44,280 nucleotides of DNA from Chrysochromulina tobinii. Its lineage: Eukaryota. The translations under genes and the position numbers were made by a program. Positions 1-44,280 of the stretch are shown here, piece by piece. The stretch covers positions 1 through 44,280 of the forward strand of contig JWZX01003033.1 of assembly GCA_001275005.1 (NCBI GenBank). Direction: 5' to 3'. The notes under the pieces are model-generated. The model was not told where the DNA came from, did no database searches, and saw only the letters and a program-made list of their open reading frames with translations. How positions within the stretch are numbered: position 1 is the stretch's first letter; every line of letters starts with the position of its first letter.

Positions 1-316
1 GGAAGGATTTCTTCGCGTCGTGGGCGATCTCGCGGTTGACGTTCGGGTTGTAGATGCCCGAGTCGAAGGTACCAGGCACGGCCCAGCCCGAAGCCACAGT
101 TTTTCCAGGCTCGAACGACTCGCGAGCTTCGGATTTGATGCCGAATGAAGCGGTGCCCTTCTGTGCGCTGACGTTGTGCGACTCGGTTGTGTACGCGTTC
201 GCTTCGAGACCGTCGCCCTTCTCGGTGACCTTGGGATCGTACGCCCCAGGGCCGGGTGTGACCTTGCCCAGTTTTCGCTCGGTAAGCGCCTTCATACGGT
301 CGAGGTCTTCTGCCAT
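1..316 (-). CDS. PGPGAY-repeat (SHIPPO/STPG/ODF3-like) axonemal protein, 3' part runs off the window
   Basis: Manual minus-strand translation from ATG 316: MAEDLDRMKALTERKLGKVTPGPGAYDPKV...GIYNPNVNRE..., open to the window edge. TPGPGAYDP is the SHIPPO-repeat signature. An upstream exon is possible. Confidence 0.6.
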   Translation of the reverse strand, partial: MAEDLDRMKALTERKLGKVTPGPGAYDPKVTEKGDGLEANAYTTESHNVSAQKGTASFGIKSEARESFEPGKTVASGWAVPGTFDSGIYNPNVNREIAHDAKKSF

Positions 317-812
317 GCGCTGAGATGGGGTCAATCTCTGCGTCATTACCCTTGCGAGGCTCGAGGGGGGCGAGGCGGGTGACGACGGCCCATCAAGATG
401 TCCCATGACCGAGTCGGGCGACTCCGGGCTCTTCCGCAGCTGCCGCATGCGCTCATCGCCCCGAGCGAGGCGAGCCCTCGCAGCCTCGGACGCGCTCATT
501 TTCGCTTGCGACGTCGTTTTCTTTTCCCGGGTCGGAGCAGCGACAGCACGAGCAGCCGGAAAATTTGTCGTTTTTCCTTGACAAGTTCCAAATTACAACT
601 TTGCATGCCAAACTTGCCGTTTCAAGGGCCGCGCGCGGATACCATGCAACCACGAATAAAACACGCTCGCGGGATCGTGCATCCCCGCGTTGACACTTGT
701 AAAACGCCCTCAGAGGGGATGCGTCTAATCTCGCAGCCCGCCCGCGAGCCGTGTCGCCGCGTCATCATCCCTTGCATCGGGCCACCTTTCATCAGGCACC
801 GTGCCCATCTCC

Positions 813-1640
813 TCAGGCCCCAGCACTTGCCTTGGCGCCCACGCCCACTTGCGAGGCACGTACGAGGCGCTCGCGATGGATGACGTACCCCGGACGAATA
901 ACCTTCTCAACCTTGCCCGTAGGCGCGCCGTCGGCCACAGGCACAGTGAACATGGCCTCCATCGTTTGCGGGTCGAAGGCGTCACCCACGCGTGGTGCGA
1001 GCGGCTCAACGCCATGATCATGCAGCGCAGCCAAAAGCGTCGAGCGCGTGAGCCGTATGCCCTCTGCGTCCGCCGTCGCATGTTCGGCTGCTGCATCCAT
1101 CGCATCGAGCGCAGGAGCAAGGCTCTTGACAAGCGAGGCCGCGCCGAAGCGCTCGGCCTTGGCCACCTCCACCGCGCCACGTCTCCGAAGGTCCACCACC
1201 TCCTGCGACAAACGGGCCAGCGCATATCGGTTGCTGGTGCGCCCGACGATTGCTGCAACCATCATCCCACTGATCGCTGCTGCCGCTACTGCTCCTGCCG
1301 CGCCGTACATCAAGTACTCCTTGCGCTGTCGCTCCTGCGAAGACGCGAATCGATCGCGTGGATTTTCATGATATATCGGGCAGCAGTGAGCTCAGCATGT
1401 GCTTACCATCATCTCCTGGGCGAGCTCAAGGTCTTGAATTGCGTCCTCGAGCTCGGCCTTGAGCTCAGCTCGCTCATTACGGATGCGGCGAAGCTGAGAG
1501 GTCATCACGTCGACTGCGCCCGCGGTGAGAGTCCGCTCCAGGCCGGGTCGGCCGCGGTGAGAGTCCGGTCCAAAATCATGGACCGGCGGCAGACTCGCAG
1601 GAGGCGGCTGATGTGCCTCGTTCGACCCCGATGCGCCCAT
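813..1640 (-). CDS. grpE: GrpE-family nucleotide exchange factor with N-terminal extension and hydrophobic helix; 2 exons (1640-1407, 1334-813), 251 aa
   Basis: GrpE motifs: AERFGAASLVKSLAPALDAMD, EGIRLT, HGVEPL..VGDAFDPQTMEAM, GKVEKVIRPGY..RLVRASQVGV. A GTAAGC...GCAG intron at 1406-1335 joins both ORFs in frame. Confidence 0.8.
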
Positions 1641-1794
1641 CAAAAATGACGAAATGAACACAGGTACCGGGTAAGTTGGTCCATGTCGACGCTCTGCGCG
1701 ATGTGAATCAACTGCGGTCCCCGAATGTCTATTTCGGCACAAAGTACGTGAATCTCCGAGACGAGCTCAACATCTCAGTCCGCAGCCCCCGAAA

Positions 1795-2985
1795 ATGACG
1801 GGTCTAGCCGTGCTCGCCTTCATCGTCGCGAGCGTGACGCCATCGGCCAACTTTGCTGCCTCAAAGATAGTGCGCCGCGACACTCTCCTCCGGCTCTCCG
1901 GTGGCGCCGCTCAGCAGACAGTGTTAGTCACCGGAGGCGTTGGCTACATTGGGAGCCACACTGTGCTCGAGCTGCTGAACGCTGGGTATGACGTGGTCGT
2001 GGCCGACAACCTGTGCAACTCCAACATAGAGTGCTTGCACCGCGTGCAGGTACTCGCCGGCCGTGACGTAGAGTTCTACCAGGTCGATATCCGCGAGAAG
2101 GCTGGGCTTGCAGCTGTCTTCGCAAAGCACAAGATCGATGCCGTCATTCACTTTGCTGGCCTCAAGGCGGTGGGCGAGTCGGTCGCCAAGCCGCTCCTCT
2201 ACTACCAGGTGAACGTCGAGGGCACGCTTAACCTGGTCGAGGTGATGAACGAGGCCGGCTGCCACAACATCGTCTTCTCGTCCTCCGCCACCGTGTACGG
2301 CGACCCCGCGAGCGTGCCTGTGACTGAGGACTTTCCGACGGGGCCGACCAACCCGTACGGGCAGTCGAAGCTGATGAACGAGATCATCCTGGGTGACGTG
2401 GCCGCTTCTGACAAGCGCTGGAATGTGTGCCTGCTGCGCTACTTCAATCCCGTTGGCGCGCACCCGTCGGGCCAGATCGGAGAAGACCCAAAAGGCATCC
2501 CGAACAACCTGATGCCGTTCATCCAGCAGGTCGCTGTGGGAAAGCGCCCGAAGCTTTCCGTATTCGGGAGCGACTACCCCACCGCGGACGGCACGGGCGT
2601 GCGCGACTACATCCACGTCGTCGACCTCGCCAAGGGGCACCTCGCCGCGCTCAAGAAGCTCGAGACAGCGCCCGGAAAGGTGGTGTACAATCTGGGTACA
2701 GGCACCGGATATTCGGTGCTCGACATGGTCAAGGCGTACTCGAAGGCGTGCGGGCGCGATCTGCCCTACGAGCTGACGGCCCGTCGGCCTGGCGACGTGG
2801 CCGTGGTGTACGCCGACCCTTCGTTTGCGACCAAGGAGCTTGGCTGGCGCGCCGAACTCGGGATGGAGCAGATGTGCGCCGATTCTTGGCGATGGATCAG
2901 CAGCAACCCCGATGGCTTCGCGACGACCGTGCCCAACGCAGAAAAGGCGACGGCGGCAGCCAAGCCCGTCCGGGTGGGGGGGTGA
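1795..2985 (+). CDS. galE: UDP-glucose 4-epimerase with N-terminal signal/targeting presequence
   Basis: [40 protein letters not shown] (YxxxK), [29 protein letters not shown]. Confidence 0.96.
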
Positions 2986-3406
2986 GGTCGGAGGGCACCT
3001 CATCCAGATGCAGCGAGAGCGGCTCGGCCAGGCGCGGCGAGGGCGCAGGGCGGTGGTATTCGGGCGAGGGCGCAGCCAGGAGCCCCGCCCAGTGTACGTG
3101 TCAGAAACTCCCGCCCAGCACAGTGAGTGCCGCCTCCGCCTCTGGAACAGCGACCGCCTCGCCGGCCGTACCCGCCTCTGTTCCATCTGAACAAATACGC
3201 GGCTCGGAACGCACAAAATCATTAATCCGTCATACACGCAGCCCCTACCCCGCTACGTAGTACATCTATGCAACACAGATGTACCGTAATGTAGCGGTCC
3301 GATAGTAAACACTCTCACTACCTGACTCGCTTGCGTCATCGATGGCACGTCGCTTTTGATAAAAAATATTATGATAATAATGATCCTGACGACGACTTAC
3401 CTTACT

Positions 3407-3448
3407 TTTACTCCTTACGATAAATCCTTTACTCCTTACGATAAATCC
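3407..3448. repeat. 21-bp direct duplication (TTTACTCCTTACGATAAATCC x2) in an AT-rich intergenic island
   Basis: Two exact adjacent copies seen. Confidence 0.9.
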
Positions 3449-3902
3449 TCAACGCTCAAGCGAAGCAATCGAACCAACGCAACCCGCCGAAGATCCTATT
3501 CCCGATCCAGTTTTCGGGCGGCGCGGGTCGTCCGGTCGCTGCACGCTCCGGTGCGCGCACCGGCAGCGGGCACGGCAGCACATGCGCACACTCTGACAAA
3601 CGTAACGCGTGCGCAATAACCTCCTGGACGCACCTTCCGACTCTTGGACCGAGTCTCGCTTCCGAGTCACAGAGATCACGCTGCTTGACCCATTGCCACC
3701 GATAAGGCTGTCGCCCCTCGCGACTAGCGTGCCTCTCCACCGCGCGCTTCTGGCTCACCCCATGCTGTCGTTGCCACTTCCGGACGGTAGCACGAGTGCA
3801 AGCTCGCCCTGCTGAGTCACCGCTTGAACGCACAAGAGTCAGGTCCAGATCGCATGCGCCACATGCCTTCCTACATGCACATGATGTCGAGCACGTAGCC
3901 CC

Positions 3903-5324
3903 TCACGACAACTCAATATCGTCGCAGTCGAGCGAGCCCCAAAACGACGGCGCGCCATGGCCCTTCTGCCGCGTCAGCCCTGGCAACGTCGCACCCTCCA
4001 CCGGCGCGCCCATGACGCCTCCCAACGAACGGTCTGCACGGGACAGAGCCAATAAGGGGGTAGGTATGGAAGCACATGAGTGAGGGCGGGAATCGCGCGG
4101 AGATCGCGCGGAGATCGCGCGGAGATCGCGTGGAGATCAGGACAGCCAGGCGGGCGCGGTGGCCTCAGCAAGGTGCGCGCGCGCGATCACTCGGGCTGCC
4201 GCAGCAGGCGCGCGGCGTCAGCAGCACGCGGCAGCGGCGACGTCAGCGCGCTTCGCAGCGTGCTTACAGACGGGCATGTCATCATCCATCGGGGCCGCGC
4301 CATCCTCCCAAGTAGAGGGGACCGCGCCCATGCCGCGGTAGACGGGGCCGTCCTCGCCGTCGATCATTTGGTGCGGGTTGTAGGAGCCCTGGTCCAACGA
4401 AATCTCGAGAGGCTTGCCAGTCACCCAAGGGTGTTCACGGCACTGGGCCATGGTCATGCGCCGTGACGGGTCGATCCTCAGGAGCCCGTCGAGCAGATCG
4501 ACGACCTCGCGCGAGAGGTGGCGCGCAGTGCGGCTGTAGAAGCCGTAGACGGTGTGCACCGTCGACGCGCCGTGGCTCTGCGCCACGTGCAGCCTCGGGA
4601 ACCTCCAGTCCTGCTCCGTCGCCTCGTCGAGAGGGAAGAAGCCGCTGAGCATCGCGAAGAGGCACACGCCGAGCGACCACATGTCCGCGGCGAAGCCGTC
4701 GTAGCCTTTCGCCGCGAGGACCTCGGGCGCCGCGTACGACTTGCTCCCGCACACGTCGCGCAGCGGCTTGCTCCGGTCGACGAAGCCCGTCGACCGGTTA
4801 ACCGGGTAGACGTGCGAGAGGCCAAAATCAATGAGCTTGAGCTTTCCTTCCGCGTTGAGCAGCACGTTCTCGAGCTTGAGGTCGCGGTGCGCGACGCCGG
4901 CGATGTGGCAGTAGTTGACGCCGTCGAGCATTTGGCAGAAGAAGCCGCGGGCGTACGGCTCAGGCATCGCGTCCGCGCCGCGGTCGATGACCTGGTCGAA
5001 CAGCTCGCCACCACTCGCAAGCTCCATGAAGATGAAGTAGTGATCCTTATGCTTGCCACCGTAGCCGGCGCCGTGGCCGCGCACGGAGATTACGTTGGGG
5101 TTCTGGAGCGTCTCCAGGATGTGGGCCTCCTTCTGGATCGTCTCGATGCGCACCTTGCGCATGTCAAGGATCTTGACGGCTAGCTGCTCGCCCGTGCTCT
5201 TGTCGGCGGCGGAGTAGGTGGCGCCGTAGCCGCCCTCGCCGTACTTCTTGCCGAGGTTGATGGAAAAACGCTCCTGGAGTTCCTTGGGCTTGTCGGGATC
5301 GGTGCCAAAAATGGCGCTCATCAT
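3903..5324 (-). CDS. CAMK-group Ser/Thr protein kinase; 2 exons (5324-4268, 4033-3903)
   Basis: GEGGYG, AVK, ELASGGELFD, HRDLKLEN, DFG, CGSKSYAAPE, DMWSLG. A GTAAG...GCAG intron at 4267-4034 gives the tail ...MPVYRSLGGV...DIELS*. The start may lie in an upstream exon. Confidence 0.88.
4089..4138. repeat. Intronic 11-bp tandem repeat (GGAGATCGCGC) x4-5
   Basis: Seen directly inside the kinase intron. Confidence 0.85.
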
Positions 5325-5756
5325 GCACTGCAGGTCTGAGAAACAGGTGGGAAAGGAAGCGGGCGTCGGTTGGCCGGCTGGCGCTGCGGGGGATGCCGCA
5401 GGGAGCGAGCTGGGCCGAGGGCCGGGCTTGGGCGAGCTTCCAGTGCGGATCGCGCGACGCTGCGCAGGCGGCACGCGAACAGGCGGCATGTCGTTGGCGT
5501 GCGCTTGGATTTGTTGCGCTACATGTACAGGCAATTGCTGCCCAGGAGCGTCCAGAAGAAAAGCAAGCTGCCCTGCCTGGTGTGAACATGCTGGGAAAAT
5601 AGCACAGTGTGAAAGCGATCCACCCGTACGGTGCGCTACAGTGCGCGATGCGTTTTTGAGGCGCGCTTGAGACGGACAAGATTTCACACCCTTGTCCTTC
5701 GCTTTTTGTTCCGTGCGAGCGCCCACTACATGTAAAGGTGCCGCTCATTTGCACAG

Positions 5757-6192
5757 ATGGACGCTGACTACTACATCAAGAATAAGTGTGCCGCCCGCAA
5801 CCGACAACGCACCGCTTGCCAGCGCCATGCCATCGAACTCCGTCCGCTCATGATGCTCCGTGCGCTCTCTTGCTCTCTCTCTCTCGCAGCCCATTCAAAA
5901 AGCCCGAGGAGCCACCTTCAGCAAAGGTGAAGCGGACGCTCACGGTCCTAGGCTTCCTCGCGTTGCTCGCCTTCTGGAGCATCAACGCCTCGCCCGCGGT
6001 CGACGTTCGAGACAACGCGATGGAGGCCCGCGGCCATTTGGTGCCACTCGAGGCGGCACCCGTGCGTCCCGCTGGCGGTGGCATGGCAAATGCGAGCGTA
6101 GTCGTCGCAAAGGCCGACGATAGCAGCAATGCGATTGCGAGCAGCAGCAGTGCGCAAGCAGGAAGCGCCGTAGATGCTAGCGTTCAGGTGTC

Positions 6193-6227
<35 letters not shown>

Positions 6228-6268
6228 ACAGCAGCAGCAGCAGCAATGCTTCTCAGTTGCTGAACTAG
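5757..6268 (+). CDS. Small type II single-pass membrane protein with poly-Ser tail; 2 exons (5757-5785, 5890-6268)
   Basis: MDADYYIKN, then intron GT 5786...GCAG 5889 with a pyrimidine tract, then NPFKKPEEPPSAKVKRTLTVLGFLALLAFWSINAS. An (AGC)n run encodes poly-Ser. Confidence 0.6.
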
Positions 6269-7080
6269 TCGTCTGAATAGATTTTTGTGAATGCTCGTGC
6301 CGTGCCCAGGTGTGAACATCGAAAGTAAACTCGTGCATGGATCACATCTAATCTCGTTCTCGAAAAGTACAAATACACGGACGGCAGTATAGAGTATACG
6401 CCGGGCGCGGCCGCGTAATAACGCCGCGGGGGCGCGGCCCCCGCGACCCCGCGAGCCCTGCGTGGTCCGGCAATGCCCGAATCATTCCGATGCGCGTCTC
6501 GCCTCACCGTCTCAGGCGCGCCGCGACCCGGCTCGGTCCCGTCACACGTCGTCCCCGCCCCGGCGCCGGCGGTCGACTTCGGTCGACGAGCGACGGACAA
6601 CATCGATCCGGCTGGCGGTCCTTGTCCACCGGGTCTATATTATATATATATTAAGTTGTATAAATACCATCGTATAAGTTCATGATCGTAAGTTTATAAC
6701 TAATATAAGGCAATTTGTATAAGCGTGTAACTACGTTGTGTATTAATCCTCTGTGTCTCGTTACGCCTCGCGAGATAAACAACTACAGGACGGCAATCCA
6801 CCGTCCCCGCACGCCACGCGAAATCCGTCGGACGATTCCGTAAGCGAAAAGCCCTGTGAAAAGCACGGCATCAAGCTCCGGCGCTCATCAGCGCGCTTTC
6901 CAAAGCTTTCCAAAAGCACATAGTAGTGAATGCGAGCCACGTCCGCCCGGCGCTGCCGTGGAGCTGCACCAAGAGCCTCGTGCCTCGTGTGTTGTTGTGT
7001 TGCTGTGGCGCCTACATTGCGTCAGTGCACTGAACAGATGGCGCGCCGGCCGAGAACGTGGCGCGTGATGACCTCTGCAA

Positions 7081-8385
7081 TTACCTCGGCAGACCGGCCC
7101 TCGAGGCGCGTCGCTTGAGTGGATTGGCGGGCGAGGGAGGCGCCGCCGCGTCGCTTGGATGTGGGCCACGGCCCGTGCTGGGCCGAGCCGCCCGTGCTTC
7201 GAAGGCGCCCGCGCCCTGGCTTGCGGCCCGTGTTGGCGCCGACGCTGGTGACACTCGCTCGCGCGCCGGCGCGCCGAAGCCACCTGGCAACCGGCCAGTG
7301 CCGCAGCGCCGTCCCCAGCCGCGCGGGCACTCGGGGTGTGTGATGGTGCGACAGAGCAGGAGGACCCCACCACCCAGGCGCGCGAGCCCGGCTGCATCGA
7401 GCGCTGGCTGCACGCCGAACTCGACGCGCTCCTCCACCTCAGACCAATCCAGAGAGCCGGGGTCGAGGAGCTTCTTAGCGGCGGCAGCCATGAAGGCGAC
7501 GCGGAAGGCCTCCCGGCTCTGCAGGTACATTGTGATGCGCTGTGCCGACGCCAACCCCAACGGAGCCGCCTCGGGGGATGCCGCTGAGAGCGTTGTCCTG
7601 AGCGGGCTGCCGTTGGTGGCGTTCTCAGTCACAGCCTCGGACTCGACGTTGATGAGGCTCAGCGGCGCCATGACGTCATTGCCGTCCTCGTCGCGCCGCT
7701 CCTCGAAGATGAGCTGCTGGCCCGAGCCGAACGGCGCCGAGCAATAAGAGACGCGTCCGCCAGCGACAGTGTGGTGCTCGGCCCGGCTGCCCAGCACTGT
7801 GATCCAAAAGGCGCGAATCGCTGCGGTGGTGCCGCAACGCACCTTACACACGACGCGCGAGATGGACACGAGGCTGCCGTAGCCGCCGGGCGGCGCGCCG
7901 CGCACCTCAGCAGTCGCGGGCGCAGGCCGGATGATGAGCAGGTTGCCATAAGGGCAGTTGATCACTAGGCGGTCATCTGGGGTGTCGTCGTGCCGGGTGA
8001 GCGAATCCTCGTCGAGCAGCGGCGCAACGCGCGCCTGCAGTGCATCGAGCGGCTCGCGCGTCCAAAACTCGATGTGGCCGCACCAGCTGGAGCCCGCGCC
8101 CTCGCGTGAGCCTCCAGCGAGCACTAGCTGGTGGTCGCCCACGTTGATTCTGACGCAGCCATCGTCCGGAACCTCGTCGCCCGTCGCAACCTTAGCGCCG
8201 AGGCCGTCGGCATAGAAGGCCGCGCCTTCAGGTGGCACGTTCTGCAGCGTCACGTGACCGAGGACTGTGCAAACCATGGTACGGCTTGGTCTTTCTATTT
8301 CTCGCGAACCCAGCGGTTTTGTAGGCGAGAGAGAGGGCGATTTGGATCTGGTCCTCAACACGAGCGCGCGATGGAGCTTGCTCAC
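7081..8385 (-). CDS. Glyoxalase/VOC-fold-like protein (two modules)
   Basis: LGHVTLQNV..AAFYADGLG..RINVGDHQLVL..CPYGN, then a second module IRAFWITVLG..QQLIFEE..RTITHPECP. Family recognised by pattern only. Confidence 0.55.
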   Translation of the reverse strand: MSKLHRALVLRTRSKSPSLSPTKPLGSREIERPSRTMVCTVLGHVTLQNVPPEGAAFYADGLGAKVATGDEVPDDGCVRINVGDHQLVLAGGSREGAGSSWCGHIEFWTREPLDALQARVAPLLDEDSLTRHDDTPDDRLVINCPYGNLLIIRPAPATAEVRGAPPGGYGSLVSISRVVCKVRCGTTAAIRAFWITVLGSRAEHHTVAGGRVSYCSAPFGSGQQLIFEERRDEDGNDVMAPLSLINVESEAVTENATNGSPLRTTLSAASPEAAPLGLASAQRITMYLQSREAFRVAFMAAAAKKLLDPGSLDWSEVEERVEFGVQPALDAAGLARLGGGVLLLCRTITHPECPRGWGRRCGTGRLPGGFGAPARERVSPASAPTRAASQGAGAFEARAARPSTGRGPHPSDAAAPPSPANPLKRRASRAGLPR

Positions 8386-8571
8386 GAGGGCGCTCGAACT
8401 TCGTCAGTGCAATTGTCTCAAGGGTCTCTCCGTTCCTCCTCCCAACAAGTACGTGTGTGGTTTTTCAGTGCATGCATGCGCGCGCCCGCGTATGAGAATT
8501 GCGTCTCGAGGAACTACTGAAGTCTCACAACTGGTACAGGCTTTTGTATGACACCGTCCGCGAGACGGAGG

Positions 8572-11500
8572 ATGTCCGCCCTCCGACTCGCTCTAATCGT
8601 CCTTGAGGCGGCGGCGGCGATCGCGGTCGAGGTACCGCGTGGGCTTCCAGTCCCGGCGCGGGCGGAGGCGGCGTCGTCGGCGGCGAGGGCGGCGTCGGGA
8701 GCAAGGGCGGCGATGTTGGCAGCGGAGGCGTCCCAAGCAGCAGAGCTTGACGAGGAGGACGAAGAGGACGAGGAGGATGAGGACAAGCAGCTGCTGCGCG
8801 GCGCACACTCGCAACCGAACGTCGCACCGCCGCCTCCGGGCGCTACCGGCTGCTCCTCATGGTGCTCCCAAGCCGTGCATTGCTCACACTCAGAATGCAT
8901 TCTGTGCCCGTCGTGCAGTGCAGCCCAGCGATGCGAGCCTACCACTCCGAGCGACCTCTCTCACGAGAGCTGCGAGAAATGGTGCAAGGAGGAGCGCAAG
9001 GAGGAGCACTGCCCTACGTGCGCCTGCCGCCAATGTTCCTTCTGCACGGCAGCGCAGCTGTCGGTTGAGATGAAATGCACGCCGACAGCCAAAGACGACG
9101 GTAAGGTCAAGAGCTGCAAATCGTACTGCAAGGATCAGCATGCGTCGACGCACTGCAAACGGTGCGACTGCCAGATGTGCAGCATCTGCCAGGCACCAGG
9201 CGCCTCTCCAGCTGCTGATGTCTTGACACCGAGGTCTGGCCCCACGATCATGTGCACTTCCGCGTTGAGGGATGACGGAAAAGTCGAGAGCTGCAAGGAG
9301 TACTGCAGCGAGAAGCACGCTTCGGTCCACTGTGCGCGCTGCGACTGCAAGGCGTGCGGCTTTTGCTTGGCACAGCGCTCGTGCACGCCGCAAAGTGCAG
9401 CCGACGCGGCTGTGGAGGCGTGCGAGAGCTTTTGCAACGATGACCACCCGCAGGACCACTGCCCCCTGTGCCGGTGTAAGCGCTGCAGCTTCTGTGACGG
9501 CGGGGGCGCAGGCGAAGAGGGTAGAGGGGACCGTCCGGCGTCGGCGTCGTCTTGTACGCCGCTCGATACCAATGACGTTCGCGTCGCCAGCTGCGAGCCG
9601 TTCTGCAATGCCAAGCAAGCGGGCTCACATTGCCTGCGCTGCTCTTGCAAGACGTGCACGTTCTGCAACGCGCGGGGCGCGGCGCTCGGCTTGCTGGGAG
9701 CGCCGCCGCCGCCCGACCCCGCATGCGCAACGGTCTCGAAACGCGGCTCGGCCTCTGCAGAGGGCGTCGTCGTCGCGCAGGTACGCCTGAAGGTTTGGGA
9801 AGCGCGCAGTCTCATCCGCATCACTTGGCCTTCGGACGCGGGGGCTCTGGCGCTCCGGGTGGCCAAAGTGGACGGCGCAGAGCTGATGCTCACTTCGGGC
9901 GCCACGCTCACGTTTGCGCTGGGGGATGAGGCGCGGGCAATCAGCGTTCGAGGCGGCAAGGCCTTTGAGGTGCACCTGCTCGGCGCCGCCGACGTCCTCA
10001 TGCAGCACCTCGAGCAGCCGCTCGAGATCAAGTGCCATTATCAGCTCAAAGCATGCGCGGGCGCCTCGTGGCAGCTGCTCGAGGACTGGGGTGGTGGCTA
10101 CCGCGCCGAGGTGCTAATCGCCGAGGGCTGGGCGGCTGGGGCGCACGTGCAGCTCGACTTTGGATCCGTGGCTGTGCGGGTGGACGAGATGTGGCAGGCT
10201 ACTGCGCTTCCTGACCCGTCCTGGCCCACCCGAATCGACTTTGTGCTCGATGCGACAGCGGACGGCGACGGGGGCTTTGGGTACACCGCCCGCGGCTTCC
10301 CCACGCCGCCGTCGATCAAGTGCACCTTTGAAGGGCGTCTGCCCCCGCGCTCGCTCCCGGCATCCCAGGCTCTGCGAGCACGTGCTCAGCCGCCTGTGCC
10401 GGACGCGCCCGTGGCTGTCTCCACAGAGTGCGGTGAGTTCAAGCTCACGTGGCATCCGCCACCGGACGCCGAGCGCGCCGAATGGGCCATCTTCTATCGT
10501 GCGGCCGAGGTGTCGCCGGCAGCTCCGACCGGCACCTTCCCAACCATCCCGCCGGCGCAGGGGGCGCTGACGGCACTCGCCACGGGCCTCCGTCCGCCTT
10601 TGGTTGGGCATACCAATTTCGTCCATACCATCTCCGGGCTTCCCGCGCAGACCGCTCTTCGCTTCTTCCTTCGGTACGCCGTCTCCCGAGAGGGCCCATG
10701 GAGCGCCCTCTCGGGCGCGAGTCAGCCAGTGACGAGCGAGCTCGGAGCACCGCCCGCAAAGCCCACAGGCCTCACCCTGCCGCCACTCCCCATCGGGAGC
10801 GTCGCGGTCAGCTGTGACGCACTCATGCTCACCTGGGCGCCCAGCACGGGCTGCGCGATCGTCGACTATCGGCTCCAAGTACGCGTGGAAGGCACCGCCA
10901 AGTGGATCACCTCTGCTGCGCTCGGCGCAGACTCGACGAGCTTCCATGGGTTCGGGACTGGTGAGGTCGGTCCCATCTGCAGGGAGGGGAGCACGATCGA
11001 GATGCGGCTACAGGCGAAGAACGGTGCGGGCTGGTCGGCTTTCTCGGAGGCGCTCAGCGTGAGGCTTGGAACCACCCAGACGCCCGTACATGCCCAACCG
11101 CCGCGTGCCGTCAGCACACCCACATGTGATGCCCTCACCCTCCGCTGGGCAGCCCCAGAGGCGCACGGCACGCCTCTATCGAACCATCGAGTCGAGTGGG
11201 CGTCGACGCTCGCACTACGTGAGCCGTCGAGTGCCGCCGACGCGTGGCAGTCGGTCCTCGTCGACGGGAGCAAGCAGGAGGTGAGACTCGACGGACTCGA
11301 CGGCGGCGTATCGTACACCATCCGCGTGGCATCGCAGGCGCTGCTGGGCTGGGGAACACCCTCGCCGCCGCTGCTCATCTCCACGCCCGCAAGCGACAAT
11401 GACCTCGATCCCCCACAGCCGCCAACGTACCTGCCGCCCCCCAGTGGACGGTGCGACGCCATCATGCTGAGGCTACCTGCCGGCCGGCGTGGCTGCGAGC

Positions 11501-13425
11501 ACGAGGACCATCTAGCTCTCCAGGTGCGCTCGACAATCAGTGGAAGCACCTGGACCATCCTTCAAACGGTCGACGTGAGCGTGCCCAGCCGCAGGTCCTC
11601 GTCCACGGTCACGCCGCCAGCGCGGCAGCCCACGTCTGCGGCGGCAACGGCGGAGAGCGCGAGCGGACATGCACTGCTGATCACCTCGCTCGATCCGTAC
11701 ACGGGCTACGAGTTCCGTCTGATCGCGCAGCGAGGGCCGCACTCCTCCCCCGCCTCGCGCTCCACGGCGCTGCTGCTGCCTGGGCCAGCCGGTGATCGTC
11801 TCTTAGAGGCGCCTCTGGTGCAGGCGACGAGCTCGGCGTCGTATCGCGTCTCGTGGGCGAAGAATGCTGGAACGTGCCGGCCCGGGCTCTCCTGGGACCT
11901 GCTGGTGACGCGCGCCGTCGCCGGCCATGCGATGGCGCCCGTCACGGCGCCCGTAACGGCGACGGCGGAGGTCGATAGTCATGGCAGCGTCCATCTGGCT
12001 GGTGACGGCACGAGAGGCGGCACGAGCGGCGGCACGAGCGGCGATGTGCGCCTCGTCGCCTCGTCGCTGCGCAACGTGAGCACTCACGATGAGCTCGGGA
12101 TGCGCTGCCCACCGCCCGGATGCGCTTTCCAGCTGCACGCGACGAATCTCCAGGGAGCTCAGCCCAATCTCCAGGGAGCTCAGCCCAGCTTCGGGTGGAG
12201 TGCTCTCTCAGCCTACGTACCCACGAATGCGCCGCCGCCGCTGCCGCCCGGCTGGACACGGCTCGAGGCGCGTCTGGATCCAAGCCAGCCGTGGTCGGGC
12301 AACGCCGCCGAGTTTGTGAAGATGCTGGGCACACAGCGTGCATGTGCCGAGCAGGCGCGCTGCCATCCGAGCAAGTTGTCCGTGCGAGAGGTGTATGGCC
12401 AGCGCTACGTCATCTTTGACGCCTTCACGATGGGTGGAGCAGTGGGGCTGGTGCCGCAGCCGGCAGCGGACGAGGCAGCCGTCTTTGCCGCCCTTGCACA
12501 GGCAGCCGATCAACTCACGCTCGTCTCAGAGCTCCTCGTCGTACCGCCCCCCAGTGCACTGGACGGAAGCACGCCCCTGCGCGTGCTCTTCCGTCGTGAC
12601 CCGAGCGCACCGGGCACGAGCCGACGACTTCTGGCTGCCATGGCGCTCGGCATTTTGGCCGTCGGTCTCGTTGCCCTGTGGATGAGGCATTGGCTTGCGA
12701 GTGCAGAGCGGCGCCATCGGTCGGGACGCTTGAAGGGCGACCCCAAGCACATGCGGCTCGGCCAGCTAGAACCCGATCTCGATCCCGATCTCGATGAGCA
12801 CTTCGAACCTGACGTCATCGAGGACGCCCTCGATGACGATGACTTCCTCGCGCAGCTGACCAAGGGCCCCTCCCAGCCCCTTGAGCTGATCTCCTCAACG
12901 AATCTTCCTGATGAATTCTCCTCGTCTACTCGCCGCCCCGCGCGACGAGCGCAGGAAGGCGCCAAGCTGCCTCGATTTGATGGCAAGTCGTGGAAGATTG
13001 ACAGTACTCTGCCCGAGTCGACCCCTGCCGCCCCAAGCAGCACTTTCGTGTACCCGAAGGCCAAGGTGGTGCCGGCGCCCGTGCCTGCGACGGCAGCGGC
13101 AGGCGGCGCGCAGGTCGGTGAGCTGGCACTTCGCCTGATCCTGGACGACGGGCGACCCGAGATGGTGCTGCGCATCCAGGTGGGGGCGATCAGCTCGACC
13201 GACGCGCTGCTGCAGGCGGCCTTCGATGCATGCGCGGAGGCAGTTGGCGCCGTGCTCGAGACGAGCGACTCGAAGCGCATCATCCTGCGCTACGTGTGCG
13301 CCGGCGTCGAGCGCAAGCTTAATACCAAGGTCCCGTGGGAGGAGCTCAAGGGGGCAGAAGGGATCATCATCAAGATGCAGCAGCGAAGTGCAACGACTGT
13401 GAGCCAGCACTCGCTCATCGATTGA
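8572..13425 (+). CDS. Large type I membrane protein: signal peptide, six Cys/His-rich repeats, CBM2-like modules, several FN3 domains, TM helix, cytoplasmic tail
   Basis: Intronless ORF; alternative ATG at 8548. Signal MSALRLALIVLEAAAAIA; repeats CxxxC-x7-HCxxCxCxxCxxC; WGGGYRAEV (CBM2-like); FN3 motifs LTWHPP, LRWAAP, LDGGVSYTIRV, LDPYTGYEFRL, NGAGWSAFS; TM LLAAMALGILAVGLVALW. Confidence 0.8.
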   Translation: MSALRLALIVLEAAAAIAVEVPRGLPVPARAEAASSAARAASGARAAMLAAEASQAAELDEEDEEDEEDEDKQLLRGAHSQPNVAPPPPGATGCSSWCSQAVHCSHSECILCPSCSAAQRCEPTTPSDLSHESCEKWCKEERKEEHCPTCACRQCSFCTAAQLSVEMKCTPTAKDDGKVKSCKSYCKDQHASTHCKRCDCQMCSICQAPGASPAADVLTPRSGPTIMCTSALRDDGKVESCKEYCSEKHASVHCARCDCKACGFCLAQRSCTPQSAADAAVEACESFCNDDHPQDHCPLCRCKRCSFCDGGGAGEEGRGDRPASASSCTPLDTNDVRVASCEPFCNAKQAGSHCLRCSCKTCTFCNARGAALGLLGAPPPPDPACATVSKRGSASAEGVVVAQVRLKVWEARSLIRITWPSDAGALALRVAKVDGAELMLTSGATLTFALGDEARAISVRGGKAFEVHLLGAADVLMQHLEQPLEIKCHYQLKACAGASWQLLEDWGGGYRAEVLIAEGWAAGAHVQLDFGSVAVRVDEMWQATALPDPSWPTRIDFVLDATADGDGGFGYTARGFPTPPSIKCTFEGRLPPRSLPASQALRARAQPPVPDAPVAVSTECGEFKLTWHPPPDAERAEWAIFYRAAEVSPAAPTGTFPTIPPAQGALTALATGLRPPLVGHTNFVHTISGLPAQTALRFFLRYAVSREGPWSALSGASQPVTSELGAPPAKPTGLTLPPLPIGSVAVSCDALMLTWAPSTGCAIVDYRLQVRVEGTAKWITSAALGADSTSFHGFGTGEVGPICREGSTIEMRLQAKNGAGWSAFSEALSVRLGTTQTPVHAQPPRAVSTPTCDALTLRWAAPEAHGTPLSNHRVEWASTLALREPSSAADAWQSVLVDGSKQEVRLDGLDGGVSYTIRVASQALLGWGTPSPPLLISTPASDNDLDPPQPPTYLPPPSGRCDAIMLRLPAGRRGCEHEDHLALQVRSTISGSTWTILQTVDVSVPSRRSSSTVTPPARQPTSAAATAESASGHALLITSLDPYTGYEFRLIAQRGPHSSPASRSTALLLPGPAGDRLLEAPLVQATSSASYRVSWAKNAGTCRPGLSWDLLVTRAVAGHAMAPVTAPVTATAEVDSHGSVHLAGDGTRGGTSGGTSGDVRLVASSLRNVSTHDELGMRCPPPGCAFQLHATNLQGAQPNLQGAQPSFGWSALSAYVPTNAPPPLPPGWTRLEARLDPSQPWSGNAAEFVKMLGTQRACAEQARCHPSKLSVREVYGQRYVIFDAFTMGGAVGLVPQPAADEAAVFAALAQAADQLTLVSELLVVPPPSALDGSTPLRVLFRRDPSAPGTSRRLLAAMALGILAVGLVALWMRHWLASAERRHRSGRLKGDPKHMRLGQLEPDLDPDLDEHFEPDVIEDALDDDDFLAQLTKGPSQPLELISSTNLPDEFSSSTRRPARRAQEGAKLPRFDGKSWKIDSTLPESTPAAPSSTFVYPKAKVVPAPVPATAAAGGAQVGELALRLILDDGRPEMVLRIQVGAISSTDALLQAAFDACAEAVGAVLETSDSKRIILRYVCAGVERKLNTKVPWEELKGAEGIIIKMQQRSATTVSQHSLID

Positions 13426-13544
13426 GACCACTCCCCGTCGCGCGACCACTCTGCTGGGCCGTCAGCGTGGCTGTGGGCGTGCGAGACATAGTCGGAACTA
13501 CGCCGTATGTACTGTTCGTTTTGTCCCGTTAGACGCAAACTATA

Positions 13545-13594
13545 CAGTCAGTCAGTAAGTTTCGTCGCGGTCCCCCCGCGCTCACCACACCACC
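13545..13594 (-). repeat. Dispersed short repeat family A, copy 1 (stem-loop plus (ACTG)n tail; resembles a SINE/LINE 3' end)
   Basis: CAGTCAGTCAGTAAGTTTCGTCGCGGTCCCCCCGCGCTCACCACAC matches the reverse complement of 27735-27780. Confidence 0.75.
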
Positions 13595-13873
13595 GTCTCA
13601 AGAACAAGAAGGACGGCTCCGCTCCCCATCCGATCCCCTCGGTCAACACAAGTACTGTAAGTACTCACTCGCTCGGACTACTCAATTTCGCTGGCAAACT
13701 ATACAAAACACGACTCCGCTTGTTATGCGCAACCCTTGGCGCGACCACAAAATATCTTCGAATACGTCAGTTTTATTGGGGGCGCGTACATGGGGCGCGT
13801 AATACTATAGTGCGGCGATCAATAAAACGGCGTTAGCTAAAACCTGCTTGCGAGCCTGGTGCGGGGCGGGATG

Positions 13874-15355
13874 TCATTTCCAGCCCGGATGGGCCACGTT
13901 GGAAGAGACCCACGGCTGCGCGCTGGCATTCATGGCCGGCGCCGGCATGCATTGAGGTAGGTGGCTCGATGCATGAGCATGCCCTGCTGGCCCCGCCGTG
14001 GAGGGCGTGTCCGGCGCCAGTGATGCCGCCCCAGGCGCCTGCGCCTGCGCCGCCGCATGCGCCGCTGCCGCTGCCGCTGCCGCTGCCGCTGCCGCTGCTA
14101 CTGCGCTCGGGTTGTATGCCGACTGCTGAGCGTAGCCCGAGTACCCCGGGGGCGGCGACTGCTGCTGCTGCTGCTGCTGAAAGTGGGCGTACATCGCGGC
14201 GTAGTGCTGATAGGCTGCCGAGCCGCCCATGCCGCCCACACCGTACTGGCCCGCCATCGTTGCGTTCGCCAAAAAGGGTTGCGACGAATCGCCAAATGCA
14301 GGGTGGGCAGGGTGGGCAGGGGCGCCGAAAGGCGGAACGCCGTGGGGCGCCATGAGATGAGAGCACTGTGGCACGGGTGACATGTGAAAGGGCGGGTGCG
14401 CCGGCCCGTAGTACTGCATCATGACCGCCGCCTGCTGCTGCTGCGCTTGCGTCGCTGCCTGTATCCCCGCAACGTATGCCGCCTGGATGGCAGGGTCATG
14501 AAAGCTTGGAAAGACTCCCGTTTGTGGCACCGCGCCTATCTCACGTGCGGCGGCATTGTGCACGCGGCCCGACGCGCCGCCCGGAAGCTGCTGCTTGCGC
14601 GCGGCGGTCCGGCGCTGCACGAGCTGCACGATGTTATCTGCCGTCACGCGTGGCCGGCCACGCTTTCTCTCCATGCGCCGCTTGCACTCGATGCCGCGCA
14701 CCGTGCATTGCTCACACCAGCCTGTGGGCAGCATGGTGCACTTGAGACGATTCTCATGGCACAGATCGCACGCCTTGCGCAGGCGCGGCGTGTATCGACC
14801 GCCGTCAGCCGACTCTGCCACACCGTTGGCGTTCACCTCCACCTGGCTGCCATACGCGGCGCCCGCAGCCAGGCCTTCGGTGGTGGCGAGATGAGCATCT
14901 GCTGATGCGGCGCCTTCTACTGACAGCTGGCTAGCTTCCCCGGCGAGAGCGACCGCCTCCTCGGACGCGTCCTCGTCGGACACGCTCAAGGCTAACTGTA
15001 TCTCCGTGGGCGCTGACTCGCCTGGGACGCTGCCGCCGATGCACCACGGCTGAGCGGCCGCGGGTGAGTCGTCCTCAACAGTGGCGAGCACCGACGCACA
15101 ATCAGTTGCAGCCGGAGCCTCCCGCATCGACCGCTCGTAACACGGTGCGGAGGCCGATGAATGCTCCTCCACTTCCGCCACCCCCTCTGGCTGAAACACT
15201 TCAGCCTCTTCATCCATCGACAAACTGTTTGTGTCGAGCCCGATGGACATCTCCGGCACCATCCGGCTATCTGCCAAGGATACAGCATGGTTGTGTTGCA
15301 CCGCAGCTCGTTCACCCTCAGCCTCTGTTGGCCCGACAGCCGGCACGGGAATCAT
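13874..15355 (-). CDS. Zn(II)2Cys6 (fungal-type) transcription factor with Q/A-rich tail
   Basis: RKACDLCHENRLKCTMLPTGWCEQCTVRGIEC, followed by RKRGRPR. Acidic N-terminus and poly-Q/poly-A C-terminus. Start placed at the first ATG. Confidence 0.85.
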   Translation of the reverse strand: MIPVPAVGPTEAEGERAAVQHNHAVSLADSRMVPEMSIGLDTNSLSMDEEAEVFQPEGVAEVEEHSSASAPCYERSMREAPAATDCASVLATVEDDSPAAAQPWCIGGSVPGESAPTEIQLALSVSDEDASEEAVALAGEASQLSVEGAASADAHLATTEGLAAGAAYGSQVEVNANGVAESADGGRYTPRLRKACDLCHENRLKCTMLPTGWCEQCTVRGIECKRRMERKRGRPRVTADNIVQLVQRRTAARKQQLPGGASGRVHNAAAREIGAVPQTGVFPSFHDPAIQAAYVAGIQAATQAQQQQAAVMMQYYGPAHPPFHMSPVPQCSHLMAPHGVPPFGAPAHPAHPAFGDSSQPFLANATMAGQYGVGGMGGSAAYQHYAAMYAHFQQQQQQQSPPPGYSGYAQQSAYNPSAVAAAAAAAAAAAAAHAAAQAQAPGAASLAPDTPSTAGPAGHAHASSHLPQCMPAPAMNASAQPWVSSNVAHPGWK

Positions 15356-15496
15356 CGTTTGAGGATGTCGGGCGTCTCGTGTCGGGGTGCAGAATTTCTT
15401 CGTCACGATAGAGAAATAAGAAAAGGCCGATCAATCTCGGATAAAAGTCACGTCAAGCGACCGGACTTTCCGAAAGAAGACAAAGAATAATTCACT

Positions 15497-15543
15497 ACGG
15501 AAAAGCTTCGACGGAAAAGCTTCGAAAGAAACGGAAAGCTTCG
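15497..15543. repeat. Tandem ACGGAAAAGCTTCG x3 upstream of the Zn2Cys6 gene
   Basis: Two exact 14-bp copies plus a third with a 1-bp deletion. Confidence 0.85.
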
Positions 15544-15977
15544 AAAGACTTTCGGACGGTAAGGCGGATATTTCTGTTTTTTTACGTGCCATTTTTCACA
15601 CGCTGTCTATCGCCGTTTTCCGCGAGATGGAGAAGAGAATGGTGATGGGAATATCTTGAACTCAAACTCTTGCAAGTGTCGAAGGTCTCGGGTAGTGTGC
15701 TAGTGTCAAGTGTGGTGATCTCCGCCTCCCTGTGCACCCTGGCCGTCTTAGGTCGGTATTGGACCGCGGGCGCGCCGAGCGTCGCCGGCAATTGCATTGG
15801 GCAATTGGTCGCCGGCCCGCGGCCGCGCCGGCCCGCGGGTGAGCCTGCCGCCCTTGGCCTGCCGAACCGGGAACGTAACGCGCAGCGGTGAGCCGCGTTT
15901 ATCTCACGAAGTGAAATCTGAAAATAATATTTATTAAGACCGGTCACGCCTACGCGTCGACTCACGTCACGTCAAAA

Positions 15978-17003
15978 CTAAACAAAAGGCCTTTTCATCC
16001 CCCTCTCAACCAATGACGAAACTGGCTGAAGAGGAACCGGAGTGCCAGCAGAGGTGGCAGTTGACGGAACTGGCTGATGGGGAGCCTTTAGGGGTGCCGG
16101 ACTTATAGTAGAGGTGGCCGAGGGCCCCACCGCGGCCTGGCAGAGGGTCGCGTCCAGCAGGATCGCAGCAGCGAGCGCCGCTCGCTGCGTCAGCCCAGCC
16201 CCGACCATCAGGCTCAGCCGGGAGTGTAGCGGCGGCGGCGGGGTGGCAGGCAAATTGACTAGCGGGGTGCCGCCAATCACGCCGGCAGTCGCTGCCACTC
16301 CTCTCGACTCGTTGCGACGAAAGACGTACAGAGCATCAGCGAACCCTGGCCATCTCGGGATGGGCACGATCTCGACGAGCTCGAAGTCGGCTTCGACCAT
16401 CGCCTGGAAGCGAGCCCCGGCGGTGTGGCCATGCATGGCCGTGCGCCACGAGAGTGTTGCCACGAAGCCAGCGCGATGTCTCCACTCGCCAACGTAGAAT
16501 AGGATGCGGCCGCGAAATGCGGTGAGCGCCTCGAGCGCCATGAGATTGCCATCCTCTCCGCCGCCGTCACTCGTGGCCACTTCCAACTCGAGCGGCGGCC
16601 AGCAGAGGAGCAGCGCCGCTGCTGGACCTGCATGAGCCACTGCGGAAGCACCACTCTCAACTTGGATCACGCAAAATGCATTCGTGGGTCGATTTGCGTC
16701 CGAGGCAATCACGCGAAGGCCGCATTTGCGCAGCAGCGCTGCCCACAACCCATTACCAGCCCCGACTTCGACGATGATCCCACCAGCTGCGTGGTGCGTG
16801 ATCCTGCCCAGCGCGGCAGCATTGGGCAATCCAAACGCAAAGGCCTGCGATATCGGCGTAATAGTGTCCTGGTGGCACTCAAGCAGTGCGCGCAAATTGT
16901 CGAACCCACGAGCCTCCGCGTGCCAAATTGATGCCGGGACGAGCGATTGCAACAACGTGGTGAGCGCGTCGGCCGTCCACCCTGCCGCGGTGGTCCTGTT
17001 CAT
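15978..17003 (-). CDS. Class I SAM-dependent methyltransferase-like protein
   Basis: FAFGLP, IVEVGAGNGLWAALL (motif I), VIASD, LLLCWPP, FYVGE, IPRWPGFADALYVFRR. Confidence 0.75.
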   Translation of the reverse strand: MNRTTAAGWTADALTTLLQSLVPASIWHAEARGFDNLRALLECHQDTITPISQAFAFGLPNAAALGRITHHAAGGIIVEVGAGNGLWAALLRKCGLRVIASDANRPTNAFCVIQVESGASAVAHAGPAAALLLCWPPLELEVATSDGGGEDGNLMALEALTAFRGRILFYVGEWRHRAGFVATLSWRTAMHGHTAGARFQAMVEADFELVEIVPIPRWPGFADALYVFRRNESRGVAATAGVIGGTPLVNLPATPPPPLHSRLSLMVGAGLTQRAALAAAILLDATLCQAAVGPSATSTISPAPLKAPHQPVPSTATSAGTPVPLQPVSSLVERGMKRPFV

Positions 17004-17284
17004 CCACCATGCGGAGAGGATTTATGTGTGAACGTTAAATTTTTAAGAAGACAGACGCGACAACCGGTGTGTCATACGGTGCTACGGCACTGTTACTGCA
17101 TGCATGTGAAGAGGGCCATGAAGGCTACATCGTACAAAATAATTGACGTGAGGCAACCTATTTCGGGAAGCCTATCGAATGTACATGTAGTCTCGAGGCT
17201 AGCTGTGGAGGTGAAAGTCGACGGAGAGGAAGAACGTACGGAACACAAGTTTGGTCATCGACGATTTTTTGCCTCGTCAATGCG

Positions 17285-18088
17285 ATGAGCAAAGCCGAGG
17301 GTAAAGCAGTACCTGCGGCTCCGGATAGCCCTCCGCCGAGCGGCTCAACTGTGAGCGGAAAGGCGCCAATGCCTGCTGTTTCCCCGCCTCCGGCAACCTT
17401 GGCGATGCCTCCGCCGCAATGGCCAGGACCGATGCGAGATCCGACTGGGCCCGATGGTAATGCCATCGGTGGATCCCAGGCTTCTGATGCGGGTTCCGTG
17501 AAGGGCGACTCAGCCTCAGAAACGGGCTCGGAGCAAACGTCCACGTCCCACTTTTCCTCGGGCACACTTGCCTCGGGCGCATCGACCGCTTTCCTCTCGC
17601 AGCAGGTGCACTCGTTCACGCTCGATGACTTTGCCGGTCATGAGATCCAAACCATTCTCGAGGACGGAGAAACCGACCAGCACCAAAACGACCACCTACA
17701 CGACGAGGACGGCCAATCACACGACGGGCAGCAATCAGTACGCCCGGGCTCGATCGTCTCCAACTTTGAGCAGCGGCTCGACGAGCTCGACGGCCTCGGG
17801 CCGATCGAGCCGCCAACGCGCGAACCAGAGGATCCGCCGAGCGCCGCGGCCGAGGACCCGAGCGGCGGCGGCACGTCGGCGATCGCGGTCATGGAGGCGC
17901 AGTACCTGCAGCTGCTCCAGCAGATGCAGTATCGCGACCTCACGCCAGAGGACCTGCAACTTCTCAAGAGTATTGAGAAGGAGCGTGCCGAGCGGCACTC
18001 TAAGTCGCCTGCGATGAGGGTCAACAGCGCTCGGCAGTTAGGAAGCTGGCCGTGCAGCAGTGCGGGCCCGAGCTCGTCCGCTGCCTAG
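17285..18088 (+). CDS. Hypothetical low-complexity (P/S/acidic) protein with a C-terminal helical segment
   Basis: 267-aa ATG-initiated ORF divergent from the methyltransferase gene. No recognisable domain. Confidence 0.45.
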   Translation: MSKAEGKAVPAAPDSPPPSGSTVSGKAPMPAVSPPPATLAMPPPQWPGPMRDPTGPDGNAIGGSQASDAGSVKGDSASETGSEQTSTSHFSSGTLASGASTAFLSQQVHSFTLDDFAGHEIQTILEDGETDQHQNDHLHDEDGQSHDGQQSVRPGSIVSNFEQRLDELDGLGPIEPPTREPEDPPSAAAEDPSGGGTSAIAVMEAQYLQLLQQMQYRDLTPEDLQLLKSIEKERAERHSKSPAMRVNSARQLGSWPCSSAGPSSSAA

Positions 18089-18473
18089 CCTTGGACTGCA
18101 ACCCCCCCTGGGGTGCATCGGCCGCTGGCGCCATGACGGGCGCCAGAGGCCCCGCGGGAATGGATCTGAGAGAGCGTCAGGTCAGTCGAGACGTCAGAAG
18201 CGAGGGCGGAGAGGTTATGACGAGAGCTCCATGATAGTCCCGGGGCAGTGTCTCCGGGATTCGCTCGGCGTTTTGGCTTGAACTTGCCAATGCTGTCCTG
18301 TGTGCTTGTGTGCTGTGGGTCTGGGAGGCAGCGCCCTGCCGCGGGAACGTGAACCGGGATCGCAGCGAAGCACTCATTGGTGAGGGCGCTCTCTCAGACC
18401 ATACTCGCAGCGTGGCGGGTTCGCACCTGCCGGCGGCTGATTAACTTCGATAAAAGTTGCTGACCCCCAGTAT

Positions 18474-18930
18474 TCAGTACTGCGCGGGGTGGATGTCGGG
18501 GTGGATGAGTCGTGCGCACTGCATGCTCCAGCAGGCGTGGAGGAACGCGACGCTCATAAGCAGCCCGAATGAGAGGAACTTGAGCGGGTGCGCGTCCTGG
18601 AAGCTGAGCTCCTGAGCAGCATCTCCCCGCTCAGCGCCGTCAGCATGCTGGATGAGTTGTTTGAGCGAGCAGCACGCGCCGCCGATGACCAGGTAATCGC
18701 AGCCGTCGTCCTGGAAGGCGCAGTAGAGCGGCAACACAAAAGTCGAGGCGGCCGAGAGCTTGGCGAACTTCGTTCTGCAAGTGCTATGGAACGAGAACTC
18801 CTTGCCGTTGCCCGTCGTGGCCAACACCTTGCTCACGATCTTGACGGCGAGCGAGGAGTAGGGATCTGCCGGGTCCTCGATCAGAGCGACCACCAGGCCG
18901 TAACGGCTACGGCCGACGATGAGGCCGTGA
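18474..18930 (-). pseudogene. Degenerate, truncated protein kinase fragment (N-lobe to catalytic loop)
   Basis: VGRSRYGLV (Gly loop), LAVKIVSK, FVLPLYCAFQDD..YLV, VAFLH, LIHPDIHPAQ (compare HRDIKPEN), then a stop. No DFG or APE found downstream. Confidence 0.5.
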
Positions 18931-20105
18931 GTGACGGCGAGCAGGGTCGCCCGGTAGAGCCGATCGTGCTCGCGCTCGGAATCGAGCCCGAGCGCCGCTC
19001 CCGCCGGCGTCGAGAACGAGCTCTCCGGCCATATCGCTCGCCGCCAATCGACGTTGCTGCGGCAGTGCGATGATGGTCGCCATAGCCGTCCGAGGAGGAA
19101 GCGGCAACGGAGGCGGACGCCATGCTGTGAGGGTTTTGCGAAATCGAAATGTTTTGCGTAAGGACATGTTACATGTAGCGAACGGGCGGTCAGTTGAAAT
19201 GCAGACAAAAAGGTCAACGAAAGCAGCGTGTTGCATAGCGGCGCGCGCGCACTTTCGTCGCAATGTTTCAAAGCGGCGCTACGTTGCGGAATTGCGTCCT
19301 GTCTTTCGCGGCCTTGTGTGCGCGTCCGCGCGCCTCCGCCGCCGCCGCTACGTCGCTTTCGCGCACAGCGCACCGACTTCGCACACGGAATCGATCGAGT
19401 CCGCTCAGGTGCTTTCCTCCACGGTGCCCGCGGGCACTCCTGCATCTCCGTCACTCGCCACGCTCAGTCTCTCTCATGACTGTGGGTGTTTCCCGCGTGA
19501 CTTTCCGCAGTCGTTCCGCCGCCGACCAGTTCGCCTCCCTCCTCGCCGGCCCGCGCACGTCACATGCGTACCCCCGTCCCACGGCGGACTCACTCGCCCG
19601 TCACCCCTCCGACGCGCAGCGCGCGCGCGCGCGCGGGACCAACCGCACCAGTGCTCCGCGCTGTGCACATGGAGTTTCACTTTCACCGGTCCTTGATGAG
19701 TGCCAGTAGCCCACAGCCTAAGTTTGGCCTCTGCGAGCTCGTCATGTCATGCGTCGGGGTGTCATGTGTAATCTTCTTGGCAGGGCGGGAACCCAAGTAG
19801 TAACGTGTGCCTGTGTGTAGGGCCTGCTCGTCAGTGTAGCGTAGCAAGTCGAGTAACAAAATCTATGCAAGTACTCAATGCACAAAATACGTTTCCCGCC
19901 CGCGCCGCTCTCGTGCTCACTCCCATTCCCACGGGCAGTCGCGATTACGCGTTCACGGCGCCGAGGACTCCCATTCCGCGCGATGCTTCGAGTGAACGTG
20001 CGATTCGCCAGTCCGGTCCGCGGTCGATGGACCGCACGCGACACACACAACAATCTTTCACAAGGACTCCAAGCGTCACTCACGGGCGCGCGCGTGTCTC
20101 ACGTC

Positions 20106-21212
20106 TCAAAGCATGTGCCCGGCCGCATCCATGGCCCAGTAGCCTCCGATGAACGCGTTGCACTTGGGGCAGCGGAGCACCTCCTCGTCGACGCAATGGT
20201 CAACGCTCCCAGACCCCGTGCAGGAGGCCTCGAGGCACCCCCAGGAGATCCAATGGTCGCACGGCACGTTCGCGTCGGCGGCCACGAGCCGAGCCCACTT
20301 GACAGAAGCCCCCGTCATCTTCTCGTCTCGCGACGGGGGTGCGTGCGTCCGTTGGCAGCCGCCGCAACACTTGACCATCTCCGTGTCCGGGAGGGTGTCT
20401 GCGAGGGGCGGATCTGCCGCGAGGAGCTCTTCGACGAGCATGTCCAGGATGTAGAGGGGCAGCCAGCCGTCGAGGACCGAGTACACGGGAGCGTGCTCGG
20501 CCGAGCTGCAGAAAGGAGAGGGAGAGGGAGCAGGAGGTCAGCCTCGGAGAGGTGGGCGTCTGGGCGTCCAAAGCCCATGCAGCAACCTAGTCAGAGCTTC
20601 GGCCACTCGGCGCAACGACCGCCGTCCGACCTTGGTGAGCAGAAAATAATGGCTTGCCGTGCGCAGCAACACCCGTCTGAAGGCCGATGGCGGCGGACAA
20701 GCCTGCAGCGAACGGCCGAGGCTCGCGATTACGCCATTGTGGAAGAGCCCCAGCCACTCGTCATCGCTCTCGAGCCACGACCAGCAGGCGTCGCACGCGC
20801 GCGCGGGCTCCCTCTCAGACCGGTCGCCGCGCGACGCACCGAGAACTCGGCCCACGCGCGCCGCGGGGCTGTGCAAGGCCGCCCGCAGATAAGGAGCGAC
20901 GGGCCCTGTCGCTGGACGGGGGAGGAAGGACGCGAAGTAGGCTGTGACGATTGCGAGGCACGAAAGAGCCGCGTCCGTAAGGTCGGGCGCGGCCATCGCG
21001 AAGGCAACCGCGACGAGCGCAGCGATGACCGCGTACCCAACTGCGCCGCCTCCGATGAGCTTCGACACCTTGACGAGCAGGTTTACAGAGAAGGGCGCGG
21101 CTGCGCCAATTGCTACGGGCTGCCAGGCGTACCCGTTGAAGACCACCAATGTGGCGAGAGAGCTAGCACTGGAGATAACGGCAAGGCACAGCAGCCACAG
21201 TGCTTGTGGCAT
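20106..21212 (-). CDS. Multi-pass membrane protein with C-terminal RING-like finger; 2 exons (21212-20587, 20505-20106)
   Basis: Hydrophobic N-terminal helices. A GT...CTGCAG intron at 20586-20506 with a pyrimidine tract joins the two ORFs in frame. RING-like CGGC...CDHWISWGC...CPKC. Confidence 0.6.
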
Positions 21213-21322
21213 CCCACGCGTCACAAGTCGATTACCCCGTCACAACGACGCAGCACCGGAGCCACCTCTCTCTGCGAACCCCGAGCACAGTATGAAGGGG
21301 GGGTAGGTCTGACCTACCCCCT

Positions 21323-21430
21323 AAAAGGCACCGGGGGGAGCGGGGACACACACGGGACACGCGGACGCACAAAGGCGCACGGACCGCACAGACGAACCTC
21401 ACAACAATCCAAACCCAACAACAACACTCA
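21323..21430 (+). repeat. Dispersed short repeat family B, copy 1
   Basis: AAAAGGCACCGGGGGGAGC...ACACGCGGACGCACA...CAGACGAACCTCACAAC...AAACCCAACAACAACAC aligns closely with the reverse complement of 31930-32046. Confidence 0.8.
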
Positions 21431-21482
21431 AACCCGAGCCTCCTCATCCTCAAGGGATTTGGACTACCCAGAGGATCCGCCC

Positions 21483-23034
21483 ATGTCCGCGTCGGACGAG
21501 ATCGATAGGCACGTGACGCGCAAGTACGACATCGTACAGAAGCTGGGCAAGGGCGCGTATGGCATCGTGTGGCGGGCCACCGATAGGAGGACAAAGGACG
21601 TCGTCGCGTTGAAGAAAATCTTCGACGCCTTCCAGAATGCCACTGACGCGCAGCGCACCTTCCGCGAGGTCATGTTCCTGCAGGAGATGAAGGGCCATGA
21701 GCACATCGTCTCGCTGCTCAACGTGCTCAAGGCGGACAACGATCGTGACATCTACCTGGTGTTTGAGCACATGGAAACTGATCTGGTGAGAGCCCGCGCC
21801 ACGGCCAGGCCAGCTCAGGGAACGCTGGCACGGAGACGAAGGCAGCGCACGCGTCGTGGACGACGCTGTGCGCGCATTGCGCGCACCGACAAGCCACGGC
21901 TTGCGTCTCTGGGATGATGCATCGGGAAGCCGCACCACCTAGACGCCCGCTCAGACGGTGGTGGTGGAGGCAGCGCCTTGGGCCGCAGACTCCGTGGCGA
22001 GCGCGGCGACGCCTCGGCACAGAGGCGGCCCGCGGCCAGCGGCACACCCTTGCTCCATGCCCACGGGTGGCAGCGTCACACGCGCGGTGCCCCGCGCGCC
22101 TCGCTCAGCGCGCGCGCGCTCGGGCTTGCATGTCACCCTCCACAGTCCTCGACGGACCCACAGCTCTTTGACGTCTCGTGCTCTCGTCTCGCGCACGCAG
22201 CACGCGGCGATCCGCGCCAACATCCTGCAAGACGTGCACAAGCAGTACATTATGTGGCAGGCGCTCAAGGCGCTCAAGTTCATGCACTCGGCCAATCTGC
22301 TGCACCGCGACATGAAGCCGTCCAACCTGCTGCTCAACTCGGACTGCCTGATGAAGGTGGCCGACTTCGGGCTCGCGCGCTCGATGCATGAGCCCAAAGA
22401 GGACGCGGAGGAGCAGCGTTACTTCACCGACTATATTGCGACGCGATGGTATCGCGCGCCCGAGATCCTGCTCGGCTCGAACAACTACAGCGAGGCTGTC
22501 GACATGTGGGGAGTGGGTTGCATCCTGGGCGAGATCGTCTGCGGCAAGCCCGTGTTTGCCGGCTCGTCCACTATCCAGCAGCTCGAGCTCGTGTGCGACC
22601 TGATCGGCTTGCCCGACTGGGACCGCGAGCAGATGGAGCGCTGCTCACCGTACACCAACCAGATGCTGCAGAACCTGAACGTGAGCAACCCTCGAGGCGT
22701 GAGCCACTCAGAATGGTGCAATCGGTTCCCAGGTGCGAGCGATAAGGCCCTCGACCTGCTCAAGAAGCTTCTCAAGTTCGACCCGGCCGAGCGCATCAAC
22801 GCTCACGACGCGCTCAAGCACCCATACCTGGAGCAGTTCCACGACGAGCACGTCGAGCGCGAGGCCCCTGTCAAGGTCAAGGTCTCCATCCCGGACAATG
22901 AGAAGCGCTCAACCAACCACTACCGCGAGCGCCTATACAAGGAGGTGGCCGAATTCCGCAAGCTCGAGAAGGCTGAGAGCGAGCACGGCGGCGGCGGCGG
23001 CCGTGGGCGCAAGAATGCGAGCCCGATCATGTAG
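21483..23034 (+). CDS. MAPK15: MAP kinase, ERK7/MAPK15-like (TDY activation motif); 2 exons (21483-21785, 22201-23034)
   Basis: [71 protein letters not shown]...GCAG intron, phase 0. Confidence 0.92.
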
Positions 23035-24562
23035 AGGTCCGTCCCGGGCACTGCGCTGCATGCGTGCCCCTTGTGCCGAGTCCGTCTCCATCGTCCCGCT
23101 GCCCCCGGGGAACGTGTAGGGGCGAGAGCGGCGGTGGGCAAGTTGCTCCCCGATGGCCGCGGCCCAGCATGCGGTGCGTGCTGCTGAATAGGTTTACGCG
23201 ATTGCGCGAGCGAGAAGGCTCAGAGATCTTCTGGCATGTGCATGCTCATTCGAAGGGACCAACTTAAGTTGAGGTTTGCGTGTGGGCCGTGTCGGTGGTG
23301 GCTGCGTCGTGCGTGGTGGTGTCTGTTTCTGTGGACAGGCGGTGCCGCTGCTGCTGCGCTGCCGCGTGCCGGCTTCATCCCCCTGGACCAGGCCTTCGTG
23401 TTTCATTGTGTCTCAAGTGTGTGTTTGTGGAACTGGACGGACCGATCTGTCCGTCCCGGAGACGAGCATACGAGATACGTGTGGCCGTACTCAACAGTCA
23501 ACTCGAACTCCGGTCGCGCGGATCCGGATGCAAGAACATGCATCGCCGGATCCGGCAAACGTGCCGTATCGCATACGTCTCGCACGGTGCGGGTACGGTG
23601 CGGGGCGCGGGGCTGTCAGCTGACGGCTGAGGTACCCGGCTCGGCGGCGCCACGGTCGCCCGGCGGGTCGCTGACTCGCCGTCCGTCGGTCGGCCCAGGA
23701 ACCGAACGTACCGCGTGTAGGCGCGTACCGCGGGATCGAAGGCCGGTAACGATTAAGGCGATTATGCATTATCAATATCATAACGAGGCCCGGAAGCGAA
23801 CGACCGAGTCGCCGCGGAGACCGTGCAGCACCGCTACCGATCAGTAACGCGACGACAGCTGTACGGTCCACAGACCAATTCCACGAAATACGCGGGTCCC
23901 CTCCCGGTCCGGTCGCTCCCCGTCGGCTCCGCTCGGAAACGTAAGAAGCGCGGCAAACGGGGGAATCCCGCCGTGCGCGCGCGCCGGCGGCGGCGGGTCC
24001 CTCCGGGTCAAGCAGGTATCCCGCGCCGCCCTGTGCACGGCACGCGGCACGGCATCGGCGCACTCGCTCACCGCACATTCATTCCTCAGCGATCAGCCGC
24101 CTCTGGTGCGCACTCGACCGACCAGTCCGCCGTGGTCGTAAGTGGCCCCGCACGCCAGACTCTCATGCGATGGATTCCCCTCTGTGCGAGCACCGCCAGG
24201 GCCAGCTCACCCCCACGGTAGAGCGGGCGACGGGCACGGCGTCGCTTCGTTGGCATGCACACATGGCCGGACATGCACAGACCCACATGGCGGCGCCTGT
24301 ACGTGCCCCCCTTTCATACGCACGAGTGTGAACGCCCGACTCGACGCCCGGCCCATGGGCGGAGGAACGTGCGCCGTCCTGTGCGCCGTCCGTGGAGCGT
24401 TCGTACAGGCCGATTCAGCCCCCCGATCCAAATGCGCAGGGGCCACATGCCAACTGGCCACATGCCCACGGGCCGCATGCCCCCACATGCCCAAGGGTCA
24501 TATGGGGCATTGAGGCGAGCGCCGTTCCGAGCAGCGCCGTTCCGGTGAGCGCCGTACCGAGC

Positions 24563-26510
24563 TCAGCTCACGCGCTGCACCTTGAGTGGGATCTCGAGCT
24601 GGTCGAGGAGATGCGTCTCGTTCGCGTCGCCGCCGCGGTCGATGGAGCGCGTGCGGGCGAGCGTCGCAAGGTAGTCGACGGACACGGCTGACTCCGTCAC
24701 GTAGGAACCGTTGAAGCACGAGGACTCGAGGGACGAGAATTGGACACCCGCTTCCTGCGGAGGGGGCGGCACACGAGAGCGAGAGGGGGGGGGAGGGTAA
24801 GCCATGTAACCGGGCGAGGTCGGCACGAGATCGGCACGAGATCGGCACGCCACACGACGCACGCCCAACACGACGCACGCCCAACGCTCGCGCGCGCGCA
24901 CACCTTGGCCTCCTCTTGGATGGCCTGCTCGAGATCGTGCAGATTTTGGTAAACGACGCGATCGGCACCCACAATCGTGGCGACCACCCTCTCGAGCCCC
25001 TCGAGACCGTCCACCGAGGCTTGGTGCGCGACCAGCTCCTCCTTGGTGGGCATGTCGATCCCATAGACGTTGGGATAGCGCACCTACGCCGAGGGAGAGT
25101 GTCGACATGACGAGGGAGATGAGAGGGAGATAGGGGAAGGGGGAAGGAAAAGGCCACGAGGGGCGATCCGCTTGGGAGATGGCAGGAGGATGGCAGGGGG
25201 ATGGCAGGGAGGAGGGGGGGAATGACAGGGGGATAGGGGGGTGAGAGGGGCGAGCCGCTTACCGGTGGCGCGGCCGAGGCGATGTACACTCGTTTGGCGC
25301 CCGCCTCGCGGGCCATGAGCACAATCTCGCCGCAGGTGGTGCCGCGCACGATCGAGTCGTCCACGAGGAGCACGTTGCGCCCGAGGAACTCAGACGCAAT
25401 CGGCGAGAGCTTCTGACGGACCGACTTTTTGCGCAGCCCTTGCTGCGGCATGATGAACGTCCGTCCGATGTACCGGTTTTTGAGGAAGCCCTCGCGGTAC
25501 TTGATGCCAAGGACGCCGGCGCACTCGAGGGCGGCAGTGCGCGACGTGTCGGGCACCGGGATCACCACGTCGATATCGTGGTCCTTCCACGTGGCTAAGA
25601 TGCGATTCGCCAGTTTCGCTCCCATCCGCAAGCGTGCACGGTAGACCGAGACGCCGTCGAGAACGGAATCGGGGCGCGCGAAGTACACGTACTCGAAGAC
25701 GCAGGGGGCCATGATCGGCTTGACCTTGCCGGCTGGGATGCAGTCGTGCAGCTGCGGCTCCGCCTTCCGCGTCATTATTAGCGCGTGCCCCGGTGGCACG
25801 TCACCGATGAGCGCAAAGCCCAGCGATGAGAGCGCTCCAGACTCCGAGGCCGCCATGTACTCGACCGCCCCCGACTCATTCTTGCGCCGCCCGTACACGA
25901 GCGGGCGGATGCCGTGCGGGTCGCGGAAGGCCACGAGGCCCCAGCCGACGATCAGAGTCACAACGGCGTACCCGCCTATGCAGCGGCGCATCACGTTGCG
26001 CACCGCCTCGAGCACGTCTGCATCGTTGCAGCCCGGCAGCGCGCCGGCCACTTTTGGCGAGGAAGACCGCAAGCTCACGCTGTCACGAACCGCGGCGGCG
26101 AAGATGTTGAGAAGAACCTCGGAGTCGGAGCCGGTGTTGAGATGCCGCCACTCCGAGACCATCTCGGCCTTGAGCTCTGTGCAGTTCACCAGGTTGCCGT
26201 TGTGCGCGAGCACGATGCCAAAGGGCGAGTTGACGTAAAAAGGCTGGGCCTCGGCGGAGCATGAGCTGCCTGCAGTCGGGTAGCGCACGTGGCCGATGCC
26301 AACGCTGCCTGTGAGCTTGGCAACGTGCTCGCTGCTGCCAAAGACATCACGCACCATGCCATTGTCCTTACGGAGCGCCAGGCGGCCACGGTCTTCAGTG
26401 ACGATGCCAGCGGCATCCTGCCCCCGGTGCTGAAGGGCGAGCAGCCCTTCGTAGAGGTATGGCACCGCGAGAGTCCCTTCCTCGCACAAGACGGCAACTA
26501 TGCCACACAT
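24563..26510 (-). CDS. purF: Amidophosphoribosyltransferase; 3 exons (26510-25263, 25083-24904, 24754-24563), 539 aa
   Basis: N-terminal MCGI, QHRGQDAAG, GHVRYPTAG, HNGNL, CVFEYVYFARPDS, VLLVDDSIVRGTT, SAAPP|VRYPNVYGIDMP, CFNGSY. Both GT-AG introns restore the frame. Confidence 0.95.
24815..24885. repeat. Intronic tandem repeats (CGAGATCGGCA x3; ACACGACGCACGCCCA x2)
   Basis: Seen directly in purF intron 2. Confidence 0.8.
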
Positions 26511-26707
26511 GATGATGATTGAGGGGCAGCGGCGACGAAGCTCGGTCCGCAGAGCTTTCTTCCACCCGTCGTGTTACAGGGACGGAAATCAGAGTCGGGC
26601 GAACAGAGTCGGGGGCGATGGGTACGATAAGGGGCCTACTGTTTGTCTTTACTTCACGAGCTTGAGAACACGCGAATTACCGTAGCCTCAGTTGTAGCCT
26701 CGCGTAA

Positions 26708-27460
26708 ATGTGGGGGAACAGTGGACGCTGCGCGGCGTCTACGCTCGTGTCACCGCGGAACGGTGCCACTGCGGATATAGCCGGCACAGCCGCGGAGTCC
26801 TTCGGCGACGTGCTTGCGAAAATGGACGGCTCCAGGCACTCCAGTGCCTCAGATGAGGACGAGCCGCCATGGGCCCGAAAAAAGGGTGAGAAGAAACAGC
26901 CCCCAGTTGCACGAAATGTGTCAGCAATCGCCGATGGACGCACTCACAATCTACCAGCCGCAACTTTCTCACCTCAGGTCGCTCATGGACGCGCTCACAA
27001 TCTACCAGCCGCAACTTCCTCACCCCAGGCCGCTCCAATGGCTGACGGCCAGAAGCCCAGAGTCTTGGAAAGAGCCAGAGATAGTCTACCAGCTCCGAGT
27101 GCCCTTCTATCGCCGCGCCCCTTCCATGATATCAAGGAAATCCCTACAAGTCCTGCAAGGGTTCCATCACTCCCTGGAAGTCCGTCTCTAGGCGGGCCTC
27201 TGGAGGCAACGGTCCTCAAGCTGCCATCACAAAATTTTGGCCTTGCGGTCTTCGACACTGGCGTGATAGCCAATGTCGCGCCGAACGGTCTGGTCGCAAA
27301 TGCTGGGCTCCAGGTGGGCGACAAGCTATTGTCGGTCAACGATTCCGAAATCAAGTCCGCAAAGCTTCTCAACGAGTTGCTGGGCAAGGTGCCCGATGGT
27401 GCGAGCGTACGCTTCACATGGGAGCTCCGGGAACACTCAGGTCGAAGGATAGCCAAATAA
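26708..27460 (+). CDS. Protein with a disordered N-terminus and a C-terminal PDZ domain
   Basis: FGLAVFDTGVIANVAPNGLVANAGLQVGDKLLSVND is PDZ-like. Contains an internal 51-bp (17-aa) duplication at 26929-27030. Start uncertain. Confidence 0.65.
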   Translation: MWGNSGRCAASTLVSPRNGATADIAGTAAESFGDVLAKMDGSRHSSASDEDEPPWARKKGEKKQPPVARNVSAIADGRTHNLPAATFSPQVAHGRAHNLPAATSSPQAAPMADGQKPRVLERARDSLPAPSALLSPRPFHDIKEIPTSPARVPSLPGSPSLGGPLEATVLKLPSQNFGLAVFDTGVIANVAPNGLVANAGLQVGDKLLSVNDSEIKSAKLLNELLGKVPDGASVRFTWELREHSGRRIAK

Positions 27461-27734
27461 TTTGGCTGCATGGCGAGAATCTTGCATATGTTTGATGGTG
27501 CTAACGTGCTATTCTCATGTGGTGTTTGTTTCTCACTGCGGTGTCAGTACGACGGAGGCCTGGGCGCTAGGTGCGTACCTAATTACGTTCGGTTAGGCGG
27601 GCCCCGTCGGGTCCGCGTCCCGCTGAGGCGTGATCGAAGAGGGCCTCTGTCGGAAAATAGCTGGTTATTATAGGACACATCGTGGTCACTGCCACGAGGC
27701 GGCAGCCTTCGCTCCTCGTGAGTGTGCACTGTCT

Positions 27735-27780
27735 GGTGTGTGGTGAGGAGCGCGGGGGGACCGCGACGAAACTGACTGAC
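27735..27780 (+). repeat. Dispersed short repeat family A, copy 2
   Basis: GGTGTGTGGTGAGGAGCGCGGGGGGACCGCGACGAAACTGACTGAC; inverted match to 13545-13594. Confidence 0.75.
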
Positions 27781-27929
27781 AACCTGAAGGGGTTGGCTCC
27801 ACCTAACCGGGAGTGTGTCCTGGCTCCCCACGGTGATTTTGAACCTATACCTCTCGGCTCCCCCCGGTACCGGTATTTGAACCGGAACTCCCCAGACCTC
27901 CACCCCTAGGTTTGCAATTTCGGTCATGC

Positions 27930-29475
27930 ATGATGGTCTCCTCTCCGGTTGACGCAGAAGCTGTAGATGACCATGGCTTCTTGGACGATGCAGCAGATGG
28001 TGGCGATCATGGTTTCTTGGTGGCCCTCGGAGCAGCAGCAGCTGGCGACGGCGTTGACGAGGCCATGCTGCAAGATGCAATTGCCATCGACTGCGAGATG
28101 GTCAAGACAGAGTCGCAAAACTCGGCGCTCGCACGCGTCTGCGCCGTCTCGTGGGACGAGGAGGTGCTCATGGATGAGTATGTTGCGCCGGGTGCACCAG
28201 TGTCCGACTACCTCACCGTGAGACACAAGACTCACACTCATCGCACTGGCTTCCTCTGCTCTGGAAGTGCCTCCTCGCCACGCTTCACACGCACGTTGAC
28301 TTGCCTCGCCACCTCGACTCACACGCTCGCAACCGCAGCGCTACTCCGGCATTCGCGAGCACGACCTCGTGGGTGCGCCGCCGTTTGCCGAAGTGCAGGC
28401 GCGCGTGGCGGCGATGCTGCGTGGGCGTGTGCTCATCGGCCACGGCGTGCACAACGATCTCAGGGCGCTGCAGCTGAACCATCCGTCAGAGCGGACAATC
28501 GACACAGCCGCCCTCGACTGGGGACCTGGCCGTGCGCTGAACCTCAAGGCCCTCTCACTTGACGTGCTCGGGAAGGCGATTCAGCGCGGCGGTCACAGCC
28601 CGCACGAGGACGCTCTGGCGAGCATGCAGCTGTTCAAGGCGCATCGACTCGCGTCGGGAGACTTGGCGGGACTCTTGCCCTCGCGACCGGTGAGCTGTCG
28701 CCTCTGCTCGATTGAGGCGCCGGCGCCGCCCGGTTGCGTCGTTGAGGCTGCGGACGACGAGACCTCCGCACTTGTCGCCACGCTCGGTGGTGGCAGCGGC
28801 AGCAGTGGCAGCAGCGGCGGCGCGCACGACGACGCGCCCGATGGCGCGCGCGACTGGGTGCTCACGCTCGGGTGGTCGGGTTCGGCGGTGCGCGAGCTGC
28901 TCAGGTGGTACGCCGACTCGGCCCATGCCGACCTCGCGGGCACTGCAAGGGCACCACTGCGGTTCACACCGTCCCTCGCCAAGGAGCACCGTGAACAACT
29001 CCACAAGGAAGCGAAGCGTGTGAACCTCAATACCTTCAGCCAGGGCGTCGGAGCCGCGCGCGCCATTCGTGTGCTGCCCCGCGGCATGGCGCCGCCGCAG
29101 CCGACAGCGGCCACGAGACGGCTCTCTGCACTCGTCTACCGGCTGGCACGGCACGCGGCGCAGCAGAACCTGGAGGGCGAGGCTGCCCCTTTGCCCTACT
29201 CGCTCGGAGAGGTGACGGAGATGGTCGAGTGTGAGGGCAGCGAGCAGCTGCCGCGCGACCTCGAGCGGCTCGTCGCCGCGGCGCGCAGTGCTCTTGGCAC
29301 GCTACCAAAGCCCAACGAAGGCGAGGCTCTGGCACGCCAGATACTGCAGCAGTATGAACGCTGCCTCGTCCTCCAGGGGCGCCTCGACGGGGGGCGCAAC
29401 GTTGGCGCCGGCGGAAGCGCGGCGGCTTTCAAAGGTGGGAGGAAAGACTGGAGGAATAAGACGAGGAGGAAGTGA
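27930..29475 (+). CDS. REXO4/ISG20-like DEDDh exonuclease with an R3H-like domain; 2 exons (27930-28217, 28339-29475)
   Basis: AIDCEMV, ALARV, DYLT|RYSGI, LIGHGVHNDL, IDTA, LKAL..VLGKAIQ.GGHSPHEDA. Downstream LRFTPSLAKEHREQLHKEAKRVNLNTFSQGVGAAR fits R3H. GTGAG...GCAG intron. Confidence 0.85.
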
Positions 29476-29906
29476 GCTGTTCTGACCGAACGTTCTACAA
29501 AACCCGTACGCCGTGCAGGCTGCAACGAGACCGAGACCAGAGCTCTATTTGCGTTGTACACCGACGATAGAGACCGGACAACAGTTACCGTACAGATACG
29601 CATTAGCTTCGGACTACTCGAGAGAGAAATTTGTAACTGAACAAGCTACCGACCAATAGTACTAGCTACAACATACCCGGTTATGATCCATGTATCCTCG
29701 TGTGTTCTTTAAAAAAGAGACTCGCTCGCGTTCCTCGAGGAGCGGCCTCCCAGCCGCGCGGCCGCGTTTCGAACTGATCGAAGTTGAAGAGCGCGACGTG
29801 TGACAGCCGTACGTGTGGAGAGGGTGTGTTGCTTCGGGGAAGCTAAATGAGGGGGAGTGGGTGATCTTGTGCGACCGCTGCGACGCAGATCGGGCGGGGT
29901 TTTGTC

Positions 29907-31682
29907 TCATCGAGCAGACAAACCAGCCCGCTGCCGGCACGCGAGCGCATCCTCCAGCAGATCTGGGGGCGGTGCCTTCCCCGGCCCTGCTACCACCGCC
30001 TTGTGCACGTACACGCCTTGTGCTCCCGATTTAGCTCCCGATCGCCCCTGTTGGAGTGCGCTCATACATGCGGCAAGCGCCTCGGCGGCTTGGCTAGCGG
30101 TGCGGTTGCTGTTCCCGTTGACTGCACGGTCGCGCAGGGCGGGGGTCAGGCAGCGCCCAAGCACCGCCTCAAGGAAGCGCGAACCTAAACGGCTCTGAGG
30201 CAAATCATAGAGCAAGTCGGCCCGTGCGCGTGAGAGCGCGCGCTGCCGCCGCCCCATCTCAGTCGCGTTCGCCGTGAGCGCCCTTAAGGTGCGCAGCAGC
30301 GAGGCCGGTCGGGCGAGGAATGCCTTCACAGGGACCTTGAGCCAGAAGGCGGAGTAGTCGACGGCGCCAGGGAAGGCGCCCTGTAGCTGGTCGCACAGTA
30401 CGACAGGTAGGCAGCCGGCGGCGACGGCCGAGTACAGGCGCGAAGTGACGCAGGTGTCGCCGGCCGGGCAGAGGCACCAGGCAGAGGAGGCCATCTCGTA
30501 TGCGGTTAGCTCGACGAGCCCGTTGTCCACGTATCGGCCGGGGCTGACGTGCATGCTGCTGGGAGGAGTGGTGCTGCTGGCGGATCCTGGCCTCGCCCTC
30601 GGGCCCGTGGGCGTCAACGTGGGCGTGGGCGTCTCAGCCGAGAGAGCTGAAGAGGAGGAGGAGAGCGATCGGTTGGCAAGGCGTGCAAGGGCACGCCGCG
30701 TGCAGCTTCCGCCCCCAGTCGGCCGTATCAGAATCTCGCCCGTGGCAATCGCCTCCCCGACCTCGCGCTCCTCGAGCATCTCGCCGATCGCACAGCGGAT
30801 CTGGCGGCCCGTGCAGCACACGTCCAGGCTGCCCGCAAAGAAGAGCAGCCGCCGCTTCGTGCGCCCGTCAAGCTTTTGCTGGCTCCTCGTTGCCGATGCA
30901 GTGCCTGCCGCGAGGCCCATCCTCTTTGAGCCCAAGTCCGCCGCCGAAGGCGCGGGGCCAACTTGTTGCGCGTACACCGCTTTCGCCTGCAGCTCCAGTG
31001 CAACGCGCGTCACGTGCAGCGAAGCCTGGTACGGGATCTCGATGACGCATTCACCGACACGCGAAGGGCGAGCAAAAGGACCTGCTTTATACCGACCAAC
31101 GGTCGAGCAGCCCAGCATCTTGGAGAGCGGAGCCATTCGCCGCTCGAGTGTGTATGAGTGCGCGCTGAAGGCGGTCGATGCCCAAAAGTGATCCCGGCCG
31201 CCATGGGCATGCCAATGCGGCGAGGCGAGCAACGCGTCCCGGGCGGCACTCATCCGGGCAGTGTGGCTCTCGGCAAGCCCACGCGGCAACCGCTGTAGAT
31301 GCGCGTGCGAGGAGCCTCCGCTGCTGCAGTTCTTGAGCTTATTGCTCGTGTACTCGAAGATGGGCACGTAGAAGAGCCCGGCCTCAGAGGCATTCCACGT
31401 GCGCGCTGGGTGGTGCGTGAGCACCCTGTGCAGGCCGACTTCGGCCGTGTTCTCAGCCTGGCTCGCCGAGCGCAGCTCACGAAAGCGAGGGCAGTGCCGC
31501 AGCCAATGGTGATTTAGGGTGGTGTGCTCGTACATGAAGAATCTAACGTCACGGCACGCAAACGGCAGCTGCGGCTCAGGGTGCGGCAACGACTCGCCAC
31601 GATAATCGACCATGACCTTCTGCACGCGCAAGGCACGACGACACAAATTTACGTCACTACATCTCGACCCAGTTGCATGCAC
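29907..31682 (-). CDS. Exostosin / glycosyltransferase family 47 protein (5' end uncertain)
   Basis: RTWNASEAGLFYVP, GGRDHFW, LLFFAG, EMASSAWCLCPAGDTCVTSRLYSAVAAGCLPVVL, FPGAVDY. Confidence 0.85.
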   Translation of the reverse strand: MHATGSRCSDVNLCRRALRVQKVMVDYRGESLPHPEPQLPFACRDVRFFMYEHTTLNHHWLRHCPRFRELRSASQAENTAEVGLHRVLTHHPARTWNASEAGLFYVPIFEYTSNKLKNCSSGGSSHAHLQRLPRGLAESHTARMSAARDALLASPHWHAHGGRDHFWASTAFSAHSYTLERRMAPLSKMLGCSTVGRYKAGPFARPSRVGECVIEIPYQASLHVTRVALELQAKAVYAQQVGPAPSAADLGSKRMGLAAGTASATRSQQKLDGRTKRRLLFFAGSLDVCCTGRQIRCAIGEMLEEREVGEAIATGEILIRPTGGGSCTRRALARLANRSLSSSSSALSAETPTPTLTPTGPRARPGSASSTTPPSSMHVSPGRYVDNGLVELTAYEMASSAWCLCPAGDTCVTSRLYSAVAAGCLPVVLCDQLQGAFPGAVDYSAFWLKVPVKAFLARPASLLRTLRALTANATEMGRRQRALSRARADLLYDLPQSRLGSRFLEAVLGRCLTPALRDRAVNGNSNRTASQAAEALAACMSALQQGRSGAKSGAQGVYVHKAVVAGPGKAPPPDLLEDALACRQRAGLSAR

Positions 31683-31929
31683 CAGGTCCTAAGATCCTGA
31701 ACACGCACACTGATCGCACTCTAGGTACCCGGGGAGACAAAATATCTTACACGCTCGGTTGAGCGCGTCGCCTACCGGTACATTACCGGTAGGCGCTCTG
31801 GGAGCGGGTGGAGGCAGGGTCGGGTTCGCTGGGGGCGGCCTCTTCTGAGTCGGCCGCGGGGAGCGGTCGGCTCCGGGCCTGCGGCTGTTGAGTCGGCCGC
31901 GGCTTCGGTCGTCGCGCTGACGTGCGAGG

Positions 31930-32046
31930 TGTGTGTTGTTGGTGGGTTTCGATGGTTGTGAGGTTCGTCTGTGTGGTCTGTGTGCCTATGTGCGTCCGCG
32001 TGTTCCGTGTGTCTCGTGAGCGTCCCGGCTCCCCCCGGTGTCTTTT
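31930..32046 (-). repeat. Dispersed short repeat family B, copy 2
   Basis: Reverse complement AAAAGACACCGGGGGGAGCC...ACACGCGGACGCACA...CAGACGAACCTCACAAC...AAACCCACCAACAACAC matches 21323-21430. Confidence 0.8.
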
Positions 32047-32105
32047 TACCGGTAACTTGCGCATGGGACGCTCGGTTTCTTCCGGACTCCCATTTGGCGA
32101 CATCA

Positions 32106-34340
32106 ATGGCGATGGAGCTTCGTCTAGTGGCCGGAACTCCCGCGCGCCCGGATCGCCCAGAAGTCATCAGGCTTCGTGACGGGCTGACTATTGGGCGCCA
32201 CACCAAGCCGCTTCCGAAGCCTGGAGATAAAGGCCCACTTTCGTGTATGCAAGGGTGCGAGTTTTGCGCCAGGCAATCCTACGCCGATGTGGGTCTCGGC
32301 CTGTGCAGGGACTCTATCATCGGCCGGCTGCAGGCGCGGGTGGCCTTGGACTCCAACGGCCATCTCCGGCTGCACCAGCTTAGCCAGGTCAGCCGCACGC
32401 GCGTCGGCGACAAGGTGCTCAAGGCTGACCACTCAGAGCAACTCCTAGATGGGTGCTCAGTCATCTTCGGCGGCTCGGATACTGAGTACGCTTACGTATG
32501 CCGCTCAAGCGTGATGATCGCGGAGGAAGAGGACGGGGGCGAGGAAACCGATGTCGAAGACGGACTGCACGCTTCGGCGGCGGTGGCGGCAGTGGCCAAG
32601 GCGGCCGCAGAGGCCAAGGCCGCCGTGGAGGCGGAAATACAGGCGCTTGCCGAGGCGAAGGCGGTCGCCGAGGCGCAGGTTGCCGCGGAGGCGAAGGCGG
32701 CCGCCGAGGCGCAGGTCGCCGCGGAGGCAAAGGCGGCTGCCGAGATGGAGGCAGCCGCAGAGGCGAGGGCGGCCGCGGAGGCGAAGGCGGCCTTGGCCCG
32801 CAAGCGGAACGTATGGAGTGTCTTCGACGAGGACGATGATGATGAACCGTTGCCGTCGCCGCCACCGCCGCCGGCTGCTGCCTCGAGCGGCGCCGGCGTG
32901 GTAGTGCCATCCGTGGAGGCGCCGCTGGACAACGCGGGTGGCGCGGAGTTCGATGCGGGCGGCGCAGAGAGCGACGTGGCGCAGGCGTTCGCCGAGGCAA
33001 AGTCGCCACAGCCTCCTGCGCCTTCGTCCGTGACTGCGCCGGTGGTCGCGTCTATGCCGGCAGCAGCGCCTTTAGGTCCTAGCGGAACGCCTGGCATGTG
33101 GCAGGTCTTGCTGGGCAATACCCTCCGCCCGTACGAGCCGTCGGTGCAGCACACGCTCGAGTCGGCCTTGATGGCCGGCAAGACGGTCGCCAAGATCACT
33201 GTGCGAGGCACTGACTACGTCGTGAGCCTGCATGAGCCACGCAGGCAGACGAGCGCGGCAGATTCGACCAAGACGCGACCAGTGCGTCGCGAGGGCGGGC
33301 CGCCGCCACCCGCTTTCGTCGACTTGTGTATGTCGCCAGAGGACGAAATGTCTGCGTACAAGATGCCGAGGCGCGAGCGCGACTACGGCTCTCCATCAGC
33401 CATGGCATCGCCCTCGACCGACGTGTCCGACTCGCCAGTCAAGCGCAGGCGAGTGAACGACTCCGAGGACGCGGGCAGCCACGAGCGCGCTGGAGCGCCC
33501 ATGACCGCTACCGGTCAAGCAGCTACCTCTGGCTCGCAGGCCAAGCTAAATTTCTTAACGGCGGGGCAAGTCGATGCATTCCTCTCGAGCTGTGCCTTCA
33601 CAGCTCCGCCAATCGGCGGCAGTCCTGCAGCGGTGCACGCCTCGGTGCACGCCTCCGTGCCAAGGGTTAGCAACAAAGACCAGCAGCGCTGGAAGTATAA
33701 GAACTTCGAGATCCAACGCGCGCCAACGCTAGTGATCAACGGCACCAAGTACACTGATCCGAAGGAGCTACCGAACGAACTGCCTCGCCGGAAAAACTCG
33801 AGTACCTTCTTTGTCACTGTGAATCCCAACAAGGTCGTCCCAGACGACTTGAAGGCTGTGGCCGATGATGCATGGAAAGAGGGCTTACAAGCCCTTGAGC
33901 AGGGCGTTGCTGAAAACGGCACGTGCATCAAGTTTGGACCCAACGACCCCGCCACATTTGCAGCAGACCGCTTCGAAGACGTCATCATTGGGCGGCCGAA
34001 ATTCGTTGCCAAGACCGAGGTTGGCCCGAAGTCCGGCCGGCTGCACGCACATCTTCGTGTGAAGGTCGTCCATTACTCTCAAGTTCACCTCTCGATACCG
34101 AAGATACAAGAGATCTTCAAGAAGGCGTATGACGAAGCAGTGGCTAAGGCCGCCCGGAAGCATACAGGCGGCGACATGAGGCGCACTGCTCATGTGAAAA
34201 GCCAATTGCAAATAAATGGCTTGCCATATGTCGACATTGAGCTTCTGTCACAGTCCAACGCATCGGAGATCATGCTGCGGTACATGTTCAAGGACGACGT
34301 AGCTGCTTGCCCAGATGCAGGTGACGATGACGATGAATGA
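32106..34340 (+). CDS. FHA-like + AEAKAA-repeat + WWE + C-terminal HUH (Rep-like) endonuclease fusion protein
   Basis: FHA-like LTIGR..IIGRLQARV..LRLHQLS..TRVGDKVL..LLDGCSVIFGG. WWE: WQVLLGNTLRPYEPSVQHTLESA..ITVRGTDYVVSL..RQ....RPVRR (33096-33290). Rep motifs FFVTVN (33807-33824), EVG..GRLHAH (to 34052) and RYMFK (34281-34292). Confidence 0.7.
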   Translation: MAMELRLVAGTPARPDRPEVIRLRDGLTIGRHTKPLPKPGDKGPLSCMQGCEFCARQSYADVGLGLCRDSIIGRLQARVALDSNGHLRLHQLSQVSRTRVGDKVLKADHSEQLLDGCSVIFGGSDTEYAYVCRSSVMIAEEEDGGEETDVEDGLHASAAVAAVAKAAAEAKAAVEAEIQALAEAKAVAEAQVAAEAKAAAEAQVAAEAKAAAEMEAAAEARAAAEAKAALARKRNVWSVFDEDDDDEPLPSPPPPPAAASSGAGVVVPSVEAPLDNAGGAEFDAGGAESDVAQAFAEAKSPQPPAPSSVTAPVVASMPAAAPLGPSGTPGMWQVLLGNTLRPYEPSVQHTLESALMAGKTVAKITVRGTDYVVSLHEPRRQTSAADSTKTRPVRREGGPPPPAFVDLCMSPEDEMSAYKMPRRERDYGSPSAMASPSTDVSDSPVKRRRVNDSEDAGSHERAGAPMTATGQAATSGSQAKLNFLTAGQVDAFLSSCAFTAPPIGGSPAAVHASVHASVPRVSNKDQQRWKYKNFEIQRAPTLVINGTKYTDPKELPNELPRRKNSSTFFVTVNPNKVVPDDLKAVADDAWKEGLQALEQGVAENGTCIKFGPNDPATFAADRFEDVIIGRPKFVAKTEVGPKSGRLHAHLRVKVVHYSQVHLSIPKIQEIFKKAYDEAVAKAARKHTGGDMRRTAHVKSQLQINGLPYVDIELLSQSNASEIMLRYMFKDDVAACPDAGDDDDE

Positions 34341-34923
34341 GACCTGCCGCATGCTACGCGAGGACTTAGTAAAGCTGTCGCAGTGACCTGTGTGCCGAGT
34401 GGGCGCACTGCAGCGTTCAGTAGCGCGCGTGGCGGGCGCGGAGCGACCGATCAGGTGCCAGAGGAGCCCACAGCTCAGGGTCGCGGCAGGCGCCGCCCGC
34501 CGGTGCGTCGCGTGCGGGAGGCGAGGGTCGAGTCGCGCTGCGAAGCCCGTGCCCCGCGCGAGAGATTGAGGCTATTGAGCATCGTGACGGTTTTTCGAAT
34601 TACGGGGTCGAATTATTTGTAACTCGCACAGTACACACTATGACAACACCCCGGCTCTACCGTACCGTACATGCGTCGACCATCCTTGAAATCTAGACCT
34701 AATACATCGTCGAATATCTTCGAGTACGAAAGACGTGGTGCTGGTGGGGTATTGCACGAGATGCGCGGGAGCGGGCGGGGCAACCCCCGCCGCCGCACGA
34801 GCAACCGCCGCGCGCCGCGGCAGTCGCAAGTCGCGCTTCGGCTCGGCCACGCGGACTCTCTACCTCGACTACGTCCTGTCGCGTGGGCAGTGCGATCTCA
34901 CTCGTCTCTCTCCCCGCTCTAAC

Positions 34924-35889
34924 TCATCTTCCGCCGAGGCGCTGGCCGTGCCCTCCCGAGAAGCTGCTCGAGCTCTCTAGCCCACTGCGAGCTCGAGATC
35001 TCCCTCCGCCATGGGCTCCGTCCTCGAAGACAGGCAGCCCGGCGGCCCGCCACTCGACCTCGAGCGCATCACGTATGCGCTCTCGCTGCTCTTGGCGCGC
35101 GGTTGCGCCAATCTCGTGCAGGAAGCTGTTAGAGGCGTACATGCTCGTGCTCCACGCGTTGAAGCGCTCCTCGACCGTCGCGTTGAAGGCAGCAGTGTGC
35201 GTGCGCGGCGCCGAGCTCACCCTCGAGGCAACCTTCGAGGCGACGCCGTGCTGCAGCGGAGGCAGCGGCTGCATGTGACCAGGGCTGCGACTCGAGCCTG
35301 GGTGGCCACGTATGCCATCCGCAGATTGCGCTCGCCTCAGGGCTGCGGCTGCTGCGGCGGCTGCCGCCTCACCTGGTCTCTCCTGCTGTTCTGCGCGTGA
35401 TCGAGAAAGGCCGAGGGCCAGCTGGTAATCCTCCTGCTGCTGCAACGCCCTCTGGCGCGATTCGGCCGTGCGCATCGCATCGCGCTCGCGCATGGCAGCC
35501 TCGACGTTCGCCGGTTTGAGCTTGCCTTTCGACAGACTACTGATGCCGATCGGCGGCAGCTTTTGGCTGCGAGTGGCTGGTGACTGCTGCTGCGGAGGTG
35601 GTTCCCACTGCGATACCCCGAGGGTTGCATTGACATAGTAGTGGCGGCTATACTCGGGGCTCCAGCCCATCGCCCATCCTGGAGGCAGGGCATACTGCTG
35701 AGGCTCCGAGGGCCGTGGCCGCTCCTCGCGGTCCGGCGCAAAGTGGACGCGAGAAGTCCTGCGCCTTACTTGCACCGCTGCGGCAGTGTCATCCACGGCG
35801 GGCTGTGGAGCGACCCTCGCATCCTGCTTGCGCTTCGGCTGGTCACCTTGAGGACCAACGTCCGGGCCTCTGCTGCAGCAGGCACCCAT
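34924..35889 (-). CDS. Putatively acylated WW-domain/UIM adaptor protein
   Basis: N-terminus MGACCS; WW domain LPPGWAMGWSPEYSRHYYVNATLGVSQWEPP; UIM-like EDYQLALGLSRS; C-terminal FSGGHGQRLGG. Confidence 0.75.
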   Translation of the reverse strand: MGACCSRGPDVGPQGDQPKRKQDARVAPQPAVDDTAAAVQVRRRTSRVHFAPDREERPRPSEPQQYALPPGWAMGWSPEYSRHYYVNATLGVSQWEPPPQQQSPATRSQKLPPIGISSLSKGKLKPANVEAAMRERDAMRTAESRQRALQQQEDYQLALGLSRSRAEQQERPGEAAAAAAAAALRRAQSADGIRGHPGSSRSPGHMQPLPPLQHGVASKVASRVSSAPRTHTAAFNATVEERFNAWSTSMYASNSFLHEIGATARQEQRERIRDALEVEWRAAGLPVFEDGAHGGGRSRARSGLESSSSFSGGHGQRLGGR

Positions 35890-36046
35890 GCCGCAAAGTG
35901 TGTGCGGAAATTTGCGTTAGATTCCCCACAGGCGAGTCTCGGCGCCGTCCTGGGGGCTCCACGCTCGGCGTGCGACTCTCACTAGGATAAACGAGGGCTC
36001 TCTATCCGGAGGCATATGAAAAAACGACTTGTCTGAAGCAAAGTTG

Positions 36047-37056
36047 ATGCCGCCCCACAGGCGGACCACGCCAAAGCGAGCCGCGCGTTCGCCCGTGCGA
36101 CGCCGCACTCGCACTCCAGCCGCAGAGGCCGAATCTGTGCCTACAATCGCGCCGGAGGCTGAATTGCATCCACTCTCGAAGCGGCCGCAGTACTTCTCAG
36201 ATGATGACACTAGGCCGTATTGCCGCGGCGCATGGTATTGGGCGATACGTAAGTCGGGTATCGCGTGGCTGGTGCTAGGCGCGTACGCCTGCTTCGCACT
36301 GTGGGATGCCCGCAATGGCCGTCCGCTTCTGCAGCTCTGCCGGCTGCTGCACACCGTCGCACTCGTGCTCAATGTGCTGTTGAGCGACGAGCTGCACAAT
36401 TTGGACCGGCACATGGGTAGCGCATACCTGCGCGATCCCGATGTCTCTATGCGCGAGCGCGTGCTCCACGCACGCGACTGGCGCGCAGCCCTTGCTGTGC
36501 CAGCGTCCTACAACGTGCTGCTGGTCTTCGGCATTATGGACTGGCAGAGGGTCGGCACAGAGGAATTGGCGCTGCTCGGGGCCAACCTCGCGGCCTTTGC
36601 GCTCATGTACGTGCGCATCAGCGCAGAGCGCATTACGCCGAAGCGCGAGCTTTTCCTCTCGTTTGTGCTCACTTTCGCGACGCAGATGGTGATTCTGCTC
36701 GTCGCCTTCTACCGTCAGCGCGAGCATCACAAGTTCTGGTTTCCCCTGTGGTTTGTTTATGCAATTGGCCTCGTCGCCAAGGCGCTCGAGTTCCCCGACT
36801 CCAAGTACTTTGGGCACCACGAGGTGCCTTGCTTGAGAGCTGAACCTGGCCTCGCACCCGACCCCTGAGCTGAACCCGATTCTTGATTGCGCAGGTGTTG
36901 CATGCGAGCTGCATTATTGGTCACATGCTCGGCCTGCTCGTCGACGTCAGTACGACGGTGCCGCCGCCGCCGCCGCCGCCGCCCCCTCCGACAGGGGCGA
37001 TCACGATGCTGATCTCGTCTACGACTGAATGGGTGGCGCGAATGAGTGGCGCATGA
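36047..37056 (+). CDS. Hemolysin III / PAQR-family multi-pass membrane protein; 2 exons (36047-36823, 36895-37056)
   Basis: RPYCRG, SDELHNLD, several hydrophobic helices, and FGHHE|VLH formed across a GT...GCAG intron (36824-36894). Confidence 0.7.
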
Positions 37057-37705
37057 GCTTCGATGAGGCCAAGCAGGCCGGGCTGCAGCGCACGACGAGC
37101 GTGAGAGCGAGCGAACAGAGCGAGCTCCTCCTCGTGCAACCGCGGAACACAGATCAAGCATCACGTCATGGGAGGCCCATTATATGCGCACGTGCGATTG
37201 CGGATGGATTGCTGAGTGGGATTTGGGGAAAGAGCTGTACATTGTACATGCTAGGATCGGCGATTCGGATGTGGGCGGGGAGCCCCCGCCGGGGACCCGG
37301 AGGTGCGAGGACCGTCGAGGGCTGTCCGCAGGCTCCTGCGGCCTTCGCCTTGCTCCGTCGGACGATACAATTATTTCCGAAGCCATACCTGGGCGAGCCG
37401 CCTGCGCGGTATCTATACCGTATACTAATTCCATAACCATTTGCGTGCTGCGCGCGCTCGGGGCGAGTGGCGGGGTGATTCATCGTTTCGATCGCACGCC
37501 CGCCCGTCCGCGTCGCTTCCGCCACCCGCGAAACGGCCCGGCCGTGATCGGTGATGGCGCGGGCCCGCGGAGACCGAGATATCGCCGCGGGTCTATCAAC
37601 TATCGAGTATACCACTCTGCTGTAGAGAACGGTCCCCGCCTGTTGTGCGCATCCCAGTGCGCTGCCTCGCAGCCTCGTGGGACCGATCGCGTCCTGGCGG
37701 CGTCT

Positions 37706-40354
37706 TCAACGTCCAGTAACCGTTTGCGCCGCCGCCTCGGCGAGCGCATCTACAAAGCTGCGAGCCTCGGGGTTTGTCGCTAGGTCCGCGTTCGGGTAGA
37801 TGGCACGCAGTAGCGCAAGAAGGTCACGAGCGGGCAGCGCGTCAAGCTTGGCCAGTTCCCACTGCTCGCGCACGTGCCGTAGCCGATCAGCGCCCAGCAC
37901 CCGCGACAGCTGCTTGGCCATGCGCAGACTCGGGGCGTACACATCACCGCCGCCCTCCGCCTCGGCGGCGGCGTTGGGGTCGGAGGCGCGACCGTCGCGG
38001 TCGCCCAGCTCACCATCGGCGCCACCGTGGCCGGTTGCGGGCGCATCCTCTGGTGCTGGCTGCAGCAACGCGTCGCACGCAGCGCACAGCGGTGTGAAAA
38101 CCTCCGCCTGGAGCGCGCGCGAGTCAGCGTCCGAGATGTGCCGCAATCCGAGCACCTGAGCGCACAAGCTGCCCAGAGGCGCCTCGACAGCACGGCCGAG
38201 CAGCTCCATGGCCGTTGGCCGTGGCAGCGTCTCGAGTGCCATCCGGTGCAGCCTGCGCGTGTGATGGATGAGCTGTCGCGTCGCGGCGCTTGCGTGCGCA
38301 TGCGCCTCAGCGTCCTCGCCTACGCGAACGAAGCCGCGCGCACCTGAGAGAGCCACGAAGAGCTGCTGCTGCACCTCGTGCAGCACAGCCTCAAAGGTGC
38401 GCGCTGCCAAGGCCTGGAGCTCGGGCGCCAGATCGACGAAACTCGCGCTCCCGCCGGCGCCACCGATCGGCGGGGGCAGCCGGCGAGCATACTGCAGGCC
38501 CAGCGTGAGACACCGGTGGCGGAGCAGCCGCGCGTCGTTGTGCAGCAGCAGCGCCACGTGCGGCACGAGTACCTCCGCAGACCGATGCGGCGCGGCCGCG
38601 AGGAAGAGGTCGATCACGTCGCGCGCGCGCGCGTAGAGCAGCCCGGCGCCCTCAGGACCACACGCGCACGCGTCCTCGAGAGTAGCATCGAGCAGCCGCA
38701 GCAGCCGCGTGGCTCGAGTGCTCACTCGACAGCGCGGGAAATGCAGCGCGCCCAGCCGCACTTCACAGTGCGCCTCAGAGCGCGCCGCCACCGCCACGCC
38801 GGCCGCCTTGGCCGGTGGATCGCCGTCGTGCTCAGCGGCGGGTGCGCCGGCCGCGCCCGCATCGCAGGCCGCCATGCCGGAGAGCGGCGCGGACGATGCT
38901 GGAAGCTCCACCGAGTCCGCGGACCTTTCGTAGATGATTCTCCGGGCGTCGTGTAGCACCTCCTCACACCGCATGGCGGCCGCCCGCGCCTCCAGGCGCG
39001 CCGCCGCTTCGACGAGCATCCCGAGCTCGGCACTGAGCGCGGCGGCGACCATCGGTGATGTGGCGGCGACGCGCCGTTGCAGTCGCTCATGCAGCGCGAC
39101 CACCCGTGTCGAGACGCTGGCCGCCATGGCGTGGACTCTGCCGCGGCTCGTCGCGATGGGGGCCGCCGACGCGCCGGGCGCACGACTGGCCGACGGCATC
39201 TCGCCCATCGGGCGCTCGGGAGCGCGCGCGTGCATCATTTCGGTCGCGAGTGCGGGCAGCAGGCAGTCCTCAACTACTGCTCGCCGTAGCTCGCCCCAGA
39301 AGGTGGGCCCTAGGGCGAGGATTGAGAGGGTCGCCGCCGCGGACGGCACGGCGCCTGGCAACGGCTCGGATGCTGCACTGCCGCTCACGCCCGCGAGGAA
39401 GTCATGCAGCGCGCCGAGCACCGTCTCGATGGCCTCGCATACCTGTGCCGCGCGCTGCGAGAACCCAAATGAGATCCCCAATGAGGCATCGTCGTCGGCC
39501 TCCGCGGAGCTACAGACGACGAGGGCGACGGCAAGATCATCTTCGGTGCGTGCGGCACGGATCGCCACGTGCGACCGCTCGAACGCAGGCCGGAGCAGCC
39601 GCGCCATCGCCGCCTCGCCGAGCTTGCGCATGCACCCGTCGATGGCCCCGATGGCGCTGAGCGCTCCGACGAGCATGTGCAGACGCGACGAGTCGGCGCT
39701 CAGCACGAGCGTCTCTGCCGAGTGGGTCGTGGGGTCGCCGATGACAATCTCGGTCCGGCCGAGCGCAGCCGCGGCCCACGCCGCAAGTGCGGCCTCGTGT
39801 AACCGGCTTTCGGATCGCTCGACCTCGCTGATGATGACGTCGAGCAGTCCCGTTGCCGCACGATCGCGGGTCATCTCGGGATGCTCGAGCAGCACCGGAA
39901 GGTCGCGCTCGCGGAGCGCTGCGACCAGGGCTGCCGCGCCACGGAAGTCGTTGGCACCGAGCGCTGTCTCGAAGCCGCCGAGAGAGCGGTGCACCGCTGC
40001 AAGACAGCGCAGCAGCATGAGGGAGTCCTGCGACGCGTGAAGGCGCTCGCGCAGTGCTGGCGCGCGCAGCACGCTCGCCTCGAGGCGTTCGCGCAGCGCG
40101 TTACACTCTATGGCGAGGACGCCGTCCTGGAGCGTCTCGACCTGCCCGCGCAGTTCGTCCGCGCAGCCAAGCACGCGCTCGACGGCCGGCTTCTCTGCCT
40201 CGACGATCCGCACGACCTCTGCCTCAGCTTTGGCGATGAGTTGGCCGACACGCACGAGCGCTGCAGACACAGCGGCAGGGTCGCCTACGTCCACCGCTGC
40301 TCCGAGCGTGGCCGCAATGAAGGTGCTCAGCTCGGCATCCGACGCAGCATCCAT
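37706..40354 (-). CDS. ZW10: ZW10-like kinetochore / NRZ tethering complex subunit
   Basis: N-terminal coiled coil, then HFPRCRVS, LLYARARDVIDLF, VPHVALLLHNDA..L.H.CLTLG, SFVDLAP, VLGLRHIS and LLRAIY, typical of the ZW10 C-terminal region. Confidence 0.8.
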   Translation of the reverse strand: MDAASDAELSTFIAATLGAAVDVGDPAAVSAALVRVGQLIAKAEAEVVRIVEAEKPAVERVLGCADELRGQVETLQDGVLAIECNALRERLEASVLRAPALRERLHASQDSLMLLRCLAAVHRSLGGFETALGANDFRGAAALVAALRERDLPVLLEHPEMTRDRAATGLLDVIISEVERSESRLHEAALAAWAAAALGRTEIVIGDPTTHSAETLVLSADSSRLHMLVGALSAIGAIDGCMRKLGEAAMARLLRPAFERSHVAIRAARTEDDLAVALVVCSSAEADDDASLGISFGFSQRAAQVCEAIETVLGALHDFLAGVSGSAASEPLPGAVPSAAATLSILALGPTFWGELRRAVVEDCLLPALATEMMHARAPERPMGEMPSASRAPGASAAPIATSRGRVHAMAASVSTRVVALHERLQRRVAATSPMVAAALSAELGMLVEAAARLEARAAAMRCEEVLHDARRIIYERSADSVELPASSAPLSGMAACDAGAAGAPAAEHDGDPPAKAAGVAVAARSEAHCEVRLGALHFPRCRVSTRATRLLRLLDATLEDACACGPEGAGLLYARARDVIDLFLAAAPHRSAEVLVPHVALLLHNDARLLRHRCLTLGLQYARRLPPPIGGAGGSASFVDLAPELQALAARTFEAVLHEVQQQLFVALSGARGFVRVGEDAEAHAHASAATRQLIHHTRRLHRMALETLPRPTAMELLGRAVEAPLGSLCAQVLGLRHISDADSRALQAEVFTPLCAACDALLQPAPEDAPATGHGGADGELGDRDGRASDPNAAAEAEGGGDVYAPSLRMAKQLSRVLGADRLRHVREQWELAKLDALPARDLLALLRAIYPNADLATNPEARSFVDALAEAAAQTVTGR

Positions 40355-40550
40355 CGTGGTGATGTCGTCATGAGAATGAAGCGAGAACGAGCCACGATGA
40401 GCGCTCCCTGAACGCAACTTCGAACTTGACCAATCACACACAACTCACCCTTCGCACTCTCCTGTCGGCCGCTCATCTTCGACTCTTCCCACACCTAATC
40501 CCTCTCCGATGGCCGGCCCGACGCCTGCCGCGCCTCGTCCGCGCTTGTGT

Positions 40551-41684
40551 CTACGCTCTACTACAGGGCATCGTCAGCAGCGGGCGATATTCGTCGACGC
40601 TGAAGGGCCTTGCAAAGTTGGCCGCGACCAGAAAGGAGCGCTGCCGCTCGAGGTGTGGCGACCCTGAGTCGCGCAGATAGTCGGACGACTGGATCTCGGT
40701 GCCGAAATCGGCAAAGTCGCCTGCAAAGCGCTGCGCGCGGTAGTAGCCCCACGTGCACGGATGGAAGACGGGCTCGCCGAGGGTGGGCAGCGGCGCCACC
40801 TTCGTGTCGTACCCGGGATTGTAGAAAAAGGGCGCCGAGTACCGCCGGTGAGTTGGATGCGTGAGGACGCGATGGAGCGGCGCATGGTAGCGATCGTTGC
40901 TCCAGATCTGCGCCATGTCGCCCGTGTTGATAGTGAGGGCGCCCTCGATGGGCACCATCGTCACCCACGCGCCCTCGTCGTTCGGGTCGTCGCCGCGGCG
41001 GACCACCTGCAGGGAGTGGCAGTCCAGATCTTGCTCGAGGACAGTGAGAAAGCCGGCGTCCTTGTGAGGCGAGATGCCGAGCGGCGGAGGCGGCCCGGGC
41101 TCCTGGCACGGTGGATAATAGTTGAGGCGCAGATACGACGTGTGGCTTGTGTGGAGGAGGTCGTCAAAGTAGCTGGAGTTCATGTCGAGGCCCTCAGCCA
41201 TTCGTGCAGCAATCGTTGCCGACAGGACAGTTAAGCTCTCAAAATACCGCACCATGACATCGCGGAAGAGTGGCGCGTCGGCCACAGACGGGAAGCGATT
41301 GAACCCGTCGAGGCACGCGTTGGCGGGATCGTTATCCTTGACGCCCCAGTCCCGGGACCCAGGCACGCCAAAATCGAGTGCCTCCTTCCAATCTCGTCGG
41401 CGCTTCGTAAGCTCGTCATCAAAGAAGCCACGGGCATTGCTGCCATCCCGCCGAAGTTTGCCCTTTTTGTGCGCAGGAAGATTGAAAAAGGTGACCATCT
41501 GCTCGCGAAAGGCCGCCAGCAAGGCAGGCTCCACGCCATGGTTAACGACCTGGAAGAAGCCGTAGTCTGAGCAGGCTCTCGAAATCTCATCGCGGACATG
41601 GTCTGTGGGTTTGTGCAGGTCAATGACCGGCGGCCCCATGGCAATTGTGCTGAATCCCGGCAGCCGTCCGCTCAGGCGCCGCAT
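40551..41684 (-). CDS. 2-oxoglutarate/Fe(II)-dependent dioxygenase (IPNS/DIOX_N family)
   Basis: PPVIDL, ACSDYGFFQVVNHGV, LRLNYYP, HKD, NTGDMAQIWSNDRY, HRV, RYS. Alternative start at 41639. Confidence 0.92.
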   Translation of the reverse strand: MRRLSGRLPGFSTIAMGPPVIDLHKPTDHVRDEISRACSDYGFFQVVNHGVEPALLAAFREQMVTFFNLPAHKKGKLRRDGSNARGFFDDELTKRRRDWKEALDFGVPGSRDWGVKDNDPANACLDGFNRFPSVADAPLFRDVMVRYFESLTVLSATIAARMAEGLDMNSSYFDDLLHTSHTSYLRLNYYPPCQEPGPPPPLGISPHKDAGFLTVLEQDLDCHSLQVVRRGDDPNDEGAWVTMVPIEGALTINTGDMAQIWSNDRYHAPLHRVLTHPTHRRYSAPFFYNPGYDTKVAPLPTLGEPVFHPCTWGYYRAQRFAGDFADFGTEIQSSDYLRDSGSPHLERQRSFLVAANFARPFSVDEYRPLLTMPCSRA

Positions 41685-41759
41685 CAAAACATGGAAGGAT
41701 GAAGTGGGGGACGTCACGAGTTTTCGTTATTTTCCGAAGTCGCTGATGATGCAGCGCAA

Positions 41760-44280
41760 ATGCTTATTTGTGCTTACTCAAATTTCTCTCATATCTGGGG
41801 TTGGGAGATCGTTGGAGCTCTCGAAACTTGGAGGTTTTGCACAGCGCCCGCCGCGGTGGTTCGCCTGGAACGCTGTGCTGCTGAACCAGGTAAAATAGCA
41901 GCTACGTCGCGTCCGGGAACGCCAACAAGGGCTTCGCCCTCGTCGCCTCGAGCCCTAGACGAGGGCGCCGAGCTCGAGCGCCTCGAGAGAACTGGTCGCC
42001 TCGAGAGGTGGGCTCGTGGCGTTAGCCCCGTGTCAGAACGCAGCAATGGTCGAAACCTTGTTGCCGCAGCAGTGGACGAGACAGCGGAGCGCCTTGTTCG
42101 CCGCGCAGATGACTACGGCGAGGATTCATCCAAGGGAGGCGCGGAAACAAAACGCCTCGACTTTGGCTTTGACGACGATGAGGAGGAGGGCTATTACACA
42201 GCAGATGAGGGGGAGGATATCCTCTGGATGAGCACAGTCGCGCCTCCCGCTGCCGCGCCGCCGCTGCCGCCCGCAGCGAGCCTCAATGCAACTGTCCGCA
42301 CCGATGTGGCGTCCGTCGGCGCCGACGATGCGGTCACCTTTTGCGGCTGGTCCCTCAAAAAGGGCGCCCTCTACGGCGCGTCCGAGCGCTTCTTTACTAT
42401 TCGACGCGACGGCACGCTCACATGGTATGTCAAGGAAGATGAGAGCCTGCTGCTCGCTGGCTCGCTCGACTTGCGCCAGATTCGCGAGATCAAGCGCGAG
42501 AAGCCCAAGATCGATAGCGACTACAGCTTCCGGATCGTCACGCAGACGAACGCGCTGCGCATAGACCCCGGCTCCAAGGCCAACTTCGACAAGTGGCAAG
42601 AGGCCCTGCTGGCCGCGATGAGCGGTGTCATTTCGGCCGAGAAGGCCGCCGAGAAGGAGGCCGCCGCAAAGGCAGCGAGAACCGCACTGACCGGCACACC
42701 CTCCAAAGCGGTTTCGGAGCCGGAACCAAAAGCGCTTAAGGCCGCGGTGCCCGCCTCTCCGACGACGCCCTCTTCTCCCCTGCGGCGTACGGTCGCCTTC
42801 GGTCCGGGCCCTCTGGGGATGGTCTTCGGACAAGGAGTTGGGTTCGTCACCATCCACCATGTAGCTGAGGGATCCCAAGGAGAGCAGCAAGGTGTGGCGA
42901 TCGGCAGCAAGGTCATCAGCGTCGCAGGTGAGTCGATGGAGGGCGTGCCGCGCCCTGCGGTGATGGCCCGCATCAAGGACGAGATGAAGCGCGCGGCAGA
43001 GAAGCCCATGATGCTGGAGCTCGAGATTCCATCGGCAGTGCAAGCTGCTCCTGCAAAGGCCGAGGCTGCCAAAAAGGTGGCGGAGGAGAAGGTGGTGGTT
43101 GATCCGACGGCGGACGAAAAGGTCGAGAAGCGTTTGTCATTCTTCGGCGGGCTCGCGGCGGCGATCGCTTCGCCGTTTGAGAGCACACCCGAGGTGCCTG
43201 TGGAAACTGCAGCACCTGCAGGGGCGCCTGCTGCGCCTGCTGCACCTCCTGCGCCTCCTTCGCCGAATACCCTGCGGCGCATGGCCTCCTTCATCCCGGG
43301 CCCACTGGGGACGGTAATTGGCCAAGTAGGCGGAGACCTTACCATCCTTGATGTGAATCCGGGCTCGCAGGCCGAGCAGCAAGGCGTGGTGGTTGGCAGC
43401 AATGTCGTCAGCGTCGCAGGTGAGTCGATGGAGGGCGTGCCGCGAAGTGAAGTCTTGACACACATCAACGAAGTGATGCAACGTGCGGCGAGCTCATTGG
43501 ATCTGGAGCTCGAGAGCCCGAAGGGAGAGGACGCAGCTCATGCAGTACCTTCAGATAATCAGCAGAGGGTCTCACAGGACGCCCCGGTGTCCTATTTGAC
43601 CTTGCGGCACACGGCTACTTTCGGCCCCGGCCCTCTGGGGATGGTGTTTGGCGATGCGGACGGTTACGTCGCCATCCTCAGTGTGACTCCAGGCTCGCAG
43701 GCTGAGCAGCAAGGCGTGGCGATCGGCAGCAAGGTCATCAGCGTCGCAGGTGAGTCGATGGAGGGCGTGCCGCGCCCTGCGGTGATGTCCCGCATCAAGG
43801 ACGAGATGCAGCGTGCGGCAGAGAAGCCCATGGTGTTGGAGCTCGAGATTCCGTCCGTCGACGAAGCTGCTCGTGCCGCAGTCGCAGCTGCCGAGATAGA
43901 GGCGGCCAAGAAGGCGGTCGCCGAGCAGGCTGCGGTTGAGAAAGCAGCTTCGGAGAAGGCGGCCGCCGAGATGACGGCTGCTGAGCCGGCGGCGGCCGAG
44001 AAGGTCAAGAAGCGTTCGTCCTTTTTCGGCGGGCTCGCGGCGGCGATTGCTTCGCCGTCTATGAGTGCCAAGGAAGAGCCTGTGGAGACCACTGCTTCTG
44101 TAGCGGCGCGTGCTTTGCCGACCACCTTGCGGCGCACGGCCACCTTCGGTCCGGGCCCTCTGGGGATGGCGTTTGGCCATGTGGACGGGTGCGTCACCAT
44201 CCTCAGTGTGACTCCAGGCTCGCAGGCTGAGCAGCAAGGCGTGGCGATCGGCAGCAAGGTCATCAGCGTCGCAGGTGAGT
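41760..44280 (+). CDS. PH domain plus at least 4 tandem PDZ domains; runs off the 3' edge (absent from the ORF track)
   Basis: Manual translation is open from ATG 41760. PH domain CGWSLKKG..ERFFTIRRDGTLTWY..GSLDL..FRIVT..FDKWQEAL. PDZ repeats LRRTxxFGPGPLGM..GSQAEQQGVAIGSKVISVAGESM start at about 42780, 43272, 43602 and 44127. True start uncertain. Confidence 0.8.
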   Translation, partial: MLICAYSNFSHIWGWEIVGALETWRFCTAPAAVVRLERCAAEPGKIAATSRPGTPTRASPSSPRALDEGAELERLERTGRLERWARGVSPVSERSNGRNLVAAAVDETAERLVRRADDYGEDSSKGGAETKRLDFGFDDDEEEGYYTADEGEDILWMSTVAPPAAAPPLPPAASLNATVRTDVASVGADDAVTFCGWSLKKGALYGASERFFTIRRDGTLTWYVKEDESLLLAGSLDLRQIREIKREKPKIDSDYSFRIVTQTNALRIDPGSKANFDKWQEALLAAMSGVISAEKAAEKEAAAKAARTALTGTPSKAVSEPEPKALKAAVPASPTTPSSPLRRTVAFGPGPLGMVFGQGVGFVTIHHVAEGSQGEQQGVAIGSKVISVAGESMEGVPRPAVMARIKDEMKRAAEKPMMLELEIPSAVQAAPAKAEAAKKVAEEKVVVDPTADEKVEKRLSFFGGLAAAIASPFESTPEVPVETAAPAGAPAAPAAPPAPPSPNTLRRMASFIPGPLGTVIGQVGGDLTILDVNPGSQAEQQGVVVGSNVVSVAGESMEGVPRSEVLTHINEVMQRAASSLDLELESPKGEDAAHAVPSDNQQRVSQDAPVSYLTLRHTATFGPGPLGMVFGDADGYVAILSVTPGSQAEQQGVAIGSKVISVAGESMEGVPRPAVMSRIKDEMQRAAEKPMVLELEIPSVDEAARAAVAAAEIEAAKKAVAEQAAVEKAASEKAAAEMTAAEPAAAEKVKKRSSFFGGLAAAIASPSMSAKEEPVETTASVAARALPTTLRRTATFGPGPLGMAFGHVDGCVTILSVTPGSQAEQQGVAIGSKVISVAGE

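What the first reader, a model, noticed from the sequence alone, without database searches (positions are those of the whole stretch)
32106..34340. Rolling-circle Rep (HUH) nuclease domain fused to FHA-like and WWE reader domains: candidate domesticated DNA-processing enzyme
Seen: the C-terminal ~230 aa has, in order, FFVTVN (RCR motif I, FxTxN), EVGPKSGRLHAHL (motif II, E-x-G...uHuH) and RYMFKD (motif III, YxxK catalytic Tyr). It ends in an acidic tail with no SF3 or Pif1 helicase. Upstream in the same intronless ORF are an FHA-like domain, an AEAKAA helical repeat, a WWE domain and a SIM-like FVDL. Established: this motif triad defines the Rep nucleases of CRESS viruses and RCR plasmids and the helicase-less HUH transposases (Replitrons). 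FHA and WWE modules read phospho-Thr and poly(ADP-ribose) in DNA-damage proteins (APTX/PNKP/APLF for FHA; RNF146 and PARPs for WWE). Inference: a viral or transposon Rep was captured by a host gene and may act as an ssDNA nickase/joiner recruited to damage sites, or an element captured host targeting modules. I know of no described protein with this architecture.
Basis: partly seen in the sequence, partly recalled or inferred. Interest (0 to 1): 0.88.

Follow-up and report, generated by a model that had tools for sequence, protein, structure and literature searches.

The report
Algal gene built from viral nickase
This freshwater alga transcribes an intact gene that joins a DNA-nicking-type domain, likely captured from small haptophyte viruses (mriyaviruses), to domains predicted to read DNA-damage marks, and the predicted DNA-gripping surface varies unusually fast between close relatives, so it likely serves as an antiviral weapon taken from the virus.

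Summary
32106-34340 (+) is one 744-aa ORF with an FHA-like domain (moderate support), an AEAKAA repeat, a WWE domain (Pfam), a SIM-like motif and a C-terminal HUH domain with E638, H647, H649, Y726 and K729. RNA contigs join WWE to HUH without gaps, and the HUH part looks single-copy. The domain is not a Replitron, Helitron or CRESS Rep. Its nearest relatives (31-37% identity) lie in 15-44 kb viral contigs with the HUH + HUH_long layout of Gamadviridae (mriyaviruses, haptophyte viruses). The host is a freshwater Chrysochromulina, judged from neighbouring genes. Fused forms make one clade (96/85) with at least four architectures: FHA-HUH, WWE-HUH, WWE-FHA-HUH and FHA-WWE-HUH. Among close variants the HUH core differs by up to 22% while neighbouring genes differ by under 1% at the median. 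Changes concentrate on the predicted ssDNA-recognition strand and catalytic residues stay fixed. Best reading (0.45): a domesticated viral nickase used against rolling-circle viruses. Rivals are a repair enzyme or a low-copy mobile element. No activity or dN/dS was shown. The window's join to the upstream GT47 gene is probably a misassembly across a high-copy repeat.

The parts
32106..34340 (+). Single ORF, 744 aa, FHA-like / AEAKAA repeat / WWE / SIM-like / NLS-like / HUH
   Evidence: RNA contigs in 4 of 4 RNA runs laid
32106..32510 (+). FHA-like domain (aa 1-135): G30-R31 kept, S-x-x-H replaced by G73-R-L-Q76, Cys-rich insert (C47, C51, C54, C67)
   Evidence: Atlas 29 of 30 hits FHA; alignment; no Pfam hit; fold model unusable
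32553..32810 (+). 18-nt tandem repeat coding the AEAKAA helical linker; copy number differs in variant P0048
33096..33296 (+). WWE domain; Y371, Q381 and R391 match RNF146 Y144, Q153 and R163; the Y107 position is V334
   Evidence: Pfam; family profile vs 3v3l E 3e-4; essential residues from PMC10793466
33315..33347 (+). SIM-like FVDLC plus acidic run (aa 404-414); similar motif in 5 of 12 host-type proteins
   Evidence: post-hoc pattern
33432..33452 (+). Basic NLS-like SPVKRRR; basic clusters in 10 of 12 host-type proteins
   Evidence: nuclear role inferred
33678..34310 (+). Gamadvirus-type Y1 HUH endonuclease domain (about aa 525-735)
33807..33824 (+). Motif I (FFVTVN), first strand
34017..34052 (+). 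E638 and motif II H647-A-H649 (predicted metal ligands)
   Evidence: invariant in 146 of 146 rows
34221..34253 (+). Strand before the catalytic helix (aa 706-716), positional equivalent of the ssDNA bridging motif; 7 of 11 sites vary among close variants
   Evidence: motif definition from PMC7826260; equivalence inferred from position
34281..34292 (+). Motif III Y726-M-F-K729 (predicted catalytic Tyr)
34341..34604 (+). Transcribed 3' region; RNA contigs of three runs end at 34601-34604
   Evidence: contigs; only a weak hint of an end
31791..32054 (.). High-copy dispersed repeat inserted about 50 bp upstream; not part of a gene-carrying element; site of a probable misjoin in the window

Best explanation
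The gene is a transcribed Chrysochromulina gene whose C-terminal HUH domain was likely captured from a Gamadviridae-type mriyavirus and is likely used as an antiviral nickase. Shown: intact ORF, RNA cover, Rep-like fold model, all catalytic residues, kinship to gamadvirus-type HUH, WWE domain, hypervariable HUH among close variants. Inferred: (1) the basic motif takes the protein into the nucleus, where mriyaviruses are proposed to replicate by rolling circle; (2) nicked and single-stranded viral DNA draws poly(ADP-ribose), SUMO and phospho-marks, which WWE, the SIM-like motif and perhaps FHA read, so these modules replace the virus's own origin-loading partners; (3) the HUH domain cuts displaced viral ssDNA and stays bound by a 5'-phosphotyrosine link, or competes with the viral Rep at the origin, and so aborts replication; (4) virus escape drives repeated change of the ssDNA-recognition strand while the active site is kept.
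For: Origin: the 16 IMG/VR loci found are 15-44 kb viral contigs at 31-37% identity. In 7 of 16 the next ORF (1591-1888 aa) ends in a second HUH domain, the HUH_long layout of Gamadviridae. The one record that could be searched (G001, 39.6 kb) has adjacent A32 ATPase and VLTF3 genes. The best HUH structural match, SIRV1 ORF119, is the one reported for mriyavirus HUH. Described gamadviruses infect haptophytes; neighbours of this gene cluster at 90% or more with Chrysochromulina parva proteins. Host gene, not provirus: no other ORF from the 16 viral loci matches the window; one contig at flank depth covers the HUH domain in 2 of 2 DNA runs; L021 sits among cellular genes. Family: 15 host-type rows form one clade, 96/85, with WWE and/or FHA in different orders. 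Conflict signature: 16 of 29 close variants differ by 10% or more (up to 22%) in the HUH core, against medians of 0.2-0.75% and a maximum of 5.2% for 80 variants of six neighbouring genes. P0048 differs at 1 of 131 FHA but 23 of 172 HUH sites, P0037 at 0 of 50 WWE but 38 of 173 HUH sites. E638, H647, H649, Y726 and K729 do not vary among 13 close types. The recognition strand is less conserved among host copies than among viruses (0.41 vs 0.69) at equal overall divergence (0.50 vs 0.51). Precedent: an endogenous parvoviral Rep (DeRep) inhibits a parvovirus (abstract of PMC10384997).
Against: No activity, localisation or infection data. No DNA for the close variants, so no dN/dS; alleles and paralogues cannot be told apart, and some mosaics may be metagenome chimaeras. 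Linkers in the divergent variants also differ by 7-15%, and the HUH core exceeds the linker rate in only 2 of 6 Fisher tests, so older haplotypes or paralogues with relaxed constraint can give the pattern. The neighbour control is capped by 90% clustering and used at most 14 listed members per gene. The host recognition strand has drifted away from the conserved viral one, which is not what a mimic binding a conserved viral origin would need. In other host-type clusters HUH variation is small (0-9 of about 210 sites). Nesting inside the viruses is unresolved: viral monophyly has support 42/26. Host context is shown for only two loci (this one and L021). P0013 lacks the catalytic Tyr.
Confidence: 0.45

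Rival explanations
1. Domesticated genome-maintenance enzyme: the readers bring a sequence-relaxed ssDNA nickase/joiner to PARylated breaks or stalled forks, where it trims or rejoins single strands.
For: WWE keeps 3 of 4 iso-ADP-ribose residues; FHA, WWE and SIM-like modules recur across the clade; expressed in 4 of 4 RNA runs laid without known infection; loss of the virus-conserved recognition strand fits relaxed specificity; pN 0.29-0.38 vs pS 0.66-0.76 between distant copies shows long-term constraint.
Against: A housekeeping enzyme should vary like its neighbours (under 1% median), not by 11-22%; the architecture changes from lineage to lineage and no synteny is seen between L017 and L021.
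Confidence: 0.2
2. Transposase of a low-copy, helicase-free HUH mobile element derived from gamadvirus HUH, with FHA/WWE/SIM modules steering insertion to breaks; the close variants are paralogous copies in other strains.
For: Several divergent, mosaic variant types at 75-98% identity; shuffled accessory domains; different neighbours in L017 and L021; HUH transposases arose several times.
Against: One copy at 85% identity or more in both DNA runs; no terminal repeat pair found around the ORF; no DNA similarity in the flanks of L019-L021. The adjacent high-copy repeat ends facing the gene, joins many unrelated flanks and carries a 15-bp flanking duplication in L017, which points to retrotransposition rather than HUH action.
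Confidence: 0.2
3. A captured viral gene under relaxed selection, drifting and picking up mobile WWE/FHA modules without a specific role.
For: WWE-like sequence about 88% alike occurs elsewhere in the same DNA runs, so these modules move; degenerate copies exist (P0013, P0034).
Against: Catalytic residues are fixed across 13 close types with 77 variable sites in the region; FHA and WWE stay nearly unchanged where HUH differs; the ORF is intact and expressed; pN is below pS across the clade.
Confidence: 0.1
4. The fused clade belongs to unsampled viruses or episomes that captured host reader domains, and this locus is a recent single-gene insertion from one of them.
For: Most fused relatives come from short metagenome contigs without context; gamadviruses already carry a long N-terminally extended HUH.
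Against: Two scans of IMG/VR with host-clade patterns returned only the stand-alone viral genes already seen (2 and 4 loci); both loci with context are cellular; P0006 lies on a 328-kb contig.
Confidence: 0.05

Closest known systems
Mriyavirus (Gamadviridae) HUH endonuclease and HUH_long (Yutin et al. 2024, PMC11253617)
   Same: Same Y1 motif set, same best HUH structural match (SIRV1 ORF119), 31-37% identity to genes in contigs with the gamadvirus layout; falls on the short-HUH side when rooted on HUH_long.
   Different: Sits alone among cellular genes, fused to FHA/WWE/SIM-like modules; recognition strand diverged; no capsid, ATPase or helicase nearby. The paper's main text has no occurrence of 'integrat', 'endogen' or 'host genome'.
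DeRep, endogenous parvoviral Rep of degu (PMC10384997, abstract)
   Same: Host-encoded, expressed viral Rep, reported to inhibit a related virus.
   Different: Parvovirus origin, one mammalian locus, no reader fusions mentioned in the abstract; here a mriyavirus-type domain in a multi-lineage algal clade.
Replitrons (Craig 2023, PMC10288648)
   Same: Eukaryotic, helicase-free Y1 Rep domain with a Glu before motif II.
   Different: HUH not HUQ, RYMFK not GYxxK, no ~90-aa second domain, not multicopy. ReplitronL-1_cTob from C. tobinii is a different protein on reading.
Helitron RepHel and CRESS-virus Reps
   Same: Shared HUH fold (Helitron 7lcc Z 6.4; geminivirus Rep Z 5.6).
   Different: No Y2 motif and no Pif1 or SF3 helicase.
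TnpA-REP (RAYT), domesticated bacterial Y1 HUH (search listing)
   Same: Chromosomal, domesticated HUH enzyme; fold match 4er8 Z 6.1.
   Different: IS200/605 lineage in bacteria, acts on REP hairpins, no chromatin-mark readers.
FHA-bearing repair enzymes (APTX, PNKP, APLF) and WWE proteins (RNF146, PARPs)
   Same: Reader module plus catalytic domain design; the WWE profile matches RNF146, DTX1 and TRIP12.
   Different: The catalytic domain is a viral-type HUH nickase; this FHA lacks the canonical Ser/His (roles recalled).

Membership tests
Rep-class Y1 HUH endonuclease | Motifs I, II (HUH with upstream Glu) and III (YxxK) in Rep order on strand, strand, helix | tested here: met
Rep-class Y1 HUH endonuclease | Rep/HUH fold | tested here: met
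   VIA Z 8.8, rmsd 2.6, 100 aligned to 2x3g; Z 8.0 to 4kw3; several more HUH chains in the top 16, although two Thg1 chains tie at Z 9.3; Foldseek PDB gave nothing at E<=0.001
Rep-class Y1 HUH endonuclease | Metal-dependent ssDNA nicking with covalent Tyr adduct | not testable with these tools
   needs biochemistry
Gamadviridae HUH family | Nearest relatives are in gamadvirus-type genomes (35-45 kb, HUH next to HUH_long, A32 ATPase, VLTF3) | tested here: met
   7 of 16 loci show HUH_long; 1 of 1 searchable record; 4 not held
Gamadviridae HUH family | Direct match to the published PEV/yaravirus HUH sequences | not testable with these tools
   supplement alignments gave no sequence text; top BFVD hit A0A2H4YB87_2, E 1e-7, is unnamed
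Gamadviridae HUH family | Branches within the short-HUH lineage | tested here: inconclusive
   on the short-HUH side of the HUH_long root (100/100); nested vs sister unresolved
Endogenous mriyavirus (provirus) | Other viral genes next to the HUH gene | tested here: not met
   tblastn of ORFs from the 16 viral loci hits only the HUH domain; neighbours are cellular
Replitron | HUQ motif II and GYxxK motif III | tested here: not met
   HAH and RYMFK vs definition
Replitron | ~90-aa helical domain after the Rep | tested here: not met
   protein ends 15 aa after K729
Replitron | Multicopy element with short terminal direct repeats | tested here: not met
   one contig at flank depth in 2 DNA runs; no terminal repeats; other strains not examined
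Helitron / CRESS Rep | Fused SF1B or SF3 helicase (Y2 for Helitrons) | tested here: not met
WWE domain | Pfam PF02825 above cut-off | tested here: met
   25.9-31.3 bits vs 21.1
WWE domain | Four iso-ADP-ribose residues (RNF146 Y107, Y144, Q153, R163) | tested here: inconclusive
   3 of 4 kept by alignment; binding untested
FHA domain | FHA fold or profile match | tested here: inconclusive
   Atlas 29 of 30 FHA but only 144-159 shared features; Pfam none; model pLDDT 37
FHA domain | Phospho-Thr motif G-R / S-x-x-H / N (recalled) | tested here: not met
   G-R kept; Ser and His replaced; relatives such as P0073 keep them (Pfam FHA E 1.1e-6)
Virus-derived restriction factor | Inhibits the cognate virus; positive selection at the interface | not testable with these tools
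   protein-level hypervariability only

The most novel reading that the evidence does not exclude
Haptophytes carry an undescribed family of antiviral enzymes made by turning the mriyavirus replication initiator against the virus: a catalytically intact HUH nickase repeatedly fitted with PAR, SUMO and phospho-readers that home it to viral rolling-circle intermediates, with a diversifying ssDNA-recognition strand that records an ongoing arms race.
Probability: 0.4. Interest if true: 0.9.

Novelty: new variant of a known kind. Interest (0 to 1): 0.76.

Why it matters
Host-encoded HUH enzymes in eukaryotes are described as transposases (Helitrons, Replitrons) or as rare virus-derived Reps. A clade of mriyavirus-type HUH domains fused to damage-mark readers was not found in the papers searched. 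It would give (1) a candidate innate antiviral system in a major algal group, (2) indirect support and a test handle for the proposed rolling-circle replication of mriyaviruses, (3) fossil evidence that Chrysochromulina relatives meet gamadviruses, and (4) natural specificity variants of a small HUH domain, of use for mapping ssDNA recognition and for HUH-tag work. If the repair reading is right instead, it would be a new kind of covalent ssDNA nick-and-join enzyme in eukaryotic repair.

Tried and rejected
No whole genome is held for the window, so copy number rests on contig depth. Pfam finds nothing in the HUH domain; Foldseek on PDB gave no match at E<=0.001, with MoaC on top; tblastn of phage records gave no match; GTDB genomes gave none (67 pattern hits, 0 relatives). 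The FHA search of the protein database found no relative among 485 candidates; the single-sequence FHA model was unusable; a profile of five FHA-HUH relatives matched no solved structure; the WWE alone found no PDB relative until a family profile was used. Two lake runs laid to get variant DNA for pN/pS held no cover of the domains. No RNA contig bridges 32684-32739; this lies in the tandem repeat and is no evidence of splicing. The AU test of nesting was not informative. IMG/VR ids were not found in the mriyavirus supplement. Rejected: Replitron identity with ReplitronL-1_cTob; the idea that the 31766-31798 palindrome is an element end (it is the junction of the high-copy repeat); mobilisation of that repeat by this HUH (flanking duplication and variable far ends point to retrotransposition; not excluded). 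The repeat has no Rfam match and only weak folding (z -1.76). Earlier findings of this scan: four look-ups returned nothing. Genome records behind L017, L018 and L021 are not held.
Full report
OBSERVATION. The stretch 32106-34340 (+) is one ORF of 744 aa. It carries, in order, an all-beta N-terminal domain (aa 1-135), an acidic stretch and an 18-nt AEAKAA repeat, a WWE domain (Pfam E 1.3e-5), a SIM-like FVDLC-acidic motif, a basic SPVKRRR motif and a C-terminal domain with FFVTVN (568-573), E638..H647-A-H649 and Y726-x-x-K729. No helicase follows. An AlphaFold model of the last 226 aa from a 13-row alignment (pLDDT 74.7) puts motif I and the HUH on strands and the Tyr on a helix. It aligns to SIRV1 ORF119 Rep (Z 8.8, rmsd 2.6, 100 residues), bocavirus NS1 (Z 8.0), a Helitron transposase (6.4) and TnpA proteins (6.1-6.4); two Thg1 chains tie at the top with Z 9.3. 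Foldseek on PDB was not significant. I could not read model coordinates, so clustering of His, His and Tyr is inferred from the superposition range. Across 146 family domains E, H and H are invariant, Y is kept in 145 and K in 143.

EXPRESSION AND COPY NUMBER. Six RNA runs hold 82-93% of the ORF's words; I laid four of them. Gap-free contigs without differences run 32740-34604 (X13), 32913-34489 (X14), 33165-34604 (X11) and 33165-34601 (X12), so in two runs the whole WWE and the HUH lie on one RNA contig. The N-terminal part is covered from about 32100 up to 32683. No contig bridges 32684-32739 inside the repeat. The GT47 gene and 34648-34881 have essentially no RNA cover in X11 and X13, which argues against DNA carry-over. 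In both DNA runs laid, one contig without differences covers the HUH domain at flank depth (47.1 vs 44.8; 89.5 vs 81.7) and nothing else at 85% identity or more lies there. These runs may be the window's own source, and depth is not a copy number, but a multicopy family in this strain is unlikely. Neighbouring proteins cluster at 90% or more with Chrysochromulina parva entries (3 of 6 clusters list one), so the host is a freshwater Chrysochromulina.

ORIGIN. A scan of IMG/VR gave 16 loci on 15-44 kb contigs at 31-37% identity. In 7 of them the next ORF, 1591-1888 aa long, ends in a second HUH domain; in the others the contig ends soon after or the order differs. The one record that could be searched (39.6 kb) has neighbouring A32 ATPase and VLTF3 genes. 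This is the layout that Yutin et al. give for Gamadviridae: 35-45 kb genomes, HUH next to HUH_long, haptophyte hosts, proposed nuclear rolling-circle replication, best match SIRV1 ORF119 (PMC11253617, parts 1-3 of 7 read). I could not compare with the published sequences themselves, since the supplement alignments gave no text. No other ORF of those viral loci matches the window, so this is a single captured gene and not a provirus. Integrated gamadvirus-like regions are reported in haptophyte assemblies (passages of 10.1101/2022.07.28.501842 and 10.1101/2025.04.19.649669), which gives a route. Replitron membership fails on motif II, motif III, the second domain and copy number (PMC10288648, parts 1-2 of 7 and supplement hits).

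A FAMILY, NOT A SINGLETON. A profile search of 1.84 billion representatives found 1168 proteins at E<=0.001 (best 150 listed). Most listed ones are stand-alone proteins of about 210-300 aa. The longer ones carry readers: Pfam WWE in P0013, P0053, P0058, P0067 and L020, Pfam FHA in P0073, and FHA-like segments by my alignment in P0013, P0052, P0053, P0054, P0067 and L019 (not Pfam-confirmed). The orders differ: FHA-HUH, WWE-HUH, WWE-FHA-HUH and, here, FHA-WWE-HUH. In a 53-row tree rooted on HUH_long, the 15 rows I labelled host-type form one clade (96/85; LG+G4, bootstrap not fully settled) on the short-HUH side; whether they nest in or are sister to the viral rows is unresolved. A 146-row quick tree also gave one clade (SH-aLRT 97) among the stand-alone proteins. 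Cellular context is shown only for this locus and for L021 (RCC reductase, U-box kinase, methyltransferase); two rows (P0004, P0005) show no reader. Two further IMG/VR scans with host-clade patterns found no fused form in a virus. SIM-like motifs occur in 5 of 12 host-type proteins and basic clusters in 10 of 12 (post-hoc patterns). The direction virus-to-host is inferred from the gene being core in all mriyaviruses, from the HUH_long root and from the narrow host clade.

READERS. A profile of six WWE-HUH proteins matches RNF146 WWE (3v3l, E 3e-4), DTX1 and TRIP12. [quoted passage not shown] The FHA call rests on the Atlas (29 of 30 hits, score 0.94) and a short match to P0073. G-R is kept, but S-x-x-H reads G-R-L-Q and a four-Cys insert lies between them, so classical phospho-Thr binding is doubtful (motif roles recalled).

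HYPERVARIABILITY. Of 32 close variants from metagenomes, 29 align over at least 150 residues of the HUH core; 16 of these differ from the window by 10% or more, up to 22% (three rows dropped as too short or frameshifted). Six neighbouring genes, with 80 of 84 listed variants long enough, differ by medians of 0.2-0.75%, at most 5.2% (capped by 90% clustering). Internal controls point the same way: P0048 differs at 1 of 131 FHA sites, 5 of 67 WWE sites and 23 of 172 HUH sites; P0037 at 0 of 50 WWE and 38 of 173 HUH sites (Fisher p 3e-4 and 3e-5). Several variants are mosaics. Linkers differ by 7-15% too, and the HUH core beats the linker rate in only 2 of 6 tests. Variable sites crowd aa 689-728 (27 of 40, against 35 of 126 in aa 563-688) and position 643 shows five residues, while E638, H647, H649, Y726 and K729 never change in 13 types. 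The strand before the catalytic helix is the positional equivalent of the ssDNA bridging motif that sets Rep specificity (passages of PMC7826260). At equal overall divergence (0.50 vs 0.51), host copies are much less alike than viruses on this strand (0.41 vs 0.69) and on the catalytic helix (0.39 vs 0.61); no other 24-residue window shows as large a gap (rows are not independent). Between distant host copies pN (0.29-0.38) is below pS (0.66-0.76, near saturation). In other host-type clusters the excess is small (0-9 of about 210 HUH sites).

MECHANISM. An enzyme taken from a virus of this host group, kept catalytically intact, stripped of viral partners, repeatedly given nuclear damage-mark readers and diversifying on its DNA-recognition face fits a restriction factor best. 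It would be recruited to PARylated or SUMOylated viral replication sites and would nick and covalently cap displaced ssDNA, or block the viral Rep. A parvoviral precedent exists (abstract of PMC10384997). All functional steps are inferred, and I give this 0.45. A repair role (0.2) explains the readers but not the variability. A low-copy transposon (0.2) explains variability and shuffling but lacks copies and termini. Drift (0.1) and an unsampled fused virus (0.05) remain.

CONTEXT CORRECTION. Two other assemblies (L017 and L018, identical over 16.7 kb) match the window only from 31791 onward and have a different gene upstream. 31791-32054 is a dispersed repeat at roughly 1,400 times flank depth (summed contig depth) with one fixed end and variable far ends. 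In L017 a 15-bp sequence is duplicated on both sides of it; in the window it is not. The window's GT47 neighbour is therefore probably a misjoin, and synteny tests should use the L017 arrangement.

NOVELTY. Full-text searches for Rep + HUH + FHA domain + WWE domain and Chrysochromulina + WWE domain gave no paper; the listings for HUH endonuclease/domesticat/WWE (20 of 97 shown), gamadvirus terms and co-opted viral elements showed none on this family. Subscription journals are not covered. The domain belongs with a known family and domesticated viral Reps are a known kind, so I rate it a new variant of a known kind, interest 0.76.

Noticed in passing
window 31791-32054 (older, diverged copy at 21323-21430, minus strand): Very high-copy dispersed repeat (about 1,400 times flank depth) with a fixed end in a T-run plus ACCGGT, variable far ends, head-to-tail arrays and a 15-bp flanking duplication in L017; likely a SINE or truncated LINE end that favours ACCGGT sites. 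No Rfam match.
   Followed up: partly
window 31790/31791 vs L017 and L018 1-6131: Probable misjoin in the window: two other assemblies put a 523-aa membrane protein that reads like an acetyl-CoA transporter (recalled; not scanned) head-to-head with the HUH gene, not the GT47 gene.
   Followed up: partly
window 33134-33280: Other WWE-coding stretches about 88% alike occur in the same DNA runs, suggesting recent WWE duplication among genes of this genome.
   Followed up: no
window 32244-32306: Four-Cys insert (C47, C51, C54, C67) inside the FHA-like domain; possible zinc site.
   Followed up: no
window 33573-33599: Short amphipathic motif (DAFLSSCAF type) about 35 aa before the HUH domain, found by pattern in 10 of 12 host-type proteins; possible oligomerisation or partner helix.
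   Followed up: partly
cluster of P0001: The protein is listed only from JGI/IMG and ENA gene calls, while several neighbours also have NCBI/EukProt entries; the gene may be missing from reference annotations (15 of 23 members seen).
   Followed up: no
L003, L006, L007: A gamadvirus-like subgroup in which the HUH gene is not followed by HUH_long and the VLTF2-like block is inverted.
   Followed up: no
window 32143-32236 and 32319-32425: RNA contigs 82-86% alike to the FHA-coding region (X11, X14) indicate an expressed paralogue of this unusual FHA-like domain.
   Followed up: no
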